Part shown: piece after piece, positions 1-64,000 of the stretch
How the letters are laid out: each line of letters starts with the position of its first letter
Position numbering within the stretch: the stretch's first letter is position 1
DNA from: Spirochaetia bacterium
Lineage (GTDB): Bacteria > Spirochaetota > Spirochaetia > SZUA-6 > Bin103
NCBI GenBank assembly: GCA_965203905.1
Contig: CBDBDQ010000005.1
Span: 544,001 to 608,000, forward strand
DNA: 64,000 bases
Reading direction: 5' to 3'
Position numbers and translations under genes: made by a program
Notes under the pieces: model-generated
What the model was told of the DNA's origin: nothing
Databases searched by the model: none
Seen by the model: only the letters and a program-made list of their open reading frames with translations

Positions 1-1780
1 AGGCCTTGTCGTAGAGCGCCAACTGCTCCTCCCGGTCGGTCGCCGCATAGATCTCGCTCTGGATCACGCGTAACTGCTTCAGGTCATCCGGCGGCTCGAC
101 GCCGTCGGCCCCGGCCGTGTTGAGCCACTTCGACCACTCCCGCTCGGTCTCGAAGCTGGTTGCGAAGAGATTGTTGCTCATGATCGGCACCATCGGTGCA
201 CCGACGTAGTAGCCCACGCGCAGACGCATGTCGTCCTCATCCGCATCCTCGAGCGCGCTCCACGCCGATTCGCCCAGAAACTTGATCGCCACGTTGACCC
301 CCACGGCGGCCCACTGCTCCTTGATCAGCTCGCCGAGTTCCGCGTTCTCCGGCGGCCACGAGGGGTGATAGATGATGAACTGCAGCGGCTCGCCATTGGG
401 ACCGAGACGAAAACCGTCCCTGCCGCGCGCGGACAGACCCACCTCGTCGAGCATCCGGTTGGCCTTGTCGGGGTCGTGCTCGATGTACTGCTTGAACATG
501 GCGCGCTCGCCGTGGTACGGCGGACCCTCATCGGGCCCCAGCTGAGAGGGGGTGTAGCGGCCGCCAAAGAGCAGGTCGTTGATCTCCTCGCGGTTGATCG
601 CGTGGGAGAGGGCGATACGGAAGTTCTTGTCGGCATAGAGCTTGCTCTTCACCGGATCGGAGGTCGTGTGGTTGAAGTAGAGAGTCGACGCGTTCCTCCA
701 CCAGTCGAAGAACTTGACCTTGTAGTCGCCGCGGGACTCGTTCTCCTTCAGGAACGTGAAGTTCTTTCCGGGGTCCAGAAAAGAGGCGAGCGTTACGTCC
801 TCCTCGCCGGCCACGACCTTGAGCAGCCACGCCTCGGTGTCTGCGACCAAGGGGCGCTCCACGCGGTCGATGTAGGGCAGCTGGTTGCCCTCCGGATCGA
901 CCTTCCAGTAGTACGGGTTGCGCACCGCAATCTGCACCGGAGTGGTCTTGGGATTCTGGTTGAGCCAGGGTGCCAGCGTGGCACAGGCGGGATCGTGGAC
1001 TCCCATGGCGGGGCTACCGACGCAGTCCTTACTCTGGTAGAGCTCCGGCCAGGTGCTGAACCCCGCTTCGTTCATCATGCCATCGAGCTTGGTCTGCGAG
1101 GTGTAGGTGGGGTGAAACTGGCTCAGGTAGTGCTTGGGCGCGTACTGCGGCACCCAGTACATCCACCAAGTCCCCATCATGTCGACGAAGGGACTGTTGG
1201 GCTTGCTGAAGTTAAACGTGAACGTCTGGTCGTCGACCTTACGCACCACCATCAGCTTGCCATCGCGGGCGAAGAGGTTGGCGGGCTCCGGAGTCAGCTC
1301 CCTGTTGTTGAGGACGTCCTCGTACCAGAACATGACGTCGTCGATCGTGAACGGCTCGCCGTCGCTCCAGCGCATGCCGTTGCGGAGCTTGAAGGTGATC
1401 ATGGTGCCGTCCGCCGATACGCGGTACTCCTGGACCACGTTCGGCAGCGTGCTCTGGAGATCCGGCGCAATGATGGTGAGCGGCTCCTTGCTCATGGTCC
1501 ACGCCAGCCAGTCAGATTTGTCGGCGTCGCGCACCTGCTGCAGAGCGCCACCGTAGCTACCGATCTCTTCCACCTCGAGCACCCGTGGCACCTCGGGAAG
1601 ACGCTCCTGAACCGGCGGCAGCTCGCCGCTGGCGACCAAGGCCGCGAGCATTGGTGCTTCGCCGTACTGCCCGGTGCGCACCGCCGCCCCGGAATCAGTG
1701 GCCCCCTGTTCGACGGCGGCACCGGCGAAGCTCATCGCCGCAATCAGGGCCAGCACGAGAACGATGAGTGTCGTCTTCAT
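1..1780 (-). CDS. ABC transporter substrate-binding protein, family 5 (peptide/oligosaccharide type); runs off the left edge
   Basis: Not in the ORF track because it has no stop in the window. Read by hand from ATG at 1780, after an AGGAGG RBS: MKTTLIVLVLALIAAMSFAGAAVEQG (signal peptide), then GEAPMLAALVASGELPPVQERLP and GNQLPYID, typical of this SBP subgroup. Confidence 0.9.
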   Translation of the reverse strand, partial: MKTTLIVLVLALIAAMSFAGAAVEQGATDSGAAVRTGQYGEAPMLAALVASGELPPVQERLPEVPRVLEVEEIGSYGGALQQVRDADKSDWLAWTMSKEPLTIIAPDLQSTLPNVVQEYRVSADGTMITFKLRNGMRWSDGEPFTIDDVMFWYEDVLNNRELTPEPANLFARDGKLMVVRKVDDQTFTFNFSKPNSPFVDMMGTWWMYWVPQYAPKHYLSQFHPTYTSQTKLDGMMNEAGFSTWPELYQSKDCVGSPAMGVHDPACATLAPWLNQNPKTTPVQIAVRNPYYWKVDPEGNQLPYIDRVERPLVADTEAWLLKVVAGEEDVTLASFLDPGKNFTFLKENESRGDYKVKFFDWWRNASTLYFNHTTSDPVKSKLYADKNFRIALSHAINREEINDLLFGGRYTPSQLGPDEGPPYHGERAMFKQYIEHDPDKANRMLDEVGLSARGRDGFRLGPNGEPLQFIIYHPSWPPENAELGELIKEQWAAVGVNVAIKFLGESAWSALEDADEDDMRLRVGYYVGAPMVPIMSNNLFATSFETEREWSKWLNTAGADGVEPPDDLKQLRVIQSEIYAATDREEQLALYDKA

Positions 1781-1853
1781 CGTATTCCTCCTAATCGTCA
1801 GGACTCGAGAGTCACGGACCGAACAGTAACCGTACTGTGTATCTCGATGAGTG

Positions 1854-2900
1854 TCAAACCACCACTCCGGCCAGCTCGAGCTCTTCGGCAAAGTGGCAGG
1901 CGGCAAAGTGGGGGTTGCTCGGATCTTTGCCCACATCGACCAGTGCTGGTTCCTTCTCTCTGCAGATCTGCTGCGCGAAACGGCAGCGCGGGTGGAAGTA
2001 GCACCCAGAGGGCGGATTGGCAGGATCGGCGATGTCCGCCGCGAGCAGAATACGCTGCTTGCGGTAGCGTGGGTCGGGCTTCGGCACCGCCGAGAACAGC
2101 GCCTCCGTGTAGGGATGTCTTGGCTGGGCGAACAGCGTCCGAGTCGAGGTCAGCTCCACGATCTTGCCGACATACATCACCGCGACACGCTCGCTGAAGT
2201 ATTCCACCACGGCGAGGTTGTGGGCGATGAACAGGTACGCGAAGTGGTAGCTCTCCTGCAGATCCTGCAGCAGCTCCAGGATCTGCGCCTGCACGGAAAC
2301 GTCCAAGGCCGACACCGGCTCGTCCGCGACGATGAACCTGGGCATGAGTGCGAGGGCACGGGCGATGGCGATGCGCTGGCGCTGACCGCCGCTGAACGCG
2401 TGGGGGTAGCGCATCATGTAGACCGGGTCGAGCCGCACCATCTTCAGCAGCTCGGCGACGCGATCCTCCAGCTCCCGCCGGTTGGTTACCGTGCGATGGA
2501 TGACGAACGGCTCGGCCACGGTCTCGAACACGGTCATGCGCGGATTGAGCGACGAGTAGGGGTCCTGGAAGATCATTCCCATCTGGGTCATGACTGCTTT
2601 GAGCTCGCGGCGGCCGAGCGTGGTGATCTCCACGGGCGCACCGGTGCCATCCGCCCGAAAGCGAATCTTACCCGACGTTGGCTCTACCCCGCGCTGAATA
2701 CAGCGGCCGGTGGTGGTCTTGCCACAGCCGCTCTCGCCGACCAGGGCGAAGGTCTCTCCCGGTTGCACGGAAAAGCTCACATCGTCCACCGCCTTCACCG
2801 TGCCGCTCACCTGGCGCAGCAGCCCGCGGGTGCGCAGGAAGTGCTTCTTGAGATTCCTGACCTCCAGCAGCGGTTCCAGCGCCGGGCCCTGGTCACTCAC
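1854..2900 (-). CDS. Oligopeptide/dipeptide ABC transporter ATP-binding subunit (OppF/AppF-like)
   Basis: Walker A GESGCGKT, signature FSGGQRQR, Walker B VADEP, C-terminal HPYT and GCYFHPRC. Confidence 0.95.
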
Positions 2901-3921
2901 CGACGTCTTCCCTTACCGGGTGGTCCTGGTAGAGATAGCAGGCGACGCTGTGGCGGGATCCCACCGGCTGCAGCCGAGGGACCGCAGCATCGCAGACGCC
3001 CGGCATGAATTCCGGGCAGCGCGGATGGAACAGACAACCGCTCACGCGCTCGACGTGGGTCGGCACGGCCCCCTGGATCGGATGGATCTTCTGGGTAGCA
3101 CCTTCGCCGAGCTTCGGTACCGACTCCAGCAGGCCCCGCGTGTAGGGGTGCTTGGCGTCGTAGAAGAGGTCGTCTACCGGCGCCGACTCAACCTCCTGGC
3201 CCAGGTACATGATCAGCACGTTGTCAGCCAGCTCGGCGATGACCGCCAGGTCATGGGTGATGATGATAAGCGCCATGCCCAGGTCTCGCTGCAGGTCCTT
3301 GATCAGCTCCAACACCTGGGCCTGAATCGTCACATCGACGGCCGTCGTCGGCTCGTCGGCGATCAGCAGCTTGGGTCGACAGGAGAGCGCCATGGCAATC
3401 ATAGCGCGCTGGCGCATGCCGCCGCTCAGATTGAACGAATAGGCGTCGATGATCTGCGCCGGCTGCGGCATACCCACGCGCGCCAGCAGCTCGATGGCCT
3501 CGTTGCGCGCCTCGCGCTTGGTCACGTGTTGGTGCAGCATGATCGCTTCCATGATTTGGTTGCCGATAGTGTGCATCGCCGAGAACGAGGTCATCGGTTC
3601 CTGAAACACCATGGCAATCTCGGCGCCGCGGATCTCCCGGATGGCGCTGCCCTGCGGATCGAGCGTCACCAGGTCGATGCGTCCCTGGCTGGGCGAGTCG
3701 AAGAATATGCTGCCGGCGATGATGGCGCCGTTCTTGGGCACGATACGCAGAATCGACTGCGTGGTGACGCTCTTGCCGCAGCCGCTCTCCCCGGCGATGC
3801 CGAGCGTGTCACCACGGCCGAGGCTGAAGCTCAATCCGTCTACCGCTTTGACGGTCCCTTCCCGGGAGAAGAAGTGGGTCTTGAGACCCTCGACGCTGAG
3901 CAGCGTGGCCTCGTGCGACAT
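2893..3921 (-). CDS. Oligopeptide/dipeptide ABC transporter ATP-binding subunit (OppD/DppD-like)
   Basis: [26 protein letters not shown]. Start trimmed to MSHEATLL (ATG 3921); ATG 3936 is an alternative. Confidence 0.95.
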
Positions 3922-3935
3922 CGTATCCCCTGCCA

Positions 3936-5066
3936 TCAGACCGTCGCGTACGGGTCGGCGGCGTCGCGCATCCCATCGCCGAGGAAGTTGAACGCGAGGA
4001 TCGATACGATGACGAACAGCGCCGGGATCAGCAGCCACGGGGCGCTGGCGAGCACCCGTATTGCCTGCGCATCCTTCAGGAGTACCCCCCAGCTGATCGC
4101 CGGGGTTCGCAGGCCGAGCCCGATGAAGCTGAGGGCGGTCTCTCCGAGGATCATGCCCGGAACCGATAGCGTAAGAGAGGCGATGATGTAGCTGTACAGC
4201 GACGGCAGCAGGTGCTTGCGGATGATGTAGCCGCGCCCGGCGACGTGGATCTGCGCCGCCAGCACGAAGTCCTCTTCCCGCACCGACAGAAACTTGCCGC
4301 GCACGACGCGCGCCAGCGAGGTCCAGCCGACGAACGAGAGAATCACGACGATCGCGAGGTAGAGCTGCACCACGGTCCAGTGGGGCGGCAGCGACGCGCT
4401 CAACCCCATCCACAGCGGCAGTGTCGGAATAGAGCGGAGAAACTCGATCAAGCGCTGGATGATGACATCCACCGGGCCGCCGAAGTATCCCGAGATGCCC
4501 CCGATCAGAATGCCCAGCACGAAGCTCAGCGCGATCCCCAGCAGCCCGACGGTAAGCGAGACGCGGCTGCCGTGAATGATGCGCGAGAGCAGGTCCCTCC
4601 CGAGCGAATCGCCGCCAAACAGGTACGCCCGGCCGCCGCGGAAGCCGAACAGATGGATACTGCTGTCGAACAGACCCCAGAAGCGGTAGGGGTCGCCGCG
4701 GACGAACAGCGCCAAGGGGTACCGCTGCTCCTCGTCGATCGAGTACTCCTTGCCGTACGTGACCGGGTTGATCTGCTGCTTCAGCCCGTAGACGAATGGG
4801 CGTAGGTGAAAACGGCCATTGAGCTCCACGAAACGGGGTGCCTGCGGCGGTTGCAAGATACGCTCGGCGTCATGCATGCGGGGATCGTGTGGCGCCACGA
4901 GCTCCGGGAAGAGCGCCCCCAGGTAGAACGCGACGAGCACGACCAGTGCCACCACCGCCAATCGGTGGCGGACGAATTTCCACCTGATCAGCTGCCACTG
5001 CGAGGCAACGAAGAGTCGTTCCTCGGAGGGCGCGCTAGCAACCGTCGGCGGTGCCGATTGCGCCAT
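3936..5066 (-). CDS. ABC transporter permease (OppC-like)
   Basis: GxDSLGRD motif, multiple TM segments, EAA-like loop, C-terminal GDGMRDAADP. Confidence 0.93.
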   Translation of the reverse strand: MAQSAPPTVASAPSEERLFVASQWQLIRWKFVRHRLAVVALVVLVAFYLGALFPELVAPHDPRMHDAERILQPPQAPRFVELNGRFHLRPFVYGLKQQINPVTYGKEYSIDEEQRYPLALFVRGDPYRFWGLFDSSIHLFGFRGGRAYLFGGDSLGRDLLSRIIHGSRVSLTVGLLGIALSFVLGILIGGISGYFGGPVDVIIQRLIEFLRSIPTLPLWMGLSASLPPHWTVVQLYLAIVVILSFVGWTSLARVVRGKFLSVREEDFVLAAQIHVAGRGYIIRKHLLPSLYSYIIASLTLSVPGMILGETALSFIGLGLRTPAISWGVLLKDAQAIRVLASAPWLLIPALFVIVSILAFNFLGDGMRDAADPYATV

Positions 5067-5069
5067 CGA

Positions 5070-6056
5070 TCAGACCGCCTCGCGGATGCGCGGATCCAGC
5101 CACGCCAGCAGGATGTCGGAGATCAACGTTCCCACGACGGTCAGTACGCTCAAGACGAAAATGATGCTTCCGGCCATGAACATGTCCTGACTGAGGAGGG
5201 CAGTTAGCAAGACGGGAGCGATCGTCGGCAGACCCAGGACGATCGAGGTCAGCAGGGCACCGTTCACCATCTCTGGGAGGGTGTACCCGATGGTGCTCAC
5301 CACCGGGTTCGCAGCGGCCCGAAACGGGTACTTGTAGAGGAGCCGCCTCTCGGCCAGGCCTTTGGCGCGAGCCACCATCACGTAGGGTTTTTGCAGCTCG
5401 TCGAGCATGTTGGCGCGCATGATGCGAATGAGGCTGGCGGTGCCGGCAGTGCCGACGATGAGCGCAGGGATCCACAGGTGAGACAGCAAGTCCAAGACCT
5501 TCCCTACGCTCCACGGCGCCGTGAGGTAATCTCTGGAGAACAGGCCTACCGCCGCATTGCCCGTCCACAGAAAGAACAGCCACAGGAAGACGAGGGCGAA
5601 CAGGAAGTTCGGCACCGCCAGCCCGATGAAGCCGATCGTCGTGAACACGTAGTCGCGCGCCGAATATTGATTGATGGCAGAGGTCGTGCCGATGGGAATG
5701 GCGAGGATATACACGACCAGCAGTGAGCTGAAGGCGATCAGGATCGTCCAGGGCAACCGCTCGAGCAACAGGGTCTTCACCGGTTGGTTCCAGGCGAACG
5801 ACCGTCCCAGGTCGCCGCGGAGGAGGTGCGAGGCCCACTTCATGTACTGGATGTGGACCGGCTGATTCAATCCGTAACGATCACGCAAGGCATCGATCTG
5901 GCCTTGTTCCACGATCCGCCCGAGCTGCCTGAGGCCCGCGACGTAGGTATCCACGTAGTCCCCAGCCGGCGCCTGGATGATCAGGAACGACAGCATGGAG
6001 ACGGCGATCAGCGTGGGAACCATGAGCAGCACGCGACGGACGATGTACTTGATCAT
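5070..6056 (-). CDS. ABC transporter permease (OppB-like)
   Basis: N-terminal YIVRRVLLMVPTL, GDLGRS, ARAKGL, C-terminal LDPRIR. Confidence 0.93.
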   Translation of the reverse strand: MIKYIVRRVLLMVPTLIAVSMLSFLIIQAPAGDYVDTYVAGLRQLGRIVEQGQIDALRDRYGLNQPVHIQYMKWASHLLRGDLGRSFAWNQPVKTLLLERLPWTILIAFSSLLVVYILAIPIGTTSAINQYSARDYVFTTIGFIGLAVPNFLFALVFLWLFFLWTGNAAVGLFSRDYLTAPWSVGKVLDLLSHLWIPALIVGTAGTASLIRIMRANMLDELQKPYVMVARAKGLAERRLLYKYPFRAAANPVVSTIGYTLPEMVNGALLTSIVLGLPTIAPVLLTALLSQDMFMAGSIIFVLSVLTVVGTLISDILLAWLDPRIREAV

Positions 6057-6128
6057 GTGGCGTTAGCTCTTGTACCATCCACGCCTCATTCCTTCAAGCG
6101 AAGTCACCTTTGCTCACCCTACCTCGCC

Positions 6129-6221
6129 TCCACCGTGGCCACCTTTCTGAAGGCAGCCTCGAGGTCGCGGCCACTGACGATCGTGCTCGATGATCTGCAC
6201 TGGACGGACAAGCCGACGCTA
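6129..6221 (+). pseudogene. Fragment of an AAA/STAND-type ATPase (Walker B region)
   Basis: Translates STVATFLKAASRSRPLTIVLDDLHWTDKPTL, matching the hhhDDLHWAD motif of LuxR/adenylate-cyclase-associated ATPases. No start codon or rest of gene. Confidence 0.6.
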
Positions 6222-6278
6222 CACTGCGATCAGGGTCGGGATCATGAGCAGAACGCGACGGACGACGAGCTTCGTCAT
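6219..6278 (-). pseudogene. Truncated second copy of the OppB-like permease 5' end
   Basis: Translates MTKLVVRRVLLMIPTLIAV* versus MIKYIVRRVLLMVPTLIAV in the intact gene. Upstream TTCCTTCAAGCGA is also repeated (6089-6101 and 6316-6328). Confidence 0.8.
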
Positions 6279-6402
6279 CCAGCGTGAGCTGTCGTGTCAA
6301 ACAACGATGCCTTTTTTCCTTCAAGCGAGGGCGTGCCCGAGCCCCTGGAAGCAGTGCGCCATGCGTGGCCAGCCCATGCGCTCGTCGATCTTGCACATAC
6401 GC

Positions 6403-6431
6403 TTGTATGCCCTGGAGGCCGCGGCTATACT
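6403..6431 (+). promoter_or_regulatory. Putative sigma70 promoter of the BNR/GH127 genes
   Basis: TTGTAT-N17-TATACT, ending 29 nt before ATG 6461. Confidence 0.5.
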
Positions 6432-6460
6432 GAGCACCGCAAGATGGCGAGGCCCACAGT

Positions 6461-7660
6461 ATGGCGGTAGAGAAGTTCACGATCTCACGGGACGATAGCG
6501 TATATGAGGCCTTCCCCGACTTGTGCCTCACCGATAGTGGCCGCGTGCTGCTGGTATATCGCGAGAGCAACGGACACGTCGCCAGCGAATTCTGCCGCCT
6601 CGTCGTCCGCTCCAGCGACGACGCGGGACGCACCTGGTCCGAGCGTCGAGTGGTCCGTGAAGAGGACCGGTCATCTGGCGTGCTTACAGCGTGGAACTGT
6701 CCGAAGATCCAACAGCTTCAGGATGGTCGCGTGGTGCTGACGTGCGACAAGGTCGACTTTCCACCCGGAGAGTGGGGCCATGGCATGGGCAGTCCACACA
6801 ACGCGCTCTGGTTCAGTGAGGATGAAGGCCGCACTTGGTCGGAGCCGGTGCACACGCCGGTGGGGGGAATCACCCCCGATAAGATCACCGAGCTGCCCGA
6901 CGGCCGCTGGCTGCTGCCAACGAGCGTGCGCCACGAGGAAACGGGACAGGTGTTGCAGCAGATAACCAGCAGCCCGGACGGTGGGCAATCGTGGGGTGCC
7001 CCGGTGGTCATCTGCGAAGACCGGCGCTACGAGATGTGCGAAGCCAGTGTCGTGACATGTCCGGGTGGAGAGTTGGTGGTCTACCTGCGCGAGAACAGCG
7101 GCCAGCGCAGGCCCTTGCAAAAGATGATCTCCACAGACGGCGGAGCAACTTGGGAGGGACCCTATGCCACGCTCAATCCGGCCGCCCAGGGCATGCCGGT
7201 GGCTGGGCTGACGCGGGACGATCTGGTGCTCGTTACGGGCCGCTTCACGCTCGACTGCGACTGGCGCGTCGACGACAGCGAGGAGACGATGCAGCGGCGG
7301 CTCGCCAGGCGGTCCGTTGTCATTCCTCAGGTGCCCGCCAACGAGGACTTTGTGGCGGGGCTCAAAGAGGACGCGGGGGTGGTAAAGACAGGCACCGAAG
7401 TGATCAGCGCGATGGGCCGCACCTCCATCCATACCTTCGCCTTCATCGAGCCCCTGGCAAGCGCGCTCGAGCCCGACGTCGACTCCCAGAAAGGTTTGCT
7501 GCTGCCGCTGGACCTGGACAACAACAACCTCGGGGCGGACAGCGGCTACACGGGATGGGTTGAGTACGAGCCGGGCCGTTTTCTGGTCGCGGCGTACATC
7601 AATGCCGATGCGCCATTGGCGCAGATTCGCGGGTACCACTTCGGTCTGGAAGATTTCTGA
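6461..7660 (+). CDS. BNR/Asp-box beta-propeller protein (sialidase-family fold)
   Basis: Asp-boxes SDDAGRTW, SEDEGRTW, SPDGGQSW, STDGGATW; C-terminal DSGYT; YEAFP where sialidases have FRIP. Confidence 0.8.
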   Translation: MAVEKFTISRDDSVYEAFPDLCLTDSGRVLLVYRESNGHVASEFCRLVVRSSDDAGRTWSERRVVREEDRSSGVLTAWNCPKIQQLQDGRVVLTCDKVDFPPGEWGHGMGSPHNALWFSEDEGRTWSEPVHTPVGGITPDKITELPDGRWLLPTSVRHEETGQVLQQITSSPDGGQSWGAPVVICEDRRYEMCEASVVTCPGGELVVYLRENSGQRRPLQKMISTDGGATWEGPYATLNPAAQGMPVAGLTRDDLVLVTGRFTLDCDWRVDDSEETMQRRLARRSVVIPQVPANEDFVAGLKEDAGVVKTGTEVISAMGRTSIHTFAFIEPLASALEPDVDSQKGLLLPLDLDNNNLGADSGYTGWVEYEPGRFLVAAYINADAPLAQIRGYHFGLEDF

Positions 7661-7711
7661 GTACGGACTTTCGGGTGGTTCATGCCGGTGAACTAGTGCA
7701 GGGGGCATGTC

Positions 7712-9598
7712 TTGAGCGATATGAGGAAAACTACGTGTCCGGGACGGCTTTACGAAGCAACGGTGCCCGATACCCTCGAGCTGGTAGATCGAGCAGAGAT
7801 TGGCCTAAACGGTATAGGTGGAACGATAGACCCAGATTTGCACCACGAGCTCTTTTTCCACGTGTACTATGCATGGAAAAAGCCTTTCATGCGACACTAC
7901 GCCATGTGGGGCACGGATGATGCCAAAAGCGCAGAATCCTTTCCTTTAATGCGGGTGATGTGCGGGAGTGATCGCTATGCTGATGTCGAAGCAACACAAA
8001 ATGCCACGCTGATCTCGCGCATCCAAGACGGCCTCTACTGGGACCTCTACGATCCGCAGCAACCCTGGCAGTTTCGCTATAATCTCAACTCGGAATTCGA
8101 TGGCGCCATCCGCAACGAGGACGTATCCCAGCCGCACGGTAACGCGCGGATGCTCAGAACCATGCTCACGTGGCGTGAGTTCGACAATGATACGCAGTGG
8201 GATAGGTACATCGGGGACCTCGTACGAGGCATGAGAAGAATAGCAATCGATCATGAAGACTACTGTTACTACCCTGACGGCGGTTTCGGCCAGGCTTTCA
8301 ACTACCCTCGCTCCGGATGGCTTAGAACCGACGAACCAGAAACTGAAACCGAAGGCGGAGAGGGAACAGTCGTTGGCTTTCATGGAGCAGCAATAGAGGG
8401 GCTTTCTCGCTGGTATTCGGTAAGCGGCGACCTCCGAGCCCGGGACCTTGCAGGGCGCTTGGCCCGGTTCTGTATGTTGCCCAAGTTTTGGGGAGGGATT
8501 CCCGATCCAAACCGGCTCATCGCCGGCCAGAAGCACGTGCCAGAGAGGCTTCCCGATCCTGTCGGTATAGCCGGACATGAGCTGGGCCACTGGTATTCGT
8601 TCTTTCACAGCCGTGCTATCGCGCTACGGGGACTGCTTGCCTATGCCAGCGTTGCCGGTGATGAGCGTGCGCTCGAGTTTGTCCGGAGGGCGTATGAATA
8701 CACCTGGAGCTTCTCTATCGCCCGCATCGGTTGGATCAACAACTTTCCTGGTGCATGGAATCTCTGCGAGGGATGTTCCCTGGGCGATATCGTCGCCCTG
8801 GGAATACGGCTGACTGATTCAGGCGCAGGGGACTACTGGGACGACGTGGATGCAGTTGTTCGCAATCATTTGACTGAACAACAGATTATCAGTGCTGATC
8901 TGCTGGAAACAGTTTCGAGTGCATCCAGTGTGCGCCCTCCTGAAGACTACAGCCCCTACCCGAAACAGGAATGCGAAGAACACGTCATCGAGCGGAGTCT
9001 CGGTTGCTACGGATGCCATTCGACCCCCGTGAGCATCCCGAAACCGTGGGTATCCCAATGTTGTACGGCAAACGGTACGCAAGGTCTCTACTATTGCTGG
9101 GAAGGTGCGGTTCGGGAGGAAAATGGCACGGCGACGGTAAATTTGTTGTTGAACCGCACAGCGAAATACCTGGATGTCGATAGCTATCTTCCGTACCAGG
9201 GAAAGGTCACGATTCACAACAAGAGTGCCGCTAGAGCTTACGTGCGGATCCCTGCGTGGGTGATGCGCAGGAATATTCTGTGCGACGTCTCAGGAAGGCG
9301 CCGAGGTCCCACCTGGATGACAAACTACCTTCGATTCGATGATCTCAAGCCGGGTGACGAGATTCATATCGAGTTTCCGATCAAGGAGACCACCGCACGT
9401 TACACTGCTTGCTCGGGGACCAACACGGAAGAGGCCTACACCTGCACATTCCGCGGCAGTACGCTGGTAGACATTTCTCCACGCGACGACTCACCTGTGA
9501 GCTATCCTCTGTACCTTCGGGAGCACATGCGCAAGGATACCACCCCGATGAGGAAAAGGATGAGGTTCCTACCGGAAAAGACCATTGTCACATGGTAA
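7712..9598 (+). CDS. GH127/GH146-like glycoside hydrolase (beta-L-arabinofuranosidase-like)
   Basis: E-x-C (CEGCS) and CC (QCCTANG) motifs; C-terminal domain with SYLPYQGKV and VRIPAW; visibly more AT-rich than the backbone. Confidence 0.65.
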   Translation: MSDMRKTTCPGRLYEATVPDTLELVDRAEIGLNGIGGTIDPDLHHELFFHVYYAWKKPFMRHYAMWGTDDAKSAESFPLMRVMCGSDRYADVEATQNATLISRIQDGLYWDLYDPQQPWQFRYNLNSEFDGAIRNEDVSQPHGNARMLRTMLTWREFDNDTQWDRYIGDLVRGMRRIAIDHEDYCYYPDGGFGQAFNYPRSGWLRTDEPETETEGGEGTVVGFHGAAIEGLSRWYSVSGDLRARDLAGRLARFCMLPKFWGGIPDPNRLIAGQKHVPERLPDPVGIAGHELGHWYSFFHSRAIALRGLLAYASVAGDERALEFVRRAYEYTWSFSIARIGWINNFPGAWNLCEGCSLGDIVALGIRLTDSGAGDYWDDVDAVVRNHLTEQQIISADLLETVSSASSVRPPEDYSPYPKQECEEHVIERSLGCYGCHSTPVSIPKPWVSQCCTANGTQGLYYCWEGAVREENGTATVNLLLNRTAKYLDVDSYLPYQGKVTIHNKSAARAYVRIPAWVMRRNILCDVSGRRRGPTWMTNYLRFDDLKPGDEIHIEFPIKETTARYTACSGTNTEEAYTCTFRGSTLVDISPRDDSPVSYPLYLREHMRKDTTPMRKRMRFLPEKTIVTW

Positions 9599-9612
9599 GC
9601 GCTAAAGGATAA

Positions 9613-11529
9613 GTGGTGGACGACGTGGCAACTGAATGGAAACCTGGCGATCCGATCGACTACATTCAGCCAGAGATCCCCGAGTTCGAGATGCCGCCCT
9701 ACGCAGGCCAGCGCTACCAGACCATGGTGCCGGACACGCTCGATCTGGCCGAGCGGGCGCGCCTGGCTATCCACGCCATGACCGAAAACCCCAACCCACA
9801 GGCTGACTATGAGTCCTACTGGGCCATCAAATGGACGCCTGTTCCCACGATGACATCGGATTTTCATAGCTCTACAATGACTCCCAAGTTTCAAGAGTCC
9901 GTGGTGTTGGATCGGATCATGAGCGGCAGCGAGCAGAATCTCCACGTGGACCGGCGCTGGATGGAGATCACCCTCCACATGCAAGGCCCGGATGGTCTCA
10001 TATACACCCCGACCGGGGGGCGGCCCTGGGCCTTCCGACTCGATCCGGCGCACTTGGCCGGCACGCCAAACGCCGGCGCCGGTCAGACCGTGGTTCCCTT
10101 TATCAACGGCCAGTTCCTGCGCACGATGTCGCTGTACGCCGCACGAGACGGAAGCTCGTTTTGGAACGACCCGCTCCGCCGGGCCGTAGATGGGCTGGTG
10201 GCATTAGCCATCGATGCGGGGGATTACGCCTACTACTGGCCGGGCCCCTTGTATGCCGAAAAGGCGCCGCCGCCCGATGTGAAGCCCCAGTATCAGTTCC
10301 ACATGACTGAGATAAGTCTGGTATTCTGGGGTCTGTTGTCCGCGTACCGGCAGATCAGCTATGAGCCGGCCCTGTCTTTGGCGCGCAAGCTCATTGCGTT
10401 TCACCGACCCACCTTCTTCACGCCGGAGGGCGCTTATCTGACCACCCAGAAGGGCGCATGGAAATCCCACGTCCACGGCCATGCCCGGGCTGTGCAGGCG
10501 ATGGCGGAGTACGCTCTGCTGACGGATGACCAGGAGCTGCTCGCGTTCGTTGTGAAAAGCTATGAATGGGCCAGATCCCGGTCAGAGGCGTTGACCGGCT
10601 ACATCCCCAACCTCATACCCAGCCCCGAATGGCAGCAGCCCGTGATCGAGGGTGACCTGGACGAAGGCACGGATGCGTCGTTCGTGGAGGATTCCTACAA
10701 CGGCTGTGAGATCATGGGGTTAGTCGACCTGATCGCCATCGCCTTGCAGTTGAGCGAAGCCGGTGTTGCGGACTATTGGGATGACGTCGACCGCTGGACG
10801 CGCAATATGTTGGCAGAATCTCAGCTGCTCCAGACTGACTGGGTCTACCACCTGCCAGGTTCGGCACGTGTGTCCCTGCAACTCGAACCGGGGCAGACGA
10901 CGGAGCGGGTGGCCGAACGTAATCTCGGCGCATGGGCGACGAATGCGACGCCGAATGATTGGTACGAGGGCCTTATCGGTTCGAGCGAGCATCTGCATGG
11001 TGACGGGTTCGTGCATGGCGACACGGCGGCCGGCGGGCGCGGCCTCTACTGGATCTGGCAGCGCATCCTCACCTACAACCAAGGCAAACTGAACGTGAAC
11101 CTGCTCTTCAACCGGGCTTCACCATGGGCGGATGTGGACAGCTATATCCCCTATCAGGGGCGTGTGGACGTCAAAGTGAAGCAGCCAGCGGACCTGGCGG
11201 TGCGCATTCCGGAGTGGGTAGCGCCACGAGAGGCTCGAGTGCAGGTGAACGGCAGCGAGCGCAGCCTGGGCTGGGCTGGCCGATATGCCCAGGTGGGCGG
11301 GGTGCAGCCCGAAGACAGGGTTACGCTCACCTTCCCGATTGCCGAGCGGACTGACGAGGTGTTCATACAGAAAAGAAAGTACACTCTGGTGCGCCGGGGT
11401 AACGACGTCGTTGCAATCTATCCACGCGGAAGATATTACCCGTTTTACCAACGTGACCATTATCGCAGTGGAGACCCCCGCTGGCGCAAGGTGATGCGTT
11501 TCTTGGCGGACCGACCGATCGATTGGTGA
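9613..11529 (+). CDS. GH127-like paralog lacking the catalytic cysteines
   Basis: Colinear with the upstream gene (VPDTLDLAERA, DYWDDVD, SYIPYQGRV, VRIPEW), but has CEIMG and HGDT at the E-x-C and CC positions. Confidence 0.6.
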   Translation: MVDDVATEWKPGDPIDYIQPEIPEFEMPPYAGQRYQTMVPDTLDLAERARLAIHAMTENPNPQADYESYWAIKWTPVPTMTSDFHSSTMTPKFQESVVLDRIMSGSEQNLHVDRRWMEITLHMQGPDGLIYTPTGGRPWAFRLDPAHLAGTPNAGAGQTVVPFINGQFLRTMSLYAARDGSSFWNDPLRRAVDGLVALAIDAGDYAYYWPGPLYAEKAPPPDVKPQYQFHMTEISLVFWGLLSAYRQISYEPALSLARKLIAFHRPTFFTPEGAYLTTQKGAWKSHVHGHARAVQAMAEYALLTDDQELLAFVVKSYEWARSRSEALTGYIPNLIPSPEWQQPVIEGDLDEGTDASFVEDSYNGCEIMGLVDLIAIALQLSEAGVADYWDDVDRWTRNMLAESQLLQTDWVYHLPGSARVSLQLEPGQTTERVAERNLGAWATNATPNDWYEGLIGSSEHLHGDGFVHGDTAAGGRGLYWIWQRILTYNQGKLNVNLLFNRASPWADVDSYIPYQGRVDVKVKQPADLAVRIPEWVAPREARVQVNGSERSLGWAGRYAQVGGVQPEDRVTLTFPIAERTDEVFIQKRKYTLVRRGNDVVAIYPRGRYYPFYQRDHYRSGDPRWRKVMRFLADRPIDW

Positions 11530-11570
11530 ATCGCAGACGAACCCGGCAAACGAATTGATTTTCGGAGTAC

Positions 11571-11603
11571 ATGAAACGGCGACTCGGCGTTATCGGCTGT
11601 TGG
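11571..11603 (+). pseudogene. Possible 5' relic of a Gfo/Idh/MocA oxidoreductase
   Basis: GGAG RBS, then MKRRLGVIGC (like Rossmann strand 1); similarity is lost immediately afterwards. Confidence 0.35.
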
Positions 11604-11677
11604 CAGCCGGCAACATACGAAACGAATCTCAGCAGGCGTTTGCCGCGGAGCAGTTTCGGTCGATCCCAGCATCCGTG

Positions 11678-12811
11678 TCATAGACGGCGATCATCGCGTC
11701 CGCTTTGGCGGCCATCTTCACCCTCGAGGATCCAGCCGACATCGAACCGCGCGCAGGTGACGTACTTCGTGTCGTACTCACGCCCGATCGCTTGGTCCTC
11801 GTAGAGGCAGCAGACAAGGTGTTCCTGATTCTGCGTGAGGTCGGAGTAACCTGATTGTCCGGGCTCGATGACCCGCGATGCCGTCCAGGTGGCGCAGTCG
11901 TCGGTACTACGCTTGACGGTCAGGCGCTTGCGGTCGTGGGCGACCTGATCCGGAGAGGTGAGCTCGTGCTCGAGGACGTCGCAGTTGACGAAGAGGACGC
12001 TCCCATCGTCCACACGCAGAATGCTGGCCATGCAGACGGGCTCGAGAAGGTCGTCATCCGTTTCAGGTTCGGACCACCGGGTAACCCCGTCCGGACTGAT
12101 CGAAACGTAGCGACGGTGCCGAAGCGACTCGGTGCGGATGTTGAAGAGTACCCCCCCGTCTGAAAGCTCCAGCGCAAGCGCCTCGCTCGGGTTGACGACA
12201 TCGCCCTGCCCGTGGCGGCAGAGAATATCGGCGCGCTGCCAGGTCGCCCCGTGGTCATCGCTGTAGACGCCGGCAACGACGGATGGACGATGGCCGAGAT
12301 TGCCGGGACCGAACTCCGTACTGCTGCCGTCCGACATCCAGAGCGGGACGATGTAGCGTCCGGTCTGCAACTGAATACCGTGGCCGGGGCCCGTCCCGAT
12401 GACGCGCCACGGGTAGTCCTCTCGGAAAGGCTCGAAGGTCGACGTGATATCGACAGGTTCTGACCACGTAGCACCGTCATCTTCGCTGCGCGTGGAAAAG
12501 ACACGGGCGTAATTGTGACAGAAGAGCGCATGCACGGCCCCGTCGGATCTGTCAATGATCATCACGAAGTTGCTGATCGGCCCTGGACCAAAGTCCTCGT
12601 ACCTCGCGATGGCGTCCATCGGTCGCCAGGTTCCGCCCCCATCGTCACTGCGACGTACGACGACATCGTTGCTGTCCCAGTCGCCGCCCTTGCCCCGACG
12701 CGCTTCGGCCGTTGCGATCAGGACCCCCGACTTCGTGCAGAGGATGGCGGGAATGCGATACGTGCGATAGCCCTGGGTTTGGGCCTCGAACAGATGGGTC
12801 TTGTCGAACAT
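11678..12811 (-). CDS. Exo-alpha-sialidase family protein (GH33-like)
   Basis: YRIP motif, EAR, Asp-boxes (SDDGGGTW, SEDDGATW, SDDHGATW), GPGHGIQL, SGYSDL. Confidence 0.88.
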   Translation of the reverse strand: MFDKTHLFEAQTQGYRTYRIPAILCTKSGVLIATAEARRGKGGDWDSNDVVVRRSDDGGGTWRPMDAIARYEDFGPGPISNFVMIIDRSDGAVHALFCHNYARVFSTRSEDDGATWSEPVDITSTFEPFREDYPWRVIGTGPGHGIQLQTGRYIVPLWMSDGSSTEFGPGNLGHRPSVVAGVYSDDHGATWQRADILCRHGQGDVVNPSEALALELSDGGVLFNIRTESLRHRRYVSISPDGVTRWSEPETDDDLLEPVCMASILRVDDGSVLFVNCDVLEHELTSPDQVAHDRKRLTVKRSTDDCATWTASRVIEPGQSGYSDLTQNQEHLVCCLYEDQAIGREYDTKYVTCARFDVGWILEGEDGRQSGRDDRRL

Positions 12812-12814
12812 TGG

Positions 12815-13762
12815 CTATCCCCGTACGACGCCGTACGCCGACAGCCCGTAGAGATAACGCACCGCCGGCGACATTCGGGCCGCCAGCTCCTCGGTGATGC
12901 AGGCCCGGTACTCCGAGAACGGCTTGATCCAGCCGCATTGATAGAAGGAGATGACTGCGCGCCGCGGGCCACTGGTGGAGTTGGGCCCGGCGCGGTGCCA
13001 CGTGCTGGCCAGCCAGATCGCCGCTGAACCGGCAGGCGCCGTCAACGCCACCTCGTCGTCCCGCTCGCCCTTCGCCCACGTTGGCTTCCTGCGGGTCAGG
13101 TGACTGCCTGGCACGATCCGTGTCGCCCCGTTCTCGTGCGTGAAGTCGTCGATCATCCAGGCCACCTGGATACCCAGAGGGAAGTCCGGCAGCGGCTCGC
13201 GCATCTGCGTCAGGGGATTGTCCAGATGCCAGGAGCCGCCCTTGGTGCCCGCGCCAATGCTGGTGGCGGAGATGTCGCCGATGACACAGTCGCCACCAAG
13301 CAGGAGACCAGCCAGTCCGTGGACCACCGGGTGCGCTGCGAGCCGATCGGCAAGCTCGGTCTTGACCGGGAGGTTGCGCACGTATTGCGAGCGATCGTCG
13401 TCGAACAGGTTCGGGATGTGGATGAACGTCTTGTTGAGCTTGCGCAGCTCGACCGGCCATGGCGTGTCGAAGTTCTGCGCGCGGGTATGGCGGATGCGCC
13501 GCATCATGCGGTCCAGCTCGCTGTCACTCACCGCGTATGATTCGGCAAGGTAGGCGCGGATCTCCGCATCCTCGGGACGGGCGGGGCCGTCACCCGGATC
13601 GTACGGGGTCTCCCGTTCTCGCGCGAACAGATCCGCGAGCACCGAGCGCAGCTCCGCCAGCAGGTCGGGTTCCAGCAGCCCCTCCAGCACCACGAAGCCC
13701 TGCTGGCTCAACTGCGCGCCGAGCGCGGCCAGGTCGCGTGACGCCATCAGCTCCCTCGTCAC
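12815..13762 (-). CDS. Phytanoyl-CoA dioxygenase family (PhyH) Fe(II)/2OG oxygenase
   Basis: WHLD, NGATRIVPGSH and WHRAG..R facial-triad motifs. Confidence 0.88.
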   Translation of the reverse strand: MTRELMASRDLAALGAQLSQQGFVVLEGLLEPDLLAELRSVLADLFARERETPYDPGDGPARPEDAEIRAYLAESYAVSDSELDRMMRRIRHTRAQNFDTPWPVELRKLNKTFIHIPNLFDDDRSQYVRNLPVKTELADRLAAHPVVHGLAGLLLGGDCVIGDISATSIGAGTKGGSWHLDNPLTQMREPLPDFPLGIQVAWMIDDFTHENGATRIVPGSHLTRRKPTWAKGERDDEVALTAPAGSAAIWLASTWHRAGPNSTSGPRRAVISFYQCGWIKPFSEYRACITEELAARMSPAVRYLYGLSAYGVVRG

Positions 13763-14478
13763 GTCGGCTGGTAGGCGGACGGCTCGAGCACCACGATGGT
13801 CGGTCGGCCGAGCCCTCCTTCCGGCAGGGGAAACGTCACCGTGTGGTGCCGCGGGAAGATGAGCGGATGCCGGGAGCGGCGCCCCAGGAACACGTCGAGC
13901 GTGGTCATCCCCGCGGTGAGGGGCGCCAGGTTGTAGTGCATGGGCACGATCCAGGTCGGGTCGAGGATGTCGATCATGGGGTCCAGCTCGTCCAGCCGCA
14001 AGGTGAGGTTCTCGCCGACCAGGGCCAGCAGCACGTCGCAGCGGCCGGCGAAGGGCGCGAGCTCATCGGCGCCAATGCCGTAGCCCAGGTCGCCCATGTG
14101 CAGGAACCACAGGCCGCCCGCCCTGAACGCGTACAGAGCGTTGTCGTCCGGTCCCTCCGGATGGTGGGGGGCCTCGGCCGCCTGCACGGCATACAGCGGC
14201 TCATCATTGACACGCTCCTCGCGGCCCTGAGCGACGTCCAGCGCGTTGATCACCCGCGGCTCGCCGGCGACCGCCTGGTGGTAGGCGTGCGCCTGGTCCG
14301 TGAGCGAGCTTACGATGACGGTGTCCGCCTCCAGGCGGAAGTCCAGCACCGCCGGATCCGCGATGCCGCACGCCGCGGCAACCACCGCAGGATCGTAGGG
14401 ATCCATGGCGATGGCCGAGCCGTCCTCCTGGCGCAGCAGGAAGCACGCCAATCCCACCCACTGCAGTTGAACCGCCAT
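13759..14478 (-). CDS. MBL-fold protein (Lactamase_B_3-like) with a degenerate metal motif
   Basis: GLACF, MDPY, HMGDLG, PMHY; SSLTDQAH in place of HxHxDH. Confidence 0.75.
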   Translation of the reverse strand: MAVQLQWVGLACFLLRQEDGSAIAMDPYDPAVVAAACGIADPAVLDFRLEADTVIVSSLTDQAHAYHQAVAGEPRVINALDVAQGREERVNDEPLYAVQAAEAPHHPEGPDDNALYAFRAGGLWFLHMGDLGYGIGADELAPFAGRCDVLLALVGENLTLRLDELDPMIDILDPTWIVPMHYNLAPLTAGMTTLDVFLGRRSRHPLIFPRHHTVTFPLPEGGLGRPTIVVLEPSAYQPT

Positions 14479-14482
14479 CCGC

Positions 14483-15496
14483 TCAGTCTCCCGACCGCGT
14501 CTCGCCCAGCCCGCCGGCTCGTTCCATGCCGGCGATCTCCCACCACTTGGCCCCCGGCGGTTTCTCCAGGACGAGGGGCTTCAGGAACGCCACTGACTTG
14601 TCCAGGCCCTCCTCGACCTCGAAGTACTCGCTCTCCATCTCCAGCGAGATGACGTGGTCATAGCCGGTAAGGCGCAGCGTCGTGACGAACTCGCGCCAGG
14701 TCGCCTCGTCGTGGCCCCAGCCGGCCAGCGTGTAGGTCCAGGAGCGCTCGGCAGACTGCTCGGTGGAGGTGCTGTCCATCATGCCGCGCACCCGGGCGTT
14801 GTGCCGATTGATCAGGATGTCCTTGGCGTGGACGTGCTGGACCAGCGGGCCCAGGTAGTACAGCGCGTCGACCGGATCGATGCCCTGGTACCAGAGGTGG
14901 GAGATGTCGAAGTTGCAGGCGACGACCGGGCCGATCTCCTCGTGCAGCCGCTTCAGCGTCACCGGGTTGTGGATCATGTCGCCGCCGTGCATCTCGAAGC
15001 ACAGCGTCACGCCGTGATCTGCGGCGATCTTGCCATGCTCCCGCCAGTACGGAAGCAGGCGCTGCTCCCACTGCCAGTCCAGCGTGTCGCGCAGGAACGG
15101 CCACTCGGCGAACGTCACCCAGTTGGGGGCGGTGTCGCCCTCGGCCCCTTCGGGCAGACCGGCCAGCAAGGTGATGCGCTTGATGCCGGCGCGCTCCATC
15201 AGCTCGCAGGTCTGGCGAAACTCGCGCGAATAGGTCGCGGCGGTCTGTTTGTCCGGCAGGAGCGGTGCGCCGTGCCCCCCGAGCGCGCTGATCTCGAGGT
15301 CGTAGCGTGCGAAGGTGTCCAACCAGCGCTGGATCTCGCCTGGGTCGGCGAGCAGCCGCTCGGTAGCGCAGTAGCCCCGCCCCCAGAGCCCGCAGGCTCC
15401 GACCTCCACCGCCTGGAATCCCTTGTCCCGTGCGTAGCGCAGCCCATCCTCGAAATCGAACTGCTCGAGGTTCTGAGAGATCACGCCGAGCTTCAT
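14483..15496 (-). CDS. Sugar phosphate isomerase/epimerase (xylose isomerase-like TIM barrel)
   Basis: FEMHG, NFDISH, HVHAKD and SLEME metal ligands; start at MKLGVI after GGAG. Confidence 0.88.
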   Translation of the reverse strand: MKLGVISQNLEQFDFEDGLRYARDKGFQAVEVGACGLWGRGYCATERLLADPGEIQRWLDTFARYDLEISALGGHGAPLLPDKQTAATYSREFRQTCELMERAGIKRITLLAGLPEGAEGDTAPNWVTFAEWPFLRDTLDWQWEQRLLPYWREHGKIAADHGVTLCFEMHGGDMIHNPVTLKRLHEEIGPVVACNFDISHLWYQGIDPVDALYYLGPLVQHVHAKDILINRHNARVRGMMDSTSTEQSAERSWTYTLAGWGHDEATWREFVTTLRLTGYDHVISLEMESEYFEVEEGLDKSVAFLKPLVLEKPPGAKWWEIAGMERAGGLGETRSGD

Positions 15497-15512
15497 TTCA
15501 TCTCCCCTGCGC

Positions 15513-16310
15513 TCACTGCCCGAGCGCGTCGCGAACATCGGCGAGAGCCGTGGTCAGCACCTGGCGTTTGAGCACCAGATCCACACCCACGAAGAACACC
15601 CGCACGCCGAGGTCGCGGTAGTGACTGGCCTGATCGGTGCTGAAGGCGCCCGCGGTCGGAATCTTGCCCGCCGCGGCCGCCGCGCTGATCACGCCCTCGA
15701 TCTTGGCAGCCTGCCGGTCCTGGGCTTCGGTGCCGTACAGCCCGAGGCCGACCGCCCAGTCCATCGGCCCCACCGTCACCAGGTCGATACCCTCGACTTC
15801 CAGAATCGCGTCCAGCGCTGCGTAGCCCTCGTCGCTCTCGATCATCACCATCAGGTGGGTCCGGGCATTGGCTTCGCGCAGCCGCTGCCGTGGATCGGTG
15901 CCCATCGTGAACTCGGTGCCGGCGCTGGCGCTGGAGACCCCGCGCTGCCCCAGAGGGGGGTATTTGCCCATCTGCACGAACCGGGCCGCCTCGCTGGCGT
16001 TGCTCACGTCCGGCAGCGTCAGGACCTGAATGCCGCCATCGAGCAGGCGCTGCACGTGGGTGCGCGACAGCTCCGGCATCCGCACCAGAGGCACCATACC
16101 CAGATGGGTGATCGTGCGGCCAAGCCGCAGCACCTCCGCCGTGGACTGCGCACCATGTTCCATGTCGAGCCAGACGACGTGATAGCCGGCCTGGGCCATC
16201 AGCTCGATATCGGTGAGCGTGGCGTCGCGGCAGATCACCCCGAACAGCGACTCGTGCTCCTGCAGGAGATCACCGAGTCGGTCGTGTAGCGGCTGCGTGT
16301 CCTTGTCCAT
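15513..16310 (-). CDS. HpcH/HpaI class II aldolase family protein
   Basis: WLDMEHG, KYPPLGQRG, MIES, VGPMD; start trimmed to MDKDTQ. Confidence 0.88.
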   Translation of the reverse strand: MDKDTQPLHDRLGDLLQEHESLFGVICRDATLTDIELMAQAGYHVVWLDMEHGAQSTAEVLRLGRTITHLGMVPLVRMPELSRTHVQRLLDGGIQVLTLPDVSNASEAARFVQMGKYPPLGQRGVSSASAGTEFTMGTDPRQRLREANARTHLMVMIESDEGYAALDAILEVEGIDLVTVGPMDWAVGLGLYGTEAQDRQAAKIEGVISAAAAAGKIPTAGAFSTDQASHYRDLGVRVFFVGVDLVLKRQVLTTALADVRDALGQ

Positions 16311-16344
16311 TGGTCCCTTCGCTGTTGGCGTGTACGTTACACGA

Positions 16345-17331
16345 TTACCCGCGCCAGGCGACAGCGGCACCCGCGGCGCCCGGCACCGAGACGCGAACGC
16401 GGTACAGGGACGGGCGGGCGGTGATGTAGAGGCTCCTGCGGTCGTCGTCGCCCCAGGCGCAGTTGGTCGGGCGCTCCGGGGTGACAATGACCCCGAGACA
16501 GGTGCCGGTGGGCTCGAAGACCCAGACGCCGGTGGCGCCCGCCACGTACAGGTGGCCTTCCACGTCGACCTTCATGCCGTCGGGAGCGCCGGGCTGGGGG
16601 TGGTCCATGTCAGCGAAGATGCGCGAGTCGGTCAGGCCTCCGCCGGCATCTACGGCGAAGGCGCGCACGTGGCGGCGCGGCGAATCACCGACGTACAACA
16701 GCGACTCGTCGGGCGAGAACGCCAGCCCGTTGGGGCGATCGAAATCGCCCACGAGCAGCTCCACCGTCCCGTCCGTCCGAATGCGGTAGAGGCCGTTGCA
16801 GGGCTGTTCCTGCTCCGCCCGAACCGAGGACGACTCACCGGGAGTGATGCCGTAGGGCGGATCCGTGAAGTAGACGCTGCCGTCGGATTTGACGACCACG
16901 TCGTTGGGGCTGTTGAGGCGTTTACCCTGGTACCGATCGGCCAGCACCGTCCGCGTACCGTCGGCCTCGATGCGTGATACGCGCCGATTGCCCTGTTCGC
17001 AGGCCACCACACGGCTCTGCCCGTCCGTGGCCAGGCCGTTCGCGTTGCCAGTGGGCTCGCGCCACAGCTGGACGTGCCCGGCGATCGCCGCGGGCCGGTC
17101 GGACTGGCCGGCCCGGACGGGCGCACTGGATCCGCCGGACCCGCTGGACTGCTCCGGCCGACCGGATCGGGCGTTGTGGTCCGCGACGGCCCGCCACTGG
17201 TAAATGCGGTCGGCCGGGATATCGGAGAACAGCAGGTAGCCGTCCGGCATCCACACCGGGCCCTCGGTGAACCGAAATCCGGTGGCAAGCCGTTCGGGGT
17301 CGCCGGATTCGACCAGCGTCGCGAGTCTCAC
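16345..17331 (-). CDS. SMP-30/gluconolactonase family protein
   Basis: FTEGPVW, LNSPND, FTDPPYG, PNGLAFSPD, PDGMKVD; contains a ~35-aa low-complexity insertion. Confidence 0.92.
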   Translation of the reverse strand: MRLATLVESGDPERLATGFRFTEGPVWMPDGYLLFSDIPADRIYQWRAVADHNARSGRPEQSSGSGGSSAPVRAGQSDRPAAIAGHVQLWREPTGNANGLATDGQSRVVACEQGNRRVSRIEADGTRTVLADRYQGKRLNSPNDVVVKSDGSVYFTDPPYGITPGESSSVRAEQEQPCNGLYRIRTDGTVELLVGDFDRPNGLAFSPDESLLYVGDSPRRHVRAFAVDAGGGLTDSRIFADMDHPQPGAPDGMKVDVEGHLYVAGATGVWVFEPTGTCLGVIVTPERPTNCAWGDDDRRSLYITARPSLYRVRVSVPGAAGAAVAWRG

Positions 17332-17349
17332 GGCACGCTCCCGAGCCGC

Positions 17350-18060
17350 TCAGCTCGGCTGATAGCCGGAGGGCTCGAGCAGCACGATCGAAGGCCGTCC
17401 GAGCTCGGACGCCGGGAGTGGGAAGGTCACCGTGTGGTGGCGGGGATAGATAATGGGATCCCGCGGCCGGCGCTCCAGGAACGCGTCGATCTTGGTCATC
17501 ACCCTCTTCTGGCCGCTGACCGGCGCCAGGTTGTAGTGCATCGGCACGATCCAGGTTGGGCTCAGGATGTCAATCATCGGCTCCAGCTCATCCAGCGTCA
17601 GCGTCAGTCCCTCGCCGGTCAGCGCAAGGAGGACGTCGCAGCGGCCGGCGAAGGGCGCGAGCTGCTCCGCGTCGAGCCCGTACCCGAGGTCGCCCATGTG
17701 CAGGAACCACAGACCGCCCGCCTGGAACGCGTAGAGGGCGTTGTCGTCGGCGCCGTCGGGGTGGTCCGGCGCCTCCGCCGCCTCGACGGTCACCAGGGGC
17801 TCGCCGTCGACCAGCGTCGCGCCAGGATCGCGCGCCACATTCAGGGCGTTGATTACCCGGGGCTCGCCAGCAATCAGCCCGACATTGCCGTGGGCCACGT
17901 CGGTGAGCGAGCTGGCGATGACCGTGTCGGCCTGGATCTTCGATCCATCATCGACCAACCCGATCGCGGCAGGCGTGTACGGGTCCATGGCGATGGCGCG
18001 ACCGCCGTCCTGCCAGAGGCGGAAGCACGCCATACCCACCCACTCGAGATGAACAGCCAT
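17350..18060 (-). CDS. MBL-fold protein, close paralog of 13759-14478
   Basis: Long near-identical stretches (DDNALYAF.AGGLWFLHMGDLGYG, PTWIVPMHYNLAP); SSLTDVAH in place of HxHxDH. Confidence 0.75.
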   Translation of the reverse strand: MAVHLEWVGMACFRLWQDGGRAIAMDPYTPAAIGLVDDGSKIQADTVIASSLTDVAHGNVGLIAGEPRVINALNVARDPGATLVDGEPLVTVEAAEAPDHPDGADDNALYAFQAGGLWFLHMGDLGYGLDAEQLAPFAGRCDVLLALTGEGLTLTLDELEPMIDILSPTWIVPMHYNLAPVSGQKRVMTKIDAFLERRPRDPIIYPRHHTVTFPLPASELGRPSIVLLEPSGYQPS

Positions 18061-18149
18061 TGTCACGTCCCCCTGCGGTTCGTGTTGAGCCCCAAGCTAC
18101 CAGGGTCTGGCCTTCCCTGCTACGGCCTGGGAGCACGAGATCCTCTAGA

Positions 18150-18914
18150 TCAGCCGGCGGTCCAGGCGCCGTCGACCGACAACATGGTCCCGGTGACGAA
18201 GGCGGCGTCGTCGGAGCTCAGCCACACCACGGCGGCAGCGACCTCCTCGGGCTCGCCGAGGCGTCCGATCGGATGGTACGCGGTCAGATGCGCTACATCC
18301 GCCGCGTCCTCCAGCCGCCCGCCGTGCATACGCGTGCGGATCACCCCGGGACACACTGCGTTCACCCGGATCCCGTGCTCGGCATACTCCAGCGCCGCTG
18401 CTCTGGTGAGTCCCACCACGCCGTGCTTGCTGGTCACATAGGCGGCGGCATTGCGGGCCCCCACCAGACCGGTGGCAGACGCCATGTTGACGATGACACC
18501 GCTTCCCTGCTCCAGCATGCGCAGCACCTCGTACTTGACGCACAGCCAGACGCCCTTGAGGTTGACCGCCATCACCCGGTCCCAGTCCTCTTCACGGTAC
18601 TCGTGGGTGCGGCTCAGGCTGCCGACGCCGGCGTTGTTGAATGCGCAGTCCAGCCGGCCGAACACGGCTACCGTGGCGGCGACCATGGCCTCGACCGAGC
18701 CCGCCTGGGTCACGTCGGTCGCGATGAAGCGAGCCGCACCGCCACGCTCGCGGACCGCGCGTGCGGTGTCCTCGCCCCCGGCCTGGTCCACGTCGGCCAC
18801 GACCACACTGGCGCCAGCGTCGGCAAATGCCAGCGCTGTCGCGCGCCCGATTCCCGCGCCACCGCCGGTGACCAGCGTCACCTTGCCGTCCAGGTCGGCA
18901 GCGGCTAGCGGCAT
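18150..18914 (-). CDS. Short-chain dehydrogenase/reductase
   Basis: TGGGAGIG, NNAG, YVTSK. Confidence 0.93.
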   Translation of the reverse strand: MPLAAADLDGKVTLVTGGGAGIGRATALAFADAGASVVVADVDQAGGEDTARAVRERGGAARFIATDVTQAGSVEAMVAATVAVFGRLDCAFNNAGVGSLSRTHEYREEDWDRVMAVNLKGVWLCVKYEVLRMLEQGSGVIVNMASATGLVGARNAAAYVTSKHGVVGLTRAAALEYAEHGIRVNAVCPGVIRTRMHGGRLEDAADVAHLTAYHPIGRLGEPEEVAAAVVWLSSDDAAFVTGTMLSVDGAWTAG

Positions 18915-18962
18915 CTGCCGTCGGCTCCCGATCGGAGGCCGCCTTGCGTGCTGCCCGTCACC

Positions 18963-19955
18963 TTACGAGACTGGCTCAGCGTGGTCACGGAAACCGTCCT
19001 CGAGCCCCCGCAGCAACCGGTAGCAGGTGTCCAGCACCGGCACCCGCACCCCGCGCGCCGCGGCGCGGCGGACCACGTCGCCTGCCACGTGCTCGACCTC
19101 GGTACGGCGCTCGGCAAGGACGTCCTGGGTCATCGACGCCACCGCCTTCTGCCCCGTGGCGCGCAGCCGGTCCGCCATTTCGCCCAGCGCGGCAAGGAAA
19201 TCGTCGCGCGGGCCGTTGGTCCAGGCAGCAAGCGGCGTCGCGGTGCCGGGGGGATCGACCACGGTTACCCCCTCGGCTCTGGCCACGGCCATCACCTCCT
19301 CGGCGATGTCGACGTAGACGTCGGCCAGCAGCGGATGGGTGAAGACTGCCGCGATATCGCACCGCGCCAATGAGCTGGCAAGTGAGGTGCTCAGCATCCC
19401 GATGAGCTTCCACCATTCGACTGCCGCGACATCCTCGACTGCATTCGCCGGCAGGCCGGCTGCCTCGAGGCGCTGTGCCAGCTCCTGGATGCGAGGCGAG
19501 AGCGTGCCATCGGTCTCGCCCACCCACGTGGGCGCGCTGGTGTTCAGCCGGGCGTGACCGGCCCCCAGCTTGGTCGCCTGCATCATGGTCACCCCGCGTA
19601 CCACGGCCCCGGCACCGAAGACGGCGGCAAGGGTGTCGTCCTTTGCCAGGCCGTTCTGCAGCGAGAGCACTGCACCGGGACGGCAACCTGCCGCCGCCTC
19701 CAGCGCCGCGGTGGTGTCCTTGTTCTTGACCAGGACGAGCAGCCAATCGACGTCTCCGACGTCGCGCCCCGTGGTGGCGACGCGTGCCGGCACCTCGGCG
19801 GCCACAAGCCCTTCGATGCACAGCCTGTTGTCGCGGGCCTGCAGCGCCGGCACCTGCGACTCCTTGACGAGGACCGTGACGTCGCCCCCGTCCCGCGCCA
19901 ACAGTCCGGCAAACACCGTGCCGAGCCCGCCGCTACCGACGACCAGAAACCTCAC
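18963..19955 (-). CDS. Ketopantoate reductase family protein (PanE/ApbA-like)
   Basis: GSGGLG, LVK, SLQNG, WWKL, SMTQD..RRTE; GTG start at 19955. Confidence 0.85.
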   Translation of the reverse strand: MRFLVVGSGGLGTVFAGLLARDGGDVTVLVKESQVPALQARDNRLCIEGLVAAEVPARVATTGRDVGDVDWLLVLVKNKDTTAALEAAAGCRPGAVLSLQNGLAKDDTLAAVFGAGAVVRGVTMMQATKLGAGHARLNTSAPTWVGETDGTLSPRIQELAQRLEAAGLPANAVEDVAAVEWWKLIGMLSTSLASSLARCDIAAVFTHPLLADVYVDIAEEVMAVARAEGVTVVDPPGTATPLAAWTNGPRDDFLAALGEMADRLRATGQKAVASMTQDVLAERRTEVEHVAGDVVRRAAARGVRVPVLDTCYRLLRGLEDGFRDHAEPVS

Positions 19956-20029
19956 CGCATCCTCACTTCCGCGCTCCGGGGAGAACAGTGCATCGAGCGA
20001 GGAGGGCGACGCAAGGCCGACCGGGGGGC

Positions 20030-20848
20030 CTATTGATCGGGCCCGAGCATCACTTCGAGCTGGTCGAGGGGCTTGTAGTAGTCGGTGGCGTGGTAGTCGG
20101 AACCCATGTCGCCGAGCAGGCGCCGGCGCCGCGGGCTCAGGCGAGCGAGGACCGCGGCCGGCACTCTCTCGTAGTCGTAGGGGCGGCACCACATCTGGCC
20201 GTAGCGGAAGGTGACGCTGCGGCGCACGCTGTCGCCCAGGTTGGGGGCCACGCTGTGCCACAGGTTGTGCGGGAAGATGGCCACGTCCCCCGCCTCCACG
20301 AGGAGTTGCACGGCGCCGGGCGGATCTTCTCCGTCGGGAATGCCGGAGGCGGGAAACTCGACCCGGTGGCTGCCCGGGACCAGGCAGAAGTTGGCCCGGT
20401 CCCGCTGCGTGATGTCGGTGAGGAAGAATTGCACCTTGAAGTTGAGCGGCAGGCTGTCGGCGGTGACCCGGATGCGCTGCAGTGACGGGCCGGCGTCGGT
20501 GTGCCAGCGGAAGTCGCCCCGCCGGCCGGCGGGCCGCACGTAGATCTGGGTGCCCATGAGCTGGAGATAGGGTCCCATCAGCCCGACCACGGTGGGGAAG
20601 GTGCCGGGATGGTCGATCAGCGCGTCCAGGCCCGCGGTATGCTCGATCGCCTGGATGATGGTATAGGATCCACTGGGGCTGTTGGCCGCTTCGTAGCTGG
20701 CGATCGTCGCGTCGGCGGCGGCCAGGAACGCGGCGGCCTCGTCACGGGGGATCGCCTGCTTGAGCAGCACGTAGCCCTGCTCGCGCCACTGGGTGAGCAC
20801 TGCCTGACTCACGGTCTCCGTGGTCGCCGTATGGGTAGTAGTGGCCAT
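20030..20848 (-). CDS. PhyH family dioxygenase
   Basis: WHTD, VPGSH, LWHSV..R. Confidence 0.88.
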   Translation of the reverse strand: MATTTHTATTETVSQAVLTQWREQGYVLLKQAIPRDEAAAFLAAADATIASYEAANSPSGSYTIIQAIEHTAGLDALIDHPGTFPTVVGLMGPYLQLMGTQIYVRPAGRRGDFRWHTDAGPSLQRIRVTADSLPLNFKVQFFLTDITQRDRANFCLVPGSHRVEFPASGIPDGEDPPGAVQLLVEAGDVAIFPHNLWHSVAPNLGDSVRRSVTFRYGQMWCRPYDYERVPAAVLARLSPRRRRLLGDMGSDYHATDYYKPLDQLEVMLGPDQ

Positions 20849-20891
20849 CTCTCCCCGAGTGTAGCATCTTCGGTAGGCGAGCAAGCATCAC

Positions 20892-21776
20892 ATGGATACG
20901 CAAAAGGAAGCGGCCCGCATCGCGGCGCTGCTGGAGGAACAGAACTACATCGGCGACGACACCATCGTCACCTCGCTGCTGATCGCCGAGCAACTGCGCA
21001 AGCCGCTGCTGGTGGAGGGGCCGGCCGGCGTCGGCAAGACCGAGATCGCCAAGGTGCTGGCGCGCGCGCTGGACACCGACCTGATCCGCCTGCAGTGCTA
21101 CGAGGGGCTGGACGCCAGCACCGCCCTCTACGAGTGGGACTACAAGCGCCAGTTGCTGCACATCCGCCTGAGCGAGCAGGAGAGCACTTCGCTGGCGGAA
21201 CGGGAACGGGAGCTGTTCGATGAACGCTACCTGCTGAAGCGGCCCCTGCTGCAGGCGATCACGCAGCAGCGCAGTCCGGTGCTGCTGGTGGACGAGCTGG
21301 ACCGTGCGGACGAGGAGTTCGAGGCGTTCCTGCTGGAGGTGCTGTCGGACTGGCAGATCTCGATTCCCGAGCTCGGCACCGTGAGCGCCAGCCACGTGCC
21401 CTACGTGGTGGTGACCAGCAACCGCACCCGCGAGCTGTCGGATGCGGTGCGGCGGCGCTGCCTGTACCTGTGGATCGACTACCCGGACTACGCCAAGGAG
21501 CTGACCATCGTGCGGCGGCGGGTGCCGGGCATCGACGCCGCGCTGGCCGACCAGATCTGCCGCTTCGTGGAGGCGGCGCGCACTCAGCCGCTGCAGAAGG
21601 TGCCGGGCATCGCCGAGACCCTCGACTGGGCCGCCACCCTGGTGGCGCTGCACCGCGACTGTCTCGACGAGGAGGTGGTCGCCGCCACCCTCGGCGTGGT
21701 GTTCAAGAGCCACGACGACGTCACCCACGTGCGCCACCAGACGCGGCAGATGCTGGCGGCGTTGGCGGCGGGGTGA
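20892..21776 (+). CDS. MoxR-family AAA+ ATPase (CoxD-like)
   Basis: EGPAGVGKT, RLQCYEGLD, DELDRADEEFE, RRRCLY. Confidence 0.92.
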   Translation: MDTQKEAARIAALLEEQNYIGDDTIVTSLLIAEQLRKPLLVEGPAGVGKTEIAKVLARALDTDLIRLQCYEGLDASTALYEWDYKRQLLHIRLSEQESTSLAERERELFDERYLLKRPLLQAITQQRSPVLLVDELDRADEEFEAFLLEVLSDWQISIPELGTVSASHVPYVVVTSNRTRELSDAVRRRCLYLWIDYPDYAKELTIVRRRVPGIDAALADQICRFVEAARTQPLQKVPGIAETLDWAATLVALHRDCLDEEVVAATLGVVFKSHDDVTHVRHQTRQMLAALAAG

Positions 21777-21808
21777 GCTTCGGGCGCGACGTGCCCGAGG
21801 AGTTCGCG

Positions 21809-22960
21809 ATGACCGCGACCGGCGCAACCGGTGCGAGCGGCCGCAGCCTGTCGGCGCGCATCGTTCGCTTCTGCCGGCTGCTGCGCAGCGAGGGCGTGGG
21901 CCTGGGGCCGGGCGAGCAGGCCGACGCCCTGCGTGCCGCGGCGCTGGCGCTGCACGACCCGCGACGCTTCCGCGTCGCGCTACGCGCCGCCACCGCCAAG
22001 ACCCGCGCCGAGCAGGAGCTGTTCGACGCCTGCTACGCCAGCTACTGGGAAGACCAGGCGGCGCTCACCGACGAGGATCCCGGCCCGGGAGAGCGCGTGC
22101 TGCCCCCCGCGCGTCTGCCGCAGCGTGCCCAGCAGGCGGCGCAGTTTGCCGCCGACCTCGCTACCGACTCCGGCCGCGAGGTCTCTGCCGCCGCCTACAG
22201 CCCACAACAGGTGCCGGCGCACACCGACTTCGCGCAGCTCAGCGCCGAGGAGATGGAACAGATCACCGAGCTGCTGCTGCTGATCGGACGTCAACTCGCG
22301 CGCTCCCTGTCGCGCCGCTATGCGCCCGCGGCGCGCGGTTCCCGCCTCGACCTGCGCCGCACCCTGCGCGCCGGACTGCGCTCCGGGGAGCTGTTGGAAC
22401 TGGCCCTGCTGCAGCGCCGCCGGCGCCGGCTGAAGCTGGCCCTGATCTGCGACGTCAGCAAGTCGATGGATCTCTACAGCCGCTTCCTGCTGCAGTTCAT
22501 GTTCGCCTTCCAGCGCGCCTACCGCCGCATCGAGACCTTCGTGTTCAGCACCAACCTGCACCGCGTCACCGACCAGTTGCGCGGGCGCAACCTCACGCTG
22601 GCGCTCGACCTGCTTGCGGCCACGGTGCCGGAGTGGGCCGGTGGCACCCGCATCGGCGCCTCGCTGCACCAGTACCTGGAGCAGTATGGGCGCACCGCCC
22701 TGGACCGGCGCACCGTGGTGGCGATCCTGAGCGACGGCTGGGACACCGGCGACATCGAGCTGCTCGGCGCCGGCATGGAAGAGATCCAGCGCCGCGCCGC
22801 CCTGGTGATCTGGCTCAACCCGCTGCTCGGCAACCCCGACTACCGGCCCCAGACCCGCGGCATGCAGGCCGCGCTGCCGTTCGTCGACGTGTTCGCCGCC
22901 GCCCATAACGCCGCCAGCCTCCGCCGCCTCGCCACCACCCTCGCCGGCCAGCGCAGGTAG
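21809..22960 (+). CDS. VWA-domain CoxE-like protein
   Basis: MIDAS DVSKSM, GGTRIG, SDGWD, WLNPL; GTG 21773 is an alternative start. Confidence 0.9.
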   Translation: MTATGATGASGRSLSARIVRFCRLLRSEGVGLGPGEQADALRAAALALHDPRRFRVALRAATAKTRAEQELFDACYASYWEDQAALTDEDPGPGERVLPPARLPQRAQQAAQFAADLATDSGREVSAAAYSPQQVPAHTDFAQLSAEEMEQITELLLLIGRQLARSLSRRYAPAARGSRLDLRRTLRAGLRSGELLELALLQRRRRRLKLALICDVSKSMDLYSRFLLQFMFAFQRAYRRIETFVFSTNLHRVTDQLRGRNLTLALDLLAATVPEWAGGTRIGASLHQYLEQYGRTALDRRTVVAILSDGWDTGDIELLGAGMEEIQRRAALVIWLNPLLGNPDYRPQTRGMQAALPFVDVFAAAHNAASLRRLATTLAGQRR

Positions 22961-23040
22961 GGTCGGAGCCCGCGCCGCGTGCCTGGCTGGCCACTTCAGC
23001 CGGGACACGGAGTGGGGCGTAGCCGTTATGATGCAGTGCG

Positions 23041-24552
23041 ATGAGTGACAGCCGCGACCAAGCCCGCTCCCTCGACCGCCTCAAGCAACTCGACCGCGAG
23101 ATTCACCTGCTGGAGCACGTGACCCTGCTGGTGCAGTGGGACCAGGAGACGTACATGCCGCCGGGCGCGGTGGAAGAGCGGGGCGATCAGCTCGCGTTGC
23201 TGGAGGGCGAGGTTCACGCGCGCCGCACCTCGGCCGAAATGGGCGACCTGATCGCGGCCGCCGAGTCACGCACCGACCTCGACCCCAACGACCGCGCGCT
23301 GGTGCGCGAACTGCGCCGTTCCTACGACCGCGCCACCCGGCTGCCGGCGGACCTGGTGAAGGCAATCGCGCGCCAGGGCAGCGTGAACCACGCCAGTTGG
23401 GGGAATGCGCGAAGCGATTCCGACTTCGCCATTTTCCGCGACGACCTGGAGCGGACCCTGATGCTGACCCGCGAGAAGGCGGATTGTCTGGGTTCTACGG
23501 AGACGCGCTACGATCCGTTGCTGGACGAGTTCGAGCCGTGGATGACCACCGCGGAGCTGCGCGGGGTGCTGGATTCGCTGCGCGCTCCGCTGGTGGACCT
23601 GCTGCAGCGGATCACGGCGTCGGACATGGATCTCGACGACAGCGTGCTGCGGCGCGATTACGACGTTTCCGCGCAACGTACCTTTAGCGATCATCTACTG
23701 GCGGCGCTGGGTTTCTCATCGCAGACCGGACGGCTGGACGTTTCGGCGCACCCCTTCTCCACCACGTTGGGCGCCAACGACGGGCGCCTCACCACCCGGT
23801 TCTATCCCGACCTGCTCAGCGCCAGCATCTTCGGCACCATTCACGAATGCGGGCATGGCCTGCACGGACTGGGAGTGGCGCCCGAGCTGGCCACCACCGA
23901 GCTGGGCGACGGCACCTCGCTCGGCATCTGCGAGTCGCAGTCGCGCTTCTGGGAGAACCTGATCGCGCGCCGGCGCGCCTTCTGGGAGCACTTCTACCCG
24001 CAGTTGCAACCGCGCTTCCCGGCGCTGGCGGATGTGGACCTGGACCGCTTCTACCGCGCGGTGAACGCGGTCAAGCCGTCGCTGATCCGGGTGGAGGCGG
24101 ACGAGGTGACCTACAACCTCCACATCCTGCTGCGCTTCGGCCTGGAACGGCGCCTGGTGGACGGCGAGATCGAGGTGGCCGACCTGCCGGAGGCCTGGCG
24201 CGAGGAGTCGCGGGAGTTGCTGGGGATCGTGCCGGAGCGCGACGCCGACGGCGTGCTGCAGGACATCCACTGGTCGATGTTCCTGATCGGCTACTTTCCC
24301 ACCTACTCGCTCGGCAACCTGTACGGGGCCCAGTTCCACGCCACCATGGCACGGGAGCTATCCGACTGGGAGGAGCAGGTGCGCCGCGGGGAGTTCGAGC
24401 AGATCCTGGGCTGGTTGCGGGAGCGCATCCATCGCCACGGCCGGGTCTACTCCGCCACCGAGATCTGCCGCCGGGTGACCGGCGAGCCGCTCGACGCGAG
24501 CTACTTCCTGAACTACCTGGAGGACAAGTTCGGCGAGCTCTATCGCCTGTAG
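23041..24552 (+). CDS. Carboxypeptidase, family M32 (Taq-like)
   Basis: HPF, HECGH (HExxH), ESQSRFWE, IRVEADE, QDIHW, GYFPTY. Confidence 0.95.
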   Translation: MSDSRDQARSLDRLKQLDREIHLLEHVTLLVQWDQETYMPPGAVEERGDQLALLEGEVHARRTSAEMGDLIAAAESRTDLDPNDRALVRELRRSYDRATRLPADLVKAIARQGSVNHASWGNARSDSDFAIFRDDLERTLMLTREKADCLGSTETRYDPLLDEFEPWMTTAELRGVLDSLRAPLVDLLQRITASDMDLDDSVLRRDYDVSAQRTFSDHLLAALGFSSQTGRLDVSAHPFSTTLGANDGRLTTRFYPDLLSASIFGTIHECGHGLHGLGVAPELATTELGDGTSLGICESQSRFWENLIARRRAFWEHFYPQLQPRFPALADVDLDRFYRAVNAVKPSLIRVEADEVTYNLHILLRFGLERRLVDGEIEVADLPEAWREESRELLGIVPERDADGVLQDIHWSMFLIGYFPTYSLGNLYGAQFHATMARELSDWEEQVRRGEFEQILGWLRERIHRHGRVYSATEICRRVTGEPLDASYFLNYLEDKFGELYRL

Positions 24553-24560
24553 CCGCCCGG

Positions 24561-25478
24561 ATGAATACGCCGGCATTCGACTTCGCCGCCATCCCGAGCC
24601 CCATCATCCTGCGCGGCAACGAGGAGCAGGCGTACCGCGACCCCTGCGGGCATTACCACAACGGGATGTTCCGGGTGTGGCACAGCAACGTCCGCGGCCC
24701 GGCCGGCTCGAGCTGGAGCGCCGCCACGGCAGTCACCGAGAGCCGCGACCTGGTCGCCTGGAGCGAGCCGCGCGACGTGACGCCGCGCTACCGGGCACTC
24801 AACTACTCCAGCCCCGGAAACGTGATCCGCCACGGCGACCGCTGGCTGATGTGCCTGCAGACCTATCCCAGCCGCGACGGCAGACCGGGCGACCACACCG
24901 CGCGAATCTTCGCCATGCACAGCAGCGACCTGCAGGAGTGGTCGGAGCCGGAGCTGTTGCGGGTCAAGGGACCGGATGTGGCGCGAGCGGAGATGGGGCG
25001 GATGATCGATCCCTACCTGATCGAGGACCAGGCGGAGCCCGGCAGGTGGTGGTGCTTCTACAAGCAGAACGGAGCGAGCCGGTCGTGGTCGCGCGACCTT
25101 CGGCACTGGACCTATGCCGGGCGCGTCGATGCGGGGGAGAACGTATGCCTGCTGGCAGAGGGGGGCGAGTACACGATGTTCCACTCCCCCACCAACGGCA
25201 TTGGGATCAAGCGCTCGCGGGACCTGGAGCGGTGGACCGATCACGGCCTGCTCACGCTGGGGCAGCGGCAGTGGCCGTGGGCGCAGGGGCGCATCACCGC
25301 CGGCCAGGTGCTGGACCTGCGCGCCGAGCCGGGGATCGGGCGCTACGTGATGTTTTTCCACGGCAGCAGCCCGGCCGGGTGCGCGTTGCAGGAGGTGCAC
25401 GGACATGCCTCGCTCGGCATCGCCTGGAGCGACGACCTGGTGCACTGGGACTGGCCGCGAGGGAACGGCGATGCCTGA
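24561..25478 (+). CDS. Five-bladed beta-propeller glycoside hydrolase-like protein (GH32/43-like)
   Basis: YRDP and IDPY motifs, repeated SxDLxxW blades; real start MNTPAFDF. Confidence 0.7.
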   Translation: MNTPAFDFAAIPSPIILRGNEEQAYRDPCGHYHNGMFRVWHSNVRGPAGSSWSAATAVTESRDLVAWSEPRDVTPRYRALNYSSPGNVIRHGDRWLMCLQTYPSRDGRPGDHTARIFAMHSSDLQEWSEPELLRVKGPDVARAEMGRMIDPYLIEDQAEPGRWWCFYKQNGASRSWSRDLRHWTYAGRVDAGENVCLLAEGGEYTMFHSPTNGIGIKRSRDLERWTDHGLLTLGQRQWPWAQGRITAGQVLDLRAEPGIGRYVMFFHGSSPAGCALQEVHGHASLGIAWSDDLVHWDWPRGNGDA

Positions 25479-26403
25479 GCCACCGGCGGCGGCGTTGGGC
25501 AGGTGGTGGCTGGCGATCCGGCCGCGCACCCTGTGGGCGGCGGTGGCACCGGTGCTGGCCGGCAGCGCCCTGGCCCTGTGGCACGGCGCCTTCGCCCCCC
25601 TGTGGGCGCTGGTGGCGCTCGCCGGCGCGCTGTTGATCCAGGTGGGCTGCAACCTGCACAACGACTGGGCGGACGCGCGCCACGGCGCCGACACCGCGGC
25701 CCGCGTCGGCCCCACGCGGGTGACCCAGGCGGGGCTGATTCCACCGGCCCAGGTGCTCGGCGGCGCGGTTGCGATGTTTGCCGGCGCGGCGGCCCTGGGG
25801 GTGCTGGGCGTGGTGCGGGCCGGGTGGCCCCTGGCGCTGCTGCTGGCGGCCTGCATCGCGGCCGCCGTGAGCTACACCGGCGGCCCGCGGCCGCTCGGCT
25901 ACCTCGGGTTCGGCGACCTGCTGGTGCTGGTGTTCTTCGGCCCGGTGGCGGTGGGCGCGACCTACTACCTGCAGGCGCTGGCACTGCCGCCCCTGGTGGT
26001 CGCCGTCGGGCTGGGACCGGGTCTTCTGGCCACCGCCATCCTGGTGGTGAACAACGTGCGTGACCGCGTCACCGACGAGCAGAGCGGCAAGCGCACCCTG
26101 GCGGTCCGCTTCGGCGACCGCTTCGCCCGCCGCGAGTACCTGGCGTGCCTGCTGGCGGGCGTGCTGCTGCCGCCGGTCCTGCTGCTGGCGACCGGCTCCG
26201 GCGCCGCGCGCTGGCCCGCGCTGCTGCCGCTGGTGGCGCTGGTTCCCGCGTTGCGCCTGAACGCGGAGCTGCGCGGTACGGCCCCCGGCCCCGCCATGAA
26301 CGGGCTGCTGGCGCGTACCGCCCAGGTGCTCCTGCTGCAGGCGCTCCTGCTGCTGGCCGCTGCCGTCCTTGCCGCCCTGCTGGCCGCAGTGCGCTCCGGA
26401 TGA
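25471..26403 (+). CDS. menA: 1,4-dihydroxy-2-naphthoate polyprenyltransferase
   Basis: RPRTL, NDWAD..GAD, YTGGP.PLGY.G.GD, NNVRD..D..GKRTLAVR; adjacent to menE. Confidence 0.92.
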   Translation: MPEPPAAALGRWWLAIRPRTLWAAVAPVLAGSALALWHGAFAPLWALVALAGALLIQVGCNLHNDWADARHGADTAARVGPTRVTQAGLIPPAQVLGGAVAMFAGAAALGVLGVVRAGWPLALLLAACIAAAVSYTGGPRPLGYLGFGDLLVLVFFGPVAVGATYYLQALALPPLVVAVGLGPGLLATAILVVNNVRDRVTDEQSGKRTLAVRFGDRFARREYLACLLAGVLLPPVLLLATGSGAARWPALLPLVALVPALRLNAELRGTAPGPAMNGLLARTAQVLLLQALLLLAAAVLAALLAAVRSG

Positions 26404-27887
26404 TGCACGCGCCCGCCGCTGGCGACGCTGTCGCCACGCTGGCACCGGAAGAAATCCTCGACCTTACCGCCCTGGGCGAGCGCTTCGGTACCTCACCCGC
26501 GCTGCAATGGCACGGCCTGACGGTCAGCTATCGCGACTACGCGCGGCGTGTGGCGCGGACCGCGGCCGCCTTGGCCGAGGCAGGAGTGCGGCCGAACCAG
26601 CGCGTCGCGCTACCGGCCGAGCTCGATCCTCCGACCTGGGCCGCTACCCTGTTCGGCATCCTCGCGGCCGGCGCGGTGGCGGTGCTGCTGCCGGCCCGCG
26701 CCGCGCCGCGGGAACGGGAACGGCTGCTCGCGCAGACGCGCGCGATCAAGTGGCAGGGCAGGCCGGCGCAAGGTGCGCCGCGGCCGGCGCCGGTGCGCAT
26801 CGCCATCCACCGCCCGGCCACCGTGGTGTTCACCTCCGGCTCTACCGCCGCGCCCAAGGCGGTGGTGCACAGCACCGCCAACCACCTCTACAGCGCCGCC
26901 GGCTCGGCGGCGAACATCCCGCTGGAGCCTGAAGACACCTGGCTGGTGGTGCTGCCGCTCAGTCACGTGGCGGGGCTCAGTATCCTGTTCCGCACGCTCA
27001 GCGCCGGAGCCTGCGCGCTGTTCGCCGAGGGCGGCGCGTTCCGCGACGCCGACGACCCGGCCGCCCGCCTGCTGCCGGCCGCCACCCACGTGTCGCTGGT
27101 GCAGACGCAGCTTCGCCGCCTGCTGCAGATCCCCCGCTGGCAGGCGCTGACCGGATGCCTGCGCGCCGCCCTGATCGGCGGCAGCGCGCTCTCCGCACCG
27201 CTGCTGCGCCAGGCCCGTGACCAGGGGCTGCCGGTGTGCGCCTCCTACGGCTGCACGGAGATGGCCTCGCAGGTGGCCACCACCCGCCCCGGCGACCCCG
27301 ACGAGACCTTCACCGCGGCACGGGTCCTGCCGCACCGCAAGGCCGCGATCGCCGCCGACGGCGAGATCCTGCTGGGCGGCCGCACCCTGTGCCTTGGCTA
27401 CCTCGACCAGGAGCGCGTGCGGCCCGCTGCCGGCGCTGGCGGCTGGTTCGCCAGCGGTGACCTGGGCCGGCTCGACGATGGCAGACTGTCGGTCACCGGG
27501 CGCCGCGACGCCCGCTTCATCTCCGGCGGCGAGAACATCCAGCCTGAAGAGGTGGAGCAGGCGTTGCTCGAACACCCCGCGGTGCTGGCGGCGGTGTGCG
27601 TGGCGGTGCCGGACCCCGAGTTCGGCAGCCGGCCGGCAGCCTTTCTTGCCGTCGAGTCGGGTACGCTCCCCCCGCCCGACATCGAAGCCCACCTCGCCAC
27701 CCGGCTGGCGCGCTTCAAGCACCCGGCACACTATTTCGCCCTGCCGGCGACACCCTCCGGTTCAGCGACCAGCGCTACCGTCAGCGCCATCAAGCACTCC
27801 CGCAGCGCCCTCGCCGCCCTCGCCGCGCGCGCCATCTCCAAGCCGCGCCTGCGACAGCCGTCGCTGCCGTTGCCACAGCCAAACTGA
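26400..27887 (+). CDS. menE: o-succinylbenzoate--CoA ligase
   Basis: FTSGSTAAPK, SYGCTE, SGDLG, GRRD.RFISGGENI.PEE; overlaps the menA stop. Confidence 0.88.
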   Translation: MMHAPAAGDAVATLAPEEILDLTALGERFGTSPALQWHGLTVSYRDYARRVARTAAALAEAGVRPNQRVALPAELDPPTWAATLFGILAAGAVAVLLPARAAPRERERLLAQTRAIKWQGRPAQGAPRPAPVRIAIHRPATVVFTSGSTAAPKAVVHSTANHLYSAAGSAANIPLEPEDTWLVVLPLSHVAGLSILFRTLSAGACALFAEGGAFRDADDPAARLLPAATHVSLVQTQLRRLLQIPRWQALTGCLRAALIGGSALSAPLLRQARDQGLPVCASYGCTEMASQVATTRPGDPDETFTAARVLPHRKAAIAADGEILLGGRTLCLGYLDQERVRPAAGAGGWFASGDLGRLDDGRLSVTGRRDARFISGGENIQPEEVEQALLEHPAVLAAVCVAVPDPEFGSRPAAFLAVESGTLPPPDIEAHLATRLARFKHPAHYFALPATPSGSATSATVSAIKHSRSALAALAARAISKPRLRQPSLPLPQPN

Positions 27888-27964
27888 CACTGTCGAAGTC
27901 CCGCCGCGGTGTGCCCGGTTCCCGTCGTGATACACTGCCATGCGGTGCATCAGGCGTACCGACG

Positions 27965-29680
27965 ATGAACTTCAACGCCACCAATACCACGTTCCGCCAA
28001 CTGATGGGTAACGGCCTCAGCTACCGGGTGCCGCCGTTCCAGCGCGACTACTCCTGGGGACCTGACGAGTGGGACGACCTGTGGCAAAGCATCGTCGCCC
28101 TGGTCGACGACGACCCCGAACCCGCGCATTACCTGGGCTACCTGGTGTTGCAGTCCGCGGATAATCGGGCATTCGACATCATCGACGGCCAGCAGCGCAT
28201 GACGACACTCAGCCTGCTGATGCTCGCCGCGGTTTCCCATCTGTCCGACTTGGCCGCGCCGGACGACCCGAGCGACCCGAGCGACCCGAGCGACCCGCAG
28301 ATACGGCGCGCGGAGCAGCTTCGCGCCAGCTACATCGGCTACCTGGATCCGGTCAGCCTGGTGCCGCGCTCGAAGCTCACGCTGAATCGCCACAACGACA
28401 GCTTCTATCAGAACTACCTGGTGCCGCTGGAGCGGCTGCCGCAGCGGGGACTGAACGCCTCCGAGCATCTCCTGCGGCGGGCCTTCTCCTGGTTCAAGGA
28501 GCGAATCAAGGAGCGATCGCAAGACGATGGAACAGGGGTTGCCAGCTTCGTCGATGGGGCGGTCGACAAGCTGTTCTTCACCGTGATCACGGTCACCGAC
28601 GAGCTCAATGCATTCAAGGTCCTCGAAACGCTGAATGCCCGCGGCGTACGCCTGTCGGCCACCGACCTGCTGAAGAACTACCTGTTCTCGGTGGTCGCCC
28701 GCGGCGATGCTCACGAGTCGGAAATCAACGCGTTGGAGCGCCGCTGGGAGGGTATCGTCGGACTGCTCGGGAGCGAGAGCTTGCCCGAGTTCCTGCGCGT
28801 GTACTGGAACAGCCGCAACCGCCTGGTCCGCAAGGCGGATCTGTTCAAAACCATTCGCAGCGTCATCGACGACCGCGGCAGCGCGTTCGCGCTGGTTCGC
28901 GACCTGGACCGCCAGGTGCGGGTATACGCGGCGCTGCGCAATCCCGATGACGGCTCGTGGAGCGCCGAGGAACGGGCCGGCCTGTCCCAGTTGCAGATGT
29001 TCAACGTGCGCCAACCCCTGGCCCTGCTGCTGGCCACATTCGAACGGTTCTCGGAACAGGACCGGATCGGGTTTGCACGCGTGCTGCGGGCGGTGGTCGT
29101 GGTTTCGTTGCGCTACAACGTGATCTGCGGGCGCCAGAGCAACGAGCAGGAGTCGGTCTTCAACCAGATAGCGGTCGCGATTTCAGAGCAGCGCATCGAC
29201 AGTCCCGGCGCGGCAATCGAGCAACTGCAACCGGTCTATCCGCAAGACAACGAGTTCCGGGCGGCATTCATCGACAAGACGCTGCGCACCACCAGCAGCC
29301 GCAACAAGAAGGTCGCGCGCTTCGTGTTATTCCAACTCGAACGGCATGCCTCCGGACGCAGCTTCGACTTTGAGAGTGCCAGATACGACATGGAGCACGT
29401 GCTGCCCGAACGCCCGGGCGAGGACTGGCAGCAGTTCGACGATCAGCAGCGCGAGGCGTGCACCTATCGTCTCGGCAACCTGACACTGCTGACCGCCACG
29501 CAAAATCGGGACGCCGGCAATTCCGGCTATCCGGCAAAGCGGGCAATCTACCACGGCAGCGAGTTTGCCATCACCCGCAAGCTCGCCGAGGACTACGACA
29601 CGTGGACCCCGGACAAGATCCGCTCGCGCCAGGCATGGATGGCCCGCCAGGCCACCACCATCTGGCGCATCGACTCCTGA
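27965..29680 (+). CDS. DUF262-DUF1524 fusion, GmrSD-like type IV (modification-dependent) restriction endonuclease
   Basis: PPFQRDYSW, DGQQR, ETLNARG; C-terminal HNH-type EHVLP...LGNLTLL...N. Confidence 0.88.
   Translation: MNFNATNTTFRQLMGNGLSYRVPPFQRDYSWGPDEWDDLWQSIVALVDDDPEPAHYLGYLVLQSADNRAFDIIDGQQRMTTLSLLMLAAVSHLSDLAAPDDPSDPSDPSDPQIRRAEQLRASYIGYLDPVSLVPRSKLTLNRHNDSFYQNYLVPLERLPQRGLNASEHLLRRAFSWFKERIKERSQDDGTGVASFVDGAVDKLFFTVITVTDELNAFKVLETLNARGVRLSATDLLKNYLFSVVARGDAHESEINALERRWEGIVGLLGSESLPEFLRVYWNSRNRLVRKADLFKTIRSVIDDRGSAFALVRDLDRQVRVYAALRNPDDGSWSAEERAGLSQLQMFNVRQPLALLLATFERFSEQDRIGFARVLRAVVVVSLRYNVICGRQSNEQESVFNQIAVAISEQRIDSPGAAIEQLQPVYPQDNEFRAAFIDKTLRTTSSRNKKVARFVLFQLERHASGRSFDFESARYDMEHVLPERPGEDWQQFDDQQREACTYRLGNLTLLTATQNRDAGNSGYPAKRAIYHGSEFAITRKLAEDYDTWTPDKIRSRQAWMARQATTIWRIDS
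28264..28297 (+). repeat. In-frame 9-bp tandem repeat (CGACCCGAG, ~3.8 copies)
   Basis: Encodes DPSDPSDPSDP in the GmrSD-like gene. Confidence 0.9.
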
Positions 29681-29703
29681 ACTGCAATACCCGTGGGATC
29701 AGC

Positions 29704-29823
29704 TCACTCGCGCTCCTGACTCCGGTCGTCGAGGAGTCGGAGCATCATGTGGCGAACGTGTTCCTGTCCGCCGAAGAACACCGCGAGGACGCGGACCACC
29801 CGGCATGCGTCACGGAAGGCCAT
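29704..29823 (-). pseudogene. ParE/RelE-family toxin with a large in-frame internal deletion
   Basis: 39-aa frame MAFR-DACRVVRVLAVFFGGQEHVRHMMLRLL overlapping the antitoxin stop; only the start and the C-terminal strand of a ParE-type toxin remain. Confidence 0.7.
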
Positions 29824-30082
29824 GCGCGCGGCGCTTCCCGGCAATCATCCGGTCCAGCCGTGCGTCCATCCGTTGCTCGCTGACGAACTCGCCTCCGCGC
29901 CGGCGGGACAGCAGCTCGCGCAGCGCTGCGTGCTCCAACTCCTCGGCGTCCATTCTTTGCCGCAGCAGGTCGACGCCTTGCTGCAACACCGCGCTGAGGC
30001 TTGCGTAGCGCCCCGCCTCCACCAGCGCTTTGGCAAAGGCGTGCTGCTGGTCGGTAAGCGAGACCGAGGACTTGACCGCCAC
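29810..30082 (-). CDS. ParD-like ribbon-helix-helix antitoxin
   Basis: KSSVSLTD..AFAKALVEAGRYASLSAVLQQG; GTG start at 30082. Confidence 0.82.
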   Translation of the reverse strand: MAVKSSVSLTDQQHAFAKALVEAGRYASLSAVLQQGVDLLRQRMDAEELEHAALRELLSRRRGGEFVSEQRMDARLDRMIAGKRRAHGLP

Positions 30083-30225
30083 ATTGAACCCCTTGGCATC
30101 AGGGTAGTACTCCGTAGCACCGCGGTCCATGGCTGGTCCCCGCCCCCGCCGATGCAGGAGGACGTGTCGTCTCTCGCGGCTTCCTCGACAGAGAGATCGG
30201 CGCGAGCCTATCATCTCGTTCTGCC

Positions 30226-31107
30226 ATGAGCTACGGCGAACTGATTTCGATCCGCGTTCGGGGACGGGGGGTCGAGAAGGAGCATTCCATCGAACGGTCC
30301 GCGGCTGCAGATCCGGGAGAGCCCCTGGATCGGTTCGCCGGCTACTCCTGGACTCACGCGGAGTGGGGCACCCGACACACGGAGATTGCCGCGCAGCTTG
30401 ACGACGAAGGCGCCGGAGCGGAGTCGGTAATCATCATCTCGGAGCTGCTGGCGGAGGAGCACTTCGACGACGAGGACTACGTCATACTGCGCGAGCAGGA
30501 CATCGTGTCGGAAGTGCGGGAGACCGCCTGGCGCCGGTTCGAGCGGGAGATCAACGACGAGATGGCGGCCTGGCTGGAGCACCATCGCGATCCTGACGAC
30601 AAGCACCTTGAGGAGGTGTTCGCGAAGTACGAGAAGCAAGCCCTGCGCATTCTCGAAGAGGAGTACGGGGAGTGGGAGATTCCGTTCGATCGCGACGCGG
30701 TGACCCGTCCCCGCAAGGAGACGCAGCGCGAACGGCGCTATCTGCTGCCGAGCCCGTTCGACTTCTGGGACAGCCGCAACAGCTATCAGCAGTATTTCTT
30801 TCTCAAGGGGTCGAAGACGGTCGCCAGCAGCGGCACCGGCAGTTCCGGGCAGCGCGCCAATCACACCATCTTCGGGCTCGGCTTCGCGCTTCACGACGCC
30901 GTACGACCGATACCGACCCAAATTCTGGTCTACGACCGCGACAACCGGGTCATCGAGGTCGACACGCTCGACCGCTTGTGCCTGGTCGCCCGCGACCTCG
31001 GTTCCAACTACGATCTGCCGCACCCCGAAGTGGAGGCCACCGTCGAGCACGTGCTGCGCTGCGACTGGAAGACCCACGACTGGACCTTCGAGCGGCCTCA
31101 GCCGTAG
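30226..31107 (+). CDS. Hypothetical acidic protein
   Basis: 293-aa ORF with coding-like GC3 bias and normal amino-acid composition; no recognised motif. Confidence 0.75.
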   Translation: MSYGELISIRVRGRGVEKEHSIERSAAADPGEPLDRFAGYSWTHAEWGTRHTEIAAQLDDEGAGAESVIIISELLAEEHFDDEDYVILREQDIVSEVRETAWRRFEREINDEMAAWLEHHRDPDDKHLEEVFAKYEKQALRILEEEYGEWEIPFDRDAVTRPRKETQRERRYLLPSPFDFWDSRNSYQQYFFLKGSKTVASSGTGSSGQRANHTIFGLGFALHDAVRPIPTQILVYDRDNRVIEVDTLDRLCLVARDLGSNYDLPHPEVEATVEHVLRCDWKTHDWTFERPQP

Positions 31108-31201
31108 CTCCCGGCTCGACAGGGCAAATGATGCTGTACGCAGTGTACAGAAAATCCAATGCTTGCTCAGCCGTGATTAGGGTGAGGGACCGATCCGTTG
31201 C

Positions 31202-32032
31202 ATGATGGCAGCTTTGCCAGAGGAGGCGCCGATGCCGACCCGCCAGCAGGCCGAACAGTTCGAGAGGGACGGCTACTTCATTGCCGATGACGCCGTCGAC
31301 CCCGGCATGTTCGACGAACTAGCCGCCGCCGCGCGCCGCGTCAAGCACAAGGTCCGCTCTGGACAAGTCGATGTCTTCACCCACTGGGCCACCGACGAGA
31401 ACACCGAGCCGTGGGCGATCCGCGGCCTGCTGGCGCCCGAGTTCGACGAGCCGGTATTCGCCGAGTACCTGATGTCGAAGCCGGTCATGGACTACGTCCA
31501 CTACTTCATCGGCAGCGACCTGACCATGGGCGCGATCCTGATCTTCACCAATCCCCACCACGCCGACTACTCGATCGGCTGGCATCGCGACTGGGGCAAG
31601 CTGGAGCGCGACCCCGACTACGACGCGGAGATGGCGATCCTGGACCGACCACTCACGAGCTGGCGCTGGCACCTTGCGACGGTCGACGACGACGCCTTGC
31701 AACTGGTGCCGGGAACGCACCGCCGCTACCGCACCGCGCAGGAACGCCGCTGCCTGCTGGAGACTCGTGACGCGGACATCTCCGGTCAGTTGAGCATCAG
31801 GCTGAAGGCGGGCCAGGCCGTCTTCTGGTCCGGCAACACCATCCACCGCGGGCTCAATCGCAAGGACACCGAGCGCCTGACCGTGTCTGCCGGCTGGAGC
31901 GTGCACCAGAAAGGCGAGCCGGAACCGGTGGACGAGCGCCTGCGCTGGCGCCTGCGCGACGACGTGCGCGCCAACCTGCCCGCGCCACTGCTGCCCTACT
32001 ACGACCGCTGGCGCGCCCGACAGGCGGCTTGA
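31202..32032 (+). CDS. PhyH family dioxygenase
   Basis: FERDGY, WHRD, VPGTH, IHRG; the true start may be ATG 31232 after GAGGAGG. Confidence 0.85.
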   Translation: MMAALPEEAPMPTRQQAEQFERDGYFIADDAVDPGMFDELAAAARRVKHKVRSGQVDVFTHWATDENTEPWAIRGLLAPEFDEPVFAEYLMSKPVMDYVHYFIGSDLTMGAILIFTNPHHADYSIGWHRDWGKLERDPDYDAEMAILDRPLTSWRWHLATVDDDALQLVPGTHRRYRTAQERRCLLETRDADISGQLSIRLKAGQAVFWSGNTIHRGLNRKDTERLTVSAGWSVHQKGEPEPVDERLRWRLRDDVRANLPAPLLPYYDRWRARQAA

Positions 32033-32200
32033 AGCTACTCCGAAATGTCCAGCAGACGAACAAGGTGCACCCCTCTCATGGTCTCCGGCGCCACGGAGTG
32101 GCCCTGAGCACTACCCTGGCGCGGCGCCGTCCACGATTCGGCCCAGCGCCTCCGGCAGTGCCGTCCAGCCCCCACGTGGCGGGTCGTGGCTCGTACCACT
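31989..32200. repeat. Left copy of a diverged direct repeat (phyH 3' end, spacer, relic of thioesterase 3' end)
   Basis: Aligns with 33250-33485 from TGCTGCCCTACTACGACCGCTGGCGCGCCCG through CCACGTGGCGGGTCG, with one ~22-nt gap. Confidence 0.92.
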
Positions 32201-32333
32201 TCGAGCACTGCATCATCTCGGAGCCCTGGGCGGGATGATGTCCTTGGCACACTTCGCTCTTGGCGCATCAGCGACTTGAAACACAGGCTCGGATCAGGCA
32301 ACTTGAACTGATCAACCAGCTTGGATGGTTCAA

Positions 32334-32770
32334 TGAGCACTGTTCTTGACGACGTTACGAATGAGAGAATCGACGCACAGCATATCCGGCGACGCGTCGA
32401 GGACTGGGACAAGCGCTTGCACGCGCTCTATGGCATGATCGGCGGCTGGCTGCCCGCGGGGTGGACCGCCCGTGCGGGTGCGCCGGTGCGCATGCACGAA
32501 GAAATGATGCGTGAATTCGGTATCGCCCCGAAGGAGGTTCCGACCCTCGAACTCGTCCACCAGACCGGCGATGCTGCCAGGTTGGAGCCACGTGCGCTCT
32601 GGGTCATTGGTTGTAACGGCCGTGTCGACCTGAAACGCGACAGTCATCATTATCTGATTGTCGATCGCGCCGAGAATTTTGAAAGGGCGGACTGGCAGGC
32701 AGCTAATGCCCACCGGCGAGGTGAGCGCGAACCCGTCACCCGTGACTGGCTGCTCAGCGTCCTTCAGTGA
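32334..32770 (+). CDS. Hypothetical protein, partner of the HEPN protein
   Basis: ~145-aa ORF from MSTVLDD containing PRALWVIGCNGRVDL; GTGA overlap with the next gene. Confidence 0.75.
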
Positions 32771-33234
32771 GTGATTTGCAAGCAATCGCGGATCTATATG
32801 CCGAAGTCGACGACAGCCTGGAAGTATTGCGCGACAGGGCCAGTGCCGCAGCCGCAGCCACCGAGCGAACTCGGATCGAACACAAACAGAGAATAAACGA
32901 CCAAGCCTACTTTGTGCTCGCATGGGGTCAATTGGAGGCCGACATAGTGGATGCGTGTCGCAGCACGATTCGGCACGCTCAAACGCATGGCAACTGGCGC
33001 GAACGTCGTGCCTGGACTCTGTACAACCCGGATGATCGGAGATTGTCAGGCCTGAACTTCGAGAACCGGTTGACACTCGTCCTCGAGAAGGGCTCCGACA
33101 ACTGGAAGAAGGTGTTGCAGCACTACCGCGTCCGCAATCAGATCGCGCACGGCAGACTCCGCTCCCAGCGCATCGACGTCTCCAGCGTAATCGAGGAGTT
33201 CTATCTCATCCAGGCATCGCTGGCGCGCAACTGA
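32767..33234 (+). CDS. Putative HEPN-domain RNase
   Basis: Helical 155-aa protein with C-terminal RNQIAH (R-x4-H) and an upstream WGQLE. Confidence 0.65.
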   Translation: MSDLQAIADLYAEVDDSLEVLRDRASAAAAATERTRIEHKQRINDQAYFVLAWGQLEADIVDACRSTIRHAQTHGNWRERRAWTLYNPDDRRLSGLNFENRLTLVLEKGSDNWKKVLQHYRVRNQIAHGRLRSQRIDVSSVIEEFYLIQASLARN

Positions 33235-33249
33235 ATCCCTCCGCGATCA

Positions 33250-33485
33250 TGCTGCCCTACTACGACCGCTGGCGCGCCCGGCAGGCGCTTGAAGTTGGTC
33301 CGAAATCACGTCCAGCAGACGAACCAGGTGCAGCGGTTTCATGGCCTCCGGCGCCACGGAGTTGCCTTGCGTACTACCCTGACGCGGCGCCGTCCACGAT
33401 GCGGCCCAGTGCCTCCGGCAGCGCGGTCGGCCTGCCGTGGATGGCGTCCAGCGCCACGTGGCGGGTCGCGGCTCGCGCCACCTCC
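33250..33485. repeat. Right copy of the diverged direct repeat (relic of phyH 3' end, spacer, thioesterase 3' end)
   Basis: Aligns with 31989-32200; re-encodes LPYYDRWRARQA, the PhyH C-terminus. Confidence 0.92.
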
Positions 33486-33802
33486 GTACCGGCCGCATCA
33501 AGGAAGCGGTACCCCACCTGGTAGGAGTGGTCGCCGCGCCGGGTCAGGGTGAGCTCCACCTGCAGCCGGTCCCCCACGCGGATGGGCCGGGCGAACTCCG
33601 CTTCCACCGCCACCACCGGCAGGCGCACCTCACCCTGGGCGAGGACCTTGCCGATTCCCAGCCCTGCCTGCTCCAGCAGCGCCTCGTAGGCCTCGTGTGC
33701 CAGCTCCAGCAGGCGCGAGCAGAAGATGACCCCCGCGGCGTCGCTGTGGTGCAGCCGCACGGTGAGCGGATGGACGAAGTCCGGGGCCGGCATGCTCGAC
33801 AT
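33374..33802 (-). CDS. Hot-dog fold acyl-CoA thioesterase, probable DHNA-CoA hydrolase
   Basis: VRLHHSDAAGVIF...HEAYE resembles cyanobacterial-type DHNA-CoA thioesterases; menA and menE are nearby. Confidence 0.75.
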   Translation of the reverse strand: MSSMPAPDFVHPLTVRLHHSDAAGVIFCSRLLELAHEAYEALLEQAGLGIGKVLAQGEVRLPVVAVEAEFARPIRVGDRLQVELTLTRRGDHSYQVGYRFLDAAGTEVARAATRHVALDAIHGRPTALPEALGRIVDGAASG

Positions 33803-33850
33803 CGCTCCCAGCGTACCCAACGGCGGCAAACAATGCACAATGTTGGGGAC

Positions 33851-36607
33851 ATGGATGGGATGACCGCGGCCGAGGCACGCGATACGGCGATGCGTGCCGA
33901 TATCCACCTGCTCGGCGACCTGCTCGGCCAGACCCTGGTGCGGCAACACGGCCGCCACCTGCTGGAACTGGTCGAACGGGTGCGCACCCTGAGCAAGAGT
34001 GCCCGCGATCCGGCCCCCGACCACCGCGCCGCCGCCGAACTGGACGCCCTGCTGGCGCGACTCGACATGACCGACACCACCAACCTGGTGCGCGCCTTCT
34101 CCACCTTCTTTCACCTGGCGAACGTGGCCGAGCAGACCCACCGGGTGGACGAGCACGGCCCGCGCAGCGGCATCGCCCGCGGCCGGCTACGCGCGCTGTT
34201 CGATCACATCAAGCAGGACGGGGCGCAGCGCGCCGCCCTGCACGAGGTGGCCGGCCGCCTCGACGTGCGGCCGGTGTTCACCGCCCATCCTACGGAGGCG
34301 GCGCGCCGCTCCGTGCTCACCAAGCTGCAGCGCATCGGCGAATTGCTCTACGAGCAGGCGGACCCGCGCCAGACCGCGGTGGACCAGCAGCGCATCCGGC
34401 GCCGCCTGGCCGAGGCGATCGACCTGATCTGGCAGACCGACGAGCTGCGTGTTCACCGCCCTACCCCCACCGACGAGGCGCGGGCGGCGATCTACTACCT
34501 GCAGGAGCTGCTGCGCGGCGTGAGCGGCGACCTGTTCGACGAGCTGGACGCCCAACTCCAGCGGGTCGGCATCGAGCTGCCGGCCCACGCCCGGCCGCTG
34601 AACTTCGGGAGCTGGGTCGGCGGCGATCGCGACGGCAACCCGCTGGTCACCGCGGAGGTGACCACGGCGGTGCTGGAACTGCAGCACGACCGCGCCCTGC
34701 AGGAGCTGCTGCGGGCGGTGGACGCGCTGTCCGCTGAGCTCAGCAGCTCGGAGCACATCCACGGCGTGTCGCAGGAGCTAGCCGACAGCCTGCAGCGCGA
34801 CGCCGTGGCCCTGCCGGCCACCGACCAGGCGGCGCGGCGCCGCAATGCCGATGAGAGCTACCGGCTCAAGCTGGCCTTCATCCGCGCGCGCCTGGAGAAC
34901 ACGCGCCGGCGCATCGCCGAGCGCGCACGCCACGTGCCGCGCCGCGACTACCTGACCGCCGACGAGCTGGTCGCCGAGCTGGAGCTGCTGCAGCGCTCGC
35001 TGCGCGCCCATCGCGGCGAGGTGATCGCGGACGGGGCGGTGCGCCGCCTGCTGCGCCGCGCCGCCGCCTTCGGCTTCCACCTCGCGACCCTCGACGTGCG
35101 CGAGCACGCCGTGAAGCACCACGCCACGCTGGCCGCGCTGTACCGGCGCCTTCCCGAAGGCCCCGACTACGGGTCGCTGACCCCGGCACAACGGTTCGAG
35201 GTGCTCTCCGCCGAGCTTGCCCACCGCCGTCCCATAGGCACGCCGGCCACCAGGCTGGCCGACGAGGCGGGCGCCACGCTGGCGACGATGCAGGTGGTCC
35301 GCACGGCCCTGGAGCGGTTCGGCGGCCGCGCCATCGAAAGTTACATCATCTCGGAGACCCTGGGCGCGGACGACGTGCTGGCGGCGGTGGTGCTGGCGCG
35401 CGAAGCGGGGCTGGTGGACCTGGCCGCGGGACACGCGGCGATCGGCTTCGTGCCGCTGTTCGAGACTCCCGATTCGATCCGGCAGGCGGATGCCACGCTG
35501 CGCGAACTGCTGCGGGAGCCCAGCTACCGCGAGCTGCTGCGGCTGCGCGGCGGCCCGCAGGAGGTGATGCTCGGCTACTCCGACTCCAACAAGCTGGGCG
35601 GCATCGCCACGGCGCAGTGGGAGTTGCACCGCTGCGAGCGGCGCCTGCGCGCGGTGGCCGCCGAGTGCGGCGTGCAACTGCGCTTCTTCCACGGCCGCGG
35701 CGGCACCGTCGGCCGCGGCGGCGGCCCCACCGCGGAGGCGATCCTGGCGCAGCCGTGGGGCACCGTGAACGGCACCATCAAGATCACCGAGCAGGGCGAG
35801 GTGGTGGCCGACAAGTACGCGCTGCCGCGGCTGGCGCGCGACAACCTGGAGCTGACCCTGGCGGCCTCGATCGAGGCTACGGTGCTGCACCGCAGCGCCG
35901 AGCGCCCGGAGGCAGACATGGAGCGCTGGAACTCCGCCATGGAGACCGCCTCGCGGGCCGCGTACGCCGCCTACCGGGGCCTGGTTGACCACCCGTCGCT
36001 GGTACCTTACTTCCTGAGTGCGACCCCGGTGGAGGAGCTGGCCTCGCTCAAGATCGGCTCACGGCCGTCGCGGCGTCCCGGCACCGGCGCCGGCATCGAC
36101 GGCATGCGCGCCATCCCGTGGGTGTTCGGCTGGACCCAGACCCGGCAGGTGGTGCCCGGCTGGTACGGCGTAGGCAGCGGACTGGCCGCGGCGCGGGACG
36201 CGGGGGTGGATTGCCTCACCGAGATGTACGAGCGCTGGCCGTTCTTTCGCATGTTCCTCTCCAACGTGGAGATGACCCTGGCCAAGACCGATCTGGTCAC
36301 CGCCCGGCGCTACGTGGACACCCTGGTGCCGGAAGTGCACCGGCAGATCTTCGACCTGATCGCCGCCGAGCACGAGCGCGCGGTGCAGCAGGTGCTGGCC
36401 ACCACTGGCAAGCCGGCGCTGCTGGCCGACTATCCGGTGCTCAAGCGCACCCTGGACGTGCGCGCGGCGTACCTGGAACCGCTGCACCTGCTGCAGATCG
36501 TCCTGCTGGAGCGGCATCGCGGCGCCGACCAGGTGGATCCGCGCGTGGAGCGGGCGATCCTGCTCACCGTCAACGGCCTCGCCGCCGGGCTGCGCAACAC
36601 CGGGTAG
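33851..36607 (+). CDS. ppc: Phosphoenolpyruvate carboxylase
   Basis: VFTAHPT, GGDRDGNP, QEVMLGYSDSNK, FHGRGGTVGRGG, RAIPW, C-terminal RNTG; start is one of ATG 33833, 33851 or 33860. Confidence 0.97.
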   Translation: MDGMTAAEARDTAMRADIHLLGDLLGQTLVRQHGRHLLELVERVRTLSKSARDPAPDHRAAAELDALLARLDMTDTTNLVRAFSTFFHLANVAEQTHRVDEHGPRSGIARGRLRALFDHIKQDGAQRAALHEVAGRLDVRPVFTAHPTEAARRSVLTKLQRIGELLYEQADPRQTAVDQQRIRRRLAEAIDLIWQTDELRVHRPTPTDEARAAIYYLQELLRGVSGDLFDELDAQLQRVGIELPAHARPLNFGSWVGGDRDGNPLVTAEVTTAVLELQHDRALQELLRAVDALSAELSSSEHIHGVSQELADSLQRDAVALPATDQAARRRNADESYRLKLAFIRARLENTRRRIAERARHVPRRDYLTADELVAELELLQRSLRAHRGEVIADGAVRRLLRRAAAFGFHLATLDVREHAVKHHATLAALYRRLPEGPDYGSLTPAQRFEVLSAELAHRRPIGTPATRLADEAGATLATMQVVRTALERFGGRAIESYIISETLGADDVLAAVVLAREAGLVDLAAGHAAIGFVPLFETPDSIRQADATLRELLREPSYRELLRLRGGPQEVMLGYSDSNKLGGIATAQWELHRCERRLRAVAAECGVQLRFFHGRGGTVGRGGGPTAEAILAQPWGTVNGTIKITEQGEVVADKYALPRLARDNLELTLAASIEATVLHRSAERPEADMERWNSAMETASRAAYAAYRGLVDHPSLVPYFLSATPVEELASLKIGSRPSRRPGTGAGIDGMRAIPWVFGWTQTRQVVPGWYGVGSGLAAARDAGVDCLTEMYERWPFFRMFLSNVEMTLAKTDLVTARRYVDTLVPEVHRQIFDLIAAEHERAVQQVLATTGKPALLADYPVLKRTLDVRAAYLEPLHLLQIVLLERHRGADQVDPRVERAILLTVNGLAAGLRNTG

Positions 36608-36684
36608 CATGCAAGCCCACTCCGTGACGCGGGAGACTATGGAAACCGTGCAACTGGTTCGTCTGCTTCACATGATTCTCGGGA
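36602..36684 (+). repeat. ~80-bp dispersed repeat (third copy, inverted relative to 32036-32116 and 33299-33379)
   Basis: GGGTAG-CATGCAAGCCCACTCCGTGACGCGGGAGACTATGGAAACCGTGCAACTGGTTCGTCTGCTTCACATGATTCTCGG aligns end to end with the reverse complement of 33299-33379. Confidence 0.85.
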
Positions 36685-36694
36685 TAGCCGGTCG

Positions 36695-37594
36695 ATGAAG
36701 ATCCTTCTTACCGGCGCCTGTGGCTTCATCGGCCGCAACCTGATCAGCGAGTTGGAGACGCGCGGGCACGAGCTGCGCCTGCTCGACATGACGCGCCCGG
36801 AGCACGCCACCATGTTCCAGGGCGCGCGGGCACGCGCACACGTACCGCTGGAAACCCGTTGGCCGTTCGTGCAGGCGGATATCACCGACGAGGCGGCCAT
36901 GGTGCGCGCCTGCGCCGGAATGGATGCGGTGGTCCACCTGGCCGGCGAGCCGCGCGGCCTGCCGGAGATCGCCGTGCACACCTTCCGCAGCAACGCACTG
37001 GGAACCTTCGTCGCGATCGACGCCGCCCAGCGCAGCGGCGTACCCCGCTTCCTGTGCGCCTCCAGCATCAACGCCTTCGGCACCTTCTTCTGGCGCCTGA
37101 GCGGCCAGCCGGCGCCCTACCGGAGCCTGCCGCTGGACGAAGGCTTCGAGCCGGTACCCGAAGATCCGTACAGCCTGAGCAAGATGGTCAACGAGCACAC
37201 CTGCGCCGCCTACCACCGCGCCTACGGCATGACCGCCATCGCCTTCCGCTTCGCCGGCGTGTGGCCGCAGGCCAGGTACGCGCAGGTGCGGGAGGCCGGA
37301 CTGGCGCCCACCACCTCCTGGTCGGACGACCTGTACCAGTGGGTGCACGTCGAAGACGTCGCGCGCGGCATCCGCCAGGCGCTGGAAGCGGACCACCTGA
37401 CCGGCTTCGGGGTGTACACGCTCGGGGCCGCGGATACCCGCTGCCCGGAACCGACCATGGAACTGGTGCGGCGGTTTCGTCCGCTCCTGGCACGGACGCT
37501 GGCCGCGCCGCTACCGGGACGCGCTCCCCTGCTGGCCATCGACCGGGCGCGCGAAGCGTTCGGCTACGCCCCGCGGTTCCGGCTCGGTGAATGA
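36695..37594 (+). CDS. NAD-dependent epimerase/dehydratase
   Basis: TGACGFIG, HLAG, ASS, YSLSK, VHVEDVA. Confidence 0.92.
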   Translation: MKILLTGACGFIGRNLISELETRGHELRLLDMTRPEHATMFQGARARAHVPLETRWPFVQADITDEAAMVRACAGMDAVVHLAGEPRGLPEIAVHTFRSNALGTFVAIDAAQRSGVPRFLCASSINAFGTFFWRLSGQPAPYRSLPLDEGFEPVPEDPYSLSKMVNEHTCAAYHRAYGMTAIAFRFAGVWPQARYAQVREAGLAPTTSWSDDLYQWVHVEDVARGIRQALEADHLTGFGVYTLGAADTRCPEPTMELVRRFRPLLARTLAAPLPGRAPLLAIDRAREAFGYAPRFRLGE

Positions 37595-37718
37595 GCCTCG
37601 ACTCCGCACCGGAACTCGCCGCGGGGCCGGCCCCCGGACCGTGGTCCGCTGCTCGCTGTGAACGCGTTGACCGTGATTGATCCGCGTACCAAGGTCCGGG
37701 GCCAAGTCCGCACGCTTA

Positions 37719-38789
37719 TCACCCTAAATACTCCCTCAGATGGCACGCGGGACCCAGCAATTCGACCTGCCATTGCGTGTGCAGAGCGATCTGACGACGT
37801 AGTCGAACGACACCCGGCGCTGGCGTTCGTTGTAGTCTGATCCCGGATTCGCCAATCGTACGCTCGACAGCACGGCCCCTGCGAGTTGGACGAACCACGC
37901 CGGTCTTCGCCGTAGCGTATGCGTGTGAGGATCTGCCCAGGATTCGCCGCACGTCACGGTTGGTCGGCAGAGCACGGTTACCTCGTCGCCACGGCGTCAG
38001 AATGGCGATTGGATCAACCTCCAGCATTTCTTCCCACACAGCGGATTCGTCGGCGCTCTCAGAGCCATGGTGGGAGACCTTGAACGCAGATGCCGTTCCT
38101 GATGGCCGAGCTTCATCCTCCAGTATTTTCGACCAGCCACGCTGCTCAAGATCCGCTCCGAGCAGCACAGCAATGTCGCCGACCTCAATCCGCAGGGCAA
38201 CCGCGATTTCGTTTGGTGAGCGGCTAGGGACTCTGGTTTCGGCCTGGCCCGCCCTCGGCAGCAAAGGGGACATCGCTCGCATGAAATCCACGAACGCGTC
38301 GTCGGAGGGCGAGAGTGCCCAGATGCGGCACAATCCATGCACGAAGATGCGGCGATTGGCGACGGCCCATGTCGGCACGCCGCCCACCTCGCGGAGCCTG
38401 GAGAACACGCTATAGATCTCTCGGACGCCTGAACTGGATGCAGCAAAGTGCCGGTTGTCCAAGGCATGGACCACGCCGAGAAACTCGTCGGCGCAGAGGA
38501 CGTTGGAGCAGCAGAACTTTGCCTTCCTACATACTGCTGCCATTTGCGCGATGCCACGTATGTGGTCGTCATGCCAATGCGAAGCCACGATGAGCTTCAC
38601 AGCTTCGCCAGGATCGACGCCAAGAATCTCCAGGTACTCCAAGGCGGTTGGGGCGTCCGTACGGCCGCATGAGTCGACCAGCACCCAGGCGCCATCGCCA
38701 ACGTGCATGACGATGCTTTCACCGTACCCGGGTCCAAGAAGCGTCAGTTCAAACTCATCGTTCCTTGGGGGATTGCCCCCGTCCGTCAC
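37719..38789 (-). CDS. ComEC/Rec2-like MBL-fold metallo-hydrolase (putative nuclease)
   Basis: GYGESI, LVDSC, SHWHDDH, LGADLE, KVSHHGS; no TM region; GTG 38789 overlaps the upstream stop. Confidence 0.8.
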   Translation of the reverse strand: MTDGGNPPRNDEFELTLLGPGYGESIVMHVGDGAWVLVDSCGRTDAPTALEYLEILGVDPGEAVKLIVASHWHDDHIRGIAQMAAVCRKAKFCCSNVLCADEFLGVVHALDNRHFAASSSGVREIYSVFSRLREVGGVPTWAVANRRIFVHGLCRIWALSPSDDAFVDFMRAMSPLLPRAGQAETRVPSRSPNEIAVALRIEVGDIAVLLGADLEQRGWSKILEDEARPSGTASAFKVSHHGSESADESAVWEEMLEVDPIAILTPWRRGNRALPTNRDVRRILGRSSHAYATAKTGVVRPTRRGRAVERTIGESGIRLQRTPAPGVVRLRRQIALHTQWQVELLGPACHLREYLG

Positions 38790-39397
38790 AGCTCGAATGC
38801 CCGCCTTGTCTCTCGTGCCCACTCCTTGCCTTGCTGCAGGTCGCGATCGGTAATCCGGGGAAGATCGCGGAATACGATCTGGGAGACACGTTTCTTAGTG
38901 CCTGAAGGAGAGCGCTCGTAGCCAATTACCCAGCGAAAGATAGCCCCTACCCGCAATGTGGCCGCGTCGCCATCCGAGATCTCGGTCAAAGGGATGATCG
39001 CTTCTTCCTCTTCGTGCGACGAGCCCACCGTCAGGTCGGTCAACGCCGCCACAAACTCGTCGCCGCCAATCTCAAGCACGTGCCCTTCCCACTCCTGCAG
39101 AGCGTGAAACGTGGCGGCTGCGGTGGCGTGCGATAGTTTCGGCGGTGCATTCACAACCGAGACAGCACCTGTCCCAGACTGCACTTCATGAAGCGAAACC
39201 GAGAAACTCCCCCTTCCCACACCAACCGGACCACGGCTTTCGCCGGAGTTGCTCGCCGGATCTAGGATCAACGCCATCCGCACCGCCTCGTCCACCCTCA
39301 TGAGTGGTGTGTCAAGGGCCTCTGCACCAGAGCCTTCGTCACTTGAGACATTATGGAGCCCGTACGGCCCGGCAGGTTGGATAGTCTCTCCTGTCAA
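38786..39397 (-). CDS. Hypothetical protein with a beta-rich C-terminal domain
   Basis: Low-complexity N-half, then LQEWEGHVLEI..FVAAL...GAIFRWVIGY..RVSQIVFR; 4-nt overlaps with both neighbours. Confidence 0.7.
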   Translation of the reverse strand: MTGETIQPAGPYGLHNVSSDEGSGAEALDTPLMRVDEAVRMALILDPASNSGESRGPVGVGRGSFSVSLHEVQSGTGAVSVVNAPPKLSHATAAATFHALQEWEGHVLEIGGDEFVAALTDLTVGSSHEEEEAIIPLTEISDGDAATLRVGAIFRWVIGYERSPSGTKKRVSQIVFRDLPRITDRDLQQGKEWARETRRAFEL

Positions 39398-40095
39398 AGT
39401 AAACTCTCTTTCGCTAAAGACAATATGTGATCGACTATACCTTGGCTTCGCCGGAGGGAAACCTCAAATTCATCCCCGAGGAATCGCATGAGTCTCGTTC
39501 CGTCCGCGCTTTCGGCATCTTCGACTGCATACTGATCATTCACTTGGACGTAGACCCCCAACCTCCCACCGCTAATCCGGTGGGACGGCCCTACAGTTAC
39601 ATTGATCTCACTGCCCGGCGGCCGGCCCTTCGGCCGGAGCTGCGACATCTTGAGCGTCGTCATTCCACCAGACTCAGCGTTCAATTCAAGTTCCTCAACG
39701 TAACACCCCCACGGTTCCACCGGTGCCAGGGCTCTGCCGATGCGGTCCAGTTCAGCCAAGTTGGCTACAGGGACATGAACGTTGCGATTGATACCTATCA
39801 GCCGGAGGGGCGTATGGTGGAGGTACTCCTTGAACACGCGCAAGACAAGGTCCCGCACTCGGATGTGAGGCGCTTGGGCGGTCTCCGCTACGAACGTATC
39901 GGTCGTCACCTGCAGCGAGAGCCAGTCGAAAGAAAACTGGGTCACCTGCGCATGGGCGACCTGCAACGTTGCCGTGTCGGCAGCGGTGTTCGGGAGCAGT
40001 TCGTGCAAAACGAACCAGGCCGGAGTGAAAATCGCCGGATTGAAGTTCCCGCGGAGCACGACTGCCACACCGTCGATCTCCGGGTGAGTCCTCAC
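39394..40095 (-). CDS. Hypothetical protein, possibly TIGR04255-like
   Basis: N-terminal VVLRGNFNPAIFTPAWF and central TPLRLIGIN; family assignment is from memory only. Confidence 0.6.
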   Translation of the reverse strand: MRTHPEIDGVAVVLRGNFNPAIFTPAWFVLHELLPNTAADTATLQVAHAQVTQFSFDWLSLQVTTDTFVAETAQAPHIRVRDLVLRVFKEYLHHTPLRLIGINRNVHVPVANLAELDRIGRALAPVEPWGCYVEELELNAESGGMTTLKMSQLRPKGRPPGSEINVTVGPSHRISGGRLGVYVQVNDQYAVEDAESADGTRLMRFLGDEFEVSLRRSQGIVDHILSLAKESLL

Positions 40096-40244
40096 GCTAT
40101 GCGCCTTTGGTGCGCTCGGGCGAGCTAGCCGCGCGGGACCGCGGCCGGTATGACGCTCTATGGCCCGCGCCGTCGGTCAGCAGAATAAGCAGCGCCATCA
40201 GCATGCGACGCGAATGCCGGCGGTGCATCGCCATTCCTGCCCAG

Positions 40245-40355
40245 CTACGGCACGGATGTCGGTTTCTCATCGGCGCAAGGATCGGCGTCCGCGACGCTTC
40301 CGGCGAGGATTTCAGCCCGTGGGCGGCAGGTGTCGAATATCGTCAGGGTCGTCAT
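40245..40355 (-). pseudogene. 5' relic of a DUF499-family ATPase gene
   Basis: MTTLTIFDTCRPRAEILAGSVADAD resembles the DUF499 N-terminus (PRxDVLxG...DFAADL); the frame stops after 36 codons. Confidence 0.55.
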
Positions 40356-40582
40356 GTCTGCGCGGCATGGGGGTGCCTGAGGGCGAGAGCCTGCCAGGCG
40401 TCGGGCGCTGACGAACGGCGGTCTGGCGACCCGACCTCCTGCACTATGCCACGTCCACTTCGTTCGTGTCACACCGACATGCGCGACGTGCGCGACGCGG
40501 TCGGCGTGGTGAATGGCGTGCGCGCCGATCCATCAACGTGGTGATCCAAGGTGTACATGACAGTCAGTCCACTGCGCTGGAC

Positions 40583-41608
40583 TCAGTCCGCGGTTGGCTC
40601 TCTCACCCAACGGGCCGACCGGCCGAGCAGGCGCAGGAGACCGATTACGCCGCCGATGATGCCGGCCAGGGCGAACACGGCGGCGTAGTCGATCAGGGGA
40701 ATGCGCAGCACCTCGCTCAACCGGCCCCAGCCAAGCGGCACGTATACCGCCAGCACGCCGGCGACGTAGGCCGCCAGGACCAGGCCGCGTACCGGGCGCG
40801 ACCAGCTCAGGCCGTGCATCTGCGTAATCACGAAGATTCCGCCGAACCCGAACGCGAACATCGGCCACATGCCCTCGCCCTGCATGATCGCCACCAGCGT
40901 GCCGTGGGCCAGCACCGCCACCTCCAACGCCAGCGTCCACCAGCGGTTCACGTGCGCGCGGGTCAGGAACAGGCTGCCCTGCAGCAACAGGAGGAACAGG
41001 TACAGGAACCCGATCAGGTGCCCGCTGGTGGCCTCCATCGGGTGGTACCAGAACGTGTACACGATCGCCCAGGCGAAGTAATAGCCGTGGTAGCGCCGCG
41101 CCACCTCCGTGAGCCGGCGCGGGAACCCGATCCTGGCGCCAAAGAACAGCCCCCGGCGCGGGTTCTCCATCAGCAGCACCCACACCAGCATCACCACCAC
41201 CGACCCCAGCGAGCTCCAGATCGAGACGTCCTGCGCCAAACCGTCGTACCAGAGATGGGTCTGCACCAGGTGCAACGCGACGAAGAAGCCGTTGACCCCC
41301 AGGGCCAGGTAGTTTGCGGAGCGCAGCGAGGCGCTGTAACGGGGCCGGACGCGCCCGGCGGTGCGCTGTGCGTAGGCGATCAGCGCCCAGAACGAGACCT
41401 GGTGCAGCAGGTAGAAGCCCCACGCCGTCAGGCGGCTGGCCGCGGTCGGTTCGATCAGCTTCCAGTAGTACCAGGATGCACCGGCGTCGGGGGCATGGGG
41501 GACGTCGGCCAGCCGCTCTCCCAGCAGCCAGATGAGCAGCGTGAACGCGAGGCTGACGGCGGCGCCGATCGCCAGGACCCGATACGCCGATCCCGGTGCC
41601 CGCTTCAT
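40583..41608 (-). CDS. Polytopic membrane protein of unknown function
   Basis: About 10 hydrophobic segments rich in W, H and Y; start MKRAPG. Confidence 0.8.
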   Translation of the reverse strand: MKRAPGSAYRVLAIGAAVSLAFTLLIWLLGERLADVPHAPDAGASWYYWKLIEPTAASRLTAWGFYLLHQVSFWALIAYAQRTAGRVRPRYSASLRSANYLALGVNGFFVALHLVQTHLWYDGLAQDVSIWSSLGSVVVMLVWVLLMENPRRGLFFGARIGFPRRLTEVARRYHGYYFAWAIVYTFWYHPMEATSGHLIGFLYLFLLLLQGSLFLTRAHVNRWWTLALEVAVLAHGTLVAIMQGEGMWPMFAFGFGGIFVITQMHGLSWSRPVRGLVLAAYVAGVLAVYVPLGWGRLSEVLRIPLIDYAAVFALAGIIGGVIGLLRLLGRSARWVREPTAD

Positions 41609-41746
41609 GCTTACGCGTTGGCCTGCGCCCGCTCCCATGTAATAACAATGTCGAAGCCGCACCGAGTACAGGTCAACATTCGCCCATGTCACTGCACTTG
41701 GCGTCGTTACGGACCGTGCGCAGCCTTTGTGATCGCGCCTGAGTGG

Positions 41747-42145
41747 CTACACGGGCGATGCTTCGACTCGCCCCACCAGGGACTGGAAGAAGGCGTTGTC
41801 CCACAACTGCAACACGGCCGCGTCGCGGATGAACGGACGCACGTCGCGTTTCGCCTGGTCGAAGTCGAACGCCGCCAGCTCCTTGCGAACCGCTTCGAGG
41901 TAGGGCGCGAGATCGAACTCGCGGTCCGGCTGCAGCAAAGAGAAGTCGATGTCCTCGGAGAAGCGCGGCAGACGATGGAAGATGCGCAACGCGGTTGCTG
42001 CATAAAACGCCGCGTGCTCGAAGAACCTGGCACGCCACAGTCCCAACAGGGCCAACTCCTGAACGACTTCCTTCAAGGCGTTCTCGTGATCGGCCAGGGT
42101 CTGCGGCTGGTAGCGGTCGAGCATCCCCTGCAGCGCGACGTTCAT
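41747..42145 (-). pseudogene. AbiEii-family nucleotidyltransferase toxin, internally deleted
   Basis: AFYAATALRIFHRLPRFSEDIDF (canonical GGT changed to AAT) joined directly to the C-terminal DFDQAKRDVRPF; only 132 aa. Confidence 0.75.
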
Positions 42146-42774
42146 CGGGTCGCCTCCGCGTGGCGCTCCAGCCAGCGCAGGAAGGCGTTCACACTCTGCC
42201 GGCGATAGCGCTTCGCCACTTCCCGCACCACGGCCACCCGCATGCGCACGACCGCGTCGAGGTCGACGCGGAGGTCATCCTCCAGCAATCCTGGAATGTC
42301 CCGCTGCGCGCGCACCTGGGTAACGCAGGCGATGCGGCCGCACAGCGCCTTCTCCGGTTCTGCCAGAAAGAACGACCCGCCAGCACCGGATTGCAGACCG
42401 ACACCAAAGCCGTATGCGACTTCGTTGAGCGGACGATAGGTGAACCGGCCCATTGGCGTCTGAAACACTCTCGCTCGCTTGCAGGTGATGCTGGTGATCT
42501 CGTCGACCCGTTCGGGAATCAGCCCGTGCCAGGCCAGCGCGGTCTCCAGGGAGACATAGGACGGCCCATAGACGAGGGGCGCCAGTACCAGGGGATCCAC
42601 TGACGGCGGTCGCCCTGGGAACGTCGGAGCCACGTACAGCCCCTTCCTGACCCGCACCACGTCGCCGCCCAGGCAGAGACTACGCAGCTTGTTCCGGGGC
42701 GCGCGGAAGCCCGCCAACCGGTCCATGGCGAGTTGGTAGTCGAACGGATGATCGATGGGCAGCTCGACCCGCAT
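42142..42774 (-). CDS. AbiEi-family antitoxin (type IV TA)
   Basis: RVRKGLY, PSYVSLETALAWHGLIPE, AEPEKAL; 4-nt overlap with the toxin. Confidence 0.85.
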   Translation of the reverse strand: MRVELPIDHPFDYQLAMDRLAGFRAPRNKLRSLCLGGDVVRVRKGLYVAPTFPGRPPSVDPLVLAPLVYGPSYVSLETALAWHGLIPERVDEITSITCKRARVFQTPMGRFTYRPLNEVAYGFGVGLQSGAGGSFFLAEPEKALCGRIACVTQVRAQRDIPGLLEDDLRVDLDAVVRMRVAVVREVAKRYRRQSVNAFLRWLERHAEATR

Positions 42775-42796
42775 CCCACGCATACCCTGAGAAGTT

Positions 42797-42831
42797 GACC
42801 GCCATGTTGACGTGACGTCAACATAGCGGTC
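42797..42831. promoter_or_regulatory. Inverted repeat, probable AbiEi autoregulatory operator
   Basis: GACCGCCATGTTGACGT-G-ACGTCAACATAGCGGTC: 17-bp arms with one mismatch, directly upstream of abiEi. Confidence 0.7.
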
Positions 42832-42860
42832 TATTCTTACTACCGAGACGTTCTCCAGCG

Positions 42861-43292
42861 TCAGCGTAGGCGCTGCATGAACCACCAGTGGTGGCCCTCG
42901 AGGTCGCGTGCCTCGTAGCTGCGGTCCGCCCAGTAGCCCGCGCCGTAGTCCTGCGTCGCCGGCTCCGTGGTGATGACGGCGCCGGCCGCCCGCGCCCGTT
43001 CGCAGTGGGCGTCGGCGTCGTCGACGTACACGGCCAGCGATTGCGTGTTGGCGCCACCGACCGCCAGCGGCGACCGTGGCCAGGTCCGGTCCGGGTGCAG
43101 GCCCACCTGCCCCACCATGACCAAGCCGCCGTTCAGGACGAGCTGTGAGTGGACGATCCGGCCCTGGTCATCGGCGATCCTCTCGCGCACCGCGAAGCCG
43201 AAGGCGCGGCTCAACCAGTCGATCGCGGCCGCCGCGTCGTCGTAGAACACCGCGGGGGAGATTCTCGGCCAGCCGTCAGGCGGATTATTCAT
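42861..43292 (-). CDS. VOC/glyoxalase family protein
   Basis: AAIDWLSRAFGF, VDDADAH, DLEGHHW. Confidence 0.88.
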   Translation of the reverse strand: MNNPPDGWPRISPAVFYDDAAAAIDWLSRAFGFAVRERIADDQGRIVHSQLVLNGGLVMVGQVGLHPDRTWPRSPLAVGGANTQSLAVYVDDADAHCERARAAGAVITTEPATQDYGAGYWADRSYEARDLEGHHWWFMQRLR

Positions 43293-43522
43293 GCGGAGCG
43301 ATTGTAGTGGAGTTGCGCCGGTGGAGGCGAGCGATGGGTTAGCCGTCGGTAAACGTCCTGTGAGCGCCGGTTGCCGCCTTGGGCCGTCCCCGGTGTCAGA
43401 GCGCAGGCGACCGCGCCCCGGTAGTTGGCGGCACCGGTCGCGATCTGCGCCATGAACGCCGAGTGAACGTCCAGCCGAGAGCCTTTCCCCAGGGTCGAGG
43501 GTGCGGTATCATTTCCGGCATT

Positions 43523-44656
43523 GTGCGGAGCCTCGATGATGCTGCGGCGCCGGGCAACGGCCATCCAGTCCTCGGCGCCGCCGAGGCGCAGACGGTCAGT
43601 GCCGAGATCCGACGCCTGCTGGACAACGTCCGCTCGCTGATCTACATCGACCCGCGGACGCTGGAGTACCTGATCGCGGCCAAGATCGCCGGCGGCCACG
43701 TGATCCTGGCCGACTCCCACGGCGTCGGCAAGACCTCGCTGGCCAGGGCCCTGGCGCAATCGATCCAGTGGATGGGACCGGGGAGCAGTAACGGGCAGGG
43801 CGTCGAAGCGGCCGAGTTCGCTCAAGCCGACGTGTCGGCGGAACACGTGCCGATCGAGAGCTTCAGCCGCATCCAGTGCACGGTGGACCTGCTGCCGCAG
43901 GACATCCTCGGCTTCTCCCGCTACGAGCTCAGCACCAGCTCCCTGATCTTCAACCGCGGCCCGATCTTCGCCCACTTCGTGCTGTGCGACGAGATCAACC
44001 TGCTCACCCCCAAGACCCAGGGCAGCTTCTTCCAGGCGATGGAGGAGCAGGCGATCTCCATCGAGGGCAACACCTACCACCTGCCCGACCCGTTCTTCAT
44101 CATCGCCACCATGAACCTCAAGGGCGCGCACCTGTTCCCGCTGCCGGTACCGCAGCTCGACCGTTTCATGGTGCAGCTCTCCCTGGGGTATCCGAGCGAC
44201 GACGACGAGGAGCGCATCGTCCACCAGCACGGCCGCGACGACTCCTGGAGCGGGTTTGCGCCGGTGGTCGCGCAGGAGCGGCTCAACCAGTGGCAGACGA
44301 TGGTGGATTCGATCACGATCCATGAGGAAGTGATCTCCTACCTGGTGACCCTGATCCGCCAGACCCGCGGCCACCCCGCCATCGAGACCGGCGCCAGCCC
44401 GCGCACGGGGGTCAAGGTGTCGCGGCTGGCGCGCGCGCTGGCGCTGGTGCGGGGCGACAACTGGGTCTCGGTCGACCTGATCAAGGAGATCTTCGGGCCG
44501 GCGGTGGCGCACCGGATGATCATGCAGGATCCCGCCACCCCGGCGGCCGGGGTGCTGGAGGAGATCCTGGATACCGTGCCCGTGGACGGCCGGCGGCCAG
44601 CCCCGAGAGGCGCGCTGGATGGCGGGCGGCCGGCAACGGTGGCCGCCACCTCCTGA
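43523..44656 (+). CDS. MoxR-family AAA+ ATPase
   Basis: HGVGKT, RIQCTVDLLPQD, DEIN, QLDRF, GASPR; start uncertain. Confidence 0.9.
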   Translation: MRSLDDAAAPGNGHPVLGAAEAQTVSAEIRRLLDNVRSLIYIDPRTLEYLIAAKIAGGHVILADSHGVGKTSLARALAQSIQWMGPGSSNGQGVEAAEFAQADVSAEHVPIESFSRIQCTVDLLPQDILGFSRYELSTSSLIFNRGPIFAHFVLCDEINLLTPKTQGSFFQAMEEQAISIEGNTYHLPDPFFIIATMNLKGAHLFPLPVPQLDRFMVQLSLGYPSDDDEERIVHQHGRDDSWSGFAPVVAQERLNQWQTMVDSITIHEEVISYLVTLIRQTRGHPAIETGASPRTGVKVSRLARALALVRGDNWVSVDLIKEIFGPAVAHRMIMQDPATPAAGVLEEILDTVPVDGRRPAPRGALDGGRPATVAATS

Positions 44657-44664
44657 GCCGAAGC

Positions 44665-46128
44665 ATGCCCGCAAGCGGCGTTGCAACCGCCCCCAGCAGC
44701 CAGCGCACGCGCTACGGACGGATCGGCTCCGCGAGCGAAGCAGGCGCCGGCGGCGGGCAACGGCCGGGCGCGGCGCAAGCCGGCGGACCGGTGCCGGCGC
44801 CCACGGGACGGCGCACGGATGCTGCCCGGCACCAGGGCCTGCACGACGCCGCGCGGCGGGTGCTGCACTACTACCCGCTCACGCTTCCCGGCACGGCCCT
44901 CGCCGCGGCGGCGGTCTACCTCCTGGGCAGCGCGTTCGCGAGTGGATCGGCGCACGAGTTCCTGCTCTCCATCACCGGTTTCCTGGTGCTGCTGGTGCTG
45001 GCCGGTCTCGGCCGTCTGCAGGCGTACCGCTGCAAGCTGGTGGAGTTCGAGTGGGACAGCTCCGCGCCGCTGGCAGCCCGCGAGCGCGGGGCCCAGCACC
45101 GGCTGCGCACCCGCGCCGCACGGAGCTGGCTGTTCTACCGCATCCACCTGCGCATCGTCTGGTGCCTGCGGGCGGGACGGCGCGCCACCCTGCGCGGTTA
45201 CCGCGAGGTGGCGACGCCGGGCGGCGAGGCGGCGATTCCGCTGTGGTTCCCGTGCAGTGGCCGTCTGGAACTGACCGGACGGCTCACGATCCGCGACGTG
45301 TTCGGTCTCACCCGCGCGCAGATTCGCCCGCCGGAGCGGCGCACGCTGGTGGTGCGGCCGGGACTGCTCGGCGAGCAGTCCTCCCCACCGGTGGAAATCT
45401 CCGCCGGCTACGACACCACGCAGCGCGCCAAGACCGCCGACGAAGAGCAGTACTTCATGCGCGAGTACATGCCCGGCGACCGCATGAAGGACATCAACTG
45501 GAAGGCCACCAGCCGGCTCGGCGAGCTGATCACCCGGATCTCGCCGATCACCCAGGAGCAGACCCAGGAGTTGCACGTGGTGCTGCGCCGCTTCCGCCGC
45601 CGCGGCGGCGAGTCGCTGGCGGCGGTGTTGCACCTGGACTTCATCAAGAGCTGGCTGCTCACCTTCCTGCGCGTGGTCAAGCAGCAGCACCCCGAGTTCG
45701 TGTTCGTGGTGGACAGCGGTGGCGAGAGTCACCGGGTCGACACGCCGGAGGAGATCGAGGCCCTGGCGCGCCGCCTCGCGGAGTTGCCCCTGACCTCCGA
45801 GCTGCCTTCCGCCGACAACGACCCGGCGCGCGAGCTGTTCATCTTCTCGACGGTGTTCGACGAGGATCTGCCCCGCTTCGTGGAGCGCAGCGGCGCGCAG
45901 TATGTCAACGTGTTCCGCAGCGTACCCGTCCGGCGCAAGGACGAGGACGCCGCGGACCCTTATCGGATGAGCCTCAGCGAGGCGCCGCTGCCCACCTGTG
46001 TCGGCGGCGGCTGGCTGCTGGCCCGCGAGCGGCGCCTGCCGGTCACGGACCCGGTCGCCGGACCGCGGCCGGGCCTGCGTGAAGAACAGCCGCTCAAAGT
46101 GAGCTACCTGTGCACCTTCTCTTCCTGA
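44665..46128 (+). CDS. DUF58 domain protein
   Basis: REYMPGD..KDINWKATSR motif, N-terminal TM pair, downstream of MoxR. Confidence 0.85.
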   Translation: MPASGVATAPSSQRTRYGRIGSASEAGAGGGQRPGAAQAGGPVPAPTGRRTDAARHQGLHDAARRVLHYYPLTLPGTALAAAAVYLLGSAFASGSAHEFLLSITGFLVLLVLAGLGRLQAYRCKLVEFEWDSSAPLAARERGAQHRLRTRAARSWLFYRIHLRIVWCLRAGRRATLRGYREVATPGGEAAIPLWFPCSGRLELTGRLTIRDVFGLTRAQIRPPERRTLVVRPGLLGEQSSPPVEISAGYDTTQRAKTADEEQYFMREYMPGDRMKDINWKATSRLGELITRISPITQEQTQELHVVLRRFRRRGGESLAAVLHLDFIKSWLLTFLRVVKQQHPEFVFVVDSGGESHRVDTPEEIEALARRLAELPLTSELPSADNDPARELFIFSTVFDEDLPRFVERSGAQYVNVFRSVPVRRKDEDAADPYRMSLSEAPLPTCVGGGWLLARERRLPVTDPVAGPRPGLREEQPLKVSYLCTFSS

Positions 46129-48602
46129 CCCGCCTGCTGGTGTACGCCATGGCGGTGGCGATGCCGCTGGTACACCCCGCCGTCACGGTGCCCTACGACC
46201 GCGCCGGCTACCTGGTGTGGTTCGCCCTGGTGCCGCTGGAGATGCTGCTGGCCTATGCCCTGCGCTTCGCGGCGACCGGGACCACGCCGCCGGCCGCCCG
46301 CGGCCGGACGGCTCGACTGGTCGGCGGTCTACGGAGTTGGCTGCGGCCCACGCACCTGCTGGCCGCCGCGGGGCTGGCGATCGTGGCCGCGATCGCCTTC
46401 GGCACCGGCTTCGACAGCGCCGCGTGGCTGGTGGCAGCGGCGGGAGCCGGCGCCTTCCTGCTCACCCTGCTGATCTTCGGCTCGCGCGAGTACGGGCACA
46501 CCATCGCCGCGGCCGAGCTGTTCTTCATCGGCTACATCTACGTCAAGATGCTGCGCTTTTCGCGCGCTTCGGAGGCGATCTCCGGCGCCAGCTCGCTGCT
46601 CACCACGGTGATCCTGCTGGTGAGCATCGGCGGCTTCCTGCTGCACGGCATCGTCATCTACCAGGCCGCGTTCCCCAACCGCCGCCCGGGGGCGGCCCGC
46701 GGCGAGGAACGGCGGCGCGGGCGCCGCGAGGTGACCCTGTTTTCCTCCGTCATCATCCCGCTGATCGTGGTGCTGGCCATGATCCTGCCGCCCGATTTCG
46801 TCGAGCACCACATCGCCTTCAATGAGCTCAACGAGCTGCCGCCGTCGCCGCCGGTGCCGGTGGACGACTTCAGCACCGCGCCGCCCGGCGGCAACCTGCG
46901 TGGCCAGCAGCAGTTCGATCCCCAGGAAGCACCCGGCGGTGGCCAGGGCGAGCAGCAGAACCAGCAGGAAGGGGAAGGCGGCGAAGGCGACGCCGGCCAG
47001 ATGCCCGGCCTGGTAGGGATCCCGGCGCGGGAGTGGGACCAACGCCGGCAGCCGCAGCAGCCACAACCGCAGCCCGGGTCGGCCGAGGAGAGCGGCGGCT
47101 CCGGCGGCGCGCAAAGCGAGCAGGGTCAGGCGGGCGGCGGCCAGGGCGGCCAGCCCAGCGAGGGCAACCAGGGCGAGGAGGGCGAAGAAGGCGACGGCAA
47201 CCAGGACAGCGGCGACGGCGAAGGCGAGAACCGGCAGTACGCGGTGATGGTCATCGCCAGCCAGGTGGATCCGGTGTACGCAGCCGACGGCTACTTCGGG
47301 CTGTTCGACGGCGTGTACGGCTTCTCCTACTCGCGCGAGGAACCACTCAACGACCTGGTGCACCGGCGCCTGTTCGAGACCTGGGAGAATCCCGAGCCGT
47401 CCCTCGACCGCGGCCGCAGTCCCATCGAGCACGGCTTCTTCTCGACCATCCCGGAGCGCGTTATGGCCTACCGCCCGCTGGCGGTGGAGCCCACGGTGCA
47501 GCAGCGTCGCTATCACCCGTTCGACCTCTCCTACCGGGTCATCTCCGACGTGAGCGATCCCAATCCCGCCGCCTGGCGCCGGGCACGGCCCCTCAACGCG
47601 GCCGAACGAGAGCGCATGAGCCCCTTCCTGGAGGTTCCGTTGGAAGGTGAGCAGTGGGCGCGGTTCCAGGGCTATCTGGACGAGTACGTGGCCGACGCGG
47701 ACAACGACTTCGACAAGATCGATCAACTCCTGCGAAGCTACGCCAACTACCAGTACGAGATCGGTTTTACCGACGATGTCTCGATCTCCCACGTGGACGA
47801 GTTCCTGTTCGACACCAAGTCCGGCGACTGCACCGAGTTCTCCAACACCTCGGCGATCCTGGGCCGCATGCTGGGCATCCCGACGCGAGTGGTGACCGGC
47901 TATCTAGGCTCCAAGTCCCTGCAGACCCCGCAGCACGCGCGCGGCGCCGCCGTCCTGCGCCAGTCGATCGAACCGCTGCAGGCCTACCCGCCAGAAGACC
48001 TGTACCTGATCACCACGGCGCACCGCCACTCGTGGACCCAGTTCTGGCTGCCGGACTTCGGCTGGATGGACTTCGAGACCACCACCCACGCCAAGACCCC
48101 GCCACCCGGCATGGACGCCAACTCGCTCGACATCGTGATCCCGATCATCGAGGTGGAAGAGGTGCCGGTGCCGCGCGACTTCATATTCCCGTGGCGGTTC
48201 GCCCTGGCCGTGCTGGGGACCCTGGCCGCGGCCGGCATCGTCGGCGCCTACGGCCTCCGCTACGGCCGCGAGGGCTGGCTCACGCTGCGCGCGCGCCAGG
48301 CCGACGCCGGTGGCCTGCATGCTCTCGGCCGCCTGCTCTACATGCGCATGGCCAGCGCCGGCTGCGTGCTCAAGCCGCACGCCCATACCGTCCAGGAGTA
48401 CGCCCGGCAGTACCCGCAGATCGGCCGCTTCGCCGCCCTCTACACCATGCTCCGTTACCGCACCGCCTTCGACCCCGGCGAGCGCGCCAGCACCTGGCAG
48501 GAACTCCGCACCCAGTACGAAGCCGCGCTCCAGGGCGTGCGCCAGGGCGGCCTCGTGCAGTTGCTGCGCCGCGCCTTCAGCCTGCGCGCCCTCTACTACT
48601 GA
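46110..48602 (+). CDS. Membrane-anchored transglutaminase-like protein
   Basis: N-terminal TM bundle, G/Q/E-rich linker, GDCTEFS / HSW / WMDFE catalytic triad. Confidence 0.88.
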   Translation: MHLLFLTRLLVYAMAVAMPLVHPAVTVPYDRAGYLVWFALVPLEMLLAYALRFAATGTTPPAARGRTARLVGGLRSWLRPTHLLAAAGLAIVAAIAFGTGFDSAAWLVAAAGAGAFLLTLLIFGSREYGHTIAAAELFFIGYIYVKMLRFSRASEAISGASSLLTTVILLVSIGGFLLHGIVIYQAAFPNRRPGAARGEERRRGRREVTLFSSVIIPLIVVLAMILPPDFVEHHIAFNELNELPPSPPVPVDDFSTAPPGGNLRGQQQFDPQEAPGGGQGEQQNQQEGEGGEGDAGQMPGLVGIPAREWDQRRQPQQPQPQPGSAEESGGSGGAQSEQGQAGGGQGGQPSEGNQGEEGEEGDGNQDSGDGEGENRQYAVMVIASQVDPVYAADGYFGLFDGVYGFSYSREEPLNDLVHRRLFETWENPEPSLDRGRSPIEHGFFSTIPERVMAYRPLAVEPTVQQRRYHPFDLSYRVISDVSDPNPAAWRRARPLNAAERERMSPFLEVPLEGEQWARFQGYLDEYVADADNDFDKIDQLLRSYANYQYEIGFTDDVSISHVDEFLFDTKSGDCTEFSNTSAILGRMLGIPTRVVTGYLGSKSLQTPQHARGAAVLRQSIEPLQAYPPEDLYLITTAHRHSWTQFWLPDFGWMDFETTTHAKTPPPGMDANSLDIVIPIIEVEEVPVPRDFIFPWRFALAVLGTLAAAGIVGAYGLRYGREGWLTLRARQADAGGLHALGRLLYMRMASAGCVLKPHAHTVQEYARQYPQIGRFAALYTMLRYRTAFDPGERASTWQELRTQYEAALQGVRQGGLVQLLRRAFSLRALYY

Positions 48603-48659
48603 GGCTCGGCGCCGGGACGCGCGCAAGCTCGAGTGTCGGCGGCGCCGGTCGGCTACCCG

Positions 48660-49097
48660 TCAGGCGAGGATGTCTCTCCCCTCCAACCCGAAGCAGTCAG
48701 CCGCGTCGAGCATGCGTTGGTCATGGCTGTAGACGGTGTCGAAGCCGTTGTCTGCAGCACATGTCAAATGGAGCGCGTCGGCTGCCCGAACAAACGCACC
48801 ACCGGAGACGGTCCTGACTCTGACGCAGGCAGCTCGCACCAGTCCGTCAGTGACCGGAATCCATCTCCACAGGCCGCCCTCCTCGTCGCGACGCAGGCGC
48901 TCGAAAACGGCACGCACCGCGTCAGCGTCCAGGTTCCCTTCCAGCTCATGCCGCTTCAACGCCGCGAACAACTCCAATCGGCCATGGGAGCAACAACTCA
49001 ATCCCGACTTTCCGGCCAACCACTCAAGCACCCGCGGGCTCCCCGGCTCGTTGAGATAGCACTTGGCGATGTACGAAGTGTCGAGATAGATGAGCAT
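48660..49097 (-). CDS. VapC-family PIN toxin
   Basis: IYLDTS, ADALHL, YSHD. Confidence 0.88.
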   Translation of the reverse strand: MLIYLDTSYIAKCYLNEPGSPRVLEWLAGKSGLSCCSHGRLELFAALKRHELEGNLDADAVRAVFERLRRDEEGGLWRWIPVTDGLVRAACVRVRTVSGGAFVRAADALHLTCAADNGFDTVYSHDQRMLDAADCFGLEGRDILA

Positions 49098-49327
49098 CAG
49101 CGTTGCGACCGGTCCCTGGAGATCAGCTCGGTCGAATCTACGCCGACCGCCGGCATGCTCGCGGGATCGCGCCGAGGAAAAGGCTGGCTGGCGATCTCCT
49201 GTTCCGAATACGGCTTGAGCAACGCGATCCGGGTTCCCCGATCGGTGACGATCACCGGCTGCTGCGCTGCCTGACGCACGATCCTGCCGGTGCTTGCATG
49301 GAGTTCTCGAATCGAAACCACTCTCAC
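49097..49327 (-). CDS. Phd/YefM-family antitoxin
   Basis: VSIRELHASTGRIVR...VIVTDRG..IALL; coupled to the PIN gene. Confidence 0.85.
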   Translation of the reverse strand: MRVVSIRELHASTGRIVRQAAQQPVIVTDRGTRIALLKPYSEQEIASQPFPRRDPASMPAVGVDSTELISRDRSQR

Positions 49328-49565
49328 GATGCCCACAAAAGTGACACACCGTGACACATGCCGTCAAGGAAGGATCAGGAAGGATCGCCACAGAGACGAC
49401 CGTCACGTGAGCGTACGTATCCCGAGTGCCGGAGCCGTTGAGAAGCCACGTGGCAGGTCCGCCCCGGCGCGCCCACCACGACGAGGAAAGTCGGGTACCA
49501 TAGTCGGTGTGATGGCTGGGTCGAATCGGCAGCGAGGACATGAGACTGGCACCGGGGGAGAAGAC

Positions 49566-50852
49566 ATGACGAGTCGTAACCGCGTGGTACGCCCGTTCCT
49601 GTCCACTCTGGCCGTTCTCGTGGCGCTGGTAGGTACGCTGGTGCCTGCCACGGTGCATGGGGGCGCGAGCCACGATTGGGTGATGTTCCGCGGCGAGGAG
49701 GGGCGCGGGATCACGCGCACGCGGATTCAGCCGCCGCTGGCGGTGAAGTGGCAACTCCAGTTGCAGGCCGGCGGCGAGCAGGCGCGTTCGTTCAACCCGC
49801 CGGTGGTGGTGGACGACACCATCTACTTCGGCTCCGACGACGGCAACTTCTACGCCCTGGACGTGCACAGCGGGTACATGCGCTGGATCTTCAAGGCGCA
49901 GGCGCCGGTCAACTCGGTGCCGTTCGCCGACCGGGAGCACCTGTACTTCGGCTCCAACGACGGCCACGTCTACGCCGTGGGGCGCGAAACCGGCGAGGAA
50001 CGCTGGCGCTTCCCCACCGAATACACCGTGCAGTCACTGATCCTGCGCTACGACGACCTGGTGATGTTCACCAGCGACCGCGGCAACACCCACTTCGTGA
50101 CCGCCGACTCCGGCGAGGAGGTGCACTACATCCCCAACCCGGTGTGGTCCTACCACACCTTCCAGGTGTACGACGGGGTGATGTACTGGGCCCCCGGCCC
50201 GCTCGGCCGCGGCGCCAGCTTCGGTGCCTACGACGTCTACGAGAAGGCGTACCTGTGGGTCAAATCGACCACCCCCGGGCTCAACTGGTACTCCTTCCCC
50301 GCACTGCGCGACGAAGTGCTGTTCTACTCCGCCGCCGGCACCGGGCGCACCATCACCGGCAACCTGCAGTTCGTCTACTACGCGATCGACCGGCTCACCG
50401 GCGAGGAGCTGTGGACGCATCCGGAGGAGTCGTTCTTCGGCGACCAGGGGAGGCTGATCTACCAGCCGTATCGGACCTTCGTCGACAACCTGCGGCTGCT
50501 CGACTACCTGGCACCGGCGCTGTGGCGCAACACCGTGATCTACACCAGCGGCGATGCCGTGGTGCGCGCCTTCAATGCCCGCACCGGCCGGCCCGCCTGG
50601 CGTTACACCTTCCAGTACCCCACCAGCAGCGCGCCGACGGTGGCCGGCGACCGCGTCTACTTCGGCGTGCGCGGCGACGGCGTTCCCGGCGGCCAGCCGC
50701 CGCGGCTGGTGGCGCTGTCGGCCCAGAACGGCAAGCTGCTGTGGGAGATGGACCTGGAAGGGGCGGTGTTGAGCGCCCCGGTGGTGGCCGGCAAGCACCT
50801 GATCTTCGGCACCGACCAGAACTACTTCTACGTAATGGAAGAGGTGTTCTGA
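49566..50852 (+). CDS. Secreted PQQ-like (BamB-type) beta-propeller protein
   Basis: Signal peptide, WVMFRG, repeated YFGSxDG.(F/V)YA...G..RW blades. Confidence 0.85.
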   Translation: MTSRNRVVRPFLSTLAVLVALVGTLVPATVHGGASHDWVMFRGEEGRGITRTRIQPPLAVKWQLQLQAGGEQARSFNPPVVVDDTIYFGSDDGNFYALDVHSGYMRWIFKAQAPVNSVPFADREHLYFGSNDGHVYAVGRETGEERWRFPTEYTVQSLILRYDDLVMFTSDRGNTHFVTADSGEEVHYIPNPVWSYHTFQVYDGVMYWAPGPLGRGASFGAYDVYEKAYLWVKSTTPGLNWYSFPALRDEVLFYSAAGTGRTITGNLQFVYYAIDRLTGEELWTHPEESFFGDQGRLIYQPYRTFVDNLRLLDYLAPALWRNTVIYTSGDAVVRAFNARTGRPAWRYTFQYPTSSAPTVAGDRVYFGVRGDGVPGGQPPRLVALSAQNGKLLWEMDLEGAVLSAPVVAGKHLIFGTDQNYFYVMEEVF

Positions 50853-50925
50853 ATGGCACTGCTTCGGCGGTGTAGCAGTCGCGCCGGCGCATCCCCGAGC
50901 ATGCTCATCTCGCGCAGCGCCCCGA

Positions 50926-52062
50926 CTACCTGACCGCGGACGGAGTTGGTCGCGGCGCGTTGTCGAGGGCGGCGCGCAGGCGTGTCGCCACGATTCGTTC
51001 CTCGCCCCGCTGCAGTGTCATCGGGTCTACGAGCACGCCGCTTCCGGTCCGCCGAATGGCGATGCACGGCTCGCCGTTCCACAGCTCGGAGATGACCGCG
51101 GACGCCCGCCCCGGATCGAGTTCGACATGGACGCGGGGCGCGAAATCGGGATGCGCATCCTGCCCCCAGCGTTGCACCGACACGGTCGCTGGAGCGGCTG
51201 CGGACCCCGCGACGAGGATCCGGGCGATATCGGCCGCCTGCGCCTCCCAGCGAGCCAGGTCCGCCCCGTCGCTGGAGCCAAGAAACAGGTCCACCGCCGC
51301 CAGCAGTCCCATGATTTCTTCCTTGCCCACCTTCATCCCGCGGCCGATGCCGCTTTCGGGGCTGGAATTCATGCGCACGGCCGAGACCAGCTCGGGCGTG
51401 CCGACCACCAGTCCGGTGCTCTGCGGTCCCGCGAGTCCCTTTCCGCCGCTGAACACCGCCAGCGCCGCGCCCATTCCGGTGAGCTCCGTCAGGTTGGAAC
51501 GCGGCGGCAACTGCGCGGCGGCATCGACGATCACCGGCACGCCGCACTCGGCGGCTCCATTCGCCACCTCGGCAAGCTGTTCTCGGCGCTGGCTGCCAAG
51601 GAAGAACACCACGGCGGCGGTGCGCGGGCCGATGGCGCCTACCAACTCCCCGGTACTCACCGCGGCGCTGGTGCCCACCCGAACCAGCCGGCCGCCGCAC
51701 GCCTCGATGCCCTGATGGATGTAGCCGTGCGGGTCCACGCTGCCGATCACGAATTCGTTGGCCCACCGCGAAGTGTTGGGCAGGGCGCGCACCCGCTCGA
51801 CGTCGCCGCCGGTGAGACAGGCTGCCGCCGCCAGTTGCATGCCACTCGCCGCACCGCAGGACACGAACGCCGCCGGCACGCCGATGCGCCGCGCCAGGTA
51901 CTCGCCGGACTTGACCAGCAGATCCGGCAGGTCCACGTAGGCGCGGGCCGCAGCCTGCATCGCCTCCAGCACCGGCGCCGGCATCAGGCTGCCGCCCAGC
52001 GTGGTGATGGTGCCGCTCGCGTTGATCAGCGTACGCACCCCAAGCTGCCGGTAGTCGATCAT
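50926..52062 (-). CDS. SelA-like PLP-dependent enzyme (DgaE-like ammonia-lyase family)
   Basis: INASGTITTLGGS, VDAAA, FSGGK, GRGMKVGKEE. Confidence 0.82.
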   Translation of the reverse strand: MIDYRQLGVRTLINASGTITTLGGSLMPAPVLEAMQAAARAYVDLPDLLVKSGEYLARRIGVPAAFVSCGAASGMQLAAAACLTGGDVERVRALPNTSRWANEFVIGSVDPHGYIHQGIEACGGRLVRVGTSAAVSTGELVGAIGPRTAAVVFFLGSQRREQLAEVANGAAECGVPVIVDAAAQLPPRSNLTELTGMGAALAVFSGGKGLAGPQSTGLVVGTPELVSAVRMNSSPESGIGRGMKVGKEEIMGLLAAVDLFLGSSDGADLARWEAQAADIARILVAGSAAAPATVSVQRWGQDAHPDFAPRVHVELDPGRASAVISELWNGEPCIAIRRTGSGVLVDPMTLQRGEERIVATRLRAALDNAPRPTPSAVR

Positions 52063-52110
52063 GCCAACTCATCGTACCGATGGTGCCGTTCTGATACTAT
52101 CGCCGCCGAC

Positions 52111-52857
52111 ATGGCTGTTGACGTATTGGCGGTGTGCGCACATCCCGACGACGCCGAGCTGGGCTGCGCCGGGTTGCTGCTGCGCTGCAAGGCCGCCGGC
52201 GCCCGCGTCGGGGTGGTGGACCTGACCCGCGGCGAGCTCGGCAGCCGTGGCAACGCGGCGCTGCGCAACGAGGAACGCGCCCGGGCAACGGCCATCCTGG
52301 GGATGGACGTGCGGCTCGACCTGGATCTGCCGGACGGCTTCGTGGAGCGCAGCGTCGAGTACCGAACGCGGCTGGTGGAGGTGATCCGCAGCGAGCGGCC
52401 GCGCATGCTGGTGGGCCCCTACTGGGAGGATCACCACCCGGACCACGTCGCCACCAGCCTGCTGATGAAGGACGCCTGGTGGTTCGCCGGCGTGGCCAAG
52501 CACCCCGGCGGCCCAAGTCCGCACCGTCCGGAAGCGATGCTGTTCCAACTGTCGCGCTACGTTGCGCGTCCCTCCCTGATCGTCGACATCAGCGAGCAGT
52601 TCGCCACCAAGGCGCGCGCCGTGACCTGCTACGCCTCGCAACTGCACCGGCCGGCGGCCGCGGACGCGCCGCCCGACGCCGATGGGGAGCCCGAGACCTA
52701 CCTCTCGCGGTCCGACTTCCTGGCCGCCTGGGAGGGTCGCCACCGCTACTACGGGCGCATGATCGGCGCCGAATTCGGAGAGGCTTACCTGATGCGCAAC
52801 CCGGTCCCGATTACCGATCCGATGACCCTGCTGGCCGGCCGGCCGGGGGTGATGTAG
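52111..52857 (+). CDS. PIG-L/LmbE family N-acetyl-sugar deacetylase (BshB1-like)
   Basis: AHPDDAE, TRGELG, HPDH, YASQ. Confidence 0.85.
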   Translation: MAVDVLAVCAHPDDAELGCAGLLLRCKAAGARVGVVDLTRGELGSRGNAALRNEERARATAILGMDVRLDLDLPDGFVERSVEYRTRLVEVIRSERPRMLVGPYWEDHHPDHVATSLLMKDAWWFAGVAKHPGGPSPHRPEAMLFQLSRYVARPSLIVDISEQFATKARAVTCYASQLHRPAAADAPPDADGEPETYLSRSDFLAAWEGRHRYYGRMIGAEFGEAYLMRNPVPITDPMTLLAGRPGVM

Positions 52858-53643
52858 ATGGCCGCGGCACCGGTGGCACTGGTGACCGGCGGCGGTCGCG
52901 GCCTCGGCTCCGGGGTGGCACTGGCGCTGGCGGCGGCCGGCTACTCGGTGGCGATCAACTACCGCGGCGACGCGGCGGCGGCGGCGGCCACCGCGGCGGC
53001 CTGCCGCGAGCGCGCCGCGGGTGACGGACAGCGCTTCCATCCGCTGCAGGCTGACGTCGCCGTGGCGGCCGACCGGGCGCGCCTGCTGGCCGCCACCCTG
53101 GAGCGGTTCGGCAGCGTGGAGGTGCTGGTGAACAACGCCGGCATCGCGCCGCGGCAGCGCGCCGACCTGCTGGAGGCCACCGAGGAGTCGTTCGCCGAGG
53201 TGCTGGCGACCAACCTGACCGGCCCCTACTTCCTCACCCAGGCGGTCGCCCGCCACTGGCTCGGCCAGCCGGCGGAGGCGGCCCGGCGCCGGGCCGTGAT
53301 CTTCGTCAACTCCATATCCGCCGCCTACGCCTCGGTGAGCCGCGGCGAGTACTGCGTCTCCAAGGCGGGGCTGGCCATGGCGCGGGAGCTGTTCGCGGTG
53401 CGCCTGGCGGAGGCCGGGATCGGCGTCTACGAGGTGCGGCCGGGCTTGATGGAGACCGACATGACGCGGGCGGTCAAGGAGAAGTACGACGCCCTGATCG
53501 CCGACGGACTGGTGCCGCAGGGCCGCTGGGGCACTCCCGAGGACGTGGGCCGGGCGGTGGCGGCGCTGGTCGGTGGCGACTTCGACTTCTCCCAGGGTAC
53601 GGTGGTGGACGTGGACGGCGGCTTCAGCCTGCTGCGCCTGTAG
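52858..53643 (+). CDS. SDR oxidoreductase (3-ketoacyl-ACP reductase-like)
   Basis: TGGGRGLG, NNAG, YCVSK. Confidence 0.9.
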   Translation: MAAAPVALVTGGGRGLGSGVALALAAAGYSVAINYRGDAAAAAATAAACRERAAGDGQRFHPLQADVAVAADRARLLAATLERFGSVEVLVNNAGIAPRQRADLLEATEESFAEVLATNLTGPYFLTQAVARHWLGQPAEAARRRAVIFVNSISAAYASVSRGEYCVSKAGLAMARELFAVRLAEAGIGVYEVRPGLMETDMTRAVKEKYDALIADGLVPQGRWGTPEDVGRAVAALVGGDFDFSQGTVVDVDGGFSLLRL

Positions 53644-53663
53644 CATTCCCCGAGGTAACGCAC

Positions 53664-55049
53664 ATGAACATCGACACCGCACTGCAGCCGCACAACCTCG
53701 TTCCGGCCGTCGATTCGGCATTCGCGCTGGCGGCCGGCAAGATCCGCGACCTGGACGCGAACTGGGATCCCGCGCGCGGCGCACCCGTGTTCACGGTCGC
53801 GGGAGAGTACACCACCCGCGGCTGGACCGAGTGGACGCAGGGGTTCCAGTACGGGGCCGCGCTGCTCACCTTCGACGCCACCGGCGACGCCGGCCTGCTG
53901 GAGCTGGGCCGCGCCGGCATGCGCCGCGTGATGCCGGCCCACCTCACCCACGTCGGGGTGCACGACCACGGCTTCAACACCATGAGCACCTACGGCAACC
54001 TGCTGCGCCTGGCCCGCGAAGGGCGCTGGCAGGCTACCGCCGGCGACCTGGAGCACCTGCAGTTGGCGATCCGCGTCTCGGGCGCGGTGCAGGCCGCGCG
54101 TTGGATCCCGCTGCCCGACGACCTGGGCTACATCTGTTCCTTCAACGGCCCGCAGTCGCTGTTCATCGACACCATCCGCTCGCTGCGCGTGTTGGCCGCC
54201 GCACACGAGCTGGGCCAGGTGCTGATGGGCGAGCGCGACCGCCGCATCTCCCTGCTGCGGCGCCTGCTCCAACACCTCGAAACCACCCTCCGCTACAATG
54301 TGTTCTTCGGCGCCGGCCGCGACCACTACGACGTGCCGGGCCGGGTCGTCCACGAGGCGCTGTTCAACGTCAACAACGGCGACTACCGCTGTCCCAGCAC
54401 CCAGCAGGGCTACTCGCCGTTCTCGACCTGGACCCGCGGCCTGGCGTGGGCGATCCTCGGCTGCGCGGAGATGCTGGAGTACCTCGCCGAAGGGTCCCCG
54501 GAGGCGATCACAGAGGCGGCCGTTCCGGGACTGGCCACCCATGCCGAAGCGCTGCAGCGGGTGGGCACCGCGGCCACCGTGACCGCCGGGTTCTACCTCG
54601 CCAACAGCGCCGCCGACGGCATCCCCTACTGGGACACCGGCGCCCCCGGCCTGACCGCCCTGGGCGACTGGCGCGCCGCGGCTTCCGACCCCTTCAACGA
54701 CCACGAGCCGGTGGACAGCTCCGCCGCCGCCATCGCCGCCCAGGGCCTGCTGCGCCTGGCCATGCTGCCCGCGGCCGCCCGCCCGCCCGGCGCCGACCGC
54801 TTGCTGCCCGCCGGCCTCACAGTCGCCCGCACCCTGTTCGCGGAGCCCTACCTGGCCACCGACCCGGCGCACCAGGGCCTGTTGCTGCACACCATCTACC
54901 ACCGCCCCAACGGCTGGGACCACGTCCCGGAAGGCCGCCGGATCCCGTGCGGCGAGTCGTGCCAGTGGGGCGACTACCACGCCCTGGAGCTGGCCCTGCT
55001 GATCCGCCGCCTCGCCGCCGGCACTACCCTCCCCTGGCGGGCAGCATAG
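53664..55049 (+). CDS. GH88-like unsaturated glucuronyl hydrolase
   Basis: WTQGF, HDHGF, QGY...STWTRG.AW, PYWD, DSSAAAI, WGDY. Confidence 0.82.
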   Translation: MNIDTALQPHNLVPAVDSAFALAAGKIRDLDANWDPARGAPVFTVAGEYTTRGWTEWTQGFQYGAALLTFDATGDAGLLELGRAGMRRVMPAHLTHVGVHDHGFNTMSTYGNLLRLAREGRWQATAGDLEHLQLAIRVSGAVQAARWIPLPDDLGYICSFNGPQSLFIDTIRSLRVLAAAHELGQVLMGERDRRISLLRRLLQHLETTLRYNVFFGAGRDHYDVPGRVVHEALFNVNNGDYRCPSTQQGYSPFSTWTRGLAWAILGCAEMLEYLAEGSPEAITEAAVPGLATHAEALQRVGTAATVTAGFYLANSAADGIPYWDTGAPGLTALGDWRAAASDPFNDHEPVDSSAAAIAAQGLLRLAMLPAAARPPGADRLLPAGLTVARTLFAEPYLATDPAHQGLLLHTIYHRPNGWDHVPEGRRIPCGESCQWGDYHALELALLIRRLAAGTTLPWRAA

Positions 55050-55072
55050 CAGCCGGTTACGTGCGTGGCGGG

Positions 55073-55465
55073 TCAGTCTACCCGCGGCAACTGAGGCAGG
55101 TAGTCGAAGTGGCTGTCACGCGTAAACAGCGACAATTCGTGCTGCGCCGCGAGTGCGGCGATCCACAGATCATTTATCGGAATCGGTGTACCGGCAACTC
55201 GCAACTGACGAAAGAGCCCCGCGTAGTGGTGGGTAGTCGCCATGTCCGGACGAAGCACACGGACGCGCGTACGTGACAGGAACCTTGCGAGCACAGACTC
55301 GTTACTGGCCGACCGTGAGCCTATGACGAATCCCGCGCGGAGCTCGGCTACTACCATGATCGGTATGTGGATGACGTGGACTCGCCTGAATACTTCCACC
55401 GCGTGAGGCTCCGCGTCGCAGAAGTCGCGATACCGATTGGTATCGATGATGATCTCTACCGCCAC
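55073..55465 (-). CDS. VapC-family PIN toxin
   Basis: IIDTN, NDLWIAA, TRDSHF. Confidence 0.9.
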   Translation of the reverse strand: MAVEIIIDTNRYRDFCDAEPHAVEVFRRVHVIHIPIMVVAELRAGFVIGSRSASNESVLARFLSRTRVRVLRPDMATTHHYAGLFRQLRVAGTPIPINDLWIAALAAQHELSLFTRDSHFDYLPQLPRVD

Positions 55466-55707
55466 AGCTCGGGGTCGACGACATCCTGGTCGGCGAGCGC
55501 CTGGTCGGTGTCGGGATCGTGCTGCCAGGTACCGATCAGGTCATCCAGGTCATCGAACTCTACCGGTTCCTCTGACAGGCCGAGACCGGCCTGCAGCGCC
55601 TCGATCGCCGCCTCGTTCAGGCTCTTTCCTTCCGTGCGAGCTCGCTCACGCAGCATCCTGTCGACGGAGGCCGGCACCTTGCGGATCGTGTACTGCGCCA
55701 TCTGCAT
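55456..55707 (-). CDS. FitA/VapB-like RHH antitoxin
   Basis: QYTIRKVP..VDRMLRERARTEGKSLN; acidic C-terminus. Confidence 0.82.
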   Translation of the reverse strand: MQMAQYTIRKVPASVDRMLRERARTEGKSLNEAAIEALQAGLGLSEEPVEFDDLDDLIGTWQHDPDTDQALADQDVVDPELWR

Positions 55708-55829
55708 CTATCCTTAGCAGGCAGCATAGGCATGATGTGCATGCACAGTCAAGGTGAGACAGTCGGTGCCGTCGGTGCTCGAGTCTCCGGTGCTTGGCGC
55801 TTTGCAAGCATATATGGCATCATTTCTCT

Positions 55830-56270
55830 GTGACCGTCACCCTCGATACGAACGTTCTGTTTCAGGCGTTCTGCAGTCGGTCGGGTGCGTCGCACGCGGT
55901 GTTTCGCTTGATTCGAGACGGGCATCTCCGGCTGGCGCTGTCGGTCCCCGTGTTCGAGGAGTATCGGGCTGTGCTCACCCGCCCCGAGAACATGGAGTTG
56001 ATGAATCTCGCTGCGGATCAGATCGAGACAATACTGCGATTCGTCGCATTTGTTTCGAGCCCAAGCCTCGTGTACTACCTGTGGCGCCCGAATCTGCGGG
56101 ACGAGGCGGACAATATGTTCGTAGAGCTCGCGGTGGCAAGTGAAAGCAGCCACTTGATTACGCAGAACACGAGAGACTTTGTGTCTGGCGCCGAGCTGAC
56201 GCACGATTCCTTTCGAGTTGTGACGCCGTATCAGTTTCTCGTTGAGTGGAGAGAGTCGTATGGGAAATAA
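55830..56270 (+). CDS. PIN-family putative toxin
   Basis: TLDTNV, EEY, PNLRDEADNMF, ITQN. Confidence 0.85.
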   Translation: MTVTLDTNVLFQAFCSRSGASHAVFRLIRDGHLRLALSVPVFEEYRAVLTRPENMELMNLAADQIETILRFVAFVSSPSLVYYLWRPNLRDEADNMFVELAVASESSHLITQNTRDFVSGAELTHDSFRVVTPYQFLVEWRESYGK

Positions 56271-56535
56271 CACGCACACGCTGACGATCAGGGTTCCCGA
56301 AGTCCTGAAGAATCGGATCGAGCGGGTCTCAGCCCTGCAAGGCGTATCGATCAATCAGTTTGCCCTGTACGCATTCACCAAGGAGATCGCGGAACTCGAG
56401 AATCGTTCCTATTTCGACGCTATTCTAAGCAAGATCAACAAGAAACAGCTTCTGCGGGCGGTGGATGAAATCCTCGCCGCGGTCCCGGAACGACCCGTTC
56501 CCGAGTGGGATCGTTTGCCGGAAACGCGTTCCTGA
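56260..56535 (+). CDS. HicB-like/RHH antitoxin
   Basis: LTIRVP..LKNRI...QGVSINQF; overlaps the PIN gene stop. Confidence 0.75.
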   Translation: MGNNTHTLTIRVPEVLKNRIERVSALQGVSINQFALYAFTKEIAELENRSYFDAILSKINKKQLLRAVDEILAAVPERPVPEWDRLPETRS

Positions 56536-56570
56536 GGCGAACCATGATTTTCGGACAACGCATCCGCGCG

Positions 56571-57665
56571 CTACCGTAGCGCGGGCGGCAGGTCGAGGCC
56601 GAAGCGCTCGGCGGCGGCGCGCAGCTTGCCGACCGTGCCGGCGGGCAGCGGGATGCCGTTGGCGGTGCGCTCGGCCAGCACCTGCTCCTCCGGCTGGCCC
56701 GGCACCAGCACCGGCGGCGCCCCGTCCACGGTGGCCAAGCCATTCATGGCGTCGGACAGCCGGTCGACGTCGCGCTTGAACGCCGCCACGTCGGTGAACG
56801 CGGCGATGTCTATGGCGGCGACGAAGCTGTTCTGGGTGCCGCGGCGCGGAGCGTCCTGGCCGCTGATCGTGGTGGCCAGCAGCGGGTTGCCGACCATCAG
56901 GCTCGACATGCACTCGAAGATGAGTGCCAGCCCATAACCCTTGTAGCCGGCGGCGGGACGCAGCAGGGCCGCCTGCGCCGGGTCGGTGGTGGGCCGGCCC
57001 TCCGCATCCAGCGCCCACTCCTCGGGAATCGCCACACCCTTGTCCAGCGCCACGTCCAGCTTGCCGCCGGCAGCAACGCTGGTGGCCATGTCCAGGCTGA
57101 TCGCGGGCCGGCGCGCGCCGGGCACGGCGACCGCGATCGGGCTGTTGTGGGTGCCGGCCTGCTTCGCCCCCGGCGGCGCCATGTTGGGCGGACTGCACAC
57201 CACGGCCAGACCGACCAGGTCGGCCGCCGCGGCCATCTGCGCGTAGTAGGCCATCGCCCCCTGGTGCGAGGTGTTGCGGATCAATCCCCAGCCGATCCCC
57301 ACAGCCTTCGCCTTGGCCATGACCCGCTCCATCGCCTGCACCGTCACCACCGGACCGAACGCGTGGTCCGCCTCCATCAACAGGGTAGCGGCGGTCTCCC
57401 GCTCCACCCTGATACGCGGACGCGGGTTCATCAAGCCGTGGTCCACCGCATAACTGTAGGCGGCGACGCGCTGCACCCCGTGCGAGTCAATGCCGCGCAG
57501 GTTGGCCCACACAAGCACCTCGGCCTCCGTGGCGGCGTCATCCTCGGGCATGCCGAGGCCCTCGAACACCCGCGCCGTGAACGCCTGCAGTGCCGCCGCC
57601 TCGATGGAACGCGTACCCAGGGACGAGTCGAAGCTCGCCGCCCCTTCCGTAACCCGATACTGCAT
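56571..57665 (-). CDS. Ldh_2 family oxidoreductase (malate/lactate/ureidoglycolate dehydrogenase type)
   Basis: GIDSHG, LDMATS, GYKGYGL, PGQPE. Confidence 0.9.
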   Translation of the reverse strand: MQYRVTEGAASFDSSLGTRSIEAAALQAFTARVFEGLGMPEDDAATEAEVLVWANLRGIDSHGVQRVAAYSYAVDHGLMNPRPRIRVERETAATLLMEADHAFGPVVTVQAMERVMAKAKAVGIGWGLIRNTSHQGAMAYYAQMAAAADLVGLAVVCSPPNMAPPGAKQAGTHNSPIAVAVPGARRPAISLDMATSVAAGGKLDVALDKGVAIPEEWALDAEGRPTTDPAQAALLRPAAGYKGYGLALIFECMSSLMVGNPLLATTISGQDAPRRGTQNSFVAAIDIAAFTDVAAFKRDVDRLSDAMNGLATVDGAPPVLVPGQPEEQVLAERTANGIPLPAGTVGKLRAAAERFGLDLPPALR

Positions 57666-57719
57666 CTATTCCCCTCGCGCAGGATACCAGATCAGCCAGC
57701 TACCACCAGTTCGGCTGTT

Positions 57720-58832
57720 TCAGTTAAGAGGCCGCAGCAGCGGGATCTCCGGGAGCTCGTTGTGGAGGCGTTCGAACACGTCGACGCCGTCGCGGGTGAG
57801 CGCGGTGGGGTCCGCGAGCGGCAGGTCGACGCGCACCTGCTCCAGGCTCGACCAGCACGCCGCGGCCAGCACCTCGAAGCCGGTGTAGGCGTGCTCGACG
57901 TTGCACGGGTGGTCGGCCAGCGAGCCGTCGAGCCAGTCGGCGATCTGGGCCGCGTAGCCCTGCTGAATGCGCGGCGACTCCCACGTCCAGCCGGCGCCCG
58001 GATCCTCCTTCGAGTAGCCGGGGTTCTCACCACGCGTCCACTCGCCCTTGGTGGCACGGCTCTGCGTGCCCCAGATGCCGGTGTTCTCCGCCCACACCGT
58101 GCCCTCGGTGCCGCGCACGGTAAGCCGGTTCACCTGCCAGAGGTCCCCGGAGTCGTAGCGCGGCGCCACCCCGCCGTACTCGCCAAGACCGTACACGCCG
58201 CCGGCGAGCTCCAGCCGCAGCAGGCACAGGTCGGGCGACGGGTGGATGTCCTGGAGCTGGGTGCGGCCGTGGACGTGCCCCACCACCCACTGCGGCTGTG
58301 CGAAACCGCTGGCCCAGAGCAGGTAGTGGGTGTAGTGGGTGCCGCGGTCGGACAGGTTGCCGCTGGTGGTCGCGTGGATTTCCGTGGTCCGCCCGATGTC
58401 GCCGGCGTCAAGCACCCGCTTGAGCTGCTGGAACGAGCTGGTATAGATGTGCTGCTGGCACACTGTCCCCTTGATCCCGGCACCGCGGCAGAGATCGTAG
58501 ATGCGCCGCGCGTCGGCCAGCGACATGGCCATCGGCTTCTCGAATGCCAGACCGCGCACGCGGTGCTTCGCGGCCAGCTCCACCATCGCCACCCGCACGT
58601 CGGGCCGGGTGACGAAACAGAACAGGTCGGGGCGGGTCTCGGCCAGCATCCGGTCGGCGTCCGCGTACTGCGCCACGTCGAGACCGAGCTCCGTGGCGAC
58701 GGTGTGCATCCGCGCCTCGTCCAGCTCGCACAACGCCACCACCTCGAAGCGTTCGGGGTGCGCCAGCCACCCCTTGAGGTGTGTCGTCCCACGGTTGCCG
58801 CAACCTGCCTGCGCCACTCGTATCTTTCCCAT
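57720..58832 (-). CDS. Gfo/Idh/MocA family oxidoreductase
   Basis: GCGNRG, EKPMA, DRGTH. Confidence 0.88.
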   Translation of the reverse strand: MGKIRVAQAGCGNRGTTHLKGWLAHPERFEVVALCELDEARMHTVATELGLDVAQYADADRMLAETRPDLFCFVTRPDVRVAMVELAAKHRVRGLAFEKPMAMSLADARRIYDLCRGAGIKGTVCQQHIYTSSFQQLKRVLDAGDIGRTTEIHATTSGNLSDRGTHYTHYLLWASGFAQPQWVVGHVHGRTQLQDIHPSPDLCLLRLELAGGVYGLGEYGGVAPRYDSGDLWQVNRLTVRGTEGTVWAENTGIWGTQSRATKGEWTRGENPGYSKEDPGAGWTWESPRIQQGYAAQIADWLDGSLADHPCNVEHAYTGFEVLAAACWSSLEQVRVDLPLADPTALTRDGVDVFERLHNELPEIPLLRPLN

Positions 58833-58859
58833 GGTTCGGTCCTCCGGTGTCGGGTGATG

Positions 58860-59885
58860 CTATCGTGCCGTGGAGGGCTCGGCGACGCGTACCAACTGCT
58901 TGCCGATGTTCTTGCTGGTGAGCAGGCGCAGGAACGCGCCGGGCAGGCTCTCGAAGCCCTCCGCGATGTCGAAGCGCGAGCGCAGGAGGCCGGCGCGCTG
59001 CCAAGCGGCCAGCCGCTCGTACGCCTCGGCCGACCGGTGCGCGTAGTCGCCTGACAGAAACCCCTCGATGCGGGCGCGGGCGACCAGGATCCTGCGCATG
59101 AAGCGCGGCCCGATGTCGGGCTGCTCGAAGCGGTCGGCGAGGCTGATCGTGCCCACCACCACCACCCGCGCGAAGGTCGCCAGGTTCTGCATCACCGCGT
59201 CCAGAATCGGTCCGGCGGTGTTGTCGAAGTAGACGTCCACGCCGTTCGGGCACACGCGCGCGATGGCGGCGCTCAGGTCCGGCTCCGCGCGGTAGTCGAT
59301 GCCGTCTTCGTAGCCGATCTCGCGGCACCATGCCAGCTTCTCCGCAGAGCTGGTGACCGCGATCGCCCGGCAGCCGCACAGCTTGGCGATCTGGCCGGCG
59401 ATCTGACCCACCGATCCGGCCGCGGCCGAGATCACCACCGTGTCCCCCGGCTTGATGCGGCCGGTCTCCAGCAGCGCGAAGTACGCCGTGGGACCGTTGG
59501 TGCCCAGGGCATCCAGCCAATGCGGCAGGTCGGCCAGTTCCGGGTCCACGCGCTGCGCGGTTGCCGCCGGCACCGCCGCGTACTCCTGCCAGCCGGTGGT
59601 CGCCACCACCAGGTCGCCGGGACGATAGCCGTCCGCATTCGAGCGTACTACCTCGGCCACGGCCGCGGCGGTCATCACCTCGCCCAGGCTGACGCCGGCT
59701 GTGTAGTTCTGCTGCCGGCTGATCCGTCCCCGCATGTAGGGGGCGACATCGACATACAACGAACGTACCAGAAGTTCCCCCGCGCCGGGCTCCGGAACCG
59801 CTCCCTCCGATAGCGCCCAGTTGTCTTCGCTCGGCATGCCCTCCGGGTACGAGGCCAGCCGCCACTGCCGATTGCTCGTCGCCAT
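58860..59885 (-). CDS. NADP-dependent oxidoreductase (CurA/PTGR-like MDR)
   Basis: PYMRG, SAAAGSVG, YFDNTAG, NIGKQLV; start MATSNRQ. Confidence 0.9.
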   Translation of the reverse strand: MATSNRQWRLASYPEGMPSEDNWALSEGAVPEPGAGELLVRSLYVDVAPYMRGRISRQQNYTAGVSLGEVMTAAAVAEVVRSNADGYRPGDLVVATTGWQEYAAVPAATAQRVDPELADLPHWLDALGTNGPTAYFALLETGRIKPGDTVVISAAAGSVGQIAGQIAKLCGCRAIAVTSSAEKLAWCREIGYEDGIDYRAEPDLSAAIARVCPNGVDVYFDNTAGPILDAVMQNLATFARVVVVGTISLADRFEQPDIGPRFMRRILVARARIEGFLSGDYAHRSAEAYERLAAWQRAGLLRSRFDIAEGFESLPGAFLRLLTSKNIGKQLVRVAEPSTAR

Positions 59886-59900
59886 GCGCGGCATAGTATC

Positions 59901-60069
59901 ATGGCCGTACCCATGAAGGAGATGGCTCCGATCCGGCTCGGCGACCTCGAAGTTACCCGTGTCGAGGAGATGAACCCATCTGCACGCCACGCTGGTGCTC
60001 GGCAGCCACTTCGCACCCCCGACCGCGCGCATCGCCAGCGGCCCACGTACGTGTCGGGCTACGTATTGA
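59901..60069 (+). pseudogene. Internally deleted MBL-fold hydrolase relic
   Basis: MAPIRLGDLEVTRVEEM (N-terminus-like) is followed in another frame by ATLVLGSHFAPPTARI (C-terminus-like). Confidence 0.5.
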
Positions 60070-60140
60070 TCGCCTGAAGCCCGCAGAGCCCGCACGGCGG
60101 GATGTCAATCGCAGCGGCAAGCGTGTATCGTGCCCGCGAC

Positions 60141-61625
60141 ATGGGCCCCACGGAAATCACTGCACATACGAAGTTTCGGATTGCACCGGTCGATCCCCGC
60201 GTATTCGGCGGGTTCCTCGAGCACATAGGCCGGGCGGTGTACGAAGGAGTGTACGACCCCGACAGCGCGCACGCCGACGCCGACGGCTGCCGGGAGGACG
60301 TGCTGGCGGCCCTGCGGCGGCTGGACATGACGGCGATGCGCTATCCGGGCGGCAACTTCGTCTCCGGCTACCACTGGCAGGACGGTGTCGGCCTGCAGGC
60401 GAACCGCCCGACGGTGCGCGAACTGGCGTGGCAGAGCATCGAGCCGAACCGGTTCGGCACCGACGAGTACATCGGCCTGTGCCGGAAGATGGGCTGGACC
60501 CCGATGCTGACGGTGAATCTCGGGACCGGTACGCCGGAAGAAGCACGCGACTGGGTGGAGTACTGCAACTGCCCTCCCGGCACCCGCTACGCCGACCTGC
60601 GCGCCGCGAACGGCAGCCGCGAACCGCATGCCGTGAAGCTGTGGTGCCTGGGCAACGAGATGGACGGGCCGTGGCAGCTCGGCCACGTCCCCGCCGACCA
60701 GTACGCGATCCGTGCCCAGCAGGCCGCCAAGATGATGAAGGATACCGATTCCAGCATCGAGCTGGTCGCCTGCGGATCGTGCGTCATCACCCTGCCCACC
60801 TACATGGAGTGGGACCGGGAGGTGCTCACCCACCTGGGCGACCTGGCCGACTACATCAGCCTCCATCGCTACGTGGGCAATGCGAACGGGGACACGCCGG
60901 ACTTTCTCGCGGTCACGGCGTCGATCGATCGCCAGATCGAAGAGATGGACGCCGCCTGCCGCTTTGCGCAGGCCCGTGCGCGGGGCCGGAAGCGGGCCTT
61001 TCTCGCCTTCGACGAGTGGAACGTCTGGTACAAGGGCGATCAGACGGACGGCGCGGGCAAGTTCGCGCCGCACCTGGTCGAGGAGGTCTACAACCTGGAG
61101 GACGCGCTGGTCGTGGCCGGGTTCCTGCACAGCTTCGTGCGCCACGCCGACGTGGTGAAGATCGCCAACCTGGCCCAGATCGTGAACGTGATCGCTCCCC
61201 TCCTGACGCGCGGCGACGACCTGCTGATCCAGAGCATCTTCTACCCGTTCGAGATGTTTTCAAGGCGCCGCACCGGCGATGCGCTCCAGCTTGCGGTGGA
61301 GGGTCCGGAGTATGAAGGGAAGAGCAACGGCCGCGTGAACTACGTCGATGCCAGCGCAATACTCGACGGCAGCACGCTGCACCTCTTCCTCACCAACCGC
61401 AGCGTCGATGCGGCCGCGGACGTGACCCTGGCCCCGGCCGACGTGTCGATCGTGGGGTGCCGGAGCGCCGAGGTGCTGACGGGCCCGGATGCCGAGGCGG
61501 CCAATTCGTTCGAGCGAGGTGACGTCGTCAAGGCCGCGCCGTTCGAGGTCGCCACGCGCGCCGGCCGCGCGTACTGCCAACTGCCGCCGCTGTCGTTCGC
61601 GGCCATGTCGCTGCAATGCGGCTGA
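60141..61625 (+). CDS. Alpha-L-arabinofuranosidase, GH51
   Basis: FLEH.GRAVYEG, RYPGGNF, LGNEMDG, FDEWNVW, AQIVNVI. Confidence 0.93.
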   Translation: MGPTEITAHTKFRIAPVDPRVFGGFLEHIGRAVYEGVYDPDSAHADADGCREDVLAALRRLDMTAMRYPGGNFVSGYHWQDGVGLQANRPTVRELAWQSIEPNRFGTDEYIGLCRKMGWTPMLTVNLGTGTPEEARDWVEYCNCPPGTRYADLRAANGSREPHAVKLWCLGNEMDGPWQLGHVPADQYAIRAQQAAKMMKDTDSSIELVACGSCVITLPTYMEWDREVLTHLGDLADYISLHRYVGNANGDTPDFLAVTASIDRQIEEMDAACRFAQARARGRKRAFLAFDEWNVWYKGDQTDGAGKFAPHLVEEVYNLEDALVVAGFLHSFVRHADVVKIANLAQIVNVIAPLLTRGDDLLIQSIFYPFEMFSRRRTGDALQLAVEGPEYEGKSNGRVNYVDASAILDGSTLHLFLTNRSVDAAADVTLAPADVSIVGCRSAEVLTGPDAEAANSFERGDVVKAAPFEVATRAGRAYCQLPPLSFAAMSLQCG

Positions 61626-61671
61626 CCGGAGGCGGTCGGGAGCGCGCTTCCCCGGCGCCGCCGCGGAGGGC

Positions 61672-62712
61672 ATGACACCCGCGCCGCCCCGTCCACGCGT
61701 GCTGCTGACCACCCAACCGGGGTGGGACGTGGCCGTCACCGCGGAGTTGCGCACGCTGGGCGTGCCGGGGCGCTTCCCGGTTCGCCATCGCGGCTCGTCG
61801 GTGCTGGTCCCGGACCTGCGCCGCACCAGCCCCGCGGCCCTGTCCACCCCGGCCGTGGCGTTTCGGATCCTGCTGGGTGCCGTGGCGGCGCGCGGTGCAG
61901 ACGCCGTGTCCACCCTGCTCGGCGCATTGCGCACGGCGGCGCTCAAGCAGCCGATAGTCGAAGCGCTGCAGGGCAGTGCCCGGCGCGGCCTGCGCCGCTA
62001 CTCGATCGCCACCGAGGTGTACGGCCGTACCTCGGCGAACCGTAAGCAACTCGCGGCTTCGGTCGAGCGGGCGATCCTGACCGCCTTCCCGCGCTGGCAG
62101 CGGGCGCCGGAGGCCGGGGCGCGTTTCCTGTGTAAGGCGGACCCCGAGTACGCCGTCCTGGCGCTGCAGACTGCCACCAATCTGTCCGCGGACCCGGGGC
62201 TTCGGGCGGGGTCGTTGCGGGAGCACCTCGCCGCCTCCCTGCTGGTGCTGGCAAGAGCCGCTCCGGGCAGCGCCGTCTTCGATCCATTCATGGGCACCGG
62301 GACGATCCTGAAGGTGGCGGCGCAACGCTTCGGCGTGCAGTCCTGCTACGGCCTGGAGGTCTCGCGCGACGCCTTCCTGACCGCTCGGCAGCGGCTGTCG
62401 GGTACGCCGTCGCATCTTTTCAATGCCCGCTTCGAGGAGTTCGACCTGGACCGGTTGCCGGAGCCAACGCGGCTGGTAGCCAACCTCCCCTTCGGCCACC
62501 GCTTCGTGCGCGCTCCCTCGCACCCGCTCATCGGGCTGGTCGAGGGACACCCGTTCGCCGGCCGCCACGTCGCGCTGCTGATGTCCCGCGAGCAGGCCAG
62601 GCAAGTCGCGGCCGCAACCGCGCTGCGGGCACGCAACGTCCTGGTGCTCGGTCAGCCGGCCGCGATCCTCTCCGACTCGCCCTTCGCCGAACCCAGCCGC
62701 ACCAAGCGTTAG
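61672..62712 (+). CDS. THUMP-like/class I SAM-dependent RNA methyltransferase (Trm14/RlmL-like)
   Basis: GSLREHLAA, DPFMGTGTI, ANLPFG. Confidence 0.7.
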   Translation: MTPAPPRPRVLLTTQPGWDVAVTAELRTLGVPGRFPVRHRGSSVLVPDLRRTSPAALSTPAVAFRILLGAVAARGADAVSTLLGALRTAALKQPIVEALQGSARRGLRRYSIATEVYGRTSANRKQLAASVERAILTAFPRWQRAPEAGARFLCKADPEYAVLALQTATNLSADPGLRAGSLREHLAASLLVLARAAPGSAVFDPFMGTGTILKVAAQRFGVQSCYGLEVSRDAFLTARQRLSGTPSHLFNARFEEFDLDRLPEPTRLVANLPFGHRFVRAPSHPLIGLVEGHPFAGRHVALLMSREQARQVAAATALRARNVLVLGQPAAILSDSPFAEPSRTKR

Positions 62713-63378
62713 TCAGGTCAGCGCCGCAGTGGCCAGCCAGCGATTCACCTGCTGCACCGTGACGCCGTCAAGCGAGTCGACGACCCGGTCGGCGTGATCG
62801 AACGGCCACCCGCGCGTGACGTCGTTCGGCACCGCCACCGTGTAGATCCCGGCCGCCTTGGCCGCCTGCGCCCCGTTCGGCGAATCCTCGAACGCCACCG
62901 CCTCGGCGGCACTCGTCCCCAGGCCCTCCAGGACCGCCAGGTAGACGTCCGGCGCCGGCTTGGTGTGCTGCACGTCGTCGCGGCAGCGCACGGCAGTGAA
63001 CGAGTCCAACAGACCGATGCGCTCCAGACGCGCGTCGACCCAGAGATGGGAGGAGGACGATGCCACCCCGAGCCGCAGCCCGGCCGCAACCGCCGCTGCC
63101 ACCAGCTCCGCCACGCCGGCGCGGGCACCAAGCAAGGCGATGGTGCGGCGATGCCTGACGCCCAACTCGTTTCGCTGCGCGGCGATGTCGACGCCGGGAC
63201 CGACCACTTGCTGCAGATGTCCGTACGGATCGAGGTGAGACCCCACACAGCGACGCCACAGCGCAGTCGGAAGCTCGACGCCATGGCGCGCATACAATTC
63301 GCGTGCGAGCTCGAACGAAGAACTCTCGGTGTCGACGATCAACCCGTCGAAGTCGAATACCAGGGCACGCAGCGCCAT
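62713..63378 (-). CDS. HAD-family phosphatase (subfamily IA)
   Basis: FDFDG, ASSS, KPAP, FEDS. Confidence 0.92.
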   Translation of the reverse strand: MALRALVFDFDGLIVDTESSSFELARELYARHGVELPTALWRRCVGSHLDPYGHLQQVVGPGVDIAAQRNELGVRHRRTIALLGARAGVAELVAAAVAAGLRLGVASSSSHLWVDARLERIGLLDSFTAVRCRDDVQHTKPAPDVYLAVLEGLGTSAAEAVAFEDSPNGAQAAKAAGIYTVAVPNDVTRGWPFDHADRVVDSLDGVTVQQVNRWLATAALT

Positions 63379-63470
63379 TTCTCTGGCGGCGATCTTACCG
63401 GGTCATGTCATACGTGGGACAGGCAAGACCCCGCGGGAGGCAGGGGGGCAGGAACACACCCCCGTCGGCG

Positions 63471-64000
63471 TCACTTGCCGCCCGAAGGGGTTTTCCACAA
63501 CCGGGAGAATTCGGCCGTGTCGCGCAGTTCCGGTTGCGTCCCGATCGCCTCGACCCTGCCATCGCGCAGCACCACGATGCGGTCCGCGACCGTGAGCAGC
63601 GCCCTGCCGGTGCCGCTTACCACGCACAGGGCGCCCTCGCGCGCCAGCAGCCTTACCTGACGGAGGTATTCCTGCTCGGTGGCGGGATCGAGGGCACTGC
63701 ACGGGTCGTCCAGAACGACCAGCGGCGCGTGGTGGAAAAACGCGCGCGCCGACGCGAGTCGCTGCCGCTGACCGCCGGACAGCCTGGTCCCCGCGGCGCC
63801 GACCACCGTCGCGACGCCGTTCGGCAGCGCCGCGACATCGGGCGCCAGCACGGCGGCCTGCAGCGCCGCGTCGACGGTCGGATCGTGCACGCCGGTGCCG
63901 GCGCTGTGCTCCAGCCTGACGTTCTCGCGGATCGAGACGCTGAACAGGTGCGGCTCCTGCGGGATGTAGGTGCACACCGGCCAGCGGAACCAGGAGGCCG
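63471..64000 (-). CDS. ABC exporter ATP-binding domain, 3' part (5' end beyond the window)
   Basis: YIPQEP, LSGGQRQR, VVLDDP. Confidence 0.85.
   Translation of the reverse strand, partial: ASWFRWPVCTYIPQEPHLFSVSIRENVRLEHSAGTGVHDPTVDAALQAAVLAPDVAALPNGVATVVGAAGTRLSGGQRQRLASARAFFHHAPLVVLDDPCSALDPATEQEYLRQVRLLAREGALCVVSGTGRALLTVADRIVVLRDGRVEAIGTQPELRDTAEFSRLWKTPSGGK

What the first reader, a model, noticed from the sequence alone, without database searches (positions are those of the whole stretch)
37719..40095. Translationally coupled three-gene cassette ending in a soluble ComEC-like MBL nuclease: best candidate undescribed defence system
Seen: three ORFs linked by 4-nt start/stop overlaps (TTGA at 39394-39397, GTGA at 38786-38789), visibly more AT-rich than the backbone and inserted between ordinary genes. 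They encode a GNFNPAIF protein (possibly TIGR04255-like), a protein with a disordered N-half and beta-rich WEG..FRWVIG domain, and an MBL hydrolase with intact HWHDDH, D and HHGS but no membrane domain. A DUF499 relic lies just upstream. Known: MBL-fold nucleases act as effectors in several defence systems. Inference: a sensor or chaperone, labile antitoxin and nuclease effector triad that I cannot match to a named system.
Basis: partly seen in the sequence, partly recalled or inferred. Interest (0 to 1): 0.75.

Follow-up and report, generated by a model that had tools for sequence, protein, structure and literature searches.

The report
Conserved three-gene MBL nuclease cassette
Three tightly linked genes, encoding a nuclease related to the one in the bacterial DNA-uptake machinery plus two uncharacterised partner proteins, form a cassette shared by many bacterial phyla that often sits inside a known anti-phage gene cluster and is probably an undescribed immune module.

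Summary
Three minus-strand ORFs lie at the stated coordinates: A 39394-40095, B 38786-39397, C 37719-38789. The 4-nt overlaps are real, GC is 0.57-0.61 against 0.66-0.75 in the flanks, and a DUF499 relic lies upstream.

The triad is a unit. All three genes occur in the same order in 69 of 80 loci found with B, and in a Bacteroidota plasmid at 26-37% identity. Five natural A-B fusion proteins exist. A complex model places B between A and C (0.83; best control 0.58).

A and B match no Pfam, NCBIfam or PADLOC model. The TIGR04255 guess fails by HMM (0 of 182 proteins scanned). C is a soluble MBL hydrolase closest to the ComEC nuclease domain, with weak similarity to defence MBL nucleases.

In 29 of 69 triad loci the cassette sits inside an Hma (DUF499/DUF1156/Snf2, BREX-related) operon, a published hotspot for inserted defence genes. 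The window keeps only relics of that operon.

Best reading: a mobile, probably anti-phage nuclease module. Acidic, OB-like B holds the nuclease in check and A senses or regulates. No protease partner is present, unlike the known MBL pro-nuclease pairs. Function is untested.

The parts
39394..40095 (-). Gene A, 233 aa. Alpha/beta protein with an internal two-half repeat. No family model matches.
   Evidence: ORF. No Pfam, NCBIfam or PADLOC hit. 398 homologues. 2313 clusters at 50% identity with E<=1e-3. AlphaFold model pLDDT 84, pTM 0.82. PDB fold matches are weak: AdoMetDC, TBP and RepDE at TM about 0.3.
38786..39397 (-). Gene B, 203 aa. Variable disordered N-half plus a conserved acidic OB-like beta-barrel and C-terminal helix.
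   Evidence: ORF. 1237 homologues, with conservation confined to about residues 95-203. Model. Fold matches to OB domains of LysRS, eIF5A and exosome S1 at E about 1e-2, prob 0.98. The domain's pI is 4.6-4.9.
37719..38789 (-). Gene C, 356 aa from the GTG at 38789 (367 aa from 38822). Soluble ComEC-like MBL-fold hydrolase with a basic C-terminal extension.
   Evidence: Pfam Lactamase_B 1e-7. ComEC models 8.8e-6 and 0.01. The family profile's best solved relatives are ComEC MBL domains 9ic4 at 3e-9 and 30bt at 1.4e-7. PADLOC RTasMBL 6e-10, LmuA 4.6e-9, Avs1a 1.8e-3. Motifs conserved. Residues 261-356 have pI 12.
40269..40355 (-). Relic of the first 29 codons of a DUF499 (HmaC-type) ATPase gene.
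   Evidence: tblastn with three DUF499 proteins from L013, L043 and L076: 55-72% identity.
40097..40279 (-). Relic of the C-terminal part of a DUF7680 gene. Its stop lies one base before the start of A.
   Evidence: tblastn with DUF7680 of L013 and L043: 41-44% identity with an internal 15-residue gap. It corresponds to the ORF 40097..40270.
37632..37701 (.). Inverted repeat (23-nt arms, 83% complementary) between the stop of C and the convergent epimerase gene. Possible terminator.
   Evidence: pair I4. No function shown.

Best explanation
A, B and C encode a self-contained, horizontally mobile three-protein nuclease module. It is most likely an anti-phage or anti-plasmid defence cassette. 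It commonly rides in the internal hotspot of Hma (DUF499 ATPase / DUF1156 methyltransferase / Snf2 helicase, 'type-1 BREX-related') operons.

Shown: the three genes are inherited together. A and B occur as natural fusions. C carries the complete metal-binding motifs of a ComEC-type MBL nuclease.

Inferred mechanism: the three proteins assemble with B in the middle. The acidic OB-like domain of B sits on the elements of C that the ComEC MBL domain lacks (a central insertion and the basic C-terminal tail) and next to its catalytic motifs, and so keeps the DNase silent. A binds B through its most conserved face and acts as the sensor or regulator. An infection cue, or loss of B through its disordered N-half, frees C to degrade DNA.

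In the window the surrounding Hma system has been deleted down to relics, but the cassette is intact.
For: Co-occurrence:
- tblastn finds all three genes, in the same order and on the same strand, in 69 of 80 loci retrieved with B. Two loci have B and C only; 9 have B only.
- A plasmid of Adhaeribacter swui carries the same triad at low identity: A 26% (6e-32), C 30% (5e-51), B 37% over the OB domain.
- Pairwise identity matrices of A, B and C correlate: Mantel rho 0.51-0.71, p=0.001, 49 cassettes.
- The B/C 4-nt overlap is kept in 50 of 64 cassettes.

Physical link:
- Five A-B fusion proteins of 425-438 aa exist, only 40-57% identical to each other.
- Complex model with B as partner: score 0.83 in three runs (0.85, 0.83, 0.81); best control 0.58; other controls 0.04 and 0.00.
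- The mark was reached by 116 of 157 solved complexes and 2 of 215 mismatched pairs. Contacts agree in at least 52%. Partner pLDDT is at least 58.
- The counts hold only roughly, because my own alignments were used and three chains were sent.
- The interface list includes C residues 22, 42-45, 74 and 78 beside HWHDDH (71-76), and also 96-139, 176-189 and 300-322.

Charges: the B domain has pI 4.6-4.9. The C tail has pI 12, charge +14.

Nuclease identity.

Defence context:
- 29 of 69 triad loci have Hma genes or relics within 6 kb. In 21 of them there is a DUF499 match of at least 400 aa plus DUF7680 upstream.
- DUF499 hits PADLOC HmaC at 5.6e-101. DUF1156 hits HmaB at 5.2e-74.
- A Snf2/RapA-like ORF follows DUF1156 in L033.
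- In L013 the same slot holds Menshen NsnABC.
- PMC11232893 (passages of section 18 read) reports insertions in 66.5% of hma systems, including Septu, PARIS and Ppl.
- PMC12799240 (passages read) shows that ComEC-like MBL proteins in Hachiman and AVAST are gated pro-DNases.

Low GC and spread over many phyla fit horizontal transfer.
Against: - No experiment exists: no toxicity, no phage protection and no nuclease assay for this family.
- 40 of 69 triad loci show no Hma gene within 6 kb at tblastn E<=1e-4. I did not screen those flanks systematically for other defence genes.
- C's similarity to defence MBL models is weak (37 and 34 bits) and rests partly on motifs shared by all MBLs.
- The fold assignments are weak: A at TM about 0.3, B at E about 1e-2.
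- The gate role of B rests on one structure model. The control with C replaced still scored 0.58, so part of the score comes from the A-B contact.
- No model of C alone was made.
- Several copies are truncated or frameshifted (L021, L023, L024, L025, L059, L062, L068), so the cassette is often dispensable.
- No phage or trigger is known.
- Only one promoter-like site was found, upstream of the DUF499 relic, no more than chance gives.
Confidence: 0.55

Rival explanations
1. The triad is not autonomous. It is an auxiliary or back-up nuclease arm of the Hma/BREX-related system, recruited or licensed by the DUF499 ATPase, DUF7680 or the methyltransferase. The window copy is then an orphan without function.
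For: - The position is fixed, between DUF7680 and the DUF1156 methyltransferase, in the Hma loci.
- Relics of DUF499 and DUF7680 sit directly upstream of A in the window and in other loci: L027, L045, L053, L062, L063.
- PMC12839542 (sections 29 and 35 read) describes auxiliary nucleases within BREX-related loci as back-up effectors.
Against: - 40 of 69 triad loci have no Hma gene within 6 kb.
- The Adhaeribacter plasmid triad is flanked by a recombinase, hypothetical genes and an opposite-strand DEAD/DEAH helicase, not by Hma.
- In six Latescibacterota loci the triad follows housekeeping genes. In four of them (L042, L067, L071, L075) an unrelated N6_N4 methyltransferase of about 1030 aa comes next.
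- Other independent systems use the same slot: Menshen and Septu, PARIS and Ppl (PMC11232893).
- The window ORFs keep every invariant residue after loss of Hma.
Confidence: 0.2
2. The triad is a toxin-antitoxin-type addiction module: C is the toxin, B the antitoxin and A a helper. It stabilises the island it sits in and has no antiviral role.
For: - A nuclease is paired with a tightly coupled acidic partner that has a disordered half.
- The model shows binding.
- A fragment of an AbiEii toxin gene lies nearby.
- The cassette persists in the window after loss of the neighbouring system.
Against: - There are three genes, with A conserved as strongly as C.
- No DNA-binding antitoxin domain was found in B.
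- Many truncated C copies sit beside intact B. That fits decay of either kind.
- Addiction and abortive infection are not mutually exclusive.
Confidence: 0.15
3. The triad is a housekeeping nucleic-acid processing or DNA-uptake-related complex with no conflict role.
For: The closest solved relative of C is the ComEC nuclease domain. ComEC also has an OB domain (recalled, not tested here).
Against: - The distribution over many phyla is patchy, with 46-80% identity.
- GC is lower than in the host.
- The cassette is embedded in defence operons.
- Copies are often pseudogenised.
- There is no competence membrane domain.
- The OB-like domain of B is acidic, unlike nucleic-acid-binding OB folds.
Confidence: 0.05

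Closest known systems
Gated MBL pro-nuclease / protease pairs: HamM with protease-HamA in Hachiman, the Avs1, Lamassu and DRT versions, and caspase-nuclease 'canu' (PMC12799240, passages read)
   Same: A soluble ComEC-like MBL DNase used as a defence effector, encoded next to dedicated partner genes and kept inactive until triggered. C gives its best PADLOC hits to these MBL models (RTasMBL 6e-10, LmuA 4.6e-9, Avs1a 1.8e-3).
   Different: - No trypsin-like or caspase protease is present; A and B match no protease family.
- The partners are a two-half alpha/beta protein and an acidic OB-like protein.
- Gating would be in trans, by B, not by cleavable insertions in cis.
- The hits are far weaker than membership would give.
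ComEC/Rec2 C-terminal MBL nuclease domain
   Same: Best solved relative of the C family profile (9ic4 at 3e-9, 30bt at 1.4e-7). The HxHxDH, LL..D and HHGS motifs are shared.
   Different: - C has no competence membrane domain and is a stand-alone 356-aa protein.
- Going by the aligned ranges, C is about 40 residues longer than 9ic4 between motifs 2 and 4 and has a longer, basic C-terminal tail.
- Scores are far below the ComEC family cut-offs: 24 bits against 969, and 14 against 190.
Hma / type-1 DUF499-centred BREX-related system with inserted defence cargo (PMC11232893 section 18; PMC12839542 sections 28, 29, 35)
   Same: In 29 of 69 triad loci the cassette lies in or beside an operon of DUF499 ATPase, DUF1156 methyltransferase and Snf2 helicase. 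This is the arrangement described for Septu, PARIS, Ppl and GmrSD insertions.
   Different: - The triad itself is not mentioned. The terms 'MBL' and 'lactamase' have 0 occurrences in the main texts of both papers.
- DUF7680 is not named in PMC12839542.
- The window has only relics of the host system.
TIGR04255 family
   Same: The nearest ESM Atlas cluster to A is automatically named 'TIGR04255 family protein' (score 0.98, 237 of 256 features).
   Different: No NCBIfam hit to TIGR04255 for A itself at E<=1. None for 32 family members at E<=10. None for 150 divergent representatives at E<=1.
PrrC / EcoprrI-type guard embedded in a restriction-modification operon (recalled from the literature, not read here)
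   Same: A latent nuclease gene lodged inside a restriction-modification-like operon.
   Different: There is no sequence relation, and no evidence that the triad monitors Hma. This is an analogy only.

Membership tests
Metallo-beta-lactamase fold hydrolases (Pfam PF00753) | Match above the gathering score, with the HxHxDH motif and the downstream Asp and His ligands | tested here: met
   32.6 bits against a cut-off of 22.7. H71, H73, D75, H76, D213, H240 and H241 are invariant in 36 sequences.
ComEC/Rec2 (TIGR00361, NF008580) | Full-length architecture with the competence membrane domain; score above the family cut-off | tested here: not met
   Only the C-terminal MBL part aligns: 24.3 bits against 969, and 14 against 190. 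No Competence or DUF4131 domain. No hydrophobic segment.
Gated MBL nuclease-protease pairs (Hachiman HamM, Avs1, Lamassu, DRT, canu) | Adjacent gene encoding a trypsin-like or caspase protease | tested here: not met
   A and B have no Pfam, NCBIfam or PADLOC match at E<=1. The neighbours are relics and an epimerase gene.
Gated MBL nuclease-protease pairs (Hachiman HamM, Avs1, Lamassu, DRT, canu) | Nuclease belongs to the same MBL clade | tested here: inconclusive
   PADLOC RTasMBL 6e-10, LmuA 4.6e-9, Avs1a 1.8e-3; NCBIfam Avs1a 17 bits against a cut-off of 420. The Adhaeribacter homologue aligns to RTasMBL over positions 8-270 of 322. No tree was built.
Gated MBL nuclease-protease pairs (Hachiman HamM, Avs1, Lamassu, DRT, canu) | Two disordered insertions that block the active site and carry conserved cleavage sites | not tested
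TIGR04255 family | Match to the NCBIfam/TIGRFAM model | tested here: not met
   0 of 1, 0 of 32 and 0 of 150 proteins. Only an automatic Atlas cluster name points that way.
Any system catalogued in PADLOC-DB 2.0.0 or named in NCBIfam 20.0 | Models matching the non-effector components | tested here: not met
   A and B give 0 families. The Adhaeribacter A homologue gives 0. DefenseFinder could not be run.
6A-MBL anti-phage system (NF058524) | Match to the MBL enzyme model | tested here: not met
   E=0.019, 14 bits against a cut-off of 220.
Hma / type-1 BREX-related system | DUF499 ATPase, DUF1156 methyltransferase and Snf2 helicase present | tested here: not met
   The window has only 29 codons of DUF499 and a DUF7680 tail. 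There is no DUF1156 or helicase downstream of C. The genes are present in related loci.
Type II toxin-antitoxin pair | The antitoxin binds and neutralises the toxin and is unstable | not testable with these tools
   Only a model supports B-C contact, and B's N-half is predicted disordered. Stability and neutralisation need experiments.

The most novel reading that the evidence does not exclude
The triad is a new, self-sufficient abortive-infection system. A ComEC-type DNase is gated in trans by an acidic OB-like protein that mimics or occludes its nucleic-acid substrate. A protein of a new family (more than 2000 clusters at 50% identity) reads the infection signal. This would be a protease-free counterpart of the MBL pro-nuclease modules.

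Its preferred home inside Hma operons would then reflect a guard role: it fires when phage anti-restriction factors disable the Hma complex.

The B domain would be a reusable adaptor. It also occurs alone beside SprT-like and M78 peptidase genes and beside Septu and Menshen.
Probability: 0.25. Interest if true: 0.8.

Novelty: new variant of a known kind. Interest (0 to 1): 0.62.

Why it matters
ComEC-like MBL nucleases have only recently been shown to be defence effectors, and there they are switched on by partner proteases. A widespread cassette pairs the same kind of nuclease with two unknown proteins and no protease. That would mean a second, independent way of keeping such a DNase latent.

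It would also give a function to two large protein families without annotation: A with 2313 clusters at 50% identity, and B with 1237 homologues.

The work adds a concrete, testable cargo to the Hma/BREX-related hotspot. It also shows how such cargo can outlive its host system, as it has in this window.

Tried and rejected
- TIGR04255 membership of A: rejected by HMM. The Atlas name is kept as a lead only.
- Sequence search of the A and B profiles against PDB: nothing for B, and only Moesin at E=0.49 for A.
- Fold search of A: AdoMetDC, TBP and RepDE at TM about 0.3. This is too weak to name a fold family.
- Fold search of B: OB-type hits only, at E about 1e-2. The best viral look-alike is an uncharacterised 113-aa protein of jumbo phage GAP32 (E 1.5e-4, TMt 0.56). 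It is a lead, not followed.
- A and B against 50,697 phage records: no match.
- A against 72,556 plasmids: one record. B: two records.
- My first guess that the B-only and Latescibacterota loci were type I R-M operons was wrong. Pfam shows esterase, SprT-like, outer-membrane and glycolate-oxidase-like genes instead.
- The 234-aa protein upstream of short B on the Acetobacter plasmid is not an A homologue (E=1.9).
- Repeat and promoter/terminator scans around the cassette gave nothing beyond chance.
- Literature searches for the triad found no description: 'DUF7680 / 6A-MBL / TIGR04255', 'MBL-fold + anti-phage + OB-fold' (0 papers) and 'MBL + HmaA' (nothing relevant).
- The supplement of PMC12839542 could not be read, so its tables of auxiliary effectors may list this MBL.
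- Table S7 of PMC11232893 lists 47 Lactamase_B-family neighbours of hmaA. I saw 32 rows. Most are RNase J, RNase Z or glyoxalase-type, and a few are unnamed MBL proteins I could not compare.
- Unchecked: the metagenome and viral contig collections (closed) and DefenseFinder (not available).
Full report
**1. The observation**

One search lists three minus-strand ORFs exactly where the finding puts them:
- A: 39394-40095, 233 aa, GTG start.
- B: 38786-39397, 203 aa, TTG start.
- C: 37719-38822 from the longest start.

The sequence shows TTGA at 39397-39394 and GTGA at 38789-38786.

GC is 0.57-0.61 across the cassette and 0.66-0.75 on either side.

The overlaps are not a local accident. In related cassettes the B/C 4-nt overlap is kept in 50 of 64. 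The A/B 4-nt overlap is kept in only 10 of 66; most of the rest have gaps of 2-23 nt.

**2. The three proteins**

A and B match nothing in Pfam, NCBIfam 20.0 or PADLOC-DB 2.0.0 at E<=1.

C:
- It is an MBL-fold hydrolase (Lactamase_B, 1e-7).
- HWHDDH, the LLG.D aspartate and HHGS are invariant or nearly so in its family.
- It has no hydrophobic segment.
- A profile of 36 C homologues finds ComEC MBL domains as its best solved relatives: 9ic4 at 3e-9 and 30bt at 1.4e-7. 'ComEC-like, soluble' is therefore correct.
- Going by the aligned ranges, C is about 40 residues longer than 9ic4 between motifs 2 and 4 and has a longer C-terminal tail. That tail (residues 261-356) is strongly basic: pI 12, charge +14.

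A:
- It models well (pLDDT 84, pTM 0.82) as two similar sheet-plus-helix halves.
- Its PDB matches (AdoMetDC, TBP, RepDE) have TM of only about 0.3.

B:
- Its N-half is variable and modelled as disordered. Residues 96-200 form a confident beta-barrel plus helix.
- The barrel resembles OB domains of LysRS, eIF5A and exosome subunits at E about 1e-2.
- The domain is acidic, with pI 4.6-4.9 and a family median of 5.2. It has an invariant Glu-rich loop. That argues against ordinary nucleic-acid binding.

The TIGR04255 idea: the nearest ESM Atlas cluster to A is auto-named 'TIGR04255 family protein' (0.98). No HMM hit appears for A, for 32 close relatives or for 150 divergent representatives. I do not file A under that family.

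**3. The triad is a unit**

- B has 1237 homologues and A has 398 in the word-indexed search.
- A profile of A finds 2313 clusters at 50% identity.
- A genome scan with B returned 178 relatives. The best 80 were kept as loci, all from metagenome-assembled genomes of many phyla.
- tblastn finds A, B and C in the same order and on the same strand in 69 of those 80 loci. Two have B and C only; 9 have B only.
- Some copies of C or A are truncated: L021, L023, L024, L025, L059, L062, L068.
- With strict length filters, 49 cassettes (including the window's) have all three as near-full-length ORFs. Their pairwise identity matrices correlate (Mantel rho 0.51-0.71, p=0.001). This shows shared inheritance, nothing more.
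- A cultured example exists. A plasmid of Adhaeribacter swui (Bacteroidota) carries hypothetical 222-aa and 197-aa genes followed by an 'MBL fold metallo-hydrolase'. These match A (26%, 6e-32), B (37% over the OB domain) and C (30%, 5e-51).

**4. Physical coupling**

- Five proteins of 425-438 aa are natural A-B fusions. They are only 40-57% identical to each other, so they are not one sequencing error.
- One 314-aa fragment joins B to the start of C.
- I sent A, C and B, each with its alignment, to the complex predictor with B as partner. The score was 0.83 (runs 0.85, 0.83, 0.81). The best control scored 0.58 and the other controls 0.04 and 0.00.
- The mark was reached by 116 of 157 solved complexes and 2 of 215 mismatched pairs. 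Contacts agree in at least 52%. Partner pLDDT is at least 58. The tool warns that these counts hold only roughly for my own alignments and a three-chain job.
- The 0.58 control kept B and A and replaced C, so the A-B contact is itself scored.
- In the best run only residues 94-203 of B touch. They contact A at 4-9, 33, 55-60, 73-90 and 175.
- They contact C at 22, 42-45, 74 and 78 (beside HWHDDH), and at 96-139, 176-189, 268-271 and 300-322. Those regions are the C-specific insertion and the basic tail.

**5. Context**

- In 29 of 69 triad loci, Hma genes or relics lie within 6 kb. In 21 of these there is a DUF499 match of at least 400 aa plus DUF7680 directly upstream, and usually DUF1156 directly downstream.
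- These genes are HmaC and HmaB by PADLOC (5.6e-101 and 5.2e-74) and 'anti-phage-associated' by NCBIfam.
- In L033 a Snf2/RapA-like ORF follows DUF1156.
- This is the Hma or 'type-1 DUF499-centred BREX-related' system (PMC12839542, sections 28, 29 and 35 read). A related type is MANTIS (preprint 10.64898/2026.09.23.753747; abstract and passages read).
- PMC11232893 (passages of section 18) reports that 66.5% of hma systems carry inserted genes, among them Septu, PARIS and Ppl, and calls the region a defence hotspot.
- In my loci the same slot holds Menshen NsnABC in L013.
- Neither paper's main text mentions an MBL protein.
- The window itself shows the first 29 codons of DUF499 at 40355-40269 and a DUF7680 tail ending one base before the start of A. 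There is no methyltransferase or helicase after C. The cassette has therefore survived intact while its host operon was lost.
- 40 of 69 triad loci show no Hma gene.
- Six Latescibacterota loci have the triad directly after housekeeping genes. In four of them (L042, L067, L071, L075) an unrelated N6_N4 methyltransferase of about 1030 aa follows.

**6. B on its own**

In the 9 B-only loci and on an Acetobacter plasmid, the OB-like domain occurs as a short ORF of about 116-134 aa. Its neighbours are:
- SprT-like metalloprotease genes (L006 and L026 by Pfam; L032 and L050 by position and length only).
- A BglII-type endonuclease and PDC-S01 (L031).
- Septu PtuAB (L080).
- Menshen (L013).
- A TaqI_C/N6 methyltransferase (L082).

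L076, one of the two B+C loci, has an M78 peptidase gene next to short B.

Sources. I cannot tell whether these are remnants of replaced cassettes or an independent adaptor gene.

**7. Mechanism**

Shown: linkage, fusion and intact catalytic motifs.

Inferred:
- The three proteins form a complex with B bridging.
- B's acidic barrel covers the basic tail and the mouth of the catalytic site of C and keeps it inactive.
- A, whose conserved helix 73-90 is the modelled B-binding face, senses or regulates.
- Release of C degrades DNA.

The nearest precedent is the family of ComEC-like MBL pro-nucleases in Hachiman, AVAST, Lamassu, DRT and canu. Those are gated by their own insertions and activated by a partner protease (PMC12799240, passages read). 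C gives its best PADLOC hits to those MBL models, but weakly, and no protease is present here. I therefore treat the triad as working like those modules, with trans-gating as a hypothesis. It is not a member of them.

**8. Rivals**

- An Hma-dependent auxiliary effector. The fixed position favours it. The many Hma-free loci and the plasmid copy argue against it.
- A plain addiction module. It cannot be excluded, and it is compatible with abortive infection.
- A housekeeping role. This is unlikely given the patchy, cross-phylum, low-GC, often-decayed distribution.

**9. Verdict**

This is a credible, apparently undescribed defence-type cassette built around a known kind of effector: a new variant of a known kind. 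All functional claims await experiments.

Unchecked: DefenseFinder, the metagenome and viral contig collections (closed), and the supplement of PMC12839542 (unreadable).

Noticed in passing
window 41747-42885 (-): A 132-aa ORF matches only the first ~68 positions of the AbiEii toxin model (7.9e-10), so it is a truncated gene. It overlaps by 4 nt a 247-aa upstream ORF with no Pfam match, which may be its antitoxin partner. This is another decayed defence or TA element beside the cassette.
   Followed up: partly
window 40583-41692 (-): A 369-aa ORF that reads like a multi-pass membrane protein lies between the cassette relics and the AbiEii fragment. It has no Pfam match.
   Followed up: no
window 32250-33250, ORF 32767-33234 (+): A second dip in GC (0.58) holds a 155-aa ORF with no Pfam family. 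It may be another foreign insert.
   Followed up: no
L011 4994-5155; L052 4599-4781; L073 4868-4996: Extra partial copies of the 3' part of DUF7680 lie just upstream of A, in addition to a full DUF7680 gene elsewhere in the locus. In L011 the triad sits between DUF499 and DUF7680. This suggests that the cassette moves between Hma loci by recombination at the DUF7680 3' end. The window carries the same tail.
   Followed up: partly
L013 5959-9595; L080 3735-6297: A short B-domain ORF lies directly beside complete known systems. In L013 it is Menshen NsnABC inside an Hma operon. In L080 it is Septu PtuA/PtuB, next to a 71-residue DUF499 relic.
   Followed up: partly
L006, L026, L032, L050 (about 5100-6400): In four Vicinamibacterales loci a short B-domain ORF (123-134 aa) follows a 241-282-aa ORF. 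That ORF is an SprT-like zinc metalloprotease with a zinc ribbon in L006 and L026 (Pfam). In L032 and L050 it is assumed from position and length. The same domain precedes an M78 peptidase gene in L076. A link between this domain and proteases is unexplained.
   Followed up: partly
L042, L067, L071, L075 (about 7460-10840): In four Latescibacterota loci the triad is followed by a methyltransferase ORF of about 1030 aa (cluster c38). Pfam confirms N6_N4_Mtase for L042 and L075. It is unrelated to DUF1156, and the upstream genes are housekeeping: an FAD-linked oxidase, an Fe-S protein and rhamnose mutarotase.
   Followed up: partly
L054, L055, L077 (between DUF7680 and A): Additional conserved cargo genes lie between DUF7680 and the triad: clusters c165-c168, about 378, 390, 280 and 208 aa. 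They were not identified.
   Followed up: no
L082 (Acetobacter pasteurianus plasmid NZ_CP039845) 4230-8900: A 133-aa B-domain gene sits between a 234-aa protein unrelated to A and two unknown proteins (189 and 243 aa). A TaqI_C/N6_Mtase/Eco57I-type methyltransferase follows. This may be a different partner set for the same domain.
   Followed up: partly
protein P0392 (569 aa): One database protein annotated as FtsZ (PF00091, PF12327) also contains the B domain at 64% identity. It is probably a gene-calling or assembly artefact.
   Followed up: no
BFVD entry K4FB73: The best viral structural look-alike of the B domain is an uncharacterised 113-aa protein of Cronobacter jumbo phage GAP32 (E 1.5e-4, TMt 0.56, 20% identity). 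The nearest ESM Atlas cluster to the B domain is 58% viral.
   Followed up: no
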